Source: an uncultured delta proteobacterium
GTDB lineage: Bacteria > Desulfobacterota > Syntrophobacteria > Syntrophobacterales > Syntrophobacteraceae
Direction: 5' to 3'
Length of the DNA: 64,000 nt
Assembly: GCA_963808625.1 (NCBI GenBank)
Contig: CAWEHK010000041.1
Span: 55,853-119,852 of the forward strand
Shown: positions 1-64,000 of the stretch, piece after piece
Layout: each line of letters starts with the position of its first letter
Position numbering within the stretch: position 1 is the first letter of the stretch
Notes under the pieces: generated by a model
What the model saw: only the letters and a program-made list of their open reading frames with translations
The model's database searches: none
What the model was told of the DNA's origin: nothing
Position numbers and translations under genes: made by a program

Positions 1-1164
1 CTCTGCGACTTCTTCCTTGGTCAATGGTGGCAGCTCGGTAACGATCCCCTTTCGATCGATGACCTTGACCTGATTGGTGTCGCAGCCAAATCCGGAGCCG
101 GCCTGAGTGAGGTTGTTCGCGACAATAAAGTCGAGGTCCTTTTCGATGAGCTTTTCCGTTGCGTTTTCTATCAGGTTCTCGGTTTCTGCAGCAAAGCCGA
201 CGAGCACGGGTCGCCGCGATCCTGCCCGTGATTTTCCGAGGTGTCTCAGGATATCAGGGTTTCTCACCAGAGTGACGGTCATCTCGTCCTGAAGCTTTTT
301 CAATTTCTCGGGCGCAACCTGCCGTGGCCGATAGTCCCCAACGGCGGCGGCCATGACAATCGCGTCCATGTCTTGAGCATGCCCCAGGACGACATCTCTC
401 ATTTGGTGTGCTGTCATAACTTTCTCAAAATGGACTCCATAAGGTGGGGGAAGGGCACTGGGACCGGTGACCAGGTAGACTTCTGCAGCGCGTCGAGAGG
501 CGACCGAAGCCAGGGCGTAGCCCATCTTGCCGCTCGATGGATTGCTGATGAAACGCACCGGGTCAAAAGGTTCCCAGGTGGGGCCGGCACTGACCAGGAC
601 GCGCTTGCCCTCGAGGCTGGCAGGAGTCAACAAGCGCCTTGCCGTTTCGACGATGACCGAGAGCTCGATCAAACGTCCGGCGCCTTCCTCTTTGCAGGCG
701 AGCTCCCCCACTTCCGGCTCCAGGATGTGGTAATGAAACTCGCGCAACACGGTCAAATTCCTTTGAGTCATATGATTTTCATACATTTTGACGTTCATCG
801 CGGGGCAGACCACAATCGGCGCCGTAGTGGCGAGCAAGATGGTGGTGAGGTAATCGTCCGCAATGCCGGCAGCCATTTTGGCGATGAGATTGGCAGTGAC
901 GGGTGCGAGGATGACCAGATCCGCCGTTCGGGCCAGGTGAATGTGACCGATTTGAGATTCGTATTCCAGGTTAAAAAGATCTGTCCCTACGGGGTTGCCC
1001 GTGAGCGCCTGAAACGTCAACGGCGCAATGAAGCGCTGCGCATTGGCGGTCATTACCACATGGACGTTCGCCCCGTCTTTAACCAACAGGCGAACGAGTT
1101 CGGCAGCTTTGTAGGCGGCAATGCCGCCGCTGATGCCCAGGAGGACCGACTTCCCATTCAACAT
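1..1164 (-). CDS. coaBC: Bifunctional phosphopantothenoylcysteine decarboxylase/synthetase (3' end outside window)
   Basis: Manual minus-strand translation: MLNGKSVLLGISGGIAAYKA ... MAAAVGDYRP ... LVGFAAETENL ... DFIVANNL ... GFGCDTN; no stop before the window edge. Confidence 0.95.
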   Translation of the reverse strand, partial: MLNGKSVLLGISGGIAAYKAAELVRLLVKDGANVHVVMTANAQRFIAPLTFQALTGNPVGTDLFNLEYESQIGHIHLARTADLVILAPVTANLIAKMAAGIADDYLTTILLATTAPIVVCPAMNVKMYENHMTQRNLTVLREFHYHILEPEVGELACKEEGAGRLIELSVIVETARRLLTPASLEGKRVLVSAGPTWEPFDPVRFISNPSSGKMGYALASVASRRAAEVYLVTGPSALPPPYGVHFEKVMTAHQMRDVVLGHAQDMDAIVMAAAVGDYRPRQVAPEKLKKLQDEMTVTLVRNPDILRHLGKSRAGSRRPVLVGFAAETENLIENATEKLIEKDLDFIVANNLTQAGSGFGCDTNQVKVIDRKGIVTELPPLTKEEVAE

Positions 1165-1201
1165 GAGATTACCTTCGATTAACAGGTTGAACCTACTTCA
1201 A

Positions 1202-1280
1202 ACCACGGAACACACAGAAAACACGGAAAAATCACCTCTGAGCTTTCGTGTCTCCAGTATTTTCCGTGTATTCCGTGGTT
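1202..1280. repeat. Palindromic intergenic repeat with 9-bp subunits
   Basis: aaccacggaacacacagaaaacacggaa pairs with ttccgtgtattccgtggtt. Confidence 0.7.
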
Positions 1281-1341
1281 GAGGATGACCTTTTTTCTTG
1301 GACCGCCCCTTAACCGCAAAACCATGCCTCGCGGCAGCAGC

Positions 1342-1854
1342 CTAGCCACCCGCGGGGGTCACAAAAATCTCCACATAGGTATAGATCGTTCCTTCATAGA
1401 GGCGAATAACACAGATTCTGTCGGGCTTTTCGAAGATAAGAACCGATCGCTGATAGCGGAAAGCTCCCTTCGGTTTCCAGTTCTCGCGGGGCATGGCCAT
1501 CTGAAAGAAACTGATGAGAGAATTGAGGTCAACCCGTCCTCGCAAGGTGAGGATACCGGTCTTGATGGAGCCCGCTTGGACCACGTATGATTCTTTGGAT
1601 TGCAGGTCCAGTTCCTGAGGCGTCGGGATATCCGGGAAGTCATAAAAGATTGGTCGTGGCGCGGATGGCGATGAAGCCGAAGGGGGCGCAGAAGGAGTGG
1701 CAGCCGTTGCCGTACCCGGCGCCGGTTGCTGACCTACAGGATTGGGCGGAGGGGTGGTGTTTTGCCCCCCCATCGAGCTGCATCCAGAGAGCGCCACAAT
1801 CCAAATCAAAGCTGCGACGATCAACGCCAATTCGTTAGGCTTACGAATTTTCAT
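1342..1854 (-). CDS. Hypothetical lipoprotein
   Basis: Signal peptide with lipobox LSGC, Pro/Ala-rich linker, then a compact domain (YDFPDIPTP...). Confidence 0.8.
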   Translation of the reverse strand: MKIRKPNELALIVAALIWIVALSGCSSMGGQNTTPPPNPVGQQPAPGTATAATPSAPPSASSPSAPRPIFYDFPDIPTPQELDLQSKESYVVQAGSIKTGILTLRGRVDLNSLISFFQMAMPRENWKPKGAFRYQRSVLIFEKPDRICVIRLYEGTIYTYVEIFVTPAGG

Positions 1855-1929
1855 TTTCCTCTCCCTCCGCGAAAAGGTGTTCTCCCATCCGGAACGTTGC
1901 CCGGAGCCATGCAAGAAAGCGCACGACAG

Positions 1930-2562
1930 CTACTGAAAGAAGGGATTGCTCCTCTGCTCTCGTTCGACCGTGGTTTTCGGGCCGTGACCAGGGAAAACCG
2001 CGGTTTTCCCGTCGAGCGGGAAAATCTTCTCCCGCACCGATCTGATCAACTGGCTGTAGGAACCGCCAGGGAAATCCGTGCGCCCAATAGAGCCGGCAAA
2101 CAAGGTGTCGCCGACAAAAATGACACCGGCATCAGGGAGATGAAAAGAAACATGCCCCGGGGTGTGCCCCGGCGTTTCGAGCACCCCAAAACAGAGCGAT
2201 CCGAACTCCAGGGAGTCTCCCTCTTTCAGGTTTCGATCCACCTTCTTGTCTGTTGTCCGGGGCTTCGGTGCAAAAAGAGACCCCATCCCGGCCATGCTCT
2301 GCTGGAAAATCACTTCGTCTTTGGGGTGGAGATAAATCTCTCCGCCCAATCGCTGCTTCAGGGCCCAAGCGTCCATGATGTGGTCGAAGTGACCATGGGT
2401 GTTAAGGATAGCCACCAGGTTCAGTCCCAGTTGCTGAATTCTGCTCGCGATCCGTTCGCTGTCACCCCCAGGATCGATTACCACGGCCACGCGTGTTTGA
2501 CTATCACCGAGAAGGTAGCAGTTGGTTTGAAGCATACCAACCACAAAAGATTCGAGGATCAT
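1930..2562 (-). CDS. MBL-fold metallo-hydrolase (glyoxalase II-like)
   Basis: THGHFDH, TPGHTPG, GDTLF, PGHG motifs. Confidence 0.93.
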   Translation of the reverse strand: MILESFVVGMLQTNCYLLGDSQTRVAVVIDPGGDSERIASRIQQLGLNLVAILNTHGHFDHIMDAWALKQRLGGEIYLHPKDEVIFQQSMAGMGSLFAPKPRTTDKKVDRNLKEGDSLEFGSLCFGVLETPGHTPGHVSFHLPDAGVIFVGDTLFAGSIGRTDFPGGSYSQLIRSVREKIFPLDGKTAVFPGHGPKTTVEREQRSNPFFQ

Positions 2563-2585
2563 TTTGCACCTTTCTTGCCTGGACA

Positions 2586-3116
2586 CTATTTTTCAAGCAC
2601 CACGAGCTCTTCTACCGGTTTCCGATGCGAAGTCTGATTGCGGTGGAGCGGGTGGCCGACGGCAACGACAGCCATGAGCTCAAGGCGCTCCGGGAGCTCG
2701 AGAAGACTGAGGACCCTCTCCTTGTTTTTCAAGATCTCCCCGATCCAGGTTGCTCCGAGGCCATGGGCATGCACCGCCAGCAAGAGGTTCTGCAGACAGG
2801 CTCCGATGGCCTGACAGTCCTTGACGCGATCATAAGAACTATCCTGGTCCAGGAAGACCGGAACCAGGACCGCAGCATTCTTGAGGACCGCAGAGTAACG
2901 GGTCAGGCGCCCCAGTTCTTCCTTCAGACGCTGGTCCCAAATAATGGCAAAGCGCCAGGGCTGGTTGTTCAATCCCGAGGGGGCCCACGATGCAGCTTGC
3001 AGAATTTCCATGATCAAACGGCGTTCTACCGGGGCTTCGGTAAAATTCCTCACACTGCGCCGCTCGTAGATGGTCCTAATCACCTCCAAACCGGCTCTTT
3101 CCGGGTCCATGAGCAC
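2586..3116 (-). CDS. Nitroreductase family protein
   Basis: RRSVRNF, APSGLNNQPWRF, QNLLLAVHAHGLGATW. Confidence 0.93.
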   Translation of the reverse strand: MLMDPERAGLEVIRTIYERRSVRNFTEAPVERRLIMEILQAASWAPSGLNNQPWRFAIIWDQRLKEELGRLTRYSAVLKNAAVLVPVFLDQDSSYDRVKDCQAIGACLQNLLLAVHAHGLGATWIGEILKNKERVLSLLELPERLELMAVVAVGHPLHRNQTSHRKPVEELVVLEK

Positions 3117-3465
3117 TCCTTTGCATCACCTTATAAACAAAAAACCGCCATTCTCCCATCACCTTTAACCAACTCGTAAACCAAAAACGAGCCCAATCAA
3201 CTCATCTTGGGCAGGTTGGCGTCTGTGATTTCAGTCACATCGTGTCATGATTTATAGCAGAATCTGTTTCAGCTTTAACAAAAAATCATCTTGTGGCTTG
3301 GAATTTTGCGGCTAATATGGTTAACGTTTCGGCCCGGCAGCAGATGCTGCGCCCTCTGCCCCGGGTGCCCGGGAGTTCCAATTATGGATGGAATCTCAAT
3401 TCTGGATGCCGGGTTCTTCTTTCCAGCGTGGCGCAGATGCTTAAGATGTTCCGAGTTGAGAGCCT

Positions 3466-3820
3466 ATGATGGTCCAATTGTCACCGGAAAAAGACCTGCT
3501 TCGGGAGGGCACTATTTTCCTTGCACCTGGAGGGCGTCGTGGCCATGAGCACGGTGCCGGGGATTCGCCGGGCGCTCCTTGGCGCAGCGAGGAAGAGCGA
3601 GGTTAAAGAAGTTCGCCTCGATTTTTCCCGGGTCACGTTACTGGATACCGCTGGTGTTGCCATGCTCGTGGAAATCTGGAGAGAGCTTGCCCGCAGGGGT
3701 GGAACACTCCGGCTGACCGGTCTGAGCGAAAATGCCAGGAGGCTGATTCAGTTGGCCGGGCTTGATCAGATCTTCAATCTGCGGGATGATCCGGAGAGGA
3801 GGATTCCTTATGGCTCATAA
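3466..3820 (+). CDS. STAS-domain protein (MlaB-like); probable frameshift near 3515
   Basis: LDFSRVTLLDTAGVAML STAS motif; directly upstream of mlaF. Confidence 0.8.
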
Positions 3821-4623
3821 GGATTTGATCGAGGTGTGCGGCCTGAACAGCTATTATAGCGGGCGGCAGGTCCTTTTCGATATCCGTTTTGGGATCCCTG
3901 ACACGCAGATTACGGTAATCATGGGAGTGAGCGGTTGTGGAAAAACCACGCTCCTCAGGCATCTGATCGGGCTGAAGCCCACTTGGCCAGGCCAGATAAT
4001 GGTTGATGGTCAGGACATGGGGAGGTTCAACGAGGAGGAAATGCAGAGCTATCGGCGCCGCATTGGCGTGCTGTTTCAAAGCGGTGCGCTTTTTAACTCG
4101 ATGACGGTGTCGGACAACATTGCCGTTCCCCTGAAAGTCCATACTCGACTGGCCAACGAGACCATCCGTATCATGGCGCTGATCAAGCTCAACCTTTTGG
4201 GATTGGCGGAGTTCGGCGCCTACATGCCATCCCAGTTGAGCGGCGGGATGCGCAAGCGTGCCGGTTTGGCGCGGGCGTTGGCGATGGACCCCGAAATCCT
4301 CTTTGTGGATGAGCCCTCTTCAGGTTTGGACCCGATCACGGCTGCCGGGTTGGACCGCCTGATTCCGGAGCTGCGCGACACACTGGGAATGACCATCATT
4401 GTGGTTACGCATGAACTGGAGAGTGCTTTTCGAATTGCCGACCGACTGATTGTGATGGATGGCGGGCGCATTCTTGCAGCGGGAAGCCCCGAAGCGATCC
4501 GGGCAAGCCAAGACGAGCGGGTGCTGCAGTTTCTCGAGAGAAAGGCCGACACTGCGGAAGTCAATACCGACGGGCTATTTGTCTCGCATCAGGGGAAGCG
4601 AAACAAGCAGGAGTGCCTCATGA
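3810..4623 (+). CDS. mlaF: ABC transporter ATP-binding subunit, MlaF/Ttg2A type
   Basis: GVSGCGKTT, LFQSGALFNS, LSGGMRKR, DEPSSGLDP; runs in frame into mlaE in this assembly. Confidence 0.88.
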
Positions 4624-5405
4624 CCCGTTTGGTTCAATTGCTGGGCGCCTTCGTTCTGGATCAGCTTGCATCCCTGGGTCGCATGGGGCTCTTTTTGGTT
4701 TATATGATCAGAGGCACCGTCAAGCCGCCGGGGAAGTTCTGGCCGGTCGTAAAGCAAATCCACTTCATCGGCACGAAGTCGTTTTTTGTGATCGGATTTA
4801 CTGCGGCCTTCACCGGGATGGTGCTTGGTTTGCAGGGTTATTACACGCTCTCTAAATTCGGTTCCGAGGGTTTATTGGGATCAGGGGTGGCCCTCAGTTT
4901 GATCCGCGAGCTGGGACCGGTGCTCACAGCGCTGATGGTTACGGGCCGGGCGGGTTCAGCCATGTGTGCCGAGATCGGGATCATGCGGATTGACGAACAA
5001 ATCGATGCGCTCGAATGCATGGCTATCGACCCTTATGCCTACCTGATTACCCCGAAACTCCTTGCCGGCCTGGTCTGTCTTCCCCTCCTCACGGCCTATT
5101 GTGATGTCGTTGGGATCTATGGCGGCTATGTGATCGGGGTTAACCTCCTGGGGGTGAGCCCGGGAGCATACCTCTCAGGGATTGAAAGCAGCGTGGTCTG
5201 GAAAGACGTTTACATGGGCATCATAAAATCGCTCTGTTTTGCGGTCTTGATGATTTGGATCTGTACCTACAAGGGCTTTTACGCCGGGATTGACGAGGGC
5301 AATTTCGGTCCCGAGCAAGTAAGCCGGGCGACCACCGATGCCGTGGTGCTCTCATCGGTGTCCATTCTCGCGGGCGATTATGTGGTCACCTCCATTTTGC
5401 TGTAG
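4620..5405 (+). CDS. mlaE: MlaE family ABC permease
   Basis: RELGPVLTALMVTGRAGSAMCAEIGIM..EQIDALE; own AGGAG RBS before ATG 4620. Confidence 0.92.
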   Translation: MTRLVQLLGAFVLDQLASLGRMGLFLVYMIRGTVKPPGKFWPVVKQIHFIGTKSFFVIGFTAAFTGMVLGLQGYYTLSKFGSEGLLGSGVALSLIRELGPVLTALMVTGRAGSAMCAEIGIMRIDEQIDALECMAIDPYAYLITPKLLAGLVCLPLLTAYCDVVGIYGGYVIGVNLLGVSPGAYLSGIESSVVWKDVYMGIIKSLCFAVLMIWICTYKGFYAGIDEGNFGPEQVSRATTDAVVLSSVSILAGDYVVTSILL

Positions 5406-5480
5406 CGTTCATTATTGATTGATATTATGCGACATTCGGTTCGGAGAGCATCATTTTCTTTAGCGGCAGGGGACGACCAC

Positions 5481-5936
5481 ATGGAAAAAAGGGGACTTGA
5501 GTTAGGTGTAGGGCTGTTCTTAATAATTGGGCTTGCATGCCTGGGTTACCTATCTTTTAAACTGGGTGATATCCGTCTTTGGGGTAGTTCCGACTACGAC
5601 GTTCACGCCAGGTTTTCAAATGTCGCCGGGTTGAAGGACAAGGCGGCGGTGACGATGGCGGGAGTGACCATCGGTCAGGTTAAGGACATCAATTGGTCGA
5701 TGGCCAGGCCCTCCTGACCGTCAGCATCAACAAAGACGTTCGTCTCGAAGAGGATGTTATTGCCAGCATCAAGACCATGGGCATCATCGGGGACAAGTAT
5801 GTCTCGGTCAGTCGCGGGAGCTTCCGAAGAGTACATCAAACCGGGAGGGATGATAAAGGATACGCAACCGCCTTTGGACCTGGAAAACCTGGTGAGCAAG
5901 TTCGTCTTTGGAAATGCTGAAAAATCGAAGCAGTAA
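5481..5936 (+). CDS. mlaD: MCE/MlaD protein (frameshifted in assembly)
   Basis: ELGVGLF, ARFSNVAGLK...V..AGVTIGQV, ASIKTMGIIGDKYV, DTQPPLDLENLVSKF spread over several frames. Confidence 0.88.
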
Positions 5937-6024
5937 CTTCGAGCCAAGCCGGAACGGGATGACGCCCGGTTGCCTCCTGTGAACCGGGGAGTCTCGCACC
6001 AAAGCCATCCGATTGTTGGAAAAA

Positions 6025-6058
6025 GGAAAAGCCGCTAAAGGACTTTAGCGGCTTTTCC
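6025..6058. terminator. Bidirectional intrinsic terminator
   Basis: Inverted repeat ggaaaagccgctaaag...ctttagcggcttttcc between convergent genes. Confidence 0.85.
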
Positions 6059-6087
6059 GTGCAACCAGAAAGTAATGCGTAGCGAAA

Positions 6088-6344
6088 CTACTTCTTCATT
6101 TTCTTCATGAAAATGTCTTCGCACTTCTGTGCGGCGGCCTCAGCCCGGCGAGCGGCTGCATCGGCTTTCATCGCGGCAGCTTCAGCTTGCTTGGCATAAT
6201 TTGCACAGGACTGCTCTACCTGCTGGCCTTGTCCAGAGCTGCCTGACAGAGTTCGGTGCATTTCTTGGCATCTTGCGTACAAGCACAACCAACCACCGTG
6301 AAAGCGAAAGCGACCAGCAACAGAACTGACATTATTCTCTTCAT
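6088..6344 (-). CDS. Lpp/OprI-like alanine-zipper lipoprotein (one frameshift near 6220)
   Basis: MKRIMSVLLLVAFAFTVVGC lipobox; AEAAAMKADAAARRAEAAAQK zipper; ends IFMKKMKK; GGAGG RBS. Confidence 0.8.
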
Positions 6345-6610
6345 AACTCTTTCCTCCTTCGAAAACCTGACTTGACTCTTGTGTTGATGAAATTTGCCTA
6401 TCTGCTCATAAAACCTGTTGGATATGTTTGCTTCCCACCTCCTCCCTTTTTCAATGAATTCACTGCAAAAGCGCTTGGGAATTGCCTTCGCTATCCCGCA
6501 CCGTTGGGAAAAACAACATAAGGCTACTCTAGAAAATCCTAAAATCAAGAAGTTTTTTAGCCTGCACCGAACGCGATATTGCGCTTTCGACACGGCATCG
6601 CATAGCACTA

Positions 6611-7564
6611 CTACTGCATAATATCAACCAATTTCAGGGACGTTTCGTCGGCTGCCAACCGGGAGACATTGGTGGGCACCCCGTTTTGGAGCTTTACCGC
6701 CATAAGGTATTTCTTTTGGTCGATGTATTTCGCCAGAGGGTGCTGCGCCAGCTTACCAAGAGCATACTGAACGTAGTCGGGGATTCGTCGGTACACGTCA
6801 GGATGGGACTCGACAAAGATCTGTCCGTTCTTTTGTCCGAACTTGACCGGTTCATAGATGATCTCCAACTTGGTTCCCATCGGCACCTGCGGATAGAGGA
6901 GCTTTATGTGCTCCGGGTAGCATCGAATGCACCCATGGCTAACCAGACGTCCGACCCCCCAGGGCATCGCCGTGCCATGAACGCCATAAGCACCCGCAGA
7001 GAATTTCATGACATACTCACCGAGAGGATTCTCCGGCCCGGGAGGCATCGAAGCCATGCCATATTTCTCTTGCAGGGAAGCGGGGATATACCAGGTCGGA
7101 TTGGCTCTCTTATCATTGATAAAGAAGGTGCCGAGCGGGCTCTCCCAGCCTTCGTCGCCGATCCCGATGGGATAAGTCTGGACCGTGGAAGAGGCCTTGT
7201 CAAAAAAGTACAGCCTGAGTTCCGGTATGTTGATAACGAGCTGCTGGTGCTGACTGGGAGGCAGGACCCAGAAGGTGGGGATAGAAATTTTCTTGTCGGT
7301 TGGGGGGACCCACGCGTCCATGCGAGGGAAGAGAAGATCCATCTCATTATAGCCCAGACCGTGCTTCCTGGCGATATCGAGCATGCTTTCCCGGGCGCCG
7401 ATCTTGTACCAGGTCGGCGTCCCAATGACGGTTAACTCGGGGACCCGATAGGGATAGCGTTGAACCGTGGCATGGTATTCTTCATCACTACCCTGGGCTT
7501 GGGATGCGGCGAATGAGCAGCATATTAAAAGCAGAGAAACGATTGCCAGGATTCTTCTCTTCAT
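6611..7564 (-). CDS. L,D-transpeptidase (ErfK/YbiS/YcfS family) with LysM-like N-terminus
   Basis: VINIPELRLY, YPIGIG, PGPENPLG, YGVHGT...SHGCIR catalytic motif. Confidence 0.95.
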   Translation of the reverse strand: MKRRILAIVSLLLICCSFAASQAQGSDEEYHATVQRYPYRVPELTVIGTPTWYKIGARESMLDIARKHGLGYNEMDLLFPRMDAWVPPTDKKISIPTFWVLPPSQHQQLVINIPELRLYFFDKASSTVQTYPIGIGDEGWESPLGTFFINDKRANPTWYIPASLQEKYGMASMPPGPENPLGEYVMKFSAGAYGVHGTAMPWGVGRLVSHGCIRCYPEHIKLLYPQVPMGTKLEIIYEPVKFGQKNGQIFVESHPDVYRRIPDYVQYALGKLAQHPLAKYIDQKKYLMAVKLQNGVPTNVSRLAADETSLKLVDIMQ

Positions 7565-7793
7565 AAATCAATCATCCCAAAATGTTTATTTTTGACTTTG
7601 AATCACCAACATAGCCGTGGTGTGAAGTAAAATAAAGGTTCTACAGGTGTAGATCAAGGTTTTTTTAAAAAGGAAACCATTTAAAACCTTTCTAATGCTT
7701 GCCTTGGCAAGATCGCTCTTGACTGATTCCGACATATCGGTCTACAAATCAGCTTCTCTTTGCATAGTTCAATGAATTTTGGAGGTGAATGAA

Positions 7794-8927
7794 ATGAGTA
7801 AACCAAGGATTGATGGACGACCGGCAAATGTTAAAGCGCGCTTTCCCAACAGTATTGTTCCCTTGTTCAATGGAAGGGCCCTGCTGGCAGCCGCCAGGAA
7901 GCACAAGGGGATGATCATGGCCTGTAACATCCGGTGCCGGTTGCCGGTGGAGGGCATCGTGCTTGCTTCCATGGCGGCCAAGGCCCCGGTTATGTATGAA
8001 ATTGCCAAGTCTGAGCTGGGATATACCGAGTTCACCCCGGCAACATTTGTCGAGTTCATCATTCAGGAAAACGAGCGACTGGGCAATACGGACGTCCCCT
8101 TTGGCGTTCATGCGGACCACATCACCGTCAAGAAACCGGAGGAAGTGGAAAGCGTCGCGGCCCTGATTGCCAAGCAACTGGAAGCAGGGTTCACGTCGTT
8201 TGCCATCGATGCTTCGCACATGGAAAATGACAAGAACCTGGCTGCCACATCCGAACTGGCGAGGCCTATCGTGCGGGAAGGCTTGGGATTAGAGGTCGAG
8301 CTGGGAGAGATTGGAGCAAAGAGCGGAAGCTCCGAGGGCTTTACGCAGCCGGAAGAGGCGGAATGGTTCATTGGTGAGCTGGACAAGAACAAGATTCGCC
8401 CAAATCTGCTTGCCATCAATAACGGGTCGATCCACGGGACCTATTTCGGCGCCGCCCATGAGGGCATTCAGCTCGATCTGACGGCGAAGATCTGGGAGTC
8501 CATTCAACCCTGGTCCGTGGACGTCGCTCAGCACGGGATCACGGGGACTTCCTTGGAAAAGATCTCGTCCTTCATCGAGTACGGAATTCGCAAAGGGAAT
8601 GTGGGAACGTTGTGGCAGAACATCTCCTTTGGTATGGCCATGAACGAAAGCGGCAATGCGCTTACCACTGAGAATCGTGAGTACATCAAACGCCCCTATC
8701 GCGGCATCCCCGATGAGCTGTGGCAGGAAATGTGGGCCTGGGCGGTGGAGACCAAGAATACCGGCGGCAACATTAAAAGCGCCAACCAGACTTTTGCTGC
8801 AAAAATGAATGCCATCCCGCTGCCATACAAGAAGCGAATCACCGACCATGCTTACGAGGAAGCTCTAAGGCTGTTCGAAGCCACCCATTCCATCGGGTTG
8901 GCCGAGAGTGTGTGGGATTTTGTCTAA
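7794..8927 (+). CDS. fba: Class II fructose-bisphosphate aldolase
   Basis: HADH, GFTSFAIDASH, EVELGEIG, NGSIHG, AQHGITG. Confidence 0.9.
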   Translation: MSKPRIDGRPANVKARFPNSIVPLFNGRALLAAARKHKGMIMACNIRCRLPVEGIVLASMAAKAPVMYEIAKSELGYTEFTPATFVEFIIQENERLGNTDVPFGVHADHITVKKPEEVESVAALIAKQLEAGFTSFAIDASHMENDKNLAATSELARPIVREGLGLEVELGEIGAKSGSSEGFTQPEEAEWFIGELDKNKIRPNLLAINNGSIHGTYFGAAHEGIQLDLTAKIWESIQPWSVDVAQHGITGTSLEKISSFIEYGIRKGNVGTLWQNISFGMAMNESGNALTTENREYIKRPYRGIPDELWQEMWAWAVETKNTGGNIKSANQTFAAKMNAIPLPYKKRITDHAYEEALRLFEATHSIGLAESVWDFV

Positions 8928-9069
8928 CAGCATCATCAGACAAGAATTCCATACCCCATTTCCATGTCGATCGACTTAACGGGAATGACAGGCAACAGCC
9001 TGTCATTCCCATTGACACAGCTATTCCAGATAATTGCTCCGTGGCTTCCCGGTCAGCCGGTGGTGCGGG

Positions 9070-11388
9070 TCACAGGCGTTCCCATCGGGTTCCCGTCGTG
9101 GTGTCAAACACCCTGAGTCTGCGCTTTGATAATTCTTCCCTGAGGCGGTCGGCTTCCGCCCATTGTTTTGCCTTCCTCGCATCCTCGCGCCTTTGGATGA
9201 GAGTCGCTTCCTCAGGGGTGCAGAGGCTGGAGCTCCATATCGAAAACACCCATAAGAGCATTCAACTTCTTAAAAACATCCAGAATGTGCTGTCGCTGAG
9301 CCTCGCTAAAGTCTCCCCGATCGAGGATCGGGTTTGTCTGGCGAACAAATTTGAAGAGCGCGGCCAGGGCCGGAGGCATATTCAGATCATCGGCCATGGC
9401 ATCAAGGAAGCTCTGTTCGAGAGCGTAAGTCATCTCCGGGATGACCCGGTTCTCCTGTTCATTGCTTCGGGCATGGTGGACGCGGCTGATGAATTCCTTC
9501 AGGCGTTCGTAGCCGCGTTTGGCATTGAGTATGTTCTCGGAGGTGATATGGATGGGTTTCCGGTAGTGGGTGTTCAGCAGCCAGTAACGGATCTCCATGG
9601 CACTGATACCCGGCGGCAAGGAATTCTCTGACGGAGAGGTTCTCATCGAGATGGCCTTCGTTCCTTCTCCTGCTGTGAAGACCAGATCCGTTCGCAGAGC
9701 ATCCAAACATTGGCAAAGGGCTTCCCGGTTATCGCCTCGCCGATCTCGCGCAGATTTTCCAGGTGGGGGAAGAGGAAGTCCACGCTGCTGACGTGAATGT
9801 CGATGGGCGATCCCAGGTCGTGAATGGCAACCGAGGCGGCAGCGATGTGCCACGTGGGGAGGACGTTTCCCCAGTCCGTTTTCAAAAAGACCCCCTGTTT
9901 GAGCTCGGCTAACGTGGATCGCTTGAGCAGAGTAAAATCCCGTGGATTGAGCTTTTCATAGGCCTCCAGATCCACGGTCTTGCCGAGATGGATTTTCTTG
10001 GGGTCGACCCGGGAAAGGACCCCATAGTTGCTGCTCTTGGAAAGATCGAAGTAAACGGAGCGCAGCTTCTCGTAGGCGAGGCCTTTACTCATCAGAGACC
10101 TGGTGAATTGGATAATGGTATCAATATGTTCCGTGGTCCGGGGACAGGAATAGGTGCGCTGGATCCCAATCTGATCGAGGTCGCTGAAGAAATGCTCCAG
10201 TTGCTGCTGGGCATAGGCAGCGTGTTCCATGCCCGCCGTTCGTGATTCCTGGATGGCGCTGCTGTCGAGATCGGGCGCCAGGATTACCTCGTTTACGGAA
10301 AAGTTCTTCACCCTGAGGAAACGGGTGAGAAGATCGGCCAGCAGAAAGCGACGCAATTCCTGCAATGAAAGAAGCTTGTCCAGGGGAGGGCCGGTCACGA
10401 AAATCCGGACTTTGCCCTCCTGGGCCGGTTTGAAGTCGATCTTTTCCCGCCGCAGCAGATCATAAAAGCGAAAGTCCGGCTCAAGCAGGGTGGTGAAGAG
10501 GTTGGTGCTGAGATAACGATCGCCGCCGTCGGGGAGAATGGCTACGATGATCCCCTCTTCACGTTCCATCGCCAGCTTCACGGCAGCGGCCATGGCCGCC
10601 CCTGAGCTCATCCCGGCAAAGATCCCTTCTTCTCTCGCCAGACGCCGGGCCATCTCGAACGCTTCGTCGTCCTTCACGTTGATGATGCCGTCCAGGGCAT
10701 GGCGGTCAAAGATGCCGGGGACGTAAGATTCCTTCATGTTTTTTAGACCCTGGATCTTGTGTGCCGGGTAAGGTTCGACACCGAACACCTGGATCGCCGG
10801 GTCCCGCTCCTTCATCGCCTCGAGGATGCCCATGGCGGTGCCCGTGGTGCCAAGCGTGACGACCACGGCGTTGACTTTGCCTTCCGTTTGCTCGTAGATC
10901 TCCGGACCGGTCTTCTCGTGATGAGCGGCGGGGTTCGCCGGACTGTTGAACTGGTCGGGCATGAAATAAAGTTCCGGGTTTTCGCGCACCAGGTTGTAGA
11001 CTTCTTCGATGGCGCCGTCCGTACCCTTGCTGCCCGGGGTCAGCAATAATTCCGCACCGAAAGCCTTGAGGATTTTCTGCCGTTCCAGGCTCGCGGTTTC
11101 AGGCATTGCCAGGACGATTCGGTATCCCTTCACCGCCGCAACCATCGCCAGGCCGATGCCGGTATTGCCACTGGTGGCCTCAATGATGACCTTATTGGGC
11201 GTGAGCAATGCCTCTCGTTCCGCTGTCTCGATGAGGGACAGGGCCGGCCGGTCTTTGACGGACCCGCCGGGGTTCTTCGCTTCCCATTTGACGTAAAGGG
11301 TGACTCGCGGATTGGGATTCATGCGATTGATACGAATCAGCGGGGTATTGCCGATGGCTTCCAAAACATTGGAGAAGACGTTTTTCAT
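9070..11388 (-). CDS. Cysteine synthase fused to a degenerate cysteinyl-tRNA-synthetase-like module (frameshifts near 9620-9700 and 9215)
   Basis: N-terminal NPGGSVKDR, EATSGNTG, GTTGT, GMSSGA; C-terminal CysRS-like DFTLLK, WHI, FPH, HYRKP, AMADDLN, ARKAKQWAEADRLR. Confidence 0.9.
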
Positions 11389-11537
11389 GGTGACCACATT
11401 TCCTGCTCAGAATTGCACCTCGTCAACCAACCTCAACCAGCATCCACTTTATAGGCAGTCCCACGGTTCGGTGTCAAAGCCTTTCCTCGTTCATGACATT
11501 TTGTAGTAGAATAAATGGGCTGGCTGCATGCGGTGGG

Positions 11538-11654
11538 TAGGGGGCGTCCAAAAATAAAAGGCCTTCTTTTACCACGAAGAACACGAAGGACACGAAGTGA
11601 TTTCTTCGTGCTCTTTGTGTTCTTCGTGGTTCGAAAAAGGGCTGGAATGAGTGC
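11538..11654. repeat. Dispersed palindromic repeat (CACGAAG subunits), copy 1
   Basis: Near-identical to 42814-42920; internal inverted arms accacgaagaacacgaag / ctttgtgttcttcgtggt; half copy near 14414-14440. Confidence 0.85.
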
Positions 11655-11793
11655 AAGTTGTTTTTCGACAGTCTCTTAGCGTTGAAGAGTTTGCGCTTCT
11701 TGGGCTCAGGCGTATTCTCAGCTTTCACTGAGTCTCTACGGTGGAGTCAAGATCGGAGGGTATCAAGGCCCGGGGGCATAGCCATTTCATATT

Positions 11794-12360
11794 ATGGAGG
11801 ACGTGTTGGAATTCCGTTTCTGTCCTTACTGTGGAAGGCCTTTGACACACCGTGCGGGCAAAGAACAGGCCCGTCTTCACTGTGAAACGTGCGGGGAAAC
11901 GTTCTATCGGAACCCAACGGTTGGGGTGGCGGTGGTGATTGTGGAGGAGGGGAGGGTGCTTTTGGTCCGCCGCCTCGGTGTCTATGAAGGAATGTGGTGC
12001 ATCCCCTGCGGCCATGTGGAATGGAACGAAGAGGTCCGCGCGGCGGCGCACCGCGAGTTCCGCGAGGAGACGGGATTGGAGGTTGCGGTTGGGCCGGTTT
12101 TTGCGGTCTATTCGAATTTTCATGATGAACATCGGCAGACGGTGGGTGTCTGGTTCTGGGGAAAGATCAGAGGAGGCGAACTGCGGCCAGGTTCCGACGC
12201 GAGTGAAGCCAGGTTCTTCAACATTCATGCTCTTCCGGAGGCCATGGCGTTCCCGACCGACCGACTGGTCTGCGAGAAATTGGAGCAGGGCATGAGAACC
12301 GGGGGCCTCTCCAGTTGGCTGGCTTCCCACCCGGATCGTGAATGGAAGTCCAGGGCATGA
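11794..12360 (+). CDS. NUDIX hydrolase with N-terminal zinc ribbon
   Basis: CPYC...CETC; GHVEWNEEVRAAAHREFREETGL Nudix box. Confidence 0.92.
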   Translation: MEDVLEFRFCPYCGRPLTHRAGKEQARLHCETCGETFYRNPTVGVAVVIVEEGRVLLVRRLGVYEGMWCIPCGHVEWNEEVRAAAHREFREETGLEVAVGPVFAVYSNFHDEHRQTVGVWFWGKIRGGELRPGSDASEARFFNIHALPEAMAFPTDRLVCEKLEQGMRTGGLSSWLASHPDREWKSRA

Positions 12361-12453
12361 CTTTTGCGATTGACCCATCCGGAAATCTTTGCTAAAGGTT
12401 TCACGAATTCCAGGAACTGCCGGTAACTGTCATTTTTAACGAGGAGTTGTGTT

Positions 12454-12663
12454 ATGTCACCATTCGGCGAATTCTTGTGTGTAGAGCTCAAACGCAGTGT
12501 CGCCAGCGCGTTGCCTCAGGACATTCCGTGGTACGATCCCAGCCACGCGGTTTTCTTCGGAGCGCTTTACGGCGCTCTGGGCGTGATCGGGCTGGGCCTC
12601 TTGGCCGCGGTTTTGATCACGTTCAAACGGCTGAAACAGGGGGACGAAGGGGGCCACCACTAG
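12454..12663 (+). CDS. Small single-pass membrane protein
   Basis: GAGGAG RBS; LPQDIPWYDPSHAVFFGALY followed by a hydrophobic helix. Confidence 0.7.
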   Translation: MSPFGEFLCVELKRSVASALPQDIPWYDPSHAVFFGALYGALGVIGLGLLAAVLITFKRLKQGDEGGHH

Positions 12664-12715
12664 TCCAGCCGGGCGGAAGTTTCTGGTCAGTTCGGCCACC
12701 ATTCAACCGGATTGT

Positions 12716-12744
12716 GTAGGGGCGACCAGCCGGTCGCCCCTACC
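12716..12744. repeat. GTAG-type REP-like palindrome
   Basis: gtaggggcgacc-agcc-ggtcgcccctac perfect inverted repeat. Confidence 0.8.
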
Positions 12745-13016
12745 AGCCGGAACCAATTAGTGATTTCCGCCCACGCGTACTAGCCGTCTCGTCACCTGCA
12801 CCATCTCCCTTCAGGGGAGGAACATCTTCATCTTTCCAGCATATTGGACATCTGGTACTGGGCGCTCGATCCAGGGTGAGGCTCCCCAGCTTATGGTGAG
12901 CCGGGAGCGCCGGGTACCAGGGCGCCCCTTCCGCTCATCCTTTGACAGCAATTCCACACCGGTTTATGCCCTCATGTAAGGGCGGACCGCCACCCTCTGT
13001 GGCGAGGAGACACCAA

Positions 13017-14381
13017 GTGGACGCGAACACTTTTCGAGAGTATGACATCCGCGGTATTGTGAACGAAGAAATCCTGGACGAGGATGTTTTGGTCCTGGGT
13101 AAAGCTTTCGGCACCTACATGGCTCGGCAACAAAAGAAGTATGTGGTAATAGGGAGGGACTGCCGGCCCAGTTCAGACCGTTATCGGGACCTGCTGCTCG
13201 AGGGGATGCTGACGACCGGCCTCGATGTCGTTGATGTTGGCATGTGCCCGACGCCCGTCTTCTATTTTGCCCTGCGGCATCTGAACCGGGAGGGAGGGAT
13301 GATGATTACCGCAAGCCACAATCCTCCCGAGTATAACGGCTTTAAAATCTGCAACGGTTTCGATACAATCTCCGGAAGCGAAATCCAGAAATTTCGCACC
13401 CTCATGGAACGAGGTTCATTTGAGTCGGGGGTTGGTCAGGTCGCACCTTATGACATCGTGACTCCCTACATCGACTTTATTGTCGGCAATATCAGCCTGA
13501 AGCGCCGCTTGCGAGTCGGCGTTGATGCCGGCAATGCGACCGCCGGGCCGGTGATTTTGCCCATTCTTCAGAGACTGGGCTGCGAGGTGTTCCCGCTTTA
13601 CTGTGAGGTGGATGGCACCTTTCCCAATCACGAACCGGACCCGACGGTGCTCGAAAATCTGAGAGACTTGAGCGCGCTGGTCAAGAGGGAAAATCTGGAC
13701 GTGGGCGTCGCCTACGATGGGGACAGCGACCGGCTGGGAGTGGTCGACCATCGTGGAGAGCCCGTTTTCGGCGACAAGTTGATGATTATCTTCGCTCGCG
13801 AAATCCTTTCGCGACGCCCCGGGGTGACTTTCATTTCGGAGGTGAAGTGTTCGCAAACCCTTTATGATGACATAAGAAAACATGGCGGGAAGGCGATCAT
13901 GTGGCGCACGGGCCACTCCCTGATGAAAGCGAAGTTGAAAGAAGAGGATGCAGCGCTTGCCGGAGAGATGAGCGGTCACATGTTCTTCAAAGATCGTTTT
14001 CCTGGCTTTGACGACGGGCTGTATGCTTCCTGCCGGCTGTTTGAAATCCTTGCCAGTACCGGAAAGACCATACCCGAACTGCTCGAGGGAGTACCCGCCA
14101 CGTATACCACGCCTGAGATCAGGGTACCGTGCCCCGACGCGATCAAGTTTGACGTGGTGGAGAGAGCGAAATTGCTGTTTCGATCCAGGAACTTGGATAT
14201 CATCGAAGTCGACGGCGCGCGGATCGTTTTTGAAGATGGCTGGGGGCTGGTGCGCGCCTCCAACACGCAGCCCGTCCTGGTGCTGCGCTATGAAGCCGGC
14301 ACTCCCGAGCGCCTGAACGAGATCCGTGATTTGGTGGAAGGAACCATCGAAGAGGCAAAAGGAGAGGTCGCAGCAAGATAA
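13017..14381 (+). CDS. Phosphomannomutase/phosphoglucomutase
   Basis: FREYDIRG, TASHNP, DGDSDR, GEMSGH, LVRASNTQP. Confidence 0.95.
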   Translation: MDANTFREYDIRGIVNEEILDEDVLVLGKAFGTYMARQQKKYVVIGRDCRPSSDRYRDLLLEGMLTTGLDVVDVGMCPTPVFYFALRHLNREGGMMITASHNPPEYNGFKICNGFDTISGSEIQKFRTLMERGSFESGVGQVAPYDIVTPYIDFIVGNISLKRRLRVGVDAGNATAGPVILPILQRLGCEVFPLYCEVDGTFPNHEPDPTVLENLRDLSALVKRENLDVGVAYDGDSDRLGVVDHRGEPVFGDKLMIIFAREILSRRPGVTFISEVKCSQTLYDDIRKHGGKAIMWRTGHSLMKAKLKEEDAALAGEMSGHMFFKDRFPGFDDGLYASCRLFEILASTGKTIPELLEGVPATYTTPEIRVPCPDAIKFDVVERAKLLFRSRNLDIIEVDGARIVFEDGWGLVRASNTQPVLVLRYEAGTPERLNEIRDLVEGTIEEAKGEVAAR

Positions 14382-14461
14382 TTTGACCGTGTAGGAATTT
14401 GCATTCTTTTTTGACCACGAAGGACACGAAGAGCACGAAGAAGATCATATCGGGAATACCA

Positions 14462-15455
14462 TTGAGAAATCGCAATCAGAAGATCGGCTGTGTCGTCACC
14501 GGCGCGGCGGGTTTTGTGGGCAGCCATCTTGCCGAACGACTTCTGTCAGAAGGCTATCATGTTGTTGGGGTGGACAACTTCTTTTCCGGCCGCCGGGAAA
14601 ACCTGACTTCATTATTGGCACATCCTGATTTTTCGTTTCATGAGCGCTCCGTCACCGAGGCCGGCCTGCTGAGGGACCTTAAAGCTCAATACCCCGAACT
14701 TGAGAGCTGTTTCCATCTGGCCGCCATTGTCAGCGTGCCCTACTCGGTGAATCATCCCGAAGTCACCATGGAAGTGAATTGTCAGGCCACCATGAACCTG
14801 CTGCGTGAAGCAGAGCAACTGGACTTCAGGAGTTTTGTCTTTGCCGGGTCTTCGGCGGAGTATGGAGATGAGCAACGATTGCCGCTCAAGGAAGAATATG
14901 CCACAGCAGGCACGAGGCATCTGAGCGCTTATGGTCGTTCAAAATATCTGGCTTCGCGGGAAGTTGCCGCGAGCCGCTGTGGTGTTGCGTTGCGCTGTTT
15001 CAACATTTACGGACCGAGACAGGACCCGACAAGTCCTTACAGTGGCGTGATCTCCCGGTTTGTCACCCTGGCCCTGCGGCAGCAGCCCCTCACCATTTTC
15101 GGAGATGGCCTCCAGACCCGTGATTTCATCTACGTGTCGGATGTGGTGGAAGCTTATCTCTTTGCAGCGAACGTGTGCAGCGAATCACTAAAGGCAGAGA
15201 AGGACGTATACAATATCGGGACGGGCCAAAGCACGACCATTGTGGAACTGGCCAAAGCCATAAATACCTTGGTTGGAGAATCATGCAGAGGTGGCCTTTT
15301 GCCCGGAGCGACCCGGAGATATTCGTTTTTCTGTGGCGTCCGTGGAGGCCTTTGGCAAGGCCGCCGGGTGGGCGCCCCGGGTATCACTCCGCGAGGGGCT
15401 GGGGAAAACCATCGCGTGGGCCGGAGGGTCTCGAAAAGTGGTGCTGCAGCCATAG
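14462..15455 (+). CDS. NAD-dependent epimerase/dehydratase (frameshift near 15280)
   Basis: TGAAGFVGSH, HLAA, YGRSK, FNIYGPRQDP, GDGLQTRDF, ERPGDIR. Confidence 0.9.
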
Positions 15456-15465
15456 CCGGCTGTTG

Positions 15466-16245
15466 TCACCACGTCTTCCGAATCTTAACACCTTGTTCCT
15501 GAAGGAACTCCTTGATCGTCCTGATCGAATAAGTGCCGTAGTGAACCATCGAGGCGATCAAAGCCGCATCGGCGCGCCCTTCCGACAGCACGTCGAAGAG
15601 GTGTTGCGGCTCCCCGGCGCCGCCGGAGGCAATGACCGGGATGCGCACCTGCGATGAAATCAGCCGGGTGAGAATGAGCTCATAACCGTTTTGCGTGCCG
15701 TCCGCATCAATGGAGTTGAGGCAGATTTCGCCGGCCCCGAGCCGTTCCGCTTCCTGTGCCCACCAGAGGGCATCGATCCCCATGGCAGTGCGCCCACCGT
15801 TGATAACCACCTCATATCCCGAAGGGATCTTCACTGATGACGGGACCTGCTTCACATCCATGCCGAGCACGATACATTGACTTCCAAATGCTCTCGCTCC
15901 CTGCCGGATAATTTCCGGATTGAGCACCGCCGCCGAATTGACGCTCACTTTTTCGGCACCCGCAAGCAGGACATCCCGCATGTCTTCAAGGGTGCGAATG
16001 CCGCCACCAACGGAAAATGGGATGAAAATGGTTGCGGCGACCCTTCTCACGACATCCAGCATGATGGGGCGCCGGTCGCTCGATGCCGTGATGTCGTAGA
16101 AGACGATTTCATCGGCGCCTTCCTCGTAATAGTAGCGGCCCATCTCAACCGGATCGCCAATGTCAATATTATCTCTAAACTTGATCCCCTTGGTGGTCCG
16201 TCCATCCCGGACGTCCAGACAGGGGATGATCCGTTTACTCAGCAT
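15466..16245 (-). CDS. hisF: Imidazole glycerol phosphate synthase cyclase subunit
   Basis: [39 protein letters not shown]. Confidence 0.97.
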
Positions 16246-16279
16246 GCGATATCCTTCACTTTTTCAGAATTCTAGATTT

Positions 16280-16350
16280 CACCGCAGAGACGCAAGAGCG
16301 CAGAGAGGATCGGCGGGACGAATCTCTGCGATCTCTGCGTCTCTGCGGTG
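16280..16350. repeat. Palindromic CGCAGAG-subunit repeat between hisH and hisF
   Basis: caccgcagagacgca...tgcgtctctgcggtg; related copy at 48698-48768. Confidence 0.75.
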
Positions 16351-16382
16351 GAAACACAGAACTATAACCCTCACGGATGCTT

Positions 16383-17017
16383 TCAGTCATCAAGCCCATT
16401 CCATTGGCAAAAATTGCGCAGGATCTGCAGTCCCGGGGCCCGCTCTTTTCCGGATGAAACTGGACGGCCACCAGATTGCGACGCGCCACAGCCGAACTGA
16501 AAGTGATTCCGTATTGGGTGATTCCCACGGCACACGCCAAATCACTGGCTTCGGGATAATAGCTATGGACAAAATAGAACTCGCTCCCTCGCGGTAACTC
16601 CCGGAACACCGGATGTTCCCGGGTGAAGACCACCTCGTTCCAGCCCATGTGAGGAATTTTCAGAGGGTCGCCATTTTCATCGCGGAGTTCTTCCGGAAAC
16701 AGCCGCACTTTTCCCGGCAGGATGCCGAGACATTGCGTATCGTTTTCTTCACTGTAGTCAAAAAGCACCTGTAACCCCACGCAAATGCCCAAAACCGGCA
16801 CTCCGGCTTCCAGCCGCTCGCGAAGCAGCGAGTCCAGACCCAGCTCTCGCAGGTCCTGCATGGACTTTCCGGCCGCGCCAACGCCCGGAAAAATGATCCG
16901 TTCCGCAGCCCTGATCCGTTCTGCAGAATGGGTGATTTCGCAGGCAAACCCGAGAAAGCGCAAAGCCCTTTCCACGCTCGTCAGATTGCCGGCCCGATAA
17001 TCCAAAATGGCGATCAC
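16383..17017 (-). CDS. hisH: Imidazole glycerol phosphate synthase glutaminase subunit (frameshift near 16435)
   Basis: DYRAGNL, PGVGA, GICVG, PHMGWN, YFVHSY, QFHPEKS. Confidence 0.95.
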
Positions 17018-17146
17018 ATGTAACTCCTCTCGACAGCTGGTTGCGATTACGCTCGAATGAGCGTCCTAAATATGCAATATCATTTCTCCAGGTCAAGGAA
17101 ATAAAGGGCGGGCATGCTTTCGCTCATAACGCTGGTGATAAATCTT

Positions 17147-17175
17147 TTGACATGACTTCATCCGGTGTGCAAGAT
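17147..17175 (+). promoter_or_regulatory. Possible sigma70 promoter of the glnD-like gene
   Basis: TTGACA-17 nt-CAAGAT. Confidence 0.4.
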
Positions 17176-17324
17176 GCGCCTTAGAGCCGATGCAGGGCCT
17201 TGCGTGCGCTCGGCGGAGGAAGGAAGCTCTTTTCGCCTGGAGCTATGGTGGCTTGCCCGTGAGCGCAGCCCTGTAACGGATGTTGATTCACTCAATGCGC
17301 CTGAATGAAGGTGAGGAAAACGTC

Positions 17325-19984
17325 ATGCAAAATATTTCTGAATCCCTGAAAAGACAGCGCGAACAGGTCCTGACCGACAGCAGCGAAGAGATGCTGAGTC
17401 GTCACACCAGCCTTCTCGAAATCGCGGTCATTTCTCTCTACAACCGCATGGTCAACCGCCTGAACCTGGATGCGGAGCAGTTCCGCTCGAGCGGCGCGGT
17501 CTTGGCTGCCGGCGCTCTGGGGCGCGGCTTGCTCGGCCCCAATCAGGCCGTCCCTCTGCTCTTGCTGAGGGCGGAGTCCTCTCCCTGGAAAGAGGAGTGG
17601 ATGGACGAGATTGTTCCCCTTTGGTAGAAGCGGGTTGGATTGTTGACGTTGCAGCAAGGCGCCATCGATTCGCTGCTCGATCGAGCCATAAGGATTTCGG
17701 CTTCTTCCTCGATCTTTTGGAGACCCGGTACATCTCCGGAAACCGCCAGTTGGCGGAGCAACTGGAAAAGGCCCTCGAAACCTTCGTTGAGAGACGCCAG
17801 AACGACCTTCTGAGCGCTCTTTTCGAGTCGGTGCAAGCGCGCCAGGCGCGTCTCGAAGATCCGAAAAGCTGGATGGAACCGGACCTTGATCACAATCCCG
17901 GAGGGCTTTCGGAAATCACGGCGATCCGCGCTGCCTGCCGCATTGCCTCGAACGTCCGCAATCTTGAGGATGCCATTTTTGGTGGATATCTGACACGACA
18001 GGAAGTGGACCTGCTGCAACAGGCTGAAAAAACCTTTGCCCGCCTTTTGAACCTGGTTCGCACCATGAACGGTGCTTCCGCAAGCACTCTTGGCTTCAAC
18101 GAACAGGAAATTCTTGCGGATAAACTGGGTTATCAGGCGCGTTCCGGATTTTTGCCGGTGGAAACCTTCATGCAGCACATTAACCAATTGTTTCACGGGG
18201 TGTTATGTGTTTCGCAGGAGTTCTGGGAGCGTTTGCTGGAGAGCCGTGAAGATGACCGGGGAGGGGAGGACAAGGCCTCGCAGGCTGGTGGAGACCGGAG
18301 TCATGGTGCGCGCGGGGAGAATCCACATCCAGACCGATCGCTATTCCCCCACAGCCGGCCAAATTGTCCACCTGTTTGCCCTGGCGGCAAGGCATGGGAT
18401 GGGCCTGGCCAATGTCACCAGGCAGTGGATCCGGCATCATCGTAATGCCCTGGATACGGCTGCCGGCGAACAAACCGTGCGGGAAGAACTTTTCGCCCTG
18501 CTTCGAGCGGATGCGGCTGGACCTGCACTTTGTGCGCAAGTTTTACAACCAGGGACTCATGCTCTCGCTCGTCCCCGAGCTGTCTGCCATCCATGGTCTG
18601 GTTCAGCACGACGCTTTCCACCTCTATCCGGTGCAGGAACATCATTTTCGAACGCTTGCCGAATTAAAAAAGATCTTCCGCGGGGACTACGCCCAGGCGG
18701 AACCGGAGCTGACGCAAATGGCGCAGGATGTTGAAGATCCGACCATGCTTTATCTGGCCGGACTGGTGCACGATATGGGCAAGAGCTCGGGGCGGGGGCA
18801 TGCCGCTCACGGAGGAGCGATGATTCCCGCTGTTGCCCGACGCCTGGGGTTGAATGCCGAGGAATCCGAGTTTACTCCAGTTCCTGGTGGCTCAGCACCT
18901 GCTGCTCATGGACAACGCCTCGATGAGGGATCTGGGCGATGACGAGATGGTGGCCAACTGTGCCTCCGCTGATCGGGACACCCGAGCGACTGGACCTCCT
19001 CGCCCTGTTGAGCCTTGCCGACATGGTTGCCACCGGCCCCAAGGGCTATCAGAAGTGGCGGGATACCCCGGTGATTGCACTCTCCAGGCGCATCCGCCAT
19101 CTTCTGGAAAAGGGAGAACCCAGCCGCAGGCCATCACCGAGCGCATTGCTCATATCAGAACCCAGGTTGCCAGAGAAGTCGCGGATGTAATGGAACCGGC
19201 GGAACTGGAAGACTATTTCGCCAACCTTGCTCCCCGATATCTGCTTTCCATGCTGCCCGGCACGATCGCCAGGCACCTGCGCATGGAGCGGCAGTTGCGC
19301 CAGTCCGGGGAGCCTTTGGCATGGAGGTGGCTAAGCGAAGGCACGGCCGAGATTACCCTTTTGAGCCAGGAGACGAGCGGCCTGGTATCCCGTTCTGCCG
19401 GCATCCTTACCCTTCACGACATGGACATTCGAGGCGCTCAGGTCTTCGCCATGAACAGCGGCGTACTTATCCTGATCTTTCAGTGTCGCTATGCGGAAAC
19501 ACGTGCCGGGGAACCGGATTGGGATGCCGTGAGGGCGACCTGAAGCGATTGCTGGAGGGGAAGATAGGCGTTAGCTACCGGATTGCGGTCCATGCTGCCA
19601 GCCGCAGGTACGGTCAGCCGGCTCCTGCGAAGGACGCCCAGTCAGGTCCTGATTGATAACGAGTCGAACGCCCGGTACACCATCCTCGAAGTGTACACTC
19701 TCGACCGCGTGGGCTTGCTCTATACCATCACACGCACCCTCTTTGAACTGCAGGTCCGGATATTTGTTGCCAAGATCACGACGAAAGTGGACCAGGTGGC
19801 CGACGTCTTCTATGTCCGAACCAGCCAGGGAGAAAAGATCACGGACCCGGAGCGCATAGAGGAAATACGGAATGCTCTGCGGTTCTGGCTGGATGGGCCG
19901 GACGAGCGAACCGGAGGAAGAGGAGAATTGACATGGAAGGCGTCTTACTGGAGCGGGATGGACCGCTTGCGTGCCTGGTTTTGA
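17325..19984 (+). CDS. glnD: GlnD-like protein (degenerate nucleotidyltransferase, HD, two ACT domains); multiple frameshifts
   Basis: EPDL..NPGGL, H.YPVQEH, LVHDMGK, IRGAQVF, IDNESNARYTILEVYTLDRVGLL..AKITTKVDQVADVFYV. Confidence 0.85.
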
Positions 19985-20709
19985 ATCGACCCGAGAAGCG
20001 CAATGCCCTCTCCCTCGAAATGATGGCGGAAGTGGTCGAGAGGCTGGGTGAAATTGCCGAAGATCGGACCATTCGGGTGGTGGTGGTTCGGGGTAATGGG
20101 CCAATCTTCAGTGCCGGCCACGACCTGAAGGAGATGGCAGACCACCGGGACGATCTGCACTACATGCGCAGCATTTTTGCCACCTGCAATCGCATGATGC
20201 TGAGACTGCACGAACTGCCCCAGCCGGTGATCGCCCAGGTGCATGGCATTGCCACTGCGGCCGGCTGTCAGATGGTGGCCGCCTGCGACCTTGCCATTGC
20301 TGAAGCGGGCGCTCGCTTTGCCACGCCGGGAGTCCATATCGGCCTTTTTTGCACGACCCCGATGGTGCCCCTGGTCCGCGTTATAGGCAGGCGGCGAGCC
20401 ATGGAGATGCTCTTGAGCGGCCGCTTCATTTCGTCGGAGGAGGCGCTTGATTACGGCCTCGTCAATCGCGTCGTTCCGCCCGATCAGTTGCCCGAAGCAA
20501 CCCGCAAGTGGGCCCTGGAGATAGCCCAGTTCAGCGGTTTCACGCTGGCTCTCGGGAAGCGGGCGTTCTACCAGCAGATCGACCTCGATGAAAAATCGGC
20601 TTATGCCTACGCCGGGGAAGTGATCGCGATGAACTGCCGGGCCGAGGACGCCGCCGAAGGCATGAACGCCTTTCTGGAAAAGCGCAAGCCCCAGTGGCGT
20701 GACCGCTAG
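19933..20709 (+). CDS. Enoyl-CoA hydratase/isomerase family protein
   Basis: LNRPEKRNAL, FSAGHDL, ATAAGCQ, EGMNAFLEKRKP. Confidence 0.93.
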   Translation: MEGVLLERDGPLACLVLNRPEKRNALSLEMMAEVVERLGEIAEDRTIRVVVVRGNGPIFSAGHDLKEMADHRDDLHYMRSIFATCNRMMLRLHELPQPVIAQVHGIATAAGCQMVAACDLAIAEAGARFATPGVHIGLFCTTPMVPLVRVIGRRRAMEMLLSGRFISSEEALDYGLVNRVVPPDQLPEATRKWALEIAQFSGFTLALGKRAFYQQIDLDEKSAYAYAGEVIAMNCRAEDAAEGMNAFLEKRKPQWRDR

Positions 20710-20726
20710 GGTGACGTGCGGCTCCG

Positions 20727-22006
20727 CTAAGGGATCCTGAGCTTCTGGCCCAGAGTAACGGTATTCGCCTTGAGGTTATTCGCCTCGCGCAGTGTTTGAA
20801 CGCTCACCTTGTATTGTTGAGCGATACTGAAGAGAGTCTCTCCCTTCTTGACCGTGTGGTAGCTGGCAGTAGGAGCTGTTGGAGCAGCGGGCTTTGCCTG
20901 GGGCTTTGGCGGCGCAATCGCGGCGGAGGCTGGCGGCGCTGCTTCCGCAAGCCTCTCTGTTTCGTCCTGACTGCTTGACGCAGGCGGGCTTGGCGCAATC
21001 CTTGACAGGTCAAAATTCTGTTCGAACGTTTTCCCCGTCCCGGCAGGGAACTTCAGTTCATGGGTTCCTGCGGGAACATCGTCCGCCCGAAACTCAGGAT
21101 TGAGCCGCTTGAATTCGCGATAGGTGATTCCCGCCGCCGCGGCAATGCTCTGGATAGCAGCCGGACGGGAAAGGGTTACCCTCACACGATCCAGTTTGAG
21201 CTCGGCGTATCCCGATCCTCTGGGCAAGAAGTATCCGTATTGTGCCGGGATTACCCAAAACAGCCTTGACCGCCAAAATTCTCATGACATAGCGTTCCGT
21301 CTCCTGAGGCAGCCGGAGATGGTAATAGTCGTTGACGCGCTGGGTGCGCATCTCATCGTAAATGCGCCGGTCGCCGCAATTGTAGGCAGCGAGCGCCAGC
21401 GCCCAGTTCTTGTGGCGTGCGTAGAGGTCGCGCAAGCAGGCGAAAGGCGCTCTCCGTTGAGCGTTCAAAATCATACCGGCGATCGCAGGAACCCTGCTGA
21501 TCGAGTCCGTATGCGGCCCCGGTGCTCGGCATAAACTGCCACGGTCCGGCGGCGCCTTTTGGGGAACAGGCATTGGGCTGCAGATCGCTTTCCACGATGG
21601 CGACGTACTTGAGGTCTTCGGGCAGGTTGTAATAGCGCAACCGCTCCTCGATCCAGGGGAAGTACCGCTCCATCCGCTTCAACCAGAGATAAACCTGGGC
21701 GTGGTTATAGACGATCAGGGTAAATTCGCGGTCAAACCGCTCCTGAACATCTTGGACTCAAGCGGCACCGGTTCCCCGCAGAGGTCGATTCTGTCGGGAG
21801 GCGGGTAATAAGGGGCCATACAGCAGGGCACGGATGGGAAGAGGGGCGCCGGAGCCTCTTTCACTGGCGTAGTGGCTGCAGAAGAAGAGGATGGAGGCGC
21901 TGTTGGTGAAGGCGTTTGAGTCGTGGCGCAGCCGAAAAGCGCCCCAACCAGCAACAGGGCAAGCAAAGACAATACAAAATGATCTTGAGTAACCGTCTTG
22001 CTTCAT
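20727..22006 (-). CDS. MltD-like lytic transglycosylase lipoprotein with LysM (several frameshifts)
   Basis: LFGC lipobox, AIVESD, GAAGPWQFM, LALAAYNCG, LPQETERYV, YHTVKKGETL. Confidence 0.88.
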
Positions 22007-22010
22007 GACT

Positions 22011-22441
22011 TCAACTCTCCTCTTGATCGCCGTAAATCTCCAAGTGACTGAATAAAAAAGCGATTTCCCTGTTTGCGAGACCGTGGAATCCGAACCATGG
22101 ACGATATTTTTCGTCAGGTCCCGCGCAAAGTCATGGCGAATGGTGCCGGGCGAGGCCTCGCGGTAATCGGTTGCGCCCATGAGCGCTCGGTTTGTTTGAA
22201 TTACATTCTCCCCCTCGAGCACCATTGCCACAATCGGTCCCGACGACATGAAATCGGTAAGATTTTCATAAAAAGGCTTTCCTTGATGTTCGGCATAAAA
22301 GGAGCGCGCACACTCGTTGGTCAGGCGAAGCATCTTCAAGGCGACAATGCGCATACCGGCATTCTCGAAGCGCCTTATGATTTCACCGACAAGTCCCCGT
22401 GCGACGCCATCAGGCTTAATCATGGACAGGGTTCGTTCCAT
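22011..22441 (-). CDS. ndk: Nucleoside diphosphate kinase (frameshift near 3' end)
   Basis: ERTLSMIKPDG, FYAEH, MSSGP, PGTIR, NIVHGSDS. Confidence 0.95.
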
Positions 22442-22625
22442 CAAAAGTTCTCCTCGCAAAGGTAGCGCCTTTCCAGCGGACGACCACTCCTTTACCTCAG
22501 TAATTCTTGAGTGTCTATTCAAAATCGAAACCTGCTTGACCTTCGAGGGCATCATCAAATCGTTATGCATGGAGAAAAGTCGGCTGCTTGGGGGAAAGGG
22601 CTGGTTTAATTTACTTAGGTTTTTG

Positions 22626-22654
22626 TTGACAAACATTTTAAGGGTTGCTAATTT
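22626..22654 (+). promoter_or_regulatory. Probable sigma70 promoter of acs
   Basis: TTGACA-17 nt-TAATTT with TG extension in an AT-rich intergenic region. Confidence 0.5.
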
Positions 22655-22865
22655 TATTGATTGAAGCGTCGGTTCCATCCTCTCAATCGCCTGCGGCAAC
22701 TCGTATTCCAATCCTCACTGAACAGTAGGATTTCTCTAAAGCTGACGACTGTCAGCTTGGCTCTTCTTTTCATCAGCCTCTCCTTATTCATAGCTCAATC
22801 TTGGCTGGTTCTCCCAGGCGGCGGAATACACACAATTATTCCAATAACTTACCAAGGAGGAAGCT

Positions 22866-24811
22866 ATGTCGGATCAAATGTTTCCCGTTCCCGAGTCCTG
22901 GGCGAAATCGGCCTGGGTAGACAATGACAAATACCTGCAGATGTACGAGCAGTCGGTCAAGGACCCCGAAGGCTTCTGGGGAGAGCAGGCCAAGCGCCTC
23001 GATTGGTTCAAGCCCTGGACGAAAGTGAAGGAAGGTTCATTTGAGGGTGATGTGCGCATCAAGTGGTTCACCGACGGCAAGCTGAACGTCAGCTACAATT
23101 GTCTGGACCGTCATCTGGCCAAGCGCGGGGACCAGATTGCCATCATCTGGGAAGGGGATGACCCAGCAGTGAGCAAGTTCATCACCTATCGCCAGTTGCA
23201 TGAAGATGTGAGCAAGTTTGCCAACGTCCTCAAGTCCTTGGGGCTGAAGAGGGGCGACCGGGTCACGATCTATCTGCCGATGATCCCGGAGCTGGCGGTG
23301 GCCATGCTGGCGTGCACGCGCATCGGTGTCGTTCACTCGATCGTGTTCGGCGGTTTCTCACCCGATTCTCTGGCGGGGCGCATCCAGGACTGCCAGGGCC
23401 GGGTGGTGATCACCGCTGATGAAGGGTTGCGCGGGGGCAAGCCCATCCCCTTGAAAGCGAATACCGACGAGGCCGTGGAGAAGTGCCCCGTGGTCGAAAA
23501 GGTGGTCGTGGTAAAGCACACGGGCGGTCAGGTCCCGTGGACGCCGGGGCGCGATCTCGAGTGGGGAAGCTCATGCAGGAGGCTTCCGCTGATTGCCCTC
23601 CTGAAGACATGGATGCCGAGGACCCGCTTTTCATCCTGTACACCTCCGGTTCCACAGGAAAGCCCAAGGGCGTGCTGCACACGACCGGGGGCTATCTGGT
23701 GTACACCTCGATGACCCATCAGCATGTGTTCGACTATCACGAGGGCGACATCTACTGGTGCACCGCCGACATCGGCTGGGTGACCGGACACAGCTACATC
23801 ATCTACGGGCCCCTGGCCAACGGCGCCACGATCGATCATGTTCGAAGGCGTGCCCAATTATCCCGACTGGTCTCGCTTCTGGAACGTCGTTGACAAGCAT
23901 CAAGGTCAACATCATCTATACGGCTCCGACCGCCATCAGGGCCCTCATGCGGCAGGGCGACGAGCCGGTCAAGAAGACCTCGCGCAAGTAGCTTGCGACT
24001 TCTCGGCACCGTGGGCGAGCCCATCAATCCGGAAGCATGGATGTGGTACTACAATGTCGTCGGCGAAAAAAGGTGTCCCATTGTCGATACCTGGTGGCAG
24101 ACGGAAACCGGCGGCATCCTGATTACGCCGCTTCCCGGCGCCACAGCTCTCAAACCCGGTTCCGCCACCCGGCCTTACTTCGGTCTGAAGCCGGCCATCA
24201 TCGATCCCGAGGGCAACTTCCTCGAAGGGCCGGGAAGAGGCTATCTGGTTATTACCGATTCCTGGCCGGCAATGCTGCGGACGGTGTATGGGGACCATCC
24301 ACGTTTCATCCAGACTTATTTCAGTGCCTACAAGGGACTTTACTTCACCGGTGACGGAGCCCGCCGGGATGAGGACGGTTACTACTGGATCACGGGTCGA
24401 GTCGATGACGTCATCAACGTGTCCGGACATCGCCTCGGCACCGCAGAGGTCGAAAGCGCTCTGGTTGCTCATCCCACCGTCGCTGAGGCGGCCGTAGTCG
24501 GGTTCCCACATGAGATCAAGGGCCAGGGGATTTACGCCTATGTGACCTTGAATGCTGATCGACAGCCTACGGACGAATTGCGAAAAGAGCTCATTCAATG
24601 GGTGAGGAAGGAAATTGGGGCAATCGCCTCACCCGACTTTATCCAGTGGGCGCCCAGCCTGCCCAAAACGCGGTCGGGCAAAATCATGCGCCGGATTCTC
24701 CGCAAAATCGCTGCCAATGAGATCTCTGATCTCGGCGATACCAGCACCCTCGCGGAACCCGCGGTGGTTGAGGACCTGATCAAGAATCGTTTGGCTGCAG
24801 TACAGAAATAA
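22866..24811 (+). CDS. acs: Acetyl-CoA synthetase (AMP-forming); frameshifted in assembly
   Basis: [55 protein letters not shown]. Confidence 0.96.
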
Positions 24812-24822
24812 ACTTTACTCAT

Positions 24823-24849
24823 GGCCGAGGGGGGATGCCCCCCTCGGTT
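24823..24849 (+). terminator. GC-rich hairpin after acs
   Basis: ggccgagggggg-atg-cccccctcggtt; no clear U tract. Confidence 0.5.
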
Positions 24850-25153
24850 CCAGCCTTGTTGACACTCAGGAAGTTCATGCATCGTGGTTGGTTCTGTTCT
24901 TTATCGGAACCTGGAGTACCCCTCCTCACTTCCCCATCCAAGAGACATCAGCAAGGGCCACACAATATTCTCTCCCCTAAACCATAATCAGCGTCGGCGG
25001 TTTTCTTTTTTCCGGCTGAGAAATTGCCGAAATTTGAATAGACAAACACTTGACTATTGCTCGCTGACAAGGCAGACATCATACCAGCTTTCTTTTGACA
25101 CTACTCACGCCGGGGAGCATTGGTATTAAGAGCTTAGAATGAGGAAACAGCTA

Positions 25154-26104
25154 ATGCGAAGAACAGGTTTTTTGTATGACGAGCGGTTTTTTCTCCACTG
25201 CACAAGCCCGGGACATCCCGAGCATCCTGACCGGCTCGCGGTCGCCTACCGGGCTTTGGAAGAAGCCGGACTGTTGTCCGACCTCACCTTGATTCAGGCG
25301 ACTCCGGCGCGATTGAAATGGATTGAGCGGGTCCATTCCCCGAGGCATATCTTTCGCTTCGAGGAGGCGTGCATGCTCGATCTCGGCGAATTCGACCACC
25401 CTGACAATCAGATCTGCAGAGACAGCTATGATGTTGCGCTCCTGGCTGTCGGCGGCATCCTCAAGACCATCGATCTCCTCATGGAAGGAAAGCTCGACAA
25501 TGCTTTCTGTGCGGTAAGACCCCCTGGGCATCACGCCGAGATGAACCGCGCTCTCGGTTTCTGTTATTTCAACAACGTGGCGATTGCGGCAAGATACCTG
25601 CAGGAGCAATGGGGAGCCCAAAGGGTTGGCATCATTGACGTTGATGCGCATCACGGCAACGGAACGCAGCTCATTTTTCTCGGTGACCCCACGGTATTCT
25701 ACTATTCCATCCATGAACACCCTTCTTTCTCCTTCCCTGGCACGGGGCGTGAATTCGAGCGAGGTGTTGACGAGGGCTATGGCTTCACGCTTAACTCCCC
25801 CGTACTCCCCGGACAGGGCGATGAAGCCTACCAGGAACTGCTGCCCAGGGACCTCTTCCCGGCATTTGCTTCGTTCAAACCTGAAGTGATCCTGCTTTCG
25901 GCCGGTTTCGACGCTCACATGGACGATGATATGTCAAACATCAATCTGTCTACCCAGGGCTTCTCCTGGATCATGCAAAACCTGGTCGAGCTCGCCGAAG
26001 AGCATGCAAACGGTCGCTTGATCTCGATTCTCGAAGGTGGCTATTCATTGAAACGCTTACCCGAGTTGATTAAAAACCATGTAGAAATCCTGCTCGGTAA
26101 GTGA
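25154..26104 (+). CDS. Zn-dependent histone-deacetylase-family protein (AcuC-like)
   Basis: HPEHPDR, RPPGHHA, GFCYFNN, DAHHGNGT, SAGFDAH, LEGGY. Confidence 0.94.
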   Translation: MRRTGFLYDERFFLHCTSPGHPEHPDRLAVAYRALEEAGLLSDLTLIQATPARLKWIERVHSPRHIFRFEEACMLDLGEFDHPDNQICRDSYDVALLAVGGILKTIDLLMEGKLDNAFCAVRPPGHHAEMNRALGFCYFNNVAIAARYLQEQWGAQRVGIIDVDAHHGNGTQLIFLGDPTVFYYSIHEHPSFSFPGTGREFERGVDEGYGFTLNSPVLPGQGDEAYQELLPRDLFPAFASFKPEVILLSAGFDAHMDDDMSNINLSTQGFSWIMQNLVELAEEHANGRLISILEGGYSLKRLPELIKNHVEILLGK

Positions 26105-26137
26105 AATTCTCACCCCATAGGGCCTAAGGAGGGAAAG

Positions 26138-26818
26138 ATGTTCATTGATAAATCCATGACGAGAGATGTTCTCACCATCGACCCCGAGACCAGCATCGCC
26201 GAGGCGTCGGAACTCATGCGCCGAAACCATATCCGTCATCTACCGGTCACTGACCAGGACCGCAGGCTGGTCGGGATTGTGACGGATCGTGATATTCGCA
26301 GTGCCATGCCTTCGATTCTTTCGAGTGAAGAGGCCGTGGCCAAGGAGAGAGAGCGAATCGTCCAGCTCAAGGTGAAGGATATCATGACCGGGAACGTGGT
26401 GACCGTTTCCCCCATGAATACCCTTGAGGATGCCCTGTTGCTGATGCAAAGAACGAAAGTGGGGGCCTTTCCCGTGCTCGACCAGCAGCACCGGCTCATC
26501 GGGATCATCTCCGTTCGCGATCTCATGCGGGCCTTTATCAATGTCTTGGGAATCGAGGAACCCGGGACCCTGCTCTGCATCGTAGCAGAAGACAAGATGG
26601 GGCAGATGAAACGGATTGTGGACGCCATCACCGAGGAGCGCATACCCTTTGGCTCGATCCTCGTTGCGCGTTATTGGGAAGAAGGCAAGCGGGCGGTTTT
26701 CCCTTACCTGCTCACAAGCAATGTGGCCCGGGTCAAGGCAAAGCTGGAAAATCTCGGATATACCTTGCTCAACCCCATGCAATGGAGCCTGGACCAGTTG
26801 CCGAAGAAAACAGAATAG
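26138..26818 (+). CDS. CBS-pair plus ACT-like protein (AcuB-like)
   Basis: IRHLPV...LVGIVTDRDIR; second CBS with LIGIISVRDL; C-terminal ACT-like segment. Confidence 0.88.
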   Translation: MFIDKSMTRDVLTIDPETSIAEASELMRRNHIRHLPVTDQDRRLVGIVTDRDIRSAMPSILSSEEAVAKERERIVQLKVKDIMTGNVVTVSPMNTLEDALLLMQRTKVGAFPVLDQQHRLIGIISVRDLMRAFINVLGIEEPGTLLCIVAEDKMGQMKRIVDAITEERIPFGSILVARYWEEGKRAVFPYLLTSNVARVKAKLENLGYTLLNPMQWSLDQLPKKTE

Positions 26819-26996
26819 GTCGCATGAGCCTCAATGGCATGCTGACCTAGTTATTCAGCAGCTTCTTCGCCGGTGATCCCTAGCGATCAGGGCGATAATT
26901 TTGGTTTTGTTTGCATATTGAACGCAGCACGCTTCCCGGAGCTTCCCCGGTCCCATTTGAAATCGCCGGCAGCTTTGGGCAGTCAAGGTGAAGAGT

Positions 26997-28898
26997 CTAC
27001 TCTTTGCTGGCTGCCGCAGTTTGCTGAACATCAGAATCATCAAACCGGCAAGTCATGGTCAGTATGCCTTCTTCAAAGCTAGTTAGGATGGTGTATGGCA
27101 AGCTATTGAAAAGCTTTGCCATGGCTCGGTTTTGCATGGAGGTGTAGGCAGAAAAGCCGGCAATCCCGTTGTCGCGCGCGGCTTCCGTCAGTTTTTTTAG
27201 AATGATTTTAGATAATCCTTTGCCCTGCCAGTCTCTTGAGACCGAGAAAGCCACCTCTGCAATATTGGTGGCTGGATCGAGAGCATACCCTCCCAAAGCG
27301 ATGATCTTGCCAAAACCGAATTCCCCGACCACCGCCACGATGGTCATCTCATGCACATAATCGATTTGATACATGGATACGACATCGTTCCGAATGAAGG
27401 TGGTCTTGCGGTGGAAAAACCTCGAGACAATGTCATCGGCATCGAGATTATAGAAGTGTTCCTGGATCCGGCGCTCATCCACCGACTTTGCCGGTCGGAT
27501 CGTGACCTCCTGCCCGTCGACTTTTATGATCTCTTCGTATTTGAGAGGATAAACGGCGTGTATGGACTCTTTGAGACTGCGCTCGGCGCCGATCAGGCCC
27601 AGTTTCTTGGCATTAAAGAAAAGCTCGTCCCTAAAATCAGGATGGGCGAGACTGATCATGGCCACGGCCCGTTCCTGAAGACTTTTGCCAAAGAGGTTGA
27701 CGGCTCCAAATTCACTCACGACATAGTACACGTCGCTTCGAGGGATGACTACAGCGGTGCTGTCGAGCGTCGGCATAATCCTGCTGATCTTGCCATCCCG
27801 CGACGTGGACGGAAGCAGGATAATGGATTTTCCTTGCGGGGATCGGGTTGCGCCCCTCACAAAGTCAAGCATTCCGGTCACCCCGGAAAAGTGGTTCTGC
27901 GGACGCGCGTCGGCGGCGACCTGCCCCGTTAAGTCCATGATCGTGGCAACGTGAATGGAGATCATCTTATTGTGGCTGGCAATAACGGTGGGATTATTTA
28001 CGTAATCCGAAGGGTGGAATTCGATACTCGGATTGTCGTGCAGAAACTCATAAAGATTAGTCGTGCCGATGGCGCTGCTCGCAACACACTTCCCCTCATT
28101 CAAGCCTTTCTTACGATTGGTTATTACACCTTTGGACACAAGTTGCATCATCCCGTCAGTAATGAACCGTGAATGCACACCGAGGTCGTTCTTGTCGGAA
28201 AGCGCCTGCAATATCGCACCGGCCGTTGCTCCCAGACCCAGATGGAGCGTGGAACCGTCATCAATGAGTTTGGTGATATGCCTGGCAATCAACCGGGCCG
28301 GTTCAAAGATAGCGTGAGCTTCGATGGTCAGCAGATCTTCCTCGTGTTCAACAATGATGTCCACATCGTTGACATGGATAAAGCTGCGGCCAAGGACTCT
28401 GGGCATCTTTGGATTGACCTGAGCGATGACCAGATCTGCCGAGAATGCTGCCGCCATGGTAATATCCACAGAGATCCCGAGGCTCATCCACCCGAAATCG
28501 TCCGATGGAGAAACCTGGATGAGTGCCACGTGAATGGGAATCTGCCTGCTTTGAAAGAGATGCGGCACCGCGGAGAGGTTAACCGGTGTGAAAAAGCGGC
28601 GGCTCTTGGCAAGAGGCTCAGAAATGGTTGATCCCGAATAGAAGGACCTTATCGTAAAGCTGTTCTGGGAAGTTTCACTGGCGATCAAAGTGAGCGGGGC
28701 CGTCTCGAGGCTCAAGAGCCGGACGACCTCGATGTCGGTGAAGTTGGCTGCCTGAGAAGCCAGCTCCTGGATCAGATGCTGCGGCTCGCCGCACCCTGTT
28801 CCGATAAAAATCCTCTGACCGGGTTTGATGGCCCCAATCGCCTGTTTGGCAGAGCGTCGCTTCTTTACGTAATCGTCGGCCCAGTAACTGGTAATCAT
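26997..28898 (-). CDS. Acetyl-CoA hydrolase/CoA-transferase-like domain fused to a GNAT acetyltransferase
   Basis: GTGCGEPQ, SLGISVD, DGSTLHLG, DLTGQV, DFVRGA; C-terminal AEVAFSVSRDWQGKGL and N.AM GNAT motifs. Confidence 0.92.
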   Translation of the reverse strand: MITSYWADDYVKKRRSAKQAIGAIKPGQRIFIGTGCGEPQHLIQELASQAANFTDIEVVRLLSLETAPLTLIASETSQNSFTIRSFYSGSTISEPLAKSRRFFTPVNLSAVPHLFQSRQIPIHVALIQVSPSDDFGWMSLGISVDITMAAAFSADLVIAQVNPKMPRVLGRSFIHVNDVDIIVEHEEDLLTIEAHAIFEPARLIARHITKLIDDGSTLHLGLGATAGAILQALSDKNDLGVHSRFITDGMMQLVSKGVITNRKKGLNEGKCVASSAIGTTNLYEFLHDNPSIEFHPSDYVNNPTVIASHNKMISIHVATIMDLTGQVAADARPQNHFSGVTGMLDFVRGATRSPQGKSIILLPSTSRDGKISRIMPTLDSTAVVIPRSDVYYVVSEFGAVNLFGKSLQERAVAMISLAHPDFRDELFFNAKKLGLIGAERSLKESIHAVYPLKYEEIIKVDGQEVTIRPAKSVDERRIQEHFYNLDADDIVSRFFHRKTTFIRNDVVSMYQIDYVHEMTIVAVVGEFGFGKIIALGGYALDPATNIAEVAFSVSRDWQGKGLSKIILKKLTEAARDNGIAGFSAYTSMQNRAMAKLFNSLPYTILTSFEEGILTMTCRFDDSDVQQTAAASKE

Positions 28899-29231
28899 GG
28901 GAAGCTCTTCCTTCTCTATGGGCTCACGTTTGGAGGGTAAGTCACCGCCTCAAAAAAACGCTTATGTCTGCGTTGCCTTCGGGGTGCACCAGGGGATACA
29001 AATGAGCGGCGTATGATCATGGTTGCTGAAGAATTCCTCTAACCCACCGAAATTGTGCCTCTCAATACGATAAGCAGTGGCATTTCTGCTCTGCCCCATT
29101 TTCATTATAGTTGCTCGACGGAGATTTTCAAAAGTAATTGTCAATGCACAGAGAAGGTTTGCGTTAGGCTGCGCCTGGGAATATGCGAGAGGGCGCCGGC
29201 GGAAGACCTGAAACCCAGGAAAGGGGAAAGA

Positions 29232-30333
29232 ATGATTGCCAACGACAAGCGTCTGATCATCGTCATTGGGCTAATCTTGTTATTTGGCGTCGGCTATCTC
29301 CGCGAAGCGATCTGGGGTCTGAGCCCTGCACCAACTCCTTCGATCCCTTATGTCGTGCCCTACTTTGCTCCACCGGAACAACTTGAGCTCTGCGGGGAAC
29401 CGGTCCCGCTTGATATCCCCGATGTGAAGGGAAAGATTGGACCGGGAATTTACGATCGTCGTTTACAGCCACGCCCAGGTTTACCTTTGGCTGAAGCGCA
29501 TGCAGCGCTATTTCCCCTGGCTCGAGAAGGAAATTGCGCGCCATGGTCTGCCGAGCGATCTAAAATATGTCGCCGTAGCGGAGAGCGATCTCCAGGTTTC
29601 GGCATCGTCTCCGGCAGGTGCCGTCGGCCCCTGGCAGTTCATGCGCGGCACCGGCGCCAATTACGGTCTGGCGCAGGCGGAAGGAATTGACGAGCGGCGA
29701 GACTTTGAGCTGTCAACCCAAAGCGCCTTTAAATACTTGCGCGATCTGCGCGAGCTGTTCCAGAACTGGACCCTTGCCATCGCCGGTTATAATTGCGGAG
29801 AACGGCGCGTTCAGGACGAAATGAAGAGGCAAAAGGTGAACAGCTATTATTTACTCAAGCTGCCGTCCGAGACGGAACGCTATGTGTTCAGGATCCTGGC
29901 GATCAAGGAGGTCCTCAGCCACCCCGAAAAATACGGCTACTTCCTTCCGGAGGGGGCCGGCTACCCCGGTGTTGCCGCGGAGGTTGTCAATATCGTGGCG
30001 CCTTGTCCTCTTCCGATGCAAACGGTGGCGGAGCTTGCCGGCATGACCTACCGGGATCTTAAGAATCTTAATCCCGCGCTCGTTTCGGATACCCTGCCGG
30101 AGGGGCCGCGCTCCCTCAAGGTTCCCGGGGACAAGGGGAAGGAGTTTTGCAGTCGGTTCGAGGCCTTCAAAGCGGGCTATCAGCCCAATGCCGTCTTTCA
30201 TAAGGTCGTGAAAGGGGAAACTCTGAGCGGCATCGCGGCCCAATACGGTGTCAGCACCTCGAGCGTGCAGGAATGGAATGGTCTCAAGGGCGATAAGGTC
30301 CGCCTCGGCCAGGTGCTCAAGATTATCAGGTGA
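29232..30333 (+). CDS. MltD-like lytic transglycosylase with LysM, second paralog (frameshift near 29430)
   Basis: AVAESD, GAVGPWQFM, AGYNCG, LPSETERYV, HKVVKGETL. Confidence 0.9.
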
Positions 30334-30379
30334 TGGCTCGCCGGCGGGTCTCACCAGAGGACCGAAAAAAATGAAGTGC

Positions 30380-30408
30380 TTGACAAGTGGGGCTGGGGGA
30401 TTTACGAT
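30380..30408 (+). promoter_or_regulatory. sigma70 promoter upstream of cobB and tol-pal
   Basis: TTGACA-17 nt-TACGAT. Confidence 0.6.
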
Positions 30409-30453
30409 ACGCGCGCCATAACGCATTAGAAATTCAATATTTTTTGGTGAGAG

Positions 30454-31200
30454 ATGGATGATTATCGACGGATGGCCGAGCGCATTCTCCGAAGCGCCTA
30501 TGTGGTTGCTTTGACGGGAGCGGGAATATCGGTTGAAAGCGGCATTCCCGATTTTCGCAGTGCGGGAGGGCTGTGGTCGAAATACGATCCGATGGAATAC
30601 GGCACAATCGAGTCTTTTCGAGCCAATCCGGCAAAGGTATGGAAGATGCTGGCGGAGCTCGATGAAGTCCTCCTGCGAGCCGATCCCAACCCGGCCCACC
30701 GGGCGCTGGCGGAGCTCGAAAAGCGGGGGGTCCTCAGGCTGATCATCACGCAGAACGTAGACAGTCTCCACCAGCGTGCGGGAAACACGAAAGTGGTCGA
30801 ATTTCATGGGAACAATCGGACCTTGCGCTGTGACTCATGCGGCCAGGGGTCCTCACGCGCATCCGTTTCCTTGAAGAATTTGCCTCCGCGCTGCGCGTGC
30901 GGCGGGGCGTTGCGGCCTGAGCTGGTGTTCTTTGGGGAGCCCATACCGGGTGAGGCCTTTCACCAGGCCATTGCGGCCGCGGAAAAGTGTGACCTGATGC
31001 TGATTGTCGGGACTTCCGCTTCCGTTGCTCCGGCATCGCAGATTCCGCGGGTTGCAAAGCGCAAGGGTGCGTTCCTCCTTGAAATCAATCCCAAGGCGTC
31101 AGAGCTATCCTACCACTTGACCGACTTCCGTATTGCCGAGCCTGCGGGCATCGCCCTGCCCGGCATCCTGGCAGCATTAGATGAACGTGATCATTTTTAG
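30454..31200 (+). CDS. cobB: NAD-dependent protein deacylase (sirtuin)
   Basis: GAGISVESGIPDFR, TQNVDSLH, EFHG, CxxC..CxC, VGTS. Confidence 0.94.
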   Translation: MDDYRRMAERILRSAYVVALTGAGISVESGIPDFRSAGGLWSKYDPMEYGTIESFRANPAKVWKMLAELDEVLLRADPNPAHRALAELEKRGVLRLIITQNVDSLHQRAGNTKVVEFHGNNRTLRCDSCGQGSSRASVSLKNLPPRCACGGALRPELVFFGEPIPGEAFHQAIAAAEKCDLMLIVGTSASVAPASQIPRVAKRKGAFLLEINPKASELSYHLTDFRIAEPAGIALPGILAALDERDHF

Positions 31201-31212
31201 GGGTTCGAATCG

Positions 31213-32028
31213 ATGACATGCAGTATTTTGTTTCTCTCGGTATTTGCCCATGCGGCTTCTGAAGCTGTAAGCCCGCCCTATCAGCGGGGTGGGAATGGTA
31301 TCTGGGAAATGGTTGGCCACGCCGGCCCCATGGTAAAATTCGTGCTGGTCGCATTGCTGGTCCTTTCCATTGCCTGCTGGTTTGTGATTCTGTTGAAGGT
31401 GCGGCTGCTCAGAAGAGCGAAAACCGAGTCCGTTCAATTCATCGACCTTTTTCGACAGCGCAAGAACTACTCGGTGCTGTACCGGGACAGCCAGGTCTTG
31501 GAGGACAGCCATTTGGCGCAGCTCTTCCGGGTCGGTTATCTGGAGCTGAATCGCCTCAGCAAATCTTTGGAGAGTAAGAATATTCAGGAAGTAAAGGTGA
31601 ACCCCGAAGTGTTGCTCGAAAATGTGGACCGCGCCATCCAGGGGGGGATGATGGCGGAGCGCCAGCGCTTTGAGCGCTTTTTGCCGCTTCTTGCCACGAC
31701 GGGCAGCACGGCCCCCTTCATCGGTCTCTTCGGCACGGTCTGGGGGATCATGACCAGCTTCCAGGACATTGGCCTCAAGGGAGCGGCAAACCTGGCGGTC
31801 GTCGCCCCCGGTATTTCGGAGGCCCTGGTGGCCACGGCGATGGGCCTCGCGGCGGCGATTCCAGCGGTCGTTGCCTACAATCATTTTGCCAACCACATCC
31901 GTATGATTGAAAATGAAATGAGCCATTTCTCGGCGGATTTTCTGAATATGCTGAAGCGTGACCTGATGCGCCGGGGTCGGCAGGACGAATACCCGATCGA
32001 ACCGCAACGGGCGGCGATGCAGGATTAG
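31213..32028 (+). CDS. tolQ: Tol-Pal motor protein TolQ
   Basis: APFIGLFGTVWGIM, VAPGISEALVATAMGL. Confidence 0.93.
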   Translation: MTCSILFLSVFAHAASEAVSPPYQRGGNGIWEMVGHAGPMVKFVLVALLVLSIACWFVILLKVRLLRRAKTESVQFIDLFRQRKNYSVLYRDSQVLEDSHLAQLFRVGYLELNRLSKSLESKNIQEVKVNPEVLLENVDRAIQGGMMAERQRFERFLPLLATTGSTAPFIGLFGTVWGIMTSFQDIGLKGAANLAVVAPGISEALVATAMGLAAAIPAVVAYNHFANHIRMIENEMSHFSADFLNMLKRDLMRRGRQDEYPIEPQRAAMQD

Positions 32029-32036
32029 GAAAGAGC

Positions 32037-32173
32037 GGTTGATGGTTGATGGTTGATGGTTGATAGTTGATAGTTGATAGTTGATGGTTGATAGTTGATG
32101 GTTGATGCCCAAGGGCCAACAGCTAAGAGCCAAGAGCCAAGAGCCAAGAGCCAAGAGCCAAGAGCCAAGAGCC
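32037..32173. repeat. Two adjacent heptamer arrays between tolQ and tolR
   Basis: (RGTTGAT)x10 at 32037-32106, then about 9 AAGAGCC units at 32111-32173. Confidence 0.95.
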
Positions 32174-32195
32174 GAGTCAATGCTGGAGATTAACG

Positions 32196-32639
32196 ATGGG
32201 GATGCAGACAAACGGAAGTAATCACAACGGAAGGATGGTTTCGGAGATCAATGTAACGCCATTTGTTGACGTCATGCTTGTGTTGTTGATTATCTTTATG
32301 GTAACTGCTCCGATGATGACCCAAGGGATTGACGTGAGCCTTCCTCAGGCCTCAGCGCCGGCAATTCCCACGGAGGATGAACGCTTGATGGTGACCGTCA
32401 ACCAGGACCGCAAAATCTTTATCAACGAATATCCCGTTGAGATGGACGCCCTGGGGTCCAAGCTGTTAACGATCTACCAGAATCAGAACCGCCGCCAGGG
32501 CGTTTTCCTGCGGGCCGACGAAAAGATCCCGTACGGCTTTGTCGTCCAGGTGATGGGAGTGATCCGCGAGGCCGGGATCGAACAGATCGGGATGGTCACG
32601 GAACCCCTGAAGGCTCCGTCCAAGACCTTGTCGCCATGA
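32196..32639 (+). CDS. tolR: TolR
   Basis: EINVTPFVDVMLVLLIIFMVTAP; LRADEKIPYG. Confidence 0.93.
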   Translation: MGMQTNGSNHNGRMVSEINVTPFVDVMLVLLIIFMVTAPMMTQGIDVSLPQASAPAIPTEDERLMVTVNQDRKIFINEYPVEMDALGSKLLTIYQNQNRRQGVFLRADEKIPYGFVVQVMGVIREAGIEQIGMVTEPLKAPSKTLSP

Positions 32640-32685
32640 CCTTTTCAGACATGCGTTTAGGGATCAGGGTTAGAGGGTTGTTTCC

Positions 32686-33651
32686 TTGGAATCCTTAAAT
32701 TTAGCACCACGCAAATTGGCGCGAGAGGATGTTTTGACCGGGATCGGGGGGTCTTTTGTCGCACATGCCCTCATTATTGCCCTTGCGATCATTGGCCCGT
32801 TCAGCCCCACCAAGACCATTCTCGCCAATCCGTTCTGGACGGTGAACCTGGTCACCATGCAGGACCTCGGTCTGGGAAAAGAGGTCCCGGCCAAGGGCAC
32901 GACGGTGAAAGGCGGCGCTGGACCGAAAGGGCAGGATGACCAGAGAGCGTCGGCCAGCCGCACGAAGGCAGGACCACTGGTGCCGGTTAAGCGACTGCAG
33001 ATGGATGAACCGACCACGCGGAGCGAGGCGGAAATAAAAAAGCTGGAGGCGCCGGAAGTCCCGAAGTTCTCCACTAACCCGCAGAGCGCGAGTGCCGTCG
33101 AGAAGAGCGTGGAGAAGCTCATTCCCAAGCCGAAAACACCCGAGCGGGTGCAAGTTGCTCAAGGCGCCAGGGAGCCAGGCGAGAAGGGCGCACCCGCCGC
33201 CGCAAGCACGGAGAAAAAAGAAGGGCAGGGCGGTGCAGCCGGGGGCGGCCAGGCCGGAGAAAAGGGGGTGACGGGCACCCGTGACGGGTCTGCCAAAGGC
33301 GTGGGAGAGAAAGCCGCTCAGCAGGGAGGACCGCCGGGTGGGGCTGACGGGGCCCAGGTCGGACTCGCTCGCCGGCTTTACTATACGGAAATCTGGAATG
33401 CGATTCGGAGGCAATGGGCACTCCCCGAGTTTCTCAAATCGCAGCGCCTGGAAACGGTGCTTGTCGTCGTGGTCAGAAGGGATGGGAAGGTCCTGGATTT
33501 GCGCGTGGAGAAGAGCTCCGGCAATGAGGTCTATGATGAATCCGCCAGGCGAGCGGTGCGAAAAGCCGAACCGCTCCCGCCGTTTCCGGCCATCTACAGT
33601 CCCCCTCAGGAGGAAATAGGGCTCCGTTTTCGCCCGGAAGACCTTTCTTGA
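32686..33651 (+). CDS. tolA: TolA/TonB family protein
   Basis: TM helix with S...H, low-complexity linker, C-terminal SSGNEVYDESARRAV..AEPLPP; position in tol operon. Confidence 0.85.
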   Translation: MESLNLAPRKLAREDVLTGIGGSFVAHALIIALAIIGPFSPTKTILANPFWTVNLVTMQDLGLGKEVPAKGTTVKGGAGPKGQDDQRASASRTKAGPLVPVKRLQMDEPTTRSEAEIKKLEAPEVPKFSTNPQSASAVEKSVEKLIPKPKTPERVQVAQGAREPGEKGAPAAASTEKKEGQGGAAGGGQAGEKGVTGTRDGSAKGVGEKAAQQGGPPGGADGAQVGLARRLYYTEIWNAIRRQWALPEFLKSQRLETVLVVVVRRDGKVLDLRVEKSSGNEVYDESARRAVRKAEPLPPFPAIYSPPQEEIGLRFRPEDLS

Positions 33652-33681
33652 CCATCATGGTGGAAGAGGATTTTCAAAATC

Positions 33682-35016
33682 ATGTTGCAGAATAAGCGGT
33701 TCCTTGTCTGGGTGCGTTGCTTCCTCATCGTTGGCGTCATTGCTTTGGCATGGGGTAAAGCTGCCTGGGCCCAAAGAGTCACCATCGATATCACGCAACC
33801 AAGTTTCGAAAGAATACCCATCGCCATTCCTGATTTTAAACGTCAGGCTGCCGAGCAGTCGCAATTGGCCCGCGAGATGGGAGAAGCCCTGGCCAACGAT
33901 CTGGATTACTCGGGAGTTTTTCGCTCGCTTGACCCGAAAGGTTTCCTGGAAGATCCCCAGACCATGGGTTTGACCGCCGCGGATATCAAGTTTCCGGAAT
34001 GGCGCAAGGTGGGTGCTGATTTCGTGGCGCGGGGAGCGTATCAAGTCCAGGGTTCGACGTTGAAAATAGAGGGGCGTCTCTTTGACGTCGTCGGCTCCCG
34101 TATGGTTTTTGGCAAGGTCTACGAGGGGGAAACGCGGAACTGGCGGCAGATGATCCATCGTTTCGCGGATGAAATTCTCTATGCCCTGACGGGAGAGCGC
34201 GGCGTTTTCGACACGAAGATTGCCTACGTCCAGGCCCAGGGCAAAGCGAAAGAGATTTATGTCGTGGATTTCGACGGCAGCAGTCCGGTTCAGGTTACCC
34301 GGGACAACAGCCTCAATCTGTCTCCTGCATGGAACTCGAATGGCACCCAGTTGGCCTATGTCAGTTACAAGGAAAACGCCGCCAAAATTTACGCCGTCAA
34401 TCTGATGGACGGGGCGCAGCGTGTCATATGCGGCTATCCGGGACTGAACATTTCCCCGGCGTGGCGGCCTGGAAGCAATCAATTGGCGGCGACCTTGTCC
34501 AAGGACGGGAACCCCAGCATTTTCCTCGTATCCTCGTCGGGAGAGGTCATTCAGAAGTTGGTTCAAGGCTTTTCCATCAATGTTTCTCCGAGCTGGTCGC
34601 CGGACGGGAAACGCCTGGCGTATGTTTCGGATGAAACCGGAAACCCTCAGATCTACGTTTTGGACGTCGCCAGCGGCCAGAAACGGCGCATCACTTTCAG
34701 TGGAAACTACAATACGGCGCCCGCCTGGAGCCCGAAAGGGGATTATATCGCCTATACCAGCCTGATCGGGGGGCGTCACAATATCGTTGTCATCCGACCG
34801 GATGGGAGCGATGCGCGCCAACTCACTCATGGTGAAGGAAACAATGAAGATCCGACCTGGTCCCCCGACGGCCGCATGCTGGCTTTCAGTTCCACGCGGG
34901 AAGGCGGCTCCGCGATCTGGGTGCTGCAGACCAATGGGACAGGAATCAGACGGCTCACTCCGAGTGGCAGTGGCCAGGAACTTCCCGACTGGTCACCACG
35001 GTCGGGTGGGCGTTGA
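33682..35016 (+). CDS. tolB: TolB beta-propeller protein
   Basis: Signal peptide, HRFADEI, repeated P.WSPDG motifs. Confidence 0.95.
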   Translation: MLQNKRFLVWVRCFLIVGVIALAWGKAAWAQRVTIDITQPSFERIPIAIPDFKRQAAEQSQLAREMGEALANDLDYSGVFRSLDPKGFLEDPQTMGLTAADIKFPEWRKVGADFVARGAYQVQGSTLKIEGRLFDVVGSRMVFGKVYEGETRNWRQMIHRFADEILYALTGERGVFDTKIAYVQAQGKAKEIYVVDFDGSSPVQVTRDNSLNLSPAWNSNGTQLAYVSYKENAAKIYAVNLMDGAQRVICGYPGLNISPAWRPGSNQLAATLSKDGNPSIFLVSSSGEVIQKLVQGFSINVSPSWSPDGKRLAYVSDETGNPQIYVLDVASGQKRRITFSGNYNTAPAWSPKGDYIAYTSLIGGRHNIVVIRPDGSDARQLTHGEGNNEDPTWSPDGRMLAFSSTREGGSAIWVLQTNGTGIRRLTPSGSGQELPDWSPRSGGR

Positions 35017-35165
35017 CCATAGCCCTTCGTTCTTCGATCCTTGTTCTTTACTGCAGGGTTTCGGCGGCAACCCGGTGACCACCGGGTGCGGCGGCGCGAT
35101 GAGAGATCCAACGGTCCCAAGGTGGTGTTTCCAGATTAACCCACGTGACATTGAGGAGGATGAAA

Positions 35166-35744
35166 ATGAGGTGTGATTCGCTGGTTCGAGGGTTCCTGAT
35201 TCTCGCGTTGTTGGTCGGAGGGTTTGCTTGTGCAAAGAAGACCGTGCCCCCTCAACCCGGTTTTGGTTCGGGGGCCGGGGGATATTCGGAAGGTGGCGGA
35301 ACCGGGGGACCGGGAGGAGCTGCCGGCGCCGGCCTGGACGATGCCAGGTGGCGCGAGCTCGGGCTCACCACCGAACAGGAAAAACAGGAATTCCTTGCCA
35401 AATCCCAAAAGTTTGAAAATGAAGACATCTATTTCGACTATGACGCCTATGTGTTGAGCGAACCGGCGAAGCGTATTCTCGATGAGAAAGTGGCTTTCCT
35501 CAAGCGGTTTCCGAAGGCCAAGGTGACCATCGAGGGCCATTGTGATGAACGCGGAACAACGGAGTATAATCTGGCGCTCGGGGAACGTCGGGCGAACAGT
35601 GCGCTGCAATACCTCACCAATTCGGGAGTCGGCCGGACGAACCTCACGACGATCAGCTACGGCAAGGAGCGCCCGATTGCCGCCGGCCACGATGAAGCCT
35701 CCTGGGCAAGGAATCGAAGAGATCATTTTGTGTTGACTCATTAG
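35166..35744 (+). CDS. pal: Peptidoglycan-associated lipoprotein
   Basis: FAC lipobox; IYFDYD, IEGHCDERGTTEYNLALGERRA, SYGKERP. Confidence 0.96.
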   Translation: MRCDSLVRGFLILALLVGGFACAKKTVPPQPGFGSGAGGYSEGGGTGGPGGAAGAGLDDARWRELGLTTEQEKQEFLAKSQKFENEDIYFDYDAYVLSEPAKRILDEKVAFLKRFPKAKVTIEGHCDERGTTEYNLALGERRANSALQYLTNSGVGRTNLTTISYGKERPIAAGHDEASWARNRRDHFVLTH

Positions 35745-35824
35745 AACGACCCAGCCGGGAAAGAGACGCCAGAGAACAGGGAGAACCAGTGGTTGCTTGA
35801 CTGTCCTTGCTTGGAAACCCCAAG

Positions 35825-35887
35825 TCCGAGATTCGAATTCCGAATTCCGAAATCCGACATCCGAAATCCGACATCCAAAATCCAAAG
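35825..35887. repeat. Heptamer array between pal and cpoB
   Basis: About 9 degenerate TCCGAAA/TCCGACA units. Confidence 0.9.
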
Positions 35888-35911
35888 CTGTGGATGGGGA
35901 AGGGAGAATTT

Positions 35912-36742
35912 ATGAAAGTAGGGAAGGAAGCGACGGGGATTGACATCAGGTGTATCTTGGCCGCAGTGACCATCGTCGGCGTGCTTGCGGGATGCGCCTC
36001 CACCTCGATCCATGAAATGAACGCCATCCAGCAGAATATGGCGATGCTCTATGAACGGGTCCAGGCACTGGAAAAACGTGTCGACGGCATGGATGGCCAG
36101 CCCCAGAAAAGGGCCGATCTGTATGCGCGACTGGAGGAACTGCAGCTTAAGGTTGGGGCCCTCAATGGGCGGATCGAAGAAACCGATCACAAAATCGAGC
36201 AGTTGACTCGCCTCACCGCAGCGCCCCCCGCACCAGCGACTCCGACCATAACGACCGCCCCCCCCGCCGCCGCTCCTGCGCCGACACCAGCTCCTCCTCC
36301 AACACCGCCCCCGGTGGCAAAACCGGCTCCTGCTCCCCAGCCGAATATTGCCATCCCGGAGAAGGAGGACCCGGAAAAAGCGCTTTTGGATAAGGCCGGT
36401 CAGTCGTTTCAGCAGGGGCAATTCGAGGCCGCGCGGAGGGATTATCAGAGCTTCATCTCCAAGTATCCCAAGTCATCGCATGCGGATAGTGCCCTCTTCT
36501 CGGTCGGAGAGTGCTATTTCTCCGAAAAGCGATATCAGGACGCGGTTGAAGTTTACCAGCAGGTAATCGAGCGCTACCCAAAGGGCGGCAAGGTGCCGCA
36601 GGCCCTCTTCAAGCAGGGCGCAGCGTTCCAACAGATGGGCGACGCCACCGCCGCGCGGATTCTCTACGAACGGCTGATGGAAAAGTATCCCGACAGCTCT
36701 CAGGCGCAGGCTGCCCAGAAGAAACTGAAACAGCTTCAATAG
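35912..36742 (+). CDS. cpoB: Tol-Pal associated YbgF/CpoB
   Basis: LAGC lipobox, coiled coil, Pro-rich linker, TPR repeats. Confidence 0.9.
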   Translation: MKVGKEATGIDIRCILAAVTIVGVLAGCASTSIHEMNAIQQNMAMLYERVQALEKRVDGMDGQPQKRADLYARLEELQLKVGALNGRIEETDHKIEQLTRLTAAPPAPATPTITTAPPAAAPAPTPAPPPTPPPVAKPAPAPQPNIAIPEKEDPEKALLDKAGQSFQQGQFEAARRDYQSFISKYPKSSHADSALFSVGECYFSEKRYQDAVEVYQQVIERYPKGGKVPQALFKQGAAFQQMGDATAARILYERLMEKYPDSSQAQAAQKKLKQLQ

Positions 36743-36755
36743 AATGTAGAAGGAA

Positions 36756-38633
36756 GTGTGTGCCAAAACGCCGGTGATGAACGAGGGACTCCCGCGGCTC
36801 TTTCTCTTTTTGTGGCTTGGGCTGGCCCTTTCTTTCATGGTTTTGCTGGCCTTGCCGGCTGGATCAGCGGCGGAAGAGCCCTCACCATCCCCCACCCTGG
36901 ACGTGCGTTATATTAAGTTCAAGGGGGTGCAGACCATTCCTTCGAGCGACCTGAAAAAGATTCTTGACACCAAAGAGAAGTTTCTCGGTTTGTTCACCAA
37001 GGCTCCCCTGGAAGAAAAAATCCTCAGCGATGATCTGGAACGGATCCAAACGTATTATCGCAGTCAGGGCTTCTATCATGCGCGGGTCGTATCCCACCAA
37101 AAGACAAAACTTTTCGGCAATGAGGTCCTGCTCGAAATTCAAGTTGAGGAAGGGCCTCCCATGGAGGTTTCTGCAGTCACGCTTCAGGTGGATGGCAACC
37201 CCGAGGGTCCCTGGCACCGCGAGCTGCTTCGTGTCATGCCATTGCAGGTCGGCAGCAGGTTCACCACTCCCGGTTATCGGGACATTGAAAAAGCCGTCGT
37301 GCGATATCTTTCCGACTGGGGCCATCCGAAGGCTCGTGTCGACCTGAATGCGCGCCTCGACAAGAGCACCAACCAGGCCGTTATCTCGGTCGAGGTTCAG
37401 ACGGGGCCGATCTGCTACTTTGGTTCGATCATTCTGGAAGGGAATGAGAATGTTGCGGATCAGGTCATCTATCGAGAACTGACCTTTCACCCCGGGGACC
37501 GCTTCAATGGCTCGAAGATTCAAGACACTCAGCAGCGCCTTTTTGGCCTGGAGCTCTTCCAATTCGTCGATTTGACCGTCGAAAACATGGACGGTGAGGA
37601 GACTGCGCTACCGGTCCGGATTCTCTTGAAGGAGGCCAAAAAACAGACCGTGCGCGGGGGTGTCGGCTACGGAACTGAGGATGAACTTCGAGGCCAGCTG
37701 CAGTGGGAAATTCGAAACTTCTTTGGGGACGGCCGGCGCCTGCAGATCAATGCCAAGGCAAGCTCCATTGTCCAGATGTTGCAAGCCAGATTTCTGCAAC
37801 CCTATTTTCTGACCCCGCGCAGCACTCTTACCGTGGATGGAGGGATTGAGCACGAGAACCAGGTTTCATTTGAGAATGACAAAGTGTATTTGGACCCCGT
37901 TTTCAACTACAAGTGGAACGAGCGATTGTCGTCCTTTTTCGGGTACAATCTGGAAGCGAACCGCCTTCTGAACGTGAACCTTCAGCCGGTGGTTCGAGGC
38001 CCCCAGGACCAGGAACGCGAGGATTATTTCATCTCGTCGATCCTCCAGGGAAACGCCTGGGAGCACGTGGATATCCCAGCCAACCCCCGCCAGGGACTGC
38101 GTTTCTTCGAGACGCTCGAGTGGGCCACGGCCGGGCTGGGGTCGCAGGTCGATTATGTCAAGCTGATTCTGGAGGGGAGGGGGTATGTGCCGCTCAGCAA
38201 ATATGGCGTGCTGGCTGCAAAGCTAAAATGGGGCGGCATACAACCGTTGGAAAATACGCCATATATTCCCATATTCAAACGCTTTTTTGCCGGCGGAGGC
38301 GACAGTGTCCGGGGCTATCCCTATCAGAAGCTTGGCCCTCTGGACCAGGACGGCAACCCCATTGGCGGCATGACCCTGGTTGAAGGCAGCCTGGAATGGC
38401 GCTTTCCGCTGCCGAAATCGTTTGAAGGCGTGCTTTTCACCGATTTTGGAAACGTCTTCGAACGAAGCTTCGAGGTTGTCTGGAGCAATCTCCGATACAC
38501 GGCAGGCTGCGGAGTCCGATACCTTACGCTGGTTGGTCCCCTGAGGTTGGACGTCGGTTATCAACTCAATCCCCCGGACCAGGATTTCTTCAATCCTTAC
38601 CAGTTCTATTTTAGTATCGGACAGGCTTTTTAA
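36756..38633 (+). CDS. Omp85-family outer membrane protein (TamA-like)
   Basis: POTRA-like repeats (YYRSQGFY), RFFAGGGDSVRGY, GPLRLDVG, terminal IGQAF. Confidence 0.9.
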   Translation: MCAKTPVMNEGLPRLFLFLWLGLALSFMVLLALPAGSAAEEPSPSPTLDVRYIKFKGVQTIPSSDLKKILDTKEKFLGLFTKAPLEEKILSDDLERIQTYYRSQGFYHARVVSHQKTKLFGNEVLLEIQVEEGPPMEVSAVTLQVDGNPEGPWHRELLRVMPLQVGSRFTTPGYRDIEKAVVRYLSDWGHPKARVDLNARLDKSTNQAVISVEVQTGPICYFGSIILEGNENVADQVIYRELTFHPGDRFNGSKIQDTQQRLFGLELFQFVDLTVENMDGEETALPVRILLKEAKKQTVRGGVGYGTEDELRGQLQWEIRNFFGDGRRLQINAKASSIVQMLQARFLQPYFLTPRSTLTVDGGIEHENQVSFENDKVYLDPVFNYKWNERLSSFFGYNLEANRLLNVNLQPVVRGPQDQEREDYFISSILQGNAWEHVDIPANPRQGLRFFETLEWATAGLGSQVDYVKLILEGRGYVPLSKYGVLAAKLKWGGIQPLENTPYIPIFKRFFAGGGDSVRGYPYQKLGPLDQDGNPIGGMTLVEGSLEWRFPLPKSFEGVLFTDFGNVFERSFEVVWSNLRYTAGCGVRYLTLVGPLRLDVGYQLNPPDQDFFNPYQFYFSIGQAF

Positions 38634-38654
38634 AAGAAGATAAGGGATTTCACG

Positions 38655-39143
38655 ATGGATGGCCCGGCTAGGCTGGATACGCTTATTGAACGTATGGAAA
38701 TGACGATGGAGCTCACGCGGGTTGCCTCTAACCCGATCCATGCCGGGAGCAGCGAAGGGGATAGTCTCGAGCACTACCGATGTCAGCTTTTGAGACCCGG
38801 GAAACACTTGAATGTCTATCTCTCTGTCCATGCGGAAGAAGGCGCGCCTACGCTGTACGATGTGCTCTTCATGCTGGCTCTGGACGCCTCCGGCTGCGAC
38901 ATGATGGCGGGATTCGACAAATATCGAGAAAAATGGAACACTATTTTCGGTGGATCCGGCAGCGAGGTCAAGGAAATCGAGCTCTTCTGGGAGGAACTCG
39001 ATAGCCGCTGCAAACAGACCGAGAAGTTTATGGATTTCCTGGGACCCTCTGCTTTTGAGGAGTTGCTCAACTTGTTCGGGCTGGAGGAGGCTGAGAACCT
39101 GAACCCCTTGGTGCAGCTCCATCAGTACAGGTCCACAGAATAA
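38655..39143 (+). CDS. Hypothetical protein
   Basis: 162-aa ORF with RBS directly downstream of the Omp85 gene. Confidence 0.7.
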   Translation: MDGPARLDTLIERMEMTMELTRVASNPIHAGSSEGDSLEHYRCQLLRPGKHLNVYLSVHAEEGAPTLYDVLFMLALDASGCDMMAGFDKYREKWNTIFGGSGSEVKEIELFWEELDSRCKQTEKFMDFLGPSAFEELLNLFGLEEAENLNPLVQLHQYRSTE

Positions 39144-39269
39144 AGTGACCATAAGCCAAGAATATCTGGCGGGGTCACACCTACACTCTTGACACGAAGA
39201 AACTCCACACGAATGTGTGACAGAGGCGGATCGTTTCCAGAAGAGCACGGACAAGAAGCAGAGTGCGCC

Positions 39270-39515
39270 ACTGTCGGTCAAGATCGTACAGACAGCATCA
39301 ACACCTTTGGGAGTGCCGATAGGAATCTGATCGCGGCAGACTTCACTCGCGAGGAGAGACGAAGTTTCACCATCAGGCGAGATATCCTCTGGGAATCAGA
39401 GACTGCATCACAATCTGAAGTGACCCAAAAAGAAGTCGAGCTCATAAGACTTTACAGATCAAACGACTCTACGATTGGATACAATAAATGGCCCAAATTT
39501 GTTGAGCCAGAATGA
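39270..39515 (+). pseudogene. 5'-truncated small GIY-YIG-like nuclease
   Basis: VGQDRTDSINTFGSAD...ILWESE...EVELI...SND..IGYN resembles the C-terminal part of small GIY-YIG proteins; N-terminal motif absent. Confidence 0.5.
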
Positions 39516-39578
39516 AACCACCTCACCAGTAGAGATGCAGCCCATCTATCATGCTGCGGAGAGACAAGGGACCAGCGA

Positions 39579-39776
39579 ATGCCACCCAAAGTGAGAGAAC
39601 TCATTGCCGAGCTTGAACTGGCAGGCTTTGTGGACCGAGGAGGCAAGGGCAGCCATCGGAACTTTGTCCACCCGAAGGTGAGAAGGCCAGTTGCCATTTC
39701 CGGGCGGCCGGGTGACGATGCAAAATACTACCAAGTGCGAGCTGTGAAGCTTGCGATAGAGGAATCCACAAAATGA
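39579..39776 (+). CDS. hicA: HicA-family toxin
   Basis: 65 aa, KVRELIAELELAGF..RGGKGSHRNFVHP. Confidence 0.88.
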   Translation: MPPKVRELIAELELAGFVDRGGKGSHRNFVHPKVRRPVAISGRPGDDAKYYQVRAVKLAIEESTK

Positions 39777-40012
39777 AAGACAGTGCCAGATACGTGAAGA
39801 TCGTCGAGTGGTCAGAAGAGGATCAGTGCTACGTGGGCAGCTCACCAGGATTGCTGTATGGGGGATGCCATGGAAACGACGAAAGGGAAGTTTTCGCAGA
39901 ACTGTGTCGAATCGTGGAGGAGGCAATAGCGCTTTACAGGGAGGATGGGAAGACCCTTCCTCCGCCAACTTCGGGCCGAGACTTCGCCAACAAGCTGCAG
40001 AGTGTCGCATAA
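39773..40012 (+). CDS. hicB: HicB-like antitoxin
   Basis: ATGA overlap with hicA; VEWSEEDQCYVG..PGL..GGCHG...EDGKTLPPP. Confidence 0.8.
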   Translation: MKDSARYVKIVEWSEEDQCYVGSSPGLLYGGCHGNDEREVFAELCRIVEEAIALYREDGKTLPPPTSGRDFANKLQSVA

Positions 40013-40115
40013 CTCGGGTCATGGCAATGTGTGGATATTTATGGATAAGTTTGGAGAACAGAGGTCTTGGCATGTTTTAAGCCAACACTTCGGAGGATTT
40101 TCTGCGGAGGAGATC

Positions 40116-40331
40116 ATGAAAAAGAGACATCACATCAAACTTGTCCACGAAGGTGAATATGTAGCAGAGGTAGACATTGAGCTCATCTACACCGATGAGG
40201 GGTGGTCACCTTACCTTTCTTTGGACGACGCTCAGAAACTCGACGACATAAGGGAGGCCCTGCGCAAGGGTGATTTGAGACAGGCTGCACTGCATGCTCG
40301 CGTCTATGCGCTGACTCCTGTAGCACTGTAA
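40116..40331 (+). CDS. Small hypothetical protein, probable antitoxin-like partner
   Basis: GGAGG RBS; KLVHEGEYVAEVDIEL...WSPYLSLDDA; overlapped (ATGA) by a remnant tail SEDFLRRRS*. Confidence 0.65.
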   Translation: MKKRHHIKLVHEGEYVAEVDIELIYTDEGWSPYLSLDDAQKLDDIREALRKGDLRQAALHARVYALTPVAL

Positions 40332-40588
40332 GTATATGGCAAGAGTCGTTTTGATTCCCATTGACGCAAACACGAACGTAATTGGTTGGTAAAGTTATTG
40401 GTAGCCTGCATATCGCACAGGATAAGGTGGGAACCTGCGCCAACCGCGTATACGTTGACCTCGACAGACAGGGAAATCTGGTGAGCATGACTATCGATCA
40501 TGCGCACCAATGCACGGCTTCAAGATCTTTCGGACCAGGAGTCGCAAACCGCTCTCAAACGGGGGAGAGAAATAGAGTGGTATCCGCC

Positions 40589-40813
40589 ATGGCAAAACCT
40601 AAACGAAAACTCACTGCTGCTGAAATGGCTGAAAAGAAGCGCCGAAAAAGAGAGTACATGACCATCTTCATCAACGGCAAGCAGAAACGAGTAAAGCGAC
40701 CGCCAACCATCGACGGTATGGATGTAGATGAGTTTATCCGGAGGAACGCAGATCCCATTTGGTTACACCAAAATGAGATATGGGAGGTCTTGAATGATGA
40801 CGATGAAACATAG
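40589..40813 (+). CDS. Small basic hypothetical protein
   Basis: 74 aa MAKPKRKLT...YMTIFINGKQKRVKRPPTIDGMDVDEFIRRNADPIWLHQNEIWE. Confidence 0.65.
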   Translation: MAKPKRKLTAAEMAEKKRRKREYMTIFINGKQKRVKRPPTIDGMDVDEFIRRNADPIWLHQNEIWEVLNDDDET

Positions 40814-40931
40814 CCTGCCATCTGCCAATAAGGCGGCCGCACCTGGACGGCTGGAAGGTCCGGCCCTTGGGGACAGCGGAGCTTTTAACAACGTTCTGAG
40901 CACTTGGGCGAGAATTCGTGGGGTGTTTTTT

Positions 40932-41018
40932 GGTGGGCACCATAAAGCTGTGCCCACCCTACGATATCTGAAGCTCTGACGGCAGAGTGTAGGGTGGGCA
41001 CGTCTTTTTGTGCCCACC
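40932..41018. repeat. Doublet of GTAG-type REP palindromes, copy 1
   Basis: ggtgggcac..gtgcccaccctac-spacer-gtagggtgggcac..gtgcccacc; inverted relative at 49623-49697. Confidence 0.88.
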
Positions 41019-41147
41019 GGAACCGCGCAGGATTTACGTCAATAGGTAACAGTCTTTGAGCAGTAAGGAGCAGAGCAAAAGATTCAGGCCGCCGGTGCAA
41101 TCGGCGGATCGCGTTGGTGTCTTTCGCGCCGGGCATGAATTCAGCTT

Positions 41148-41847
41148 CTATCGTCTTCGCCCGAAGATGTTCAAGAGCATAAGAAAGAGGTTGACGAAGT
41201 CCAGGTACAGTCGAAGAGCTCCGATAACGGCGCCTTTTCGCTCGCTTTCTTCATCGCCGAAACCCTGAAGGGCCATCGCTTTGATCTGCTGGGTATCATA
41301 GGCGGTCAGCCCGACAAAAACGATCACGCCCGCGTAGGTCACTACCCAGTAAATCATCTCGCTCCGCAGGAAAATGTTTACCACTGATGCGATGATGACC
41401 CCGATCAGCCCCATGAACAGGAAACTTCCCCACGAGGTCAGGTCGCGCTTGGTTGCGTAGCCGTAGAGGCTCATCGCGCCAAAGGTGCCGGCTGTGACGA
41501 AGAAGGTATTGGCGATGGACGCGCTCGTATAAGCAATGAAGATGGCGGAGAGGGTGAGACCGTTCAGGGCCGAATAAGCGAAGAACATCAGGGTAGCCGT
41601 GGTTGCCTGCAGGCGGCCGATGGCGGCGCTGAGGGTCATGACCAGTCCCAGTTCCGCGATAATCAGGCCAAAAAACACGATTTGGTTTCCAAAAATGTAA
41701 TTGAGCAAGGCCGGGTTTGAAGCTGTCAAGCAGGGCCACCACGGCCGTGGTAGCCAGTCCCAGACCCATCCAGTTGTAGACGCGAGCGACGAAATTGGTT
41801 TGAATTACAGCCGCTCGATCTCTCTGAGCATAAATGCGATCATCCAT
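41148..41847 (-). CDS. Bax inhibitor-1/YccA family membrane protein (frameshift near 41727)
   Basis: VYNWMGLGL, YGYATKRDL, GLTAYDTQ, ALRLYLDFVNLF. Confidence 0.93.
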
Positions 41848-42118
41848 AAGTTAGGATTCTTTCCACCAAATCGGTTAAGCGTTGACTTCCTTCCACTTGA
41901 TACCGACTGTAAATTAAGGTTTCTGTCGGCATGGGTCAATGCTAAAAGGTTGGAACGTTCCCGTCCCGGCTTCCGAAATGCCTTTTGTTCTCCCAAAATC
42001 AGGAAAACGCATGGTGTTGGCAGCGCATATTTCCTTATGCTCCGTAAAAGCATTGTGGTAGAAGATTTCGGACAAAGCAATTTGCGGGCGCAAGGAACCA
42101 TAACCATTGAGAGTTGCC

Positions 42119-42791
42119 ATGGCTGATCACTTCGACCTTGAACAAATCAAAGCAATGAATGAGCTGCAACGAAAGTACTTCAACGAGAATGTAGATATTT
42201 TTGAACCTCCGCTCCCGAAGGGGGTCCCGGCGCGCTTGCGGGCCACGGTGCAGGCAAGCGGCCTGCGACCGGGCGAAAAGGTCCTGGACGTAGGAACCGG
42301 AACGGGGATTCTCATCCCCTATATTCTCAAATATCGGCCTTCCGAGATCCACGCGTGCGACATCGCGGAGAAGATGCTGGAACGCGTCAAGCATAAATTC
42401 CCTCGCGTAATAACCCACCTGGGTGATATCAGCGACCTGCCGCTTCCGGACGACAGCCTCGATGTTGCCTTGATCAACGGCTGTTTTTCCAACATCCTGG
42501 ATAAAGCGAAAAGCCTCAACAATCTCTACCGCCTGCTGCGGCCGAACGGGACGACTGGTCATCAGCCATCCTATGGGGCGAAACTTCATCGTCGAACTCA
42601 AACAACACACGCCTTTTCATCTCGATTTGCTGCCCGATGAGGCGGAGGCAAGGGAATTGCTGGAGCGGCATGGCTTTGAGATCGCGTCATTCAGAGATGA
42701 ATTTGCCTTTTACCTCCTGGTTGCGATAACAAAAAACTGGGGCGAGCTGCCTCAACCGATGAAAAGCGGCAACATCTCGGGTAAGCGATAG
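42119..42791 (+). CDS. Class I SAM-dependent methyltransferase (frameshift near 42550)
   Basis: VLDVGTGTG, DIAEKML, LPLPDDSLD. Confidence 0.85.
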
Positions 42792-42813
42792 GCAGTCCCT
42801 ATCCCCAGCCCTT

Positions 42814-42920
42814 TAGGGGCGTCCAAGAATAAAAGGCCTTCCTTTAGCACGAAGAACACGAAGTGATTTCTTCGTGCTCTTCGTGTTCTTCGTGGTTCAA
42901 AAAAGGGTTGAAATGGGTGC
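42814..42920. repeat. Dispersed palindromic repeat (CACGAAG subunits), copy 2
   Basis: Near-identical to 11538-11654. Confidence 0.85.
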
Positions 42921-42926
42921 TTTCTT

Positions 42927-43073
42927 CGTGCAACACCACATCAATAAATGTCCCAAAACGACCCGTCATGCCCGAGAAGGCGGGCATCCAGGCTGTTCTT
43001 CTGGATTCCCGCTAAAAGCCTGCGGGAATGGCGATCTGCGCTAATGGTCACTTCATTCTGTGGTGACGGCACT
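42927..43073. repeat. Miniature element with GTCATGCCCG/CGGGAATG palindromic core
   Basis: Inverted ends caccacatcaataaatgtcc / ggtcacttcattctgtggtg; degenerate reverse copy near 55085-55215. Confidence 0.65.
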
Positions 43074-43093
43074 TAGCGGTCTTTTCCCAGGAT

Positions 43094-46000
43094 TTATTTC
43101 AGTTTCAGGTTAACGCCACTGCCCTTGGATGCGGTTGTTTGCGCCTGGCCGCCAATGGTCGGTTCCAGAACAAACAGCCTTCGGGGTTCGACTTTGCCGG
43201 CTTCCAGCAGGTATTCTTTCACCTTGAGCGCCCAGTCGTAGGCGAGCGACCGCAAATCCTCATCGGTCACTTGAATCCTGGTCAGAAGCTGGGCTTTCAT
43301 CTCTTCGGGAGAGGGTTTCTTGCCGAAATCCAGTTTGAGAAACCCCCCTTTGGGGAATTCCTCATCGTAGGCCAGCTTCAGGTATTTGGGGACTTCCTCG
43401 GGGCTGAGCGTCACCTGGTCCACCGAAACCGCAACTCCTCCCTTCTTGATAATTTCCTTCATCTTCTCGGTCTTCAGCTTCTTTTCATAGAGGGTTTGCG
43501 TCAGGAGCTCCTTCCCCTTTTCAGGCTCGACGGAGCCCTGAAGGTCAACTTCCAGGTTCGGGCGGTCGCGCAGGATTTGGGCGACGGCCTCGAGTTTCTT
43601 GACGCTCGCTTCGGGGATGTTGCCGCTGGTGTATTCCATGTCCACGTGGTCGATTTCGCCCACGCCCTGGGGTACGAGGGCCCCCAGGAGAGCGAAGGGC
43701 GCCGTCACCGCCTTCATGATGATGTTCTTGATGGTAGTGAGGATGACCTGGCCAAGACTGAACTTGGGGTCATCCAAATCGCCGCTTACCGGGATCGGCA
43801 GGTCGATTTCGCCCCTGCTGTCCTGCAAGAGCGAAATCGCGAATTTAACCGGAAGGGTGGTGGCATCGGGGCTGTCCACCTTGTCTCCCAGGGTCAGCCG
43901 GTCAAACACGATGTTGTTCTGGGAATCCAGTCGCCGCTTGGCAATGAGGTATTTCAATTCGAGATGAAGATTGCCTTTTTCCAGGGTATAGCCGACATAT
44001 TTTTGCGCGTAGGGGTTCCAGCGGGTCAGGTCGATATTTTTGAAATTCACGGCGAGATCCACGTACAGATTATCCGGGAAGGGGCTGATTTTTCCCGTGA
44101 TCTCTAAGGGCGAGCTGCGGTAGAGCCGCCCGCGCAGGTTGACGTCGGCGAGCATATCCTTCCCGCTGGCAAGTCCGGTGATGGTCCCGCCGATATCGTA
44201 CAGTTCGGCGCGAAAGTTGGGTTTGATATGGAGGTCAGAGAAGGCGATTTCCCCGCCCTGGAGGACGACCTGATCAATCTTGATCGCCGGCGGCGGCGCG
44301 GCTTGCTTTGCGAGGGCCGGGGTTGGAGGTGCCTGGCGAGGGCTGCCGGGCCGCTTCATCGGCGCTGCGGCAACTTTCTCTGGAGTTTCTTCTCCGCTTT
44401 TGGCCCTTTTTCTTGAGACGACGCGGGGACCTTGGGGAGATGCCGTATCCGAACCAAGGACCTGCGTAACGTTTATTTTTCCTTCCGGGCTGATGGTCAC
44501 CCGCGAAAAAAACTCCTTGACTCCGATCTTCTTGACGCGAACCCTGAGCGGACTCACGCCGGCATCGATCCCATTGACGTCAATGCTTTTGCAGAAGAAG
44601 AAATCCTCCCCCTTGATCTTATCCACGGTCGCCACGTCGGCAAACCCAGTGTCTCCGGTGTAGGAGACGCTGAGGTCATTCTCCGCCGGATTTTCCCAGC
44701 ACCAGATTTCCGTCAGCAGAAAACCTCCCTCTCGTCAGTTTCAGTTTGACGTCCTCGGGAAGATAGGGCTGGACCGGGGGCATCTCGAGGTCCTTGAGAC
44801 TGAGCTTTAAGTCGGCAAAGAGCGGCGTGATGCTGAAATTTCCTTTCATCTGCAGGGCGCCTCTTTCGTTCACCCGGCAGGAAAAGGAGACTTCCGCTTT
44901 GCTGTTCTCTTCAGCCGAAATGTTCCGGCCCTCGATATTGATGAGATCGACGAGGAAAGTTACGGGCTGGGAAATCATCCGGTCCTCGAAGCTGACCAGG
45001 TAATTCTTCAAAGAGACTTTTCGCAGCAGAAACTTCCATATGCGTTGCTGAGCTGTGGCGATTCCTTCGGCGAGGTATTTTCCCTTGCCCAGTTCGGGAG
45101 CGGATGCAATCAGGGTCTGGAGATTGAGCTCACCGCTTTTTTCACGGACGGGGGCGAACTTCCCATTCTCGGAAGCGATTTCGCCAATGCTGATCTCCTT
45201 TGCTGCAAGGTCCGCAGAGCTTTCCTTGATCTGAAGCAAAGGGATCTCCAGGAAATTGGTGGTTTCGTCACGTTTTTTCAATTTCAGAGAAGTGACCGCT
45301 GCCGAAAGGTCCGAAAGCCTTACCTCCGGCTCCTTGCTCGCCATTCCGAGGCGCACCGAAGTCTTCAGATCCAGGCGCCCATCGAGAACATCAAAGAGAA
45401 GCTGCTTCCGGTAGTACGGTGCGTATTTGCCGGGGGCAATTTGTGAGACACTCACAACGCCCTCGTATTTAACAGGATCAATGGAGACGGTTCCATTTGC
45501 GTCGAAAGCCTCCCCGGCTTCGGTGCGAGCGCTGAGCCGCAGGGTGGCTTTGGAGCCGGGCGCGGTGGTGAACCGGCCAACTTTCAGATCAATGGCCTCG
45601 AGGGAAGTGCTGAACGCCGATTCCACCGCATGGTCGATGAACCCCACCTTGCCGTCGCTAATTTCGAATTCGTCCACCGCGAGCAGAAACCCGGGCTCCC
45701 TGGTGTTGCTTGCGGGCCTGGCTGAGCCCGCCTCACTGGTCGCGAGGAGCGACTCCAAGTTCAGCCTGCCGTCCCGGTGTCGAGACAGCTCGAGCTCGGG
45801 AGACTGCAATCGAATTGCGGAGAGGTGGGCTTTGCCTTCCAGGGGCTCGAGGGATTCAAGCGCGAGCTCCACCCGTGGCAGCTTGATCAGCTTCGCGTCG
45901 TTGGCATCGGCCGCCTCGAAACCGGTTATGGAGGCCCGCCGGTAATCTTTAGCCGGTTCTTCGCTTCAGCCTGGCAGTAAGTGGCTCTGGCTTCGGCATC

Positions 46001-46852
46001 GACCTGCCCCGACCTTATCTTGACTTTGAGCTGCGGGGGGAGATAAGCAAGGTAATCGGTCAGGTCAAGACGCTCCACCCACATATCGACAACCGCTTCG
46101 AGATTCTCGGAAAAGAGTTTGGCTTTCGCCAGGATGGAAACAGGGCTCTCATTGAGCTTCGCCGTTACGGTCAGCCCGGTCCACCCCTCCAAGCCTTCCT
46201 CCAGGCTCGAAATCAACGGCACTTCCAGGTCAATGTTCGCGACGCTCTTTTTGTCACCCTTCGCTTCGTCGAAATAGTCCACCCTGCCGTTCACGATTTG
46301 GACGTTATGAACGGAGAATTTGAAAGGGGAGGGGGCCTGGTCTTTGCCGCCTGAGGGCGTAGCTGGTGGGCTCGCGGCAGATTCATTCCCAGGTTCCGAG
46401 GCCCTTCCGCCTGGAGCAGGCGGCGTGGTTTGCGGCGCCACTGCCTGTTCCTCGAGGAGGTCGATAAAATTGAACCGGCCGTCCCGGGTTCGGGAGATGC
46501 CGACGTAGGGGCCGGATAACCTCACTTCTTTCAGGATCAGGGCGCGTTCGACGATCGATCCCCCCTGCAAAACGGCGTAAAGCTCATCGAAAGCAACGAA
46601 ATTATCAGTAGAATTGAGTTCTCGGATGCTGAAACCCTTGATGGAGAACGTGAGTTCGAAAGGATTTATCTTGATCCTCTCGATACTGACGGTGCGGTGG
46701 AGCTGCGCCGAAAGATTGGTCTCGAGCAGTGATTTCGCGATTGGGGGTAAAATCCAGAACCCTGCAACCGCGTAGAGAATGAAAGCAAGCATGATCCCCA
46801 GGAGAAAAAGGAGATACCATTTGGCCATTCGCTGTTCCTTGTCGATTTGCAT
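43094..46852 (-). CDS. DUF748-repeat (AsmA-like) protein with C-terminal OmpA-like domain (two frameshifts)
   Basis: N-terminal TM, INPFELT, repeated beta-rich units, PYAQKYVGY..KG.L, LPVKFAISLLQD..G.IDL..PVSGDLDDPKFS. Confidence 0.85.
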
Positions 46853-47246
46853 CCTGTCAATTCCCGTATGCTGGCTAATGCTCTAATCTACGAGTCTCCC
46901 TTCTCGTTTTCGCACGAGATGGGGCGGGCCCCTCCCAAAGACTTTTTGGTGCTCTCTAATACTACAAATTAAGACATCGTGGATAGACGTGGAAGCAGAA
47001 ACTTGACAGGCTCCGGCTTCCACCGCGAGCTGCCTGTCCAATCGCGACTCTTACCGGCAGCCATTTGAAATCATTAGTCATCTTAGCGGCTTGTAAATTG
47101 GTGCGTTTGGGGGTATATGGGTAGCTCTCGCCATCATGGTATGGCATCATTTGCTTCCGGCAAGGACTCGGGGAATTCAGCTTCCTGAGGAATCGGGGTC
47201 CGGGCCGATGAGAATGCGGTTCACACGGTTGTTGATGAGGGATGAA

Positions 47247-48618
47247 ATGTCCAGAAGACCTTTTCTTTGCTTCGTTATCCTGCTTCTCGCGGCGGTCCTT
47301 TCCCTGTCCTTTGCCGGAGACGGGATGGGAGTCGAACCCGGTGCCGGCAAGAAAACAACGGTAAAGCCCGGTCGGGGAAAGGCAAGACCTGAGAGGCAAG
47401 CACCGGAAAAGGCTGGTGCAGCGGATAAAGCTCCGGGAAAAGGGCGCGTCCGAGTCCTCGCCGGGTGAAATCAGCGCCAGGGCAGCCATTCTGTTGGATG
47501 TTGCCACGGGAACGGTTCTATTCGAACAAAATGCCGACGAACTGGTCGAGCCGGCATCATTCACCAAGGTCTTGTCGCTTTATCTGATTTTCGAGGCCCT
47601 TCAGCGTGGGACCATCCGGATTCAGGACGACGTCTATATCAGCGACCAGGCCTGGCGTACCAAAGGTTCCAAGATGTTTGTCGGGGTCAACACCAGGGTG
47701 CCGCTGGAAGAGCTGCTCAAGGGCATCGCCGTGGTGTCCGGGAACGATGCCTGCGTTGCCGCAGCCGAGCACCTTTCCGGGAGCACCGAGGCATTCGTCG
47801 ACAATATGAACCGCAAAGCGAAGCAACTGGGCATGGAACGCAGCCATTTCCTGAACCCTCACGGTCTGCCGGCTGACGGGCAGATCACCACCGCAAGAGA
47901 CATGGCCACCCTCGGGGCCGCTTACATCCGCCAATTCCCTGAAGCCCTTCGCTACCATTCCATGAGGGAATACACCTACAACAATATCACGCAATACAAT
48001 CGCAACCATTTGCTTAACAAAGACCCCTCGGTGGATGGTCTCAAGACCGGTTTTATCGATGCTTCCGGCTACCATCTGGCAGCCACGGCCCAGCGCGAAG
48101 GCATGCGGCTGCTGGCCGTGGTGATGGGAGCGGCAACCCCGCGCATCCGTGAACGGGAAGCCATGAAGCTGTTGAATTTTGGCTTCCGCTACTATGCCAT
48201 GGTCCAACCCTTTCCCGACGGGCAACCAGTGACCACGATCAAGATCTGGAAAGGCGAAAAAGATGAAATTGGCCTTTATCCCGCAGAGATGGCTGCCTTT
48301 GTCATACCCCGGCAGCAGAAGAACCTGCTCCGCTGGGAAGTGCGCACCGCCAATGATGTGACGGCACCAATTCAGATCAAACAGCCTTTGGGAGAAGTCG
48401 TTTTTTATGTCTCTGATCAGCCGCGGCGAAATGTTACGCTGGTCAGCCAGGAGGATGTAAACCAGGCGGGGTGGTTCAAACGAACGTGGCAAACGCTGCT
48501 CCAGATCCACAAACTGGATTGGCGGTGGTTCGCCGGCATCGCTGGCGGCATTGCCCTGGTCCTGGTAATCTTTTTCCTTATCTCGAACCGCCGTACCCTA
48601 CTCAAGCGACCGCGGTAA
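47247..48618 (+). CDS. dacA: D-alanyl-D-alanine carboxypeptidase (PBP5/6 family; frameshift near 5' end)
   Basis: PASFTK (SxxK), SGNDA (SxN), DGLKTG, C-terminal TM. Confidence 0.92.
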
Positions 48619-48963
48619 CCTGCCGGTCCCGCAACCGTGCTTACGTGGGTTTTATACCTCTTTCGGCTGAAATGCTTCGCTTTGAATGAGTCGAAATCCA
48701 CAGCAGAGACGCAGAGAGCGCAGAGAAAAACCACGAATCCAAATGCTCTGCGTACTCTGCGTCTCTGCTCCGAAAAGTCATGGTGGGCAGGCCACCTTCA
48801 AAGACCGACTCGGTTTTGGAAACCGAGTCGGTCTGGTCGCTACCGTAAAGCTTTTTATGTGTCTTCGCGTGTCCCGAAGGGACATGAGGGACTAATGGTG
48901 AAAGAGAAGGATTTAAGCCTTCAAGCGGAAATGTAGAGGTGTTGCTCAGTAGACGAAAATTGC

Positions 48964-49122
48964 CTAATGATCGGGCTTCGAGATTGGCTTTTTCTTCGTG
49001 GGATCTCCGACCCCACAGGCAGCAGACATTCAGGTAGGTACTCCGAGCCTGGGGAGGACCCAGCGATTCAAAATCACCCAGACTGCCAGCGCACCCGCAA
49101 TAAGAATCAAGTCCCAGGACAT
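48964..49122 (-). CDS. Candidate small membrane selenoprotein (52 aa, U31), absent from the ORF track
   Basis: GGAG RBS 8 nt before ATG; MSWDLILIAGALAVWVILNRWVLPRLGVPT-UGA-MSAACGVGDPTKKKPISKPDH*; SECIS-like hairpin after the UGA. Confidence 0.72.
48998..49016 (-). promoter_or_regulatory. Putative bacterial SECIS element
   Basis: GUGGGGUC-GGA-GAUCCCAC, 8-bp stem starting 13 nt after the UGA at 49030-49032. Confidence 0.65.
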
Positions 49123-49198
49123 TCATGCTACTCCACGTTCAGGGTTTCGTTGCAGCTCTTTCAGACCTTCTCAACGAAGGCCTCAACCTTGAAAGGCC

Positions 49199-49213
49199 AC
49201 GGCAACCTGCCGC
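49199..49213 (-). promoter_or_regulatory. Putative bacterial SECIS element
   Basis: GCGGCA-GGU-UGCCGU starting 13 nt after the UGA at 49227-49229. Confidence 0.65.
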
Positions 49214-49220
49214 CGCTTGA

Positions 49221-49433
49221 TCAGGCTCAGCCGAACCCCGTTGTCGGCCGCGGCTGACAGCTCGATCCGGCCCCGCCGGTGCGACCGGACGCCATCGAAC
49301 AGACTGATAAGATACGCTCCAGATCGCTGCTGCAGCACTTGGGGCATGATGTAATCTCTTCTGTTGCCGAAGTGAGGACGAGAGTTTCAAATTCCGTGTC
49401 ACAACACTTACACCGATACTCATAGATGGGCAT
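49221..49433 (-). CDS. FmdB-family zinc-ribbon protein, probably extended by Sec to ...GFG-U-A*
   Basis: MPIYEYRCKCC..EFE.L......CPKC.S..LER; ends GGC TGA GCC TGA with a downstream hairpin. Confidence 0.85.
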
Positions 49434-49622
49434 TTGGCTCTCTCCCTTTTCTGGTCTGAATCGTCATTCATCCGATACAGCAATCCGCCCCGACTCGAAT
49501 TCTCATCATAAATTAATCATAGCCCATCGAAAAAGCAATTGAGGTGGGGTGTAGTCAGAAGTGGGAGTTCGCCGTGGCCTCATGTGACCATTACCTGATT
49601 GCGAATGAGCCTGCATGGTTTC

Positions 49623-49697
49623 GGTGGGCGCAAAAAGACGCGCCCACCCTACGCCGTGGCCCAATTGTAGGGTGGGCACAGCTTTACCGTGCCCACC
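49623..49697. repeat. Doublet of GTAG-type REP palindromes, copy 2
   Basis: Inverted relative of 40932-41018 with a different spacer. Confidence 0.88.
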
Positions 49698-49855
49698 AGG
49701 ACAGGAGACCCTGCCTTTCAGTAATTTCCAACTCCCACTTCTGTTCACACCCATTCAGGTGGGATGACGCTCTCCAAGTTGACAATATGGGCTATAATCC
49801 TTAAAGGAAGCCACACCGAAACGGCGGTGAATCGTTCTAAGAGAAGGAGTTCCCC

Positions 49856-50740
49856 ATGAAACCATGCGATGCCAAGTCATGTGAAGGCTGCTCAGACAAG
49901 GAAAAGCGGTCCAGAGAGCAGCTAGTTCACTGTAATCTATTGAGGATAAAGCATAAATTGCTTGTGATGAGCGGCAAGGGAGGGGTTGGGAAAAGCAGTG
50001 TTGCTGCCTATCTGGCCCTGACGCTGGCCAAGCAGGGCTATCAGGTTGGAATCCTGGACGTGGACCTTCATGGTCCCAGCATCCCTAAGATGCTCGGCCT
50101 CCATGGGGCTCTCGACATTGCGCCTGACAACCAGATTGTCCCGCAAGAGTACAGCCCCAACCTTAAAGTAGTCTCGATTGAGTCGATGTTGGAAGATACC
50201 GATTCCGCGGTCATCTGGCGTGGTCCTTTGAAACACGGTGTCATCCAGCAATTCCTGGCTGACTGCAAGTGGGATGACCTTGATTTTCTGGTTATCGACA
50301 GCCCGCCGGGAACGGGGGATGAACCCTTGAGCGTCGCGCGGCTCATCCCCGAAGCCAAAGCGATCATCGTCACTACGCCCCAAGAAGTGGCGCTCGCCGA
50401 TGTCAGGAAATCCATCAACTTCTGTCGCAAGGTGAAACTCAGTATTGTGGGTCTTGTGGAAAACATGTCCGGCCTGCATTGCCCTCACTGTCAGGGTTTT
50501 ATTCCGATCTTTCGCACCGGTGGCGGCAAGAAAACGGCAGAGCGAATGAAATTGCCCTTCCTGGGCTCCCTGCCATTTGATCCCGCCGTTGTGGAGGGCG
50601 GTGATCGTGGGCGACCCGTCCTGGAAAACGACACGGATACTCCGTTCAAAGAGGCGCTGCAGGAATTTGCTGAGGCGGTGTTGAAAAACCTCAAAATGTC
50701 CGAACAGGTCGTGGCGCCGGAGGGGAAGACCGTTCATTGA
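49856..50740 (+). CDS. Mrp/ApbC/NBP35 Fe-S cluster carrier ATPase
   Basis: SGKGGVGKS, DVDLHGPS, IWRGP, DSPPGTGD, ENMS...CPHC. Confidence 0.95.
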   Translation: MKPCDAKSCEGCSDKEKRSREQLVHCNLLRIKHKLLVMSGKGGVGKSSVAAYLALTLAKQGYQVGILDVDLHGPSIPKMLGLHGALDIAPDNQIVPQEYSPNLKVVSIESMLEDTDSAVIWRGPLKHGVIQQFLADCKWDDLDFLVIDSPPGTGDEPLSVARLIPEAKAIIVTTPQEVALADVRKSINFCRKVKLSIVGLVENMSGLHCPHCQGFIPIFRTGGGKKTAERMKLPFLGSLPFDPAVVEGGDRGRPVLENDTDTPFKEALQEFAEAVLKNLKMSEQVVAPEGKTVH

Positions 50741-50744
50741 TATG

Positions 50745-50849
50745 AGTGGGCAGTGGGCAGTGACGAGTGTTGAGTGACGAGTGACGAGTGGGCAGTGAGG
50801 AGTGATGAGTGGTCAGTGGTCAGTGGGCAGTGACGAGTGTTGAGTGATG
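50745..50849. repeat. Heptamer array downstream of mrp
   Basis: About 15 AGTGNNN units (agtgggc, agtgacg, agtggtc). Confidence 0.9.
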
Positions 50850-50985
50850 ATTGGACGGGGGCGAGTGACCCGAGAGTAGGGGAGGGGTTCAGCCCCTCCC
50901 AAAATACACTGAAATCATTGCCCAATTTTTTTTAACACCCTTTCGGAGACGAAGAACTCCGGTTTTGCCGGTAAGTCGGCCCGGC

Positions 50986-51861
50986 TCAACCGGTTTGGCG
51001 AAAGGGCTGCAGGCGTGGCCCTTGAAGTTTCCGCACGAGTGCCTGCTGATGCGTGGCGAGCGAGATGACCGAACGGGCCATGAACCCACCATCGCAGGGG
51101 TCTTCGAGGGGACCAGGCCGACGATGGCTTTCGTGCCCTGACCGGGGCGATAGGGTAGCAGAGACTGGAACGATCAGGGCCCCGAGAGAACGAGTCGGTC
51201 CGGCTTTGAGCAGCGGCCTTTGCCACCTGGCCCAGGAAGCAAGGGAAAATTGGTAAAGAAGGAGTGCCTGCCAGAAGAGGCATCGACCAATCTTCTTTTC
51301 GCCGGGAACGTCCTTGAGACCCAGCCGCCTCAGGAGCATCCTGAAATACCGGATGCAGTTTTCGCTCGTTCCGTTGCTCCCTGCAAACTGTTTCAAAACC
51401 GGCAGGTAGCCATCTGCGGGGCCAATTCGGGATAACCAGCAACCTTCCAGTTCGCTCTCCAACCAGTGATGGCACTGCGTTCTCGAGAGCTTGAATGTCC
51501 TGCAGAAGACCGCGTCAGGGTCACTCAACTTTTCGATGATGGGATGCCAGTCGGCATCCGCAAGGAAGTGACTTGCCACACCAAGGACCCAGGCGAGCGT
51601 CTCCGGACTGGGCTCTTTTCCCCCCTCCCTCAGGACTGATACCAGAAAAGGTAGACACAACTCGCCTTCCAGGCGATGGAGAGCTGAGCCCAATGAGGAA
51701 AGGCGGAAGGAAGGCAGGTCATAGAAGAGAGCGTCCGGTGAGACTGCCCCCAAAAAATAGGCAAACTTGTGATCTTCACTCAACGGCGATGAGCCAAGCA
51801 AGGAGGTGAGGACCTGCAGGCTTTGATCTGCCAGGAGGAGGTGCAACCGCTCTTTAGGCAT
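50986..51861 (-). CDS. Zinc-dependent phospholipase C family protein
   Basis: N-terminal H, YFLGAVSPDALFY, H, GVASHFLADADWHP, HHWLE. Confidence 0.7.
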   Translation of the reverse strand: MPKERLHLLLADQSLQVLTSLLGSSPLSEDHKFAYFLGAVSPDALFYDLPSFRLSSLGSALHRLEGELCLPFLVSVLREGGKEPSPETLAWVLGVASHFLADADWHPIIEKLSDPDAVFCRTFKLSRTQCHHWLESELEGCWLSRIGPADGYLPVLKQFAGSNGTSENCIRYFRMLLRRLGLKDVPGEKKIGRCLFWQALLLYQFSLASWARWQRPLLKAGPTRSLGALIVPVSATLSPRSGHESHRRPGPLEDPCDGGFMARSVISLATHQQALVRKLQGPRLQPFRQTG

Positions 51862-51874
51862 GATCTGGTGACAC

Positions 51875-51930
51875 CTAATCACTAACCACTAACCACTAAT
51901 CACTAATCACTGATCACTAACCACTAATCA
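51875..51930. repeat. Heptamer array
   Basis: 8 units of CTAA(T/C)CA. Confidence 0.9.
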
Positions 51931-51944
51931 CTATTTCGCCTTCG

Positions 51945-52484
51945 CTAAGCGCCCTCTTCTTGTTCCTGGAATGCCTGGATGGCATCCGGAATCAGTTTCC
52001 TGACGAAGCCCCCGCGGTCCTCTACGAAAACCTCCTGATATTCAGGATATCGGGGGTGAGACTGAAGAAGTCGAGGAGTCTGGTTTTTCATCCCTGAATA
52101 AACAGTTGAAAAACGTTCGACCAGGTCCAAAAGGGGAACAAGGCAGAAGGGAGAAGGCTCAACCCAGCCAAGGCGTCTCATGACTTCGAAGCGCAGTTGA
52201 TCGAGTAAAAACAGCGAGGTATCCATCACCTCGAGTCTCACCCGGCTCTCCAGCTCGAAAAATGTAGCGCCTTTGCCGAGTCCCAGGAATCCCATGATCA
52301 GGCCATAGAGCAACAGGGATGGGCCTTCTTCGTGTTGAATCAGAGTCCGGAGCGCGGTGTCGCCGAGGTCTACAACGCAGGTCTGTTCGTCGAATGAATC
52401 GGAAAAACGCCTGGTCCAGGTTTCAAAGCCCCGTTTTGCTACCAGGCGCCGCCGTTGTTGCTGCAGGTCCAAAATCACCGCCAT
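51945..52484 (-). CDS. Hypothetical protein
   Basis: 179 aa, AGGAG RBS, LDQLRFEVMRRLGWV. Confidence 0.75.
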   Translation of the reverse strand: MAVILDLQQQRRRLVAKRGFETWTRRFSDSFDEQTCVVDLGDTALRTLIQHEEGPSLLLYGLIMGFLGLGKGATFFELESRVRLEVMDTSLFLLDQLRFEVMRRLGWVEPSPFCLVPLLDLVERFSTVYSGMKNQTPRLLQSHPRYPEYQEVFVEDRGGFVRKLIPDAIQAFQEQEEGA

Positions 52485-52559
52485 AGAATCTCCTTGAGGC
52501 CCTTCAGCAGGTGAGCGATGAACTTTCCGGACCGCACCGCAGTTCGCCTCGTTTTCGGG

Positions 52560-54050
52560 CTAAAAGATGTCTGCTGAAAATACATACAAGTCGGTGTCTT
52601 TCTCCTTCCAGGCGGCCGGAGGCAGCGAGGCTTTCCGGCAGGTCGCCTCGAGGAATTCGTTGCGATCCCAGCCCTGGTCGGTCGCCACTTGCGGAAGAAG
52701 CAAACCGGAATGGGACTTCTTGCGGACCAGCAGTCCGTGTTTGCCGATTTCAATCTGCGAGGCGTCCTTGATCCGCTGCATGGGAGTCAGCACCGAAATC
52801 TCGAGGTCGAGATCATCCAACTCGCCAGGGTCCAAAGGACAAAAGCGGGGATCGCCAAAAGCTGCCTGAATCGCCATTTCTCTCACGGTTTGATACAGCG
52901 GGCCGAAGCCATCGATCATCCCGATGCATCCCCTGAGGTCCTTTCCCTTGTGCAGGCAAACGAAGGCACCCCGTTCCTCTTTCAGTATTGGGGTCAGAGG
53001 GGGAAGCGCCGGCATTGGCTGTTTCAGGCATTTGCTGCGGATAGCCTGGAGGGCAATCGCGCGCAGGGTTTTCTTTTCTTCAGGCGAAAGCCCGAGGTCA
53101 ATGGCAGCCTCGTGTCTTTTCGGGGATGGCTGGTCGCTCGTTCTTCCGGGATTGTCAAGAAACGCCGCGGCCATGTATCCTACTACCCCCTGCAGGTCCC
53201 CGGTCACGTCGCCGGAATTCGCATATTGAAGGACCTGGGCCTTAGTTGCCCCCAGCTTCTGAGCGGCAAGCATGAGCGTTACCATCGGTCCGCCGCCGCA
53301 GGCTTCGCACATTCCTTTCTCGATGGCTGCCGCAAGACCTGCGGGATCAAAGGCCGAGACCCGATCGAGCACGACCTGGTCGAGGCGCTTGGCCTCCCGG
53401 TAGGGGTGGTAATGGGAAAGATCGGAACTGGCTATCAGCAGCACCCGTTTCCCAGCGCACACGTGGGCAATGGCGTCCGCTAATTCCTGACAGGATTTGA
53501 AGGAGTGGTCCCCGATGAGAATGGGGATGAGTCGAAATTCGGCAAGAACCACCTGCAAAAAGGGTAGCTGTATTTCCAGCGAATGTTCCTGAGCTTCGGC
53601 TCGAGGAACATAATCGCAGAGCGAAGACTGCCCGCACAGAGAGTCGATCAGCTCGTGATCAAGAGGAACGATTCCCAGAGGGGTGCGGTATCCGCCGAGC
53701 CGGTAGACACTGGCGCCCTGGAAATGGGCCCGATGGCTGGGAGCAAGGATCAGCACGCGGTCGAAGGCTTGTTGGCGGAGGGTTTTGTCAGCGTGCGCGG
53801 CATCTTGATGGTTGATGGTTGATGGTTGATGGTTGATAGGTTGTTGGCGCAGGGTTTTGTAGGCGTGCGCGGCAACCCCGCCCGAATAGAGGTAGCCGGC
53901 GTGGGGCACAATGAGGCCAACCAGAGTGCCTTGCATCGAAGGAAGCCGGGCCTCATCGAGGTACTTACCGATCTGCTTTTTCAACACCTCGGGCTGGTCG
54001 GGATACCACGTCCCGGCGATGACCGACTCGCGGACCTTTTCTTGTGCCAT
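52560..54050 (-). CDS. AmmeMemoRadiSam protein B (MEMO1) fused to protein A (AMMECR1)
   Basis: AGTWYP, PHAGYLYSG, EHSLEIQLPFLQ, SSDLSHY, CGGGP, VVGY; GAFVCL, LRGCIG, DPRF, ISVLT, GLLLPQVA. Confidence 0.94.
   Translation of the reverse strand: MAQEKVRESVIAGTWYPDQPEVLKKQIGKYLDEARLPSMQGTLVGLIVPHAGYLYSGGVAAHAYKTLRQQPINHQPSTINHQDAAHADKTLRQQAFDRVLILAPSHRAHFQGASVYRLGGYRTPLGIVPLDHELIDSLCGQSSLCDYVPRAEAQEHSLEIQLPFLQVVLAEFRLIPILIGDHSFKSCQELADAIAHVCAGKRVLLIASSDLSHYHPYREAKRLDQVVLDRVSAFDPAGLAAAIEKGMCEACGGGPMVTLMLAAQKLGATKAQVLQYANSGDVTGDLQGVVGYMAAAFLDNPGRTSDQPSPKRHEAAIDLGLSPEEKKTLRAIALQAIRSKCLKQPMPALPPLTPILKEERGAFVCLHKGKDLRGCIGMIDGFGPLYQTVREMAIQAAFGDPRFCPLDPGELDDLDLEISVLTPMQRIKDASQIEIGKHGLLVRKKSHSGLLLPQVATDQGWDRNEFLEATCRKASLPPAAWKEKDTDLYVFSADIF
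53769..53874. repeat. Heptamer tract flanked by a 34-bp direct duplication inside the CDS
   Basis: 53769-53802 and 53841-53874 match 31/34; TTGATGG x4 plus TTGATAG lie between. Confidence 0.92.
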
Positions 54051-54134
54051 GTGAGACCCTCCCCTAATCCATCTTGTGATCTTCAAGGCAAAGGATGGTC
54101 ATGGGCTCCCCTTGCACTGAAAGGGATTGATGAA

Positions 54135-54163
54135 ATTAAACCATCGCCAAACGGCCATGTCAA
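54135..54163 (-). promoter_or_regulatory. sigma70 promoter of the amrB-amrA gene
   Basis: TTGACA-17 nt-TTTAAT on the minus strand. Confidence 0.6.
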
Positions 54164-54328
54164 TGTGGATGACACCCATGCGGATGACACTCGGCGCCGG
54201 CCGCTCGGCAAGGGTTGCCCTGCCGGTCGGCTTGATTTGGATGAAACAACCACTATAATGGACGCGCCCGATCGTTCCGGGAAATCACGACAACGCGTCA
54301 CGGCTTTCGACCCTGAAGAGCAAAACGC

Positions 54329-55093
54329 ATGAAAGTGAATTTAGACCATATCACAATCGTTCTTCATCGGCCTCATTTTCCCGAAAATATCGGGGCTGCC
54401 GCTCGCTCTGCCAAAAACATGGGAATCCGGCGCCTCATTGTGGTCGACCCTCGCGACTGTGACCTCACCAGGGTCCTAAAAATGGCGACGCATAATGCGG
54501 AAGATGTTGTTACGGAAATGGAAGTCTTTGACGATCTGCGAGATGCCTTGAAACCCTTTCAATACGTGGTGGGGACTACGGCACGAACCGGTTCGCACCG
54601 GCAAACGGTGCGGAACCCGAGGCGGCTGGCGGAACACCTCGTAAACATCAGCCAGCATAATCAGGTAGCCGTTCTCTTCGGACCGGAAGACCGCGGGCTT
54701 GCGAACAAAGAACTGCAATACTGCGATGGGCTGGTGACTATTCCCACTGCGGGCTTTGCCTCGATAAATCTTGCCCAGACGGTGATGATTCTGACCTATG
54801 AGATTTTCCTGGCAAGCACTGATGAGCCCAAAACTGTCGTGCCGCGACTTGCGAACAGGGATGAGCTCGAAGGAATGTACGATCACCTCAAGGAAACCCT
54901 CACCAGGATCCATTTCATCAATCCTCAAAATCCCGAATACTGGCTGACGGGCTTTCGTCGCTTTTTCAGCCGCATCGGCCTTCGTGCCCGGGAGGTCAAG
55001 CTCATTCGGGGACTTTGTCGGCAGTTTGACTGGTACGTTGACGAACAACTGCGATCCAGGTCGGGGAATCCCGAGAGCCATTCCAAAGAATGA
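54329..55093 (+). CDS. trmJ: SPOUT RNA methyltransferase, TrmJ/LasT family
   Basis: PENIGAAAR..KNMG, VGTTAR, LFGPEDRGL, SINLAQ. Confidence 0.88.
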   Translation: MKVNLDHITIVLHRPHFPENIGAAARSAKNMGIRRLIVVDPRDCDLTRVLKMATHNAEDVVTEMEVFDDLRDALKPFQYVVGTTARTGSHRQTVRNPRRLAEHLVNISQHNQVAVLFGPEDRGLANKELQYCDGLVTIPTAGFASINLAQTVMILTYEIFLASTDEPKTVVPRLANRDELEGMYDHLKETLTRIHFINPQNPEYWLTGFRRFFSRIGLRAREVKLIRGLCRQFDWYVDEQLRSRSGNPESHSKE

Positions 55094-55249
55094 CGTGACC
55101 ATCATCCCAGGAGGTCATTCCCGCATGCTTTTAGCGGGAATCCGGAAGCAAAAGCCTGGATGCGCGCGGTGACGGGCATGACGGCTGGGTATCGGACACT
55201 CATTCATGCGGTGCGCCAATGAGGGATGTCAAGACCGCGGTTCCGTCCC

Positions 55250-55751
55250 GATACCGCTAACTTAAGCCTCGACCCTGATGCGGAGGCCCCTTGGCGTCAT
55301 TCCCGCCGAAAGCCCATGCGCGTCAATTTAAGCATTTCCTATCTACCCCGAAGGGGTTTCATAAGTCAGCCCAGGGTCAGCGATAGCGCCACCCTGGGTC
55401 AGGAGATGCCATAAACCATTTTACCCTGAAGGGGTTACATCAAAGAGAACCATGGCGAGCACCCGAATGTGTTATGAGAAATCCTTTTTATGTAACCCTT
55501 TCAGGGTATGGATCCTTGTTGTGCACCTATACCCAGGGTGGCGCTTAGCTGACCCTGGGCTTAACTATACAACCCCTTCGGGGTAAAAAAAGATGCACCA
55601 TCCTGATCGTGAACGACCATGCGCCTTCCATCGCGTTAAATTGACGCCAATGGGTGAAAGCCGGAATCCAGTCTTTTCAACCCGTTCTGGGCCCCGGCTT
55701 CCGCCGGGGTGACGGCGTGGCCGACGAGATTTTCGTTAAGTTAGCAGCATT
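55250..55751. mobile_element. IS4-like miniature inverted-repeat element with nested elements
   Basis: Ends gataccgctaacttaa / ttaagttagcagcatt; 11-bp flanking repeats ggttccgtccc (55239-55249) and ggttccatccc (55752-55762). Confidence 0.7.
55313..55654. mobile_element. About 340-bp MITE, copy 1
   Basis: Ends cccatgcgcgtcaatttaa / ttaaattgacgccaatggg; flanks cgaaag and tgaaag; near-identical to 61421-61760. Confidence 0.85.
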
Positions 55752-55832
55752 GGTTCCATCCCTTGGGGCGCCGGAAATTCTTGAATGGGAAATTGCTCAT
55801 CTGTGTTATGAAAGCCCAAAGGAAAAGGAAAT

Positions 55833-57864
55833 ATGCGAACAGAGCAGGGTGGACTTCATCTCGAGAGGCGACGTACGGCAATGTTTCCGATGGAACCTTC
55901 GCAGTCTCGCAATATTAATGGGATTACCATCCTGGGGCCTGATTTTTCTGCCAGGGACCGGGACGGCAAACCTCTGAGTCCCATAGCCGTCATTTTCCCA
56001 AAGCTGCTCTTGCTGGTAACGGGGCGTGGCATCCATGCCGAGTTGGTGGTGAGGGGGGAGGAATTCCTGCGTGCCAAGCTGCGCGAAACCGAGAAGCGCG
56101 ACCTGACCGCAGAAGAAGAGGAGGAAATCTATGAGAACGTGGTTTCTCTCCTGACGAGGGATGCGACCGTTCTCATCCGTTCGTATCCGGACGATATGGA
56201 AAGGGTCTTTGCCGCGGATGAGCTTCTCCAGAGGTTCTTGCCGAAGGAATGCATTCAGTTTACCGGGGTCCACATCGCCGAAGTTCGGGCCCAACTGAGG
56301 AAGCGAGGTGAAAACTGGAGGATTGCACCACCGCCGCGCTCGGCCAGGGAGATCTGTCAGCATATCAGCGCCAGCCGGGTTCAGGTTAAAACCGGGACGA
56401 CCTACTATCAAAATGCACAAAGCGGAGAACGGTTTCTCACCTACGAGGAATTCATCCGGATTCGCCCCCTCCTGCGGCAAGCAGCAGGGGAAGCTCGCGC
56501 CCGGCTGCGAGAGATCGACCACCTGAGCCGTCTGGTCAACGACCAGGGAGTGCCGGAGCTGAGCTTCTTCGTTCCCGCGAAAAGAAGGTTGGCCACAAAA
56601 CTTCTCGAAGATCTCCTGCTGGTGCTGGAGGATGATGTCTCGCAGCAGGCTTCCGAGCGAGCTGAGGACCTCTTTGACCACTTTGCAATGTCCTTTGCCG
56701 AAACGGCTGGCGAAGAACTTACCGTGGATGGTGAAAAACACACTACCTGGCAGACGACCATGTTTTGCCGTCTGTATGACCTTGACGAGGAGCTTGTCGA
56801 AGAACGGACACTGGGGCTCAGCCCGGAATTTCATCTGAATGTGAGATGGCTCCCCGGGGCACACCTCGAAGAAAACGAGGTCACCTTTGAAGCAAAGGCA
56901 GGACCCAGGGTGCGCAGCCTCATCGCATACTTTCTGCAAACGTGGCCTGGGATTGTCTCGATTAACATCGGCCGGGTCGAATCCTCCCTTACGGACAGAG
57001 ACCGAACGGGGGAGGAGCGGGAAGTTTATCTGGTGGTTTTGGGCCTGCCGCAAGGGGGAGAGGAGATTCGCCTGCTGCGCCTGATGAAATGGGATGTGGT
57101 CCATCGCCTCAAGCAAGGGCTTCCGCTGAACCAGGCCATTAGTGATACGATCCGTTACCGCGACTACGTCCTTGACCGTCTCAAGGCTACCGCTGCCCTC
57201 GAACATCCCCATTCTTTCCTACACCGCGATTCAGTTTACAGAAGAACTCCAGGACTTCGGTGAAATCCCTGTTTTCTTTTTCGACCGCCGCTACGTGACG
57301 GGCATGGTGAGCGACAAAATTCCTCTTCCTTATTATGCGAAAAAAGGCTTTGTGGTCCGTCTGGCCCGCCTGCTTGGCGCTGCCGCTGCGGCCAGCATGG
57401 TTTTGGGAAGGGCCAGCTATCGCCGGGGTGACCTCTTCTTCGATGATGGCGATGAAGTCATTCAGTTGGATGCGGAGAAACTTCCCGAGCGGCTGGTCAT
57501 TTCCGAGACAACCGGGTCGTTCACGAATTCGACCACTCCCATATCGGAACTTCTGCCGCAGTGTCTGAGCCACCTTGCAGTTCATCTGAAGAAGGCTTGC
57601 GAGCGGGGGATTTCGCGGGACGACCTGAGGGCTGGAGTCGCGGTTTTTTGCGAAGCTTTGGGAGCCGAGATCGAGCGAATGCAGTCACTCTCAAAAAGTC
57701 CGTCTGGTGCCCTGCAGTCCCTCTTCGAGGCGCAAACATCCGAACCGGGCTCGATTCGGGCACGGTGGCAGAGCATGCTGGACCGGCTTGAAGCGACCGA
57801 CGTCAAGGAGCTGAAACGCGCCGCTTTCGCGAGCCCGCACCTGGCTGCCTTCTTCGATCCCTGA
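55833..57864 (+). CDS. Large hypothetical protein (about 675 aa; frameshift near 57205)
   Basis: Two long overlapping ORFs (476 and 240 aa) with natural composition; no family recognised. Confidence 0.75.
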
Positions 57865-57923
57865 TCAGCCTGAATTTATTGCCTGCCCCACCCTGCGCTG
57901 CTTTGGCGGGAACAGATATGGTG

Positions 57924-58109
57924 TCACTCTTCCAGGAGAATCTTGTGGTTCACCAGTGACATGCTCCGGATCTTACCCCGGATGACCTTTTGTTCGCCGA
58001 AGATGTTGGCGAGTCGCACCTGATTTCCTTCGTTTTCCAGAATATCGACGGCTTCCAGGATGAGCTCTTCCTTACCGTCTCGATAAAGATACGCATTCGC
58101 TTCACACAT
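57924..58109 (-). CDS. cooT: CooT-family nickel-binding protein
   Basis: MCEANAY..., NIFGEQK, SLVNHKI. Confidence 0.85.
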   Translation of the reverse strand: MCEANAYLYRDGKEELILEAVDILENEGNQVRLANIFGEQKVIRGKIRSMSLVNHKILLEE

Positions 58110-58236
58110 GACTGTTGCTCCCACCCCAGTTTCTATCATAATGTGCCATAACAGCGACGGCGAGGGCGCCATCCGCGTTGCGGCCCGCCGTCTGCGCGGC
58201 TGCACATCAACAAGCGGCTCAGATTGATACTTTTCT

Positions 58237-58301
58237 GTGGGGCAGGCTTTCCAGCCTGCCTTTTGCCAGTTGGGCATGGCAGGCTGGAAAGCCTGCCCCA
58301 C
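58237..58301. repeat. Inverted REP-like doublet
   Basis: gtggggcaggctttccagcctgcc ... ggcaggctggaaagcctgccccac. Confidence 0.88.
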
Positions 58302-58336
58302 ACCGTTTGAGACTTCCTCAAAGTACCGTTGTAGTA

Positions 58337-59144
58337 TTAACGCACGGCGCGTTTGGGTTCATGATAACCGGACGGCACCGAAGTCACGGGAAGGACCTGG
58401 CAGCCCTTTCCCAACAGAGTGCCCGGGTTGGTGACCGCGTTGCAGCCAATTTCAACCCTGATCTCCCAGGACCGCCCCGAATTTGCGCAACCCGGTATCA
58501 ATCAGCTCATTGCCGACTTTTACGCGAACCGTTCCCGCGCTGATCTTGAGGTTCGCCAGTTTCGTCCCGGCGCCAAGATTGGTCGCATTGCCGAGGATGC
58601 TGTCACCGATGTAGGCAAAGTGCCCGGCTTTGGCATCGTTGAGCATCACGCTTGCCTTCATCTCCGTCGTATGCCCCACCACGCACCGGTCGCCGATGAT
58701 GCAGTTGCCGCGCACGTAAGCGCCCTGGCGAACTTCCGTGTGAGCGCCGATGATGGTTGGCCCCTGGATGAGAGCACCGGGCTCAATCACGGAACCGGGA
58801 CCAAGAGTGATCCGCTCATCCCAGAGGACGCTCCCCGCGTAAAGGACGACGGCATCGCCCGTTTCTTCCCCCTCGATCTGCACACGGAAGCTCCCTTTGG
58901 TGATATCGCCACCCAGGAACTCATAGCCTGAGCGCCAGATGCGCCCCTGCCAGAGCACCACCGTCTGGGGAAGGGGTTGCCTGAAACAGCCAACCGCCGC
59001 CACATTTCCGACAAGATGCCGTTCGAGATAGGGCGCAATATTGCGAAGACTTTCCCACACGTTCCGGCAATTTTCAAAGAGTGAGGCATGCTCGAACGAG
59101 CTAAGATCAAAGAAAGCTTCTGCCCTCAATTTCGAAGCGTCCAT
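58337..59144 (-). CDS. Hexapeptide-repeat acyltransferase (GlmU C-terminal-like; frameshift near 58455)
   Basis: IEPGALIQGPTIIG, EVRQGAYVRG, HFAYIGDSILG, NLGAGT, DTGLRKFGA. Confidence 0.85.
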
Positions 59145-59174
59145 AAGCAATTATCCGCCGCGGGGTCCTGTCTG

Positions 59175-59615
59175 TTAGCCGGGAAGGCGCGCGTGTTCAA
59201 TTTTCATGCACCGGTTCATCACCACCGCGAGCCCGGCCTTGCGCGCTTTTGCCGCCGCCTCATCGTGAGCCAAACCAAGTTGCATCCACACCGAACCCGC
59301 TCCCACGGCAATGGCCTCGTCCACAATGCCCGGAATCGCATCGGTGCTCCTGAAGATATCGACGACGTCGATGTGGTCCGGGACGGCCTTGAGGTCAGGG
59401 TAGCAGGGCTCGCCGAGCACCTCCTGCAATTTCGGGTTGACCGGAATGATTTTGTAGCCATGGTCCTTCAGATACTTGGCCACCCGATGGCTGTCGCGGT
59501 TTTCCTTCTCAGAAATTCCTACCACCGCCACGGTCTTGGCGCTTCTCAAAAGCTCGAAAGCCAACGCCTCGTCCGCAGGAGATGGGTTGGCACGTTGATT
59601 CTCCAGCATGGGCAT
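59175..59615 (-). CDS. CoA-binding domain protein (YccU-like)
   Basis: VAVVGIS, IIPVNP, DVVDIFR, VWMQLG, MNRCMK. Confidence 0.92.
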   Translation of the reverse strand: MPMLENQRANPSPADEALAFELLRSAKTVAVVGISEKENRDSHRVAKYLKDHGYKIIPVNPKLQEVLGEPCYPDLKAVPDHIDVVDIFRSTDAIPGIVDEAIAVGAGSVWMQLGLAHDEAAAKARKAGLAVVMNRCMKIEHARLPG

Positions 59616-59773
59616 ACTCCCTTCTATGATGAGATTGCTCGCTTAACATAATAGCAATGCCCGGACGGGTCAAGGAAGACAAATGGAGGTCCCTGTGGTA
59701 ACTATTCGTGTGTCTTCGTTACTCTTGGTGTGACTTCGTGGATCATGGGGCGTTCTTGAAGGAGGAAACAACC

Positions 59774-61352
59774 ATGGAAGAGGTCCTTCCCATGCTCATG
59801 CCATACTTGATGGTTGCCGCCGGTGTCTTTGCTGGTGCGGTTGCGACCTGGTTTACCCTGCGGTTGAGGGCAGGGCAGGAGCTTCAAAGGGTAAAGGGCG
59901 CATTGGAGCTGGAGCAAGCCACAATACACGAGCGGCTCAGCGGCAGGGAGCAACAGCTTCGCGAATTGAGAGATGCTCTGGACAGAGAGTGAGGCGGAGG
60001 GCGCCCACACGAGGGCGGAGCTCAAAATTGAAGCCGAGAGACGGGCTATTGCCGAAGAGAAGAATTCGCGCATTCCGGAACTGGAAGCGGAGCTGAAATC
60101 ACGGGAGCGGCAAACGCTCACCCTGCAATCGGAAAACACGGAATTGCGCGCCCGGCTCTCGGAAGTTGAGACCAGGTTGACCGAAGAGGCCAAGGCGACT
60201 CAGGAAAAGCTCGGCCTGCTCAGGGAAGCGCGGGAACAAATGACAGATGCCTTCAAGGCACTCTCGGCGGATGCCCTCAGAGGCAACAATCAATCCTTCC
60301 TGGAACTGGCGAGGACGACCCTCGAAAAATTCCAGGAGAGCGCAAAGGGCGATCTCGAAATGCGGCAAGCGGCCATAGACGAACTGGTCAAGCCCCTCAA
60401 GGAATCTTTGGAGAAGGTCGAGGGGAAGATCGGGGAGGTGGAACGCGCGCGAACCACGGCCTACGTCAGCCTCCATGAGCAGATCAAGACCCTCGCCGCC
60501 ACCCAGGACCGGTTGCAGCGGGAGACCGTAAACCTCGTGCAGGCCCTGCGCAGCCCCACGGTTCGCGGCCGCTGGGGAGAGATTCAGCTCAAGCGGGTGG
60601 TCGAAATTGCGGGGATGCTCGAATATTGCGACTTCACCCAGCAGGAATCGGTTGCCGCGGGAGAAGGGCGTCTTCGTCCGGACATGGTCATTCGCCTGCC
60701 CAACGACAAGATTGTTGTGGTTGACTCGAAAGCGCCGCTCCAGGCCTACCTGGAAGCACTGGAAGCAGGGGACGAGGCCGGGCGCCTGGCAAAATTGCGG
60801 GAGCATGCGCGGCAGATCCGCACGCACCTTGCCCAGTTGAGCAACAAGGCCTATTGGGACCAGTTTCCGAGTGCGCCGGAATTTGCGGTGCTCTTTCTGC
60901 CGGGAGAGACTTTTTTCAGCGCTGCCCTCGAACAGGACCCAAGTTTGATCGAATTCGGGGTGGAGCGGAATGTGATTCTCGCCACCCCGACGACGCTCAT
61001 CGCTTTGCTGCGCGCGGTGGCGTACGGCTGGAAGCAGGAACGCATCGCCGCCAATGCGCTCGCCATAAGCGAACTCGGAAGAGTGCTCTACGATCGCCTT
61101 CGCGCCTTCGTCGGCCATTTCGCGGAAATCGGCAGGGGCTTGGATCGTGCTGTTGGCGCTTACAATAAGGCCGTGGGGTCCATTGAGGGCCGCGTCCTCG
61201 TAGCCGCGAGGAAATTCCGAGAGCTCGGGGCCTCCTCGGGGGGCGACCTCGAGTCTCCGGAAGTCGTGGAAAAAACGGCTCGAAACCTGCGAGCGGATGC
61301 CCTGGCAGGCCCGATCGAAAACGCTGATGACACATTCGAGGGCGATGACTGA
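59774..61352 (+). CDS. rmuC: DNA recombination protein RmuC (frameshift near 59985)
   Basis: [39 protein letters not shown]. Confidence 0.94.
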
Positions 61353-61369
61353 AAAAGATGGAACCCTAA

Positions 61370-61846
61370 GAAACTATCTCAAAATCGTCAAGACGCTCTC
61401 AATCGTCATTCCGGCGAAAGCCCATGCGCGTCAACTTAAGGATTCCCTATCTACCCCGAAGGGGTTTCATAAGTCAGCCCAGGGTCAGCGGTAGCCACCC
61501 TGGGTCAGGAGATGCCATAAACGATTTTACCCTCAAGGGGTTACATCAAAGAGAACCATGGCGAGCACCCGAATCTGTTATGAGAAATCATTTTTATGTA
61601 ACCCTTTCAGGGTATGGATCCTTGTTGTGCACCCATACCCAGGGTGGCGCTTAGCTGACCCTGGGCTTAACTATACAACCCCTTCGGGGTAAAAAAAGAT
61701 GCACCATCCTGATCGTGAACGACCATGCGCCTTCCATCGGGTTAAATTGACGCCAATGGGCGAAAGCCGGAATCCAGTTTTTCCGTGGGGTTCCGGACCC
61801 TGGTTTCCGCCGGGGTGACGATATGAGGCAGTTTTGAGATAGTTTC
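61370..61846. mobile_element. Miniature inverted-repeat element with TAA duplication, containing nested elements
   Basis: Perfect 15-bp ends gaaactatctcaaaa / ttttgagatagtttc flanked by taa on both sides. Confidence 0.8.
61421..61760. mobile_element. About 340-bp MITE, copy 2
   Basis: Same ends as copy 1; perfect cgaaag duplication at 61415-61420 and 61761-61766. Confidence 0.85.
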
Positions 61847-61975
61847 TAATGGAAATTACTATGAAAAATGCCTTGAAGAATGCTTTGAAAAATGCTTGAC
61901 AATCCTAGTTGGCACAAGATAAGCTCTCCTCGAAGTGAACAAAAAAACTGCTCATAATTAGTTCAAGAGTGTCCC

Positions 61976-62539
61976 ATGCTTCAAGACATCATCACCTCGA
62001 AGACCCGCATCAAGCTGCTCATGAGGTTTTTCCTCAATGCCTCGTCCACCGCTTATCTGCGGGAGTTGGCCACAGAGTTCGGGGTCTCGACCAACGGCAT
62101 CCGCGAAGAACTGAAGCAGATGGTGGATTCGAAGCTCATGAAGTGCCAAAAAAACGGGCGCCATATCCTTTACCAAGCCAATGAGGACCACCCTCTTTTT
62201 CCGGAACTGCGGATCATGGTGCAAAAATCGCTCGGCATGAATGAAATCGTGGAAAGCGTCCTCACCCGCCTGGGAGAACTTGAAGAGGCCTATTTGATCG
62301 ATGACTATGCCGTCGGCCGCGATACCGGCATCATCGATCTTTTGTTGGTGGGAAACATCAACGAATACCATCTGAATGACTTGAGTAGAAAAACTGAGCG
62401 ATACATAAGCCGGAAAATCCGCTCCCTCGTTCTCACTCTGGATGAATTCAGGCAACTGGAGGACAACCTAAGGCAGAGACCTCACCTGTTGTTGTGGCAT
62501 CGCGAAAATGATTCTCGAACCCCGCTTATGGAGGGATAG
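61976..62539 (+). CDS. Winged-helix regulator with nucleotidyltransferase-like C-terminal domain
   Basis: ITSKTRIKLL..FF.N....YLRELA; DDYAVGRDTGIIDLLLVG. Confidence 0.8.
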   Translation: MLQDIITSKTRIKLLMRFFLNASSTAYLRELATEFGVSTNGIREELKQMVDSKLMKCQKNGRHILYQANEDHPLFPELRIMVQKSLGMNEIVESVLTRLGELEEAYLIDDYAVGRDTGIIDLLLVGNINEYHLNDLSRKTERYISRKIRSLVLTLDEFRQLEDNLRQRPHLLLWHRENDSRTPLMEG

Positions 62540-62540
62540 G

Positions 62541-63110
62541 ATGCCATTGCCGAAGGAACAGGTAAGATTCTCTTATCAGGACTACAAGACATGGCCTGAG
62601 GACGAGAGGTGGGAGATCCTTGATGGAAGAGCTTATAATATGACTCCCGCACCCACTTTCAAACATCAGAGGATTGTTGGAAATATTTACCACATTTTAC
62701 GGAATGCCCTCCGTGATAACCGTTGCCTGCCGGGTATCGCACCGACCGATGTGGTTTTGTCGGAATATGATGTGGTGCAGCCTGATGTCTTTGTTGTTTG
62801 CGATCCTCTGAAGATTACCGAAAAGAACGTTCAAGGGGCGCCCGACTTGATTGTTGAGGTTATAAGCCCGGCCACGGCAAGAAAAGACCGATGGGAGAAG
62901 AAGGACCTTTACGAAAGATTTGGTGTTCTTGAGTACATCCTGGTCGATGTTGAGGGCGAATATGTCGAACGGTACCTTCTGGACGAATCCGGCCGATTTG
63001 ACCGGGGGGAAGTACTTTCATCCGGAGAGATTTTGCTTTTGAGATGCATCGAACAGGTGGAAATTCCTCTCTTGGAAGTGTTTGAAGTGAAGAGGATCAA
63101 CCATGATTGA
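62541..63110 (+). CDS. Uma2-family endonuclease
   Basis: WEILDG, PAP...HQ, VQPD, GAPDLIVEVISP, K..LY...GV.EY. Confidence 0.92.
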   Translation: MPLPKEQVRFSYQDYKTWPEDERWEILDGRAYNMTPAPTFKHQRIVGNIYHILRNALRDNRCLPGIAPTDVVLSEYDVVQPDVFVVCDPLKITEKNVQGAPDLIVEVISPATARKDRWEKKDLYERFGVLEYILVDVEGEYVERYLLDESGRFDRGEVLSSGEILLLRCIEQVEIPLLEVFEVKRINHD

Positions 63111-63152
63111 ACACTCGAGGTTTTGGCAGATCTATTCTGGTAACTTTTACAA

Positions 63153-64000
63153 ATGACTTATTCATCTTTGACCCACACACAAGAACCGGTGCTCATCCTC
63201 GAACCCGGGCGCACGGAGAAAAACTACTGGGCCGACCTCTGGCGCTACCGGGAGCTTTTTTTAATTCTTGCCTGGCGTGATATCTCCGTGCGCTACAAGC
63301 AAACCATCATCGGGATTCTCTGGGCAATTCTCAGGCCCTTTCTCACGATGGTGGTTTTTACCGTCATTTTTAGCCGAATCGCCAAACTCCCCAGCGATGG
63401 AAGCGCGCCATACGCACTGATGGTCTTTGCCGCCATGCTCCCCTGGTCCCTTTTCTCAAACGCGCTGAGTGAATCGTCCAACAGTCTGATCAGTAACGCC
63501 AATCTGATCGGCAAAGTCTACTTCCCCAGACTGATCATTCCCGCGGCGACCCTGGTAACCGCTTTCTTGGATTTCCTCATCAGTTTCATTATCATGGTCG
63601 GAATGATGGCCTATTATCAATTCGCCCCCAGCTGGCAAATGCTGTTGCTGCCGTTCTTCATCATCCTGGCCTTGTTGGCCAGCCTGGGCCCCGGTCTCTG
63701 GATTACCGCGCTCAATGTGAAATACCGGGATTTCCGCTATATCATTCCGTTTCTGGTGCAGTTCGGTCTCTATGTTTCCCCGGTGGGATTCAGCAGCAAG
63801 GTCGTCCCGGAGCAATGGCGACTGCTTTACGGCCTCAATCCCATGGTGGGGGTAATCGACGGTTTCCGCTGGTGCCTCCTCGGCGGCGACAGCCCCATTT
63901 ACGTTCCCGGCTTCATTGCTCAGCCTCGCTATTATTGTATTCTTTCTCTGGCTGGGCGTGTCCCGTTTCCGGAAGACGGAAAAAACTTTTGCAGATCTGA
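63153..64000 (+). CDS. wzm: ABC-2 polysaccharide export permease (runs to window edge; frameshift near 63915)
   Basis: Manual translation: DLWRYRELFLILAWRDISVRYKQT..., NLIGKVYFPR, LNVKYRDF, LNPM, FRKTEKTFAD. Confidence 0.92.
   Translation, partial: MTYSSLTHTQEPVLILEPGRTEKNYWADLWRYRELFLILAWRDISVRYKQTIIGILWAILRPFLTMVVFTVIFSRIAKLPSDGSAPYALMVFAAMLPWSLFSNALSESSNSLISNANLIGKVYFPRLIIPAATLVTAFLDFLISFIIMVGMMAYYQFAPSWQMLLLPFFIILALLASLGPGLWITALNVKYRDFRYIIPFLVQFGLYVSPVGFSSKVVPEQWRLLYGLNPMVGVIDGFRWCLLGGDSPIYVPGFIAQPRYYCILSLAGRVPFPEDGKNFCRS

Follow-up and report, generated by a model that had tools for sequence, protein, structure and literature searches.

A gene in an uncultured deltaproteobacterium (GenBank assembly GCA_963808625.1, contig CAWEHK010000041.1) encodes a CysM-type cysteine synthase joined to a full-length module resembling cysteinyl-tRNA synthetase (CysRS), read across shifted frames on the minus strand from 11388 to 9070 of the 64,000-nucleotide stretch that we analyzed (the window). 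An initial annotation took the module for a pseudo-synthetase that binds tRNA-Cys and either regulates cysteine synthesis, channels cysteine, or supports tRNA-linked sulfur chemistry. The locus raises the question of whether this is a decaying gene or a conserved protein and, if the latter, what a synthetase-like module does for a cysteine synthase.

A CysM-type synthase joined to a CysRS-like module

The fusion ORF begins with an ATG at 11388 and its final piece closes at the stop codon at 9070-9072 (Table 1). As the initial annotation had it, the PLP domain is intact, with its motifs in place and a score of 373 bits on TIGR01136 (cut-off 344), the model for cysteine synthases of the CysK/CysM type. 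It fell below the cysM equivalog cut-off (363 versus 394), and the Cds1 and CBS models scored far below cysKM. The domain nevertheless has the marks of the CysM subtype, which passages of PMC9547175 define by a large basic residue at E. coli position 210 and the absence of the CysK loop insertion: it matches residues 161 to 259 of E. coli CysM without gaps, carries Lys at R210, and lacks the insertion. After the PLP part, PF01406 (CysRS catalytic), DALR_2, and CysS_C follow in this order across the frames; no single NCBIfam model spans the whole fusion.

Table 1. Features of the fusion gene and positions in the window
Feature	Position	Strand	Remarks
Whole cysM::CysRS-like fusion gene	9070..11388	-	Interrupted by three +1 insertions; ~771 aa in uninterrupted homologs
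CysM-type PLP sulfhydrylase domain	10495..11388	-	SVKDR lysine (11256), TSGNT loop, DQF, GTTGT, GLKN with Lys (10743) at E. coli CysM R210
CysRS-like Rossmann fold and CP1 insert, site apparently dead	9663..10479	-	C28 to T (10395), HIGH to SLQE (10368), C209 to A (9840), H234 kept (9765), E238 to L (9753); family-specific conserved CP1 residues
KMSKS-equivalent region between insertions 1 and 2	9606..9662	-	Motif absent
Stem-contact region and helical bundle (HYR, DALR domain)	9221..9605	-	
C-terminal anticodon-binding domain	9070..9220	-	Equivalents of R423, R427, W432, D436, R439, and D451 kept
+1 insertion 1	9659..9667 (~9662)		Probably an assembly error; missing from a 96%-alike contig of run X2
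+1 insertion 2	9603..9607 (~9605)		Probably an assembly error; missing from the same X2 contig
+1 insertion 3	9218..9225 (~9220)		Probably an assembly error; no listed X2 contig bridges the site

Residues of the module were numbered as in E. coli CysRS, counted from an alignment. In that enzyme, C28, C209, H234, and E238 are the Zn ligands, and HIGH and KMSKS are the ATP motifs. The window reads IFVTGPP at the C28 site, WHIAAA at the C209 site, and FPHLENL around H234 and E238. The loss of both Zn-binding cysteines and of HIGH, claimed initially, thus holds, and since E238 goes along with the two cysteines, three of the four ligands are gone, with H234 the sole survivor. The frameshifts said to obscure the KMSKS region are real, but they do not merely hide the motif; it is truly lost, because uninterrupted close homologs also lack KMSKS there. 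Judged by these residues, the module in the window appears unable to adenylate cysteine.

On the other hand, R423, R427, W432, D436, R439, D451, and W458 are all preserved, in line with the well-preserved C-terminal region noted at first. Among them are all five anticodon-contact residues (R423, R427, D436, R439, and D451); for R427, D436, and R439, this role is given in passages of PMC4536326. A pseudo-synthetase binding tRNA-Cys would fit these residues.

The frameshifts are probably assembly errors

Each of the three +1 insertions was seen against 4/4 aligned close homologs, and the X2 contig (260 bases, with 10 other letters relative to the window) lacks the first two extra bases. A frame change was found at 3 of about 13 places compared with relatives. 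Elsewhere in the host genome, a MetRS gene is split into two frames (L003, G000:C45, ~20900-22800), a sign of indel errors in the assembly. The tails of an epimerase ORF (14399-15502) and a hisH-like ORF (16256-17017) look out of frame, and the epimerase ORF shows a frame change relative to L014, a locus that also carries a homolog of the fusion. We consider it likely that the three insertions are assembly errors, although three insertions per 450 bases are dense and may mark a genuine break in the window's strain. A local pseudogene is ruled out for the family by homologs with complete ORFs and by purifying selection.

The host has a canonical CysRS elsewhere

The loci nearest to the fusion belong to Syntrophobacteraceae genomes. 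The host genome is 84.6% complete and, as the check for a separate canonical cysS revealed, carries one with all motifs at G000:C29:147207, apart from the fusion. It also has two stand-alone cysK genes and a cysE-like gene below the cut-off, so the fusion is not the host's only cysteine route. A special tRNA partner was set aside on finding a single ordinary tRNA-Cys(GCA) among the host's 39 tRNA genes. Rfam gave no match, leader RNA or T-box, in the window between 8000 and 13000, and a promoter and terminator scan stayed at chance level. Among 60 neighbor clusters listed from 78 loci (28 of them Pfam-scanned), none was a conserved operon partner or sulfur carrier.

The fusion is a conserved family without a complete catalytic site

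A fusion ORF was recovered from 31 of 32 related loci, as a complete single ORF in 30 and cut by a contig end in one, and a protein search returned, among the 120 matches listed, the window's own fragment and 119 full-length proteins of at least 66% identity. In an even sample of the phylum (201 genomes), with a member defined as a strong match in a frame of more than 600 codons, the fusion was present in 83. We followed up 80 of the 82 genomes other than the host, leaving out the incomplete G302 and G308. These 80 come from 53 genera in 34 families. The CysM domain lies in the same frame in every one of them, and 79 also encode a further CysRS that is not fused, although the genomes are related and hence the counts are not independent. 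The exception is G146 (95% complete, 210 contigs), in which no other cysS was seen. The fusion as the only cysS is thus rejected, both for the host and for this sample. More diverged fusions may have escaped the search.

Several side observations accompany this survey. Desulfovibrio ferrophilus has a degenerate, diverged fusion, and G066 has a close match to the PLP domain in a 367-codon frame (G066:C96:7724-8023), a broken or split member outside the 83. In L149 (G085:C33), G027, G060, G092, and G020, the fusion and a canonical cysS lie on one contig, about 3 to 16 kb apart. L165 to L169, from genomes of family f24, encode a third CysRS with an intact Zn site, HLGN/HIGN, KMAKS, and a C-terminal extension of about 260 residues that resembles, by eye, a family 2 glycosyltransferase domain; G123 has a partial match similar to it. 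The 711-aa P0172, also by eye, joins a CysE-like domain to an intact CysRS, and so likewise unites cysteine synthesis with tRNA charging. The 858-aa P0152 apparently contains two tandem CysRS-like units, the first partial and degenerate.

We compared 110 distinct fusions, an uneven set of which 31 came from a Syntrophobacteria-rich search, with 38 canonical CysRS. All four Zn ligands were found in 51/110 fusions, HxG[H/N] in 9/110, and the second KMSKS lysine in 2/110, both without the Zn site, whereas each was present in 38/38 canonical enzymes; the three together occurred in 0/110 fusions versus 38/38. In contrast to this loss, the five anticodon residues were kept in 109/110 fusions (38/38 canonical), the sole miss being the contig-cut L026. 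Another 76 metagenome ORFs lay away from a locus edge, and 72 of these have the anticodon pattern. Slow ligases may still exist among the members, since in seven fusions all four Zn ligands and HxGN survive and KMSKS is the main difference. The family also conserves seventeen positions that the canonical enzymes do not, most of them within CP1. In the PLP domain, S.KDR and the TSGNT/SSGNT loop were present in 110/110 and the phosphate loop in 108/110. The alignment of homologs called for initially thus places the motif loss in the fusions at large rather than in local decay: the fusion is a conserved family. Neither finding that would tell against a pseudo-synthetase turned up, as cysS lies elsewhere and none of the fusions compared has a complete catalytic site.

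Descent, selection, and predicted structure

In a tree with the catalytic columns masked, the fused domains formed one clade (support 0.93) in which Zn ligands were lost in several places. With more outgroups, the clade (support 0.97) fell inside a CysRS subtype other than that of the hosts' housekeeping enzyme. P0137, from a Nanoarchaeota bin (DPANN), is a 768-aa protein joining a CysM-type synthase to a fully intact CysRS; it falls in the same subtype but is not the family's sister, and it is possibly an independent fusion.

The dead catalytic and helical parts are under purifying selection: among five Syntrophobacteraceae-level homologs, dN/dS was 0.06 to 0.14 for these parts and 0.04 for the PLP domain. 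For the short anticodon domain the value was 0.33, based on 56 codons, with 6 of 10 pairs usable. The predicted model of the intact homolog L014 (pLDDT 88.8, pTM 0.77) had as its top Foldseek match 1u0b, a CysRS-tRNA complex (TM 0.83 by target), and the ESM Atlas returned CysRS clusters only; on TIGR00435, L014 scored 268 bits against a cut-off of 340.

The family is uncoupled from CysE

CysE is the step normally inhibited by cysteine. In 40 of the 80 follow-up genomes, including 7 single-contig genomes, the fusion was the only CysK/M-family gene (E<=1e-70), and 39 of these 40 lack cysE, one having it (E<=1e-20; 39/80 genomes overall). Among the 40 genomes with an extra cysK/M, 38 have cysE, in 31 cases within 6 kb of cysK/M. 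In families f9, f16, and f34, cysK and cysE are gained or lost together while the fusion stays. In five single-contig fusion-only genomes, SerA was found in 5/5 and MetA in 0/5; an alpha/beta hydrolase had no match in two of the five, and G103 has one of 298 codons.

The residues of the PLP domain bear on its substrate. All 110 fusions have Lys at CysM R210, and passages of PMC9547175 and PMC5120207 tie a basic residue there to larger or anionic substrates; the latter also describe T. kodakarensis CysK, from a host without serine acetyltransferase, in which Lys is tied to Sep recognition. According to passages of PMC12800425, the TSGNT/SSGNT loop binds the free substrate carboxylate, thiosulfate use is associated with a basic residue at R210, and Phe after the conserved Gln is linked to preference for OAS over O-phosphoserine (OPS), OPS users usually having Tyr. 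Phe occupies that position in 101/110 fusions, the window's included, and Tyr in 12/12 readable CysM proteins of the split form described below. The family may be a CysE-independent sulfhydrylase, with phosphoserine as the likeliest acceptor, although the Phe speaks against it.

A split two-gene form and a predicted contact

One clade, represented by 13 metagenome loci, has the CysRS-like part in an ORF of its own, which in 13/13 abuts the CysM gene and starts between 7 bases before and 9 bases after the CysM stop codon. Three of the split loci, L183 to L185, end before the anticodon domain yet keep the Zn-site motifs. This is the reverse of what the window shows, and evidence that not every member of the family reads tRNA. 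When the PLP dimer was modeled together with residues 302 to 640, the predicted complex scored 0.36, versus 0.00 for the best of three controls, with runs agreeing in at least 75% of contacts and a partner pLDDT of at least 83. Among solved complexes, 116 of 157 attain the mark for such scores, as do 2 of 215 mismatches; with scores of 0.60 or below, the numbers are only 18 of the 157 and both mismatches. The prediction thus lends weak support to a contact between the CysRS-like part and the PLP dimer.

A proposed cysteine sensor and its alternatives

Among the three functions first suggested for the module, regulation fits best. Our reading, which we hold at even odds, is that the fusion is a CysE-independent sulfhydrylase, probably using OPS, in which a pseudo-synthetase that senses tRNA-Cys or cysteine makes up for the missing cysteine feedback. 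The PLP domain would make cysteine without serine acetyltransferase, most likely from O-phosphoserine and sulfide, and bypassing CysE in a sulfide-rich cell would call for another brake. The CysRS-derived module would read tRNA-Cys by its GCA anticodon, and members that keep the Zn site would probably sense cysteine or Cys-tRNA as well. The state of tRNA or cysteine would be passed to the PLP domain via the family-specific CP1 surface, with uncharged tRNA-Cys turning synthesis up, or charged tRNA or cysteine turning it down, and the module would stand in for the cysteine feedback normally given by CysE. The CysRS fold would offer two reporting routes, the Zn site and tRNA-Cys, of which each member would keep at least one. 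The ATP site is given up throughout the family, and the tRNA route alone would remain in the lineage of the window. Here we infer the substrate, the tRNA binding, and the allostery with its sign.

The alternative that survives best, although unlikely, is that the module is a structural or RNA-binding relic that serves folding, oligomerization, or localization of the synthase and carries no cysteine-specific signal. The loss pattern, which differs widely between lineages, and the clade that drops the anticodon domain would suit such a relic. However, the residues retained lie on the surface and are base-specific; unlike neighboring positions, they vary no more than in working CysRS, and CysM enzymes fold without such a partner.

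Somewhat less likely is that tRNA-Cys is itself the substrate, with the PLP domain altering or swapping the amino acid on an aminoacylated tRNA-Cys that the module holds, as a class I analogue of SepRS/SepCysS or SelA-type chemistry. This would account for CysE independence where cysE is absent; the anticodon residues are invariant, the amino-acid-pocket residues R42, D69, F232, P233, H234, and E236 are kept, and SepCysS exceeded the cut-off in 0/5 genomes tested, the host included. Against this, the loop for a free carboxylate is kept in every fusion compared, which also disfavors the tRNA-linked sulfur chemistry of the initial annotation. With a dead ATP site, moreover, the loading of an amino acid other than cysteine would fall to another ligase, and the neighborhood yielded none; 79 of the 80 genomes also retain the canonical CysRS, an enzyme that requires free cysteine.

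Ranking just behind is the view that the fused domain is a slow second ligase loading PLP-made cysteine on tRNA-Cys, or that it parks tRNA-Cys for the canonical CysRS. The 51 fusions with all Zn ligands, the seven with HxGN in addition, the intact fusion P0137, and G146 without another cysS speak for it. However, the second KMSKS lysine survives in only two fusions, neither of which has the Zn site, and purifying selection acts on the window's lineage even though Zn, HIGH, and KMSKS are gone from it. Nor does P0137 branch as sister to the family, and the three family-mates of G146 have canonical cysS. Such a role is possible for the seven least changed members, but channeling, as initially suggested, is unlikely for the window's member because its Zn and ATP sites are absent.

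Least probable is that the module gates some other PLP-domain activity, with the reaction running in a different direction or drawing on a different sulfur donor (S-sulfocysteine from thiosulfate, cysteine breakdown, or selenide discrimination). The basic residue at R210, with its link to thiosulfate use, and Phe, which gives no indication of OPS, speak for it. Against it, half of the follow-up genomes have no CysK/M-family gene (E<=1e-70) besides the fusion, and the Cds1 and CBS models score far below cysKM.

Relation to known systems and implications

The proposed sensor has partial counterparts. The HisRS-like domain of GCN2 is a catalytically dead synthetase fold that reads tRNA charging and controls the enzyme attached to it, but GCN2 is a eukaryotic kinase that responds to many tRNAs, whereas the fusion is bacterial, apparently specific for one tRNA by its residues, and attached to a metabolic enzyme. 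HisZ, which lacks an anticodon domain, is a class II protein for histidine and a separate subunit, whereas the fusion is class I and fused or translationally coupled, with invariant anticodon residues. Passages of PMC9437257 describe HisZ as a HisRS paralog without adenylation activity, the regulatory subunit of short HisG, and as mediating feedback. By its sequence, the fusion module is likewise an aaRS paralog with a dead adenylation site, partner of an amino-acid biosynthesis enzyme, but unlike in the HisZ system, the amino-acid site is lost in the window's lineage.

Judged by motifs, domains, and gene content, the fusion is not a member of CysS, CysRS*, or SepRS/SepCysS. It shares the full domain set, the fold, and the anticodon residues with canonical CysRS (CysS; PDB 1U0B, 1LI5), but in the window it has lost three of the four Zn ligands, HIGH, and KMSKS, and it derives from a CysRS subtype other than the host's own. 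CysRS*, with its selC* tRNA in Desulfobacterales of the same phylum, and MshC are CysRS paralogs beside the canonical enzyme (passages of PMC9437257). Each of the two is an active ligase, and CysRS*, which is coupled to selC*/selB*, has no anticodon domain. The fusion shows the reverse, with that domain present and neither an Rfam match between 8000 and 13000 nor a conserved neighbor among those listed. SepRS/SepCysS links cysteine synthesis to tRNA-Cys by an aaRS and a PLP enzyme (passages of PMC5424206), but with an active class II SepRS and a fold-type I PLP enzyme, folds that differ from those of the fusion, and no SepCysS gene accompanies the fusion in the genomes tested. Among CysM/OPS sulfhydrylases (E. 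coli CysM, M. tuberculosis CysM, and T. kodakarensis CysK), none is attached to a synthetase-like module.

Full-text searches of the open-access literature found no description of the fusion; the supplements of aaRS surveys (PMC5388404, PMC8762117) could list such proteins. Nor is it described in passages of PMC8762117, PMC5424206, PMC9855970, PMC9547175, PMC4536326, 10.1101/2025.02.14.638259, PMC2922099, PMC9437257, PMC5388404, PMC5120207, PMC12800425, PMC13759103, and PMC7311316. The fusion is thus real and conserved, and it appears to be an undescribed variant of the regulatory pseudo-synthetase type. Beyond the initial annotation, the analysis brought out the Zn site in nearly half of the members compared, the uncoupling from cysE, and the split two-gene form.

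Many sulfate-reducing and syntrophic bacteria have this fusion, among them the cultured non-pathogens Desulforhabdus amnigena (P0019), Desulfoferrobacter suflitae (P0078), and Desulfovibrio ferrophilus (P0241). It is a protein which databases label "cysteine synthase" or "cysteinyl-tRNA synthetase," an annotation that is here corrected. It points to a cysteine route in 39 sampled sulfur-cycling genomes without cysE, and the family shows the stepwise retirement of an active site while the residues for tRNA recognition stay. Tentatively, and with somewhat less than even confidence, we suggest that the charging state of a cognate tRNA directly and specifically controls a biosynthetic enzyme via a dead synthetase of class I, in effect a T-box made of protein, in an unrecognized CysE-free pathway of sulfur-cycling bacteria, or else that tRNA-Cys joins the chemistry. 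If true, this would be the first cognate-tRNA-reading pseudo-synthetase to control a bacterial metabolic enzyme, combining the ideas of HisZ and GCN2 in one protein.

Follow-up and report, generated by a model that had tools for sequence, protein, structure and literature searches.

The 64,000-nt stretch of DNA analysed here (the window), from an uncultured member of the Syntrophobacteraceae, carries on its minus strand two consecutive small genes that appear to encode selenoproteins through ordinary bacterial decoding. Gene 1 would encode an FmdB-family zinc-ribbon protein with selenocysteine (Sec) as its penultimate residue, and gene 2 a one-helix membrane peptide with a U-x4-C motif. As judged from sequence comparison, the assignment is nearly certain for gene 2 and very probable for gene 1. 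It is strongly supported because the genome encodes Sec machinery, the TGA is invariant among homologs, the reading beyond the UGA is conserved, the downstream hairpins covary, and gene 2 has Cys forms. In both genes, SelB would bind the G-loop hairpin directly past the UGA, leading to Sec insertion. The original prediction had placed in-frame UGAs at 49227-49229 and 49030-49032 and proposed a zinc-ribbon selenoprotein paired with a membrane-anchored one; the UGAs are present there, and the homologs strongly support selenoprotein status. The two genes represent two uncatalogued selenoprotein types, although the recoding mechanism itself is already known.

Gene 1 (49221-49433, minus strand, ATG side at 49433) encodes 70 aa on read-through and matches the FmdB models TIGR02605 (52.5 bits, cut-off 31.3) and PF09723 (51.1 bits). 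The protein has two CxxC motifs followed by a Ser/Gly linker, Cys59, and an F-G-U-A end. Its 3' end reads F-G-UGA-Ala-UGA in frame, with the putative Sec codon at residue 69 (49227-49229) and the final stop at 49221-49223. A Shine-Dalgarno-like AGGGAG lies 8 nt 5' of the ATG (49442-49447). The predicted structure consists of a zinc ribbon plus a disordered tail, and a fold search with this model gave no match at E ≤ 0.001. The four ribbon Cys were invariant in 41 aligned proteins, and the Sec at residue 69 lies outside the ribbon.

Gene 1 homologs were the zinc-ribbon proteins at the collected loci, classed by their ending at the first stop of any kind, and the controls were 3617 ORFs of at least 200 aa from the same genome, spurious frames included, of which 2051 end in TGA, the commonest stop of this genome. 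Homolog counts are overstated throughout, since related loci are not independent. The first stop was TGA in all 139 zinc ribbons with an F-x ending, whereas 43% of the control ORFs end otherwise. A second stop followed one to two codons past the UGA in 138/139 homologs (one codon between the stops in 96, two in 42) versus 120/2051 control TGA stops, and this second stop was TGA in 62 homologs, TAA in 42 and TAG in 35. A Cys was found within the last 14 residues of 137/139, and a G-loop hairpin followed the UGA in 129/139 versus 107/2051 controls. The remaining 34 FmdB-type proteins comprised 20 that stop at TAA or TAG without a hairpin and 14 that stop at TGA, nine of these with a hairpin.

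Direct Cys orthologs of gene 1 (F-x-C form) were found at 0/139 loci and in 0/120 proteins, the latter being the best 120 of 683 matches; 112 of these 120 end at F-x, including Desulfacinum infernum and Desulfosoma caldarium records. Many FmdB-type paralogs end in CxxC-His and thus have a penultimate Cys, and a few paralogs carry a candidate Sec in Cys-rich tails of that kind (L327, L344, L357). These tails, which are not firmly alignable with gene 1, suggest a possible origin of the gene 1 tail. In one of them (L344), the Sec would lie inside a CxxC of the Cys-rich tail. FmdB zinc ribbons with a UGA plus hairpin but other tails, presumably more Sec variants of the family, also occurred at L335, L353, L370 and L132, in addition to these three loci. 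The genome itself has five more FmdB-type zinc ribbons (contigs C14, C21, C25, C48, C54), none of which has an F-x-UGA end.

Gene 2 (48964-49122, minus strand) encodes a 52-aa single-helix membrane protein with the pattern W..LNRW.LP.LG..T-U-x4-C and a basic unstructured tail. The hydrophobic helix is followed by L-P-R-L-G-V-P-T-UGA-M-S-A-A-C and the tail, which ends with a TAG at 48964; the putative Sec codon is residue 31 (49030-49032). A Shine-Dalgarno-like GGAG precedes the ATG by 8 nt (49131-49134), and a terminator-like stem with a T run lies 3' of the gene (48782-48796), a weak site identified by consensus match only (three sites found versus 1.6 expected). The best 19-residue hydropathy was 2.12, and the predicted structure (pLDDT 74) showed one helix over the hydrophobic part and a tail without order. 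Based on the acidic N-terminus, the basic residues past the helix and the positive-inside rule, the U-x4-C probably lies beside the membrane on its cytoplasmic face. The eukaryotic selenoproteins SELENOK and SELENOS have one membrane helix, with Sec in an unstructured cytosolic part near the C-terminus and a eukaryotic SECIS in the 3' UTR. They serve as a works-like lead for gene 2 only, with no sequence relationship implied; the Sec of gene 2 would lie ~9 residues past the helix.

With a single query, gene 2 matched 54/61 near genomes and 159/401 genomes of the phylum. Among 150 of the 163 phylum matches, 149 contain the TGA and the remaining one ends just ahead of its TGA. A scan of named genomes gave 319 loci, led by Syntrophobacteraceae records; the best 80 included 19 Planctomycetota, one Bryobacteraceae and one Leptospirales record. 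Pooling the near-genome, phylum and named-genome matches with 60 hand-picked diverse regions yielded 176 distinct loci, of which 175 had TGA and one (L234) had TGC at the Sec position. The first Cys after the UGA was at +5 in 150 of these loci, at +6 in 16, at another place in three and absent in seven, versus only 61/2051 control TGA stops with a Cys at +5. In 37 loci, the third base alone of the +5 Cys codon varies. A G-loop hairpin was present in 148/176 loci versus 107/2051 controls, and 28/176 failed the hairpin rule. The reading frame stayed open for at least 11 codons past the UGA in 176/176 loci; however, 1414/2051 control stops were equally open, so this is weak as standalone evidence. 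In two families (L115, L117, L119, L120, L121, L147), gene 2 variants have U-G-x-P and lack a Cys at both +5 and +6.

A profile search with gene 2 found 1896 representative proteins at E ≤ 0.001. In 146 examined proteins, the Sec position was occupied by Cys in 113, by Trp in 23 and by another residue in seven, while two ended there and one was a repeat artefact. The Trp forms probably reflect TGA read under another code. The Cys forms had a second Cys at +5 in 100 of 113 cases, and one Cys form was confirmed in DNA by the TGC at L234. Another (P0266) is fused to thioredoxin. The Cys/UGA alternation anticipated for both genes holds for gene 2; for gene 1, no direct Cys form turned up in the 139 loci and 120 proteins. 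No Pfam or NCBIfam family scored above cut-off for the window protein or for 15 Cys forms in both libraries, or for 59 Sec forms in NCBIfam. A single ESM Atlas cluster (123 hypothetical proteins, score 0.88) is a lead only.

Both UGAs are followed by a hairpin with a G-led 3-nt loop, as predicted. The gene 1 hairpin (49199-49213, minus strand) has a 6-bp stem (arms 49213-49208/49204-49199) and the loop GGU, and lies in the 3' untranslated region. The gene 2 hairpin (48997-49017, minus strand) has a 9-bp stem (arms 49017-49009/49005-48997) and the loop GGA, and lies within the coding sequence. Scored by our own hairpin rule, both satisfy the bacterial SECIS (bSECIS) model as described in the published text available to us, i.e., a small loop with G at position 1-2, 16-37 nt past the UGA, and a 4-16 bp stem (PMC13188914). 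The hairpins had been thought to start exactly 13 nt past the UGA in both genes, which is correct for gene 1 and applies to gene 2 only without a terminal U-G pair (12 nt counting it). The identical spacing is a coincidence, since the UGA-to-loop distance is 19 nt in gene 1 and 21 nt in gene 2, and ranges from 15 to 26 nt among homologs. The hairpins exceed chance: when the two window segments were base-shuffled, hairpins of -7 kcal/mol or lower under our rule arose in 47/1000 cases for gene 1 and 6/1000 for gene 2.

Among distinct homolog hairpins, stem pairs 2-6 were formed in 92-96% for gene 1 (n = 134, with four to six pair types each) and in 87-92% for gene 2 (n = 153). For the gene 2 stem, the expected pairing was 40-43% by column make-up and 47-53% at control stops with the same anchoring; these comparisons carry the caveat that anchoring chooses the best loop and that kin are not independent. 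The residues encoded within the gene 2 hairpin differ across lineages while the pairing is retained.

The genome encodes SelA (621 bits), SelB (384 bits) and SelD (372 bits) above curated cut-offs, and its selD has an in-frame TGA followed by a hairpin. The remaining component, selC (tRNA-Sec), was not found in the 84.6% complete assembly using the Rfam model, ARAGORN with normal and lowered thresholds, a pattern search, and BLAST with relatives' genes; a 77-nt match above cut-off was rejected as tRNA-Trp. The assembly contains 39 tRNAs and also lacks tRNA-Tyr and tRNA-Ile, and 12/12 relatives have tRNA-Sec at 71-76 bits (three confirmed by ARAGORN as TCA). Given the completeness, these other missing tRNAs and the positive relatives, the absence of selC may be an assembly gap, an unproven reading. 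The Sec-machinery prediction thus held for selA, selB and selD, with selC not found in this assembly. Across the phylum, selA occurs in 377/401 genomes and is therefore useless as a presence contrast. The genome with the TGC form of gene 2 (L234) gave no selA or selB match. In five genomes with the TGA form, selA was not found, and selB was present in the three checked; three genomes with TGA forms (G100, G188, G166) that are 98-100% complete had selB without a selA match, two of them with atypical gene 2 tails. Neither selA nor selB was matched in one Planctomycetota genome that carries a TGA form.

If the UGAs were genuine stops, gene 1 would encode a zinc ribbon of 68 aa and gene 2 a membrane peptide of 30 aa, each with a stabilising hairpin behind it, and gene 2 would be followed by a coupled TGA-ATG micro-ORF. 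This reading matches the database entries for both genes, is in keeping with TGA being the commonest genomic stop and with the missing selC, and fits gene 1 having no direct Cys ortholog among the homologs examined. Nevertheless, it is highly improbable. No swap to TAA or TAG occurred in 139 + 175 loci, whereas the stop behind gene 1 varies freely. The Cys forms of gene 2 translate straight across the UGA position, and the hairpins retain a G-led loop at SECIS distance without a T run. The coupled micro-ORF was rejected, as the codon past the gene 2 UGA is often a non-start (Leu, Ile, Ala, Gly, Val, Thr, Ser). Selenoprotein decoding is thus the preferred reading for both genes, consistent with the conservation found past the UGA (the +5 Cys of gene 2 and the nearby second stop of gene 1) and in the hairpins.

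Genes 1 and 2 lie on the same strand, separated by a 98-nt gap without a terminator-like site. In the own order of this bacterium, gene 1 was located at most 300 nt upstream of gene 2 in 31/38 loci, which had been picked by gene 2 alone. Because of the shared strand, the short gap, the lack of a terminator-like site and this conserved order, the two genes likely form an operon in this genome, as had been suggested. RNA runs contained only small shares, from other organisms; a 246-nt contig of a relative spans 49043-49229 over the intergenic gap but cannot demonstrate a transcript. In two further own-order loci, gene 1 was 1.1 kb from gene 2 with a CDF (cation-efflux) gene between. The CDF gene between the pair was found at L037 and L216, the same ~1.1-kb spacing occurred at L040, L218 and L227, and a CMD/AhpD-like gene preceded gene 1 at L216 and L227.

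Adjacency of the pair was common within the order and much less frequent beyond it. Cultured carriers of the pair include Desulfacinum infernum, Desulfacinum hydrothermale and Desulfoferrobacter suflitae. The pair was adjacent in 13/77 other Desulfobacterota loci (apart in 64/77) and in 0/20 Planctomycetota/Acidobacteriota loci. Adjacency outside the order occurred in at least seven families, with gene 1 upstream in three (f30, f34, f73) and downstream in four (f16, f18, f49, f103), two of the latter coming from loci picked by gene 1. The link therefore recurs but is not obligate, and an obligate two-selenoprotein operon is contradicted by these counts. At two loci (L113, L204), the run was ArsR, gene 2, a small Cys-rich ORF, gene 1 and thioredoxin, with CcdA added at L204. 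A small four-Cys ORF with no Pfam match lies between genes 2 and 1 in two families (L204, L113, L152, L168). The same ORF was also listed for L202, L291, L292, L322, L338 and L355, with one extra match at L138 and none in the own genome.

The fixed neighbours of the pair in this genome and its order are a divergent Mrp/ApbC (NBP35-type) Fe-S carrier ATPase (49856-50740, plus strand, profile match), present in 28/117 loci, and a convergent D-Ala-D-Ala carboxypeptidase (peptidase S11; 47416-48618, plus strand, profile match), which is context only and present in 36/117 loci. Both were found in close relatives only, and no thioredoxin is among the fixed neighbours. In other lineages, thiol and sulfur genes were found near gene 2. 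Genes for rhodanese, YgaP, persulfide-dioxygenase-like or metallo-beta-lactamase-rhodanese proteins, TauE or DsrE occurred in 10/17 Planctomycetota/Acidobacteriota loci (110 of 160 candidate ORFs scanned), a raw count, and an ArsR gene often accompanied gene 2 in those loci. In the other Desulfobacterota, with 206 of 303 candidate ORFs submitted, at least 17/77 loci had a thiol/sulfur neighbour (thioredoxin, TlpA, CcdA, Prx, OsmC, DsrE/DsrC, YgaP, a sulfur transporter or a disulfide oxidoreductase) and about 60/77 showed none among the ORFs submitted, again as raw counts.

Our best overall explanation, held at slightly better than even confidence, is that the pair are two selenoproteins of thiol/sulfane-sulfur redox that act in the same process, neither requiring the other as a neighbour. 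Given Sec insertion, we infer that it is fairly likely that both are thiol/sulfane-sulfur redox carriers re-reduced by thioredoxin. In each protein, a flexible segment would expose a pair of Sec and Cys: gene 2 would anchor its U-x4-C beside the membrane, and gene 1 would hold zinc with its two CxxC and present a swinging tail with a Cys 7-11 residues ahead of Sec. Both would alternate between a selenol/thiol form and a selenenylsulfide or persulfide form, with thioredoxin re-reducing them and a role in thiol and sulfane-sulfur homeostasis. In this genome, the two would be co-expressed in a shared process with no mutual need for adjacency.

Alternatively, the Sec/Cys pairs of both selenoproteins may ligate a soft metal or cluster or hand it on, together with Mrp/ApbC or metal transporters. 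This metal or Fe-S role, which we consider rather unlikely, stays alive because the fixed neighbours here are the divergent Mrp/ApbC gene and the peptidase; the CDF gene between the pair at two loci also points to it, as do the FeoB, NikR, MerR and arsenic genes that certain lineages have close to gene 2. However, the Mrp link is restricted to close relatives, on the opposite strand and 422 nt off, and more unrelated lineages show thiol/sulfane-sulfur neighbours. The gene 1 ribbon has a weak fold likeness to HypA (E 0.24), but this match is non-significant and limited to a generic ribbon. The two selenoproteins may also have unrelated jobs and be neighbours through ancestry or shared regulation alone, to which we assign a similarly low probability. 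Their separation in 64/77 loci beyond the order and in 20/20 Planctomycetota/Acidobacteriota loci is in line with this, as are an Acidobacteriota genome with the genes on separate contigs, four Planctomycetota genomes with gene 2 and no F-x-U zinc ribbon among the matches, and gene 1 types in genomes where the gene 2 query found nothing. The adjacency seen beyond the order in at least seven families, with either gene first, and the occurrence of both genes once within an ArsR-thioredoxin-CcdA operon argue instead for a shared process.

A redox or metal-transfer relay between the two proteins had been proposed as a possibility. Their separation in most loci outside the order speaks against it, and a direct hand-over between them is a doubtful prediction, though a possible one. 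Still more tentatively, a minimal selenium relay might run from thioredoxin (CcdA-fed or -drained) to the Cys...Sec tail of gene 1, from which electrons or sulfane sulfur would move on to the U-x4-C of gene 2. If true, this relay would provide the first activity for the large functionless FmdB family and the missing membrane carrier for persulfide-handling operons, and gene 2 would be a functional equivalent, in bacteria, of single-pass selenoproteins.

Compared with the bSECIS genes read by SelB, as described in the available text of that study (PMC13188914), genes 1 and 2 are alike in their in-frame UGA, 3-nt GG-led loop, 6-9 bp upper stem and selA/selB/selD, but the gene 1 hairpin sits past the stop codon, outside the coding sequence. 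Most selenoproteins catalogued there are much larger than these two proteins, neither of which has a thioredoxin fold. The catalogue of 119 families (2026) includes FmdB only as a UxxU form (TIGR02605, no accession) in its Table 1; in this table, which is without sequences, gene 2 has no recognisable entry and the gene 1 form is likewise unmatched (PMC13188914). In the accessible part of the GOS metagenome survey, two FmdB reads that contain CxxU share the family (TIGR02605/PF09723) and Sec use with gene 1 (PMC2398784). However, the Sec of those FmdB forms lies in CxxU/UxxU, whereas gene 1 retains both CxxC and has a penultimate Sec in an F-x-U-x tail found at 139 loci. SaoC, as presented in the available preprint text, is an earlier example of Sec at the terminus followed by a hairpin beyond the stop (bioRxiv 10.1101/2022.07.06.499078). 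Like gene 1, SaoC and KCU-star are small, with Sec at the end and a GGU-loop hairpin beyond the stop; they end in Cys-Sec, whereas gene 1 ends in Phe-x-Sec-x with its partner Cys 7-11 residues earlier and has no match to their models (bioRxiv 10.1101/2022.07.06.499078).

Reactive-sulfur operons, in the parts of the source available, combine ArsR-type SqrR/BigR sensors with persulfide dioxygenase, rhodanese, CoA-persulfide reductase and TauE (PMC13467558). These are the gene types that flank gene 2 in the 10/17 Planctomycetota/Acidobacteriota loci, although gene 2 is no described member of such operons in those parts and no such genes flank the pair here. Our literature search, whose coverage excluded subscription papers, found no description of the Sec form of either gene. 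According to the accessible text of each source, BSepDB contains previously reported selenoprotein families (PMC13326102) and deep-Sep may overlook proteins lacking Cys homologs (PMC12013277).

These results imply mis-annotation, across public databases, of two small genes that are very common among anaerobic bacteria. Standard gene callers had been expected to truncate gene 1 and miss gene 2. Both are indeed cut short, but gene 2 is not simply missed; public sets mostly hold it as a hypothetical protein of 26-37 aa cut at the UGA. Gene 2 extends to other phyla yet has no family model, and the proteins examined were mostly Cys or cut forms. Adding both families would raise the selenoprotein count by two in many sulfate reducers and syntrophs, and would point to a blind spot of catalogues for very short proteins and for Sec at most two residues from the end, where Cys-homolog filters fail. 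Both proteins are within peptide-synthesis length, so their chemistry is directly testable.

Elsewhere in the window, two ORFs of 476 aa (55833-57263, plus strand) and 179 aa (51945-52484, minus strand) had no significant Pfam or NCBIfam match. Imperfect palindromic, REP-like intergenic stretches at 48640-48900 and 49540-49760 also matched RNA-library contigs of other organisms. A gene at 52560-54086 on the minus strand encodes a fusion of AmmeMemoRadiSam B and A (Memo + AMMECR1) that contains a short repeated insertion.
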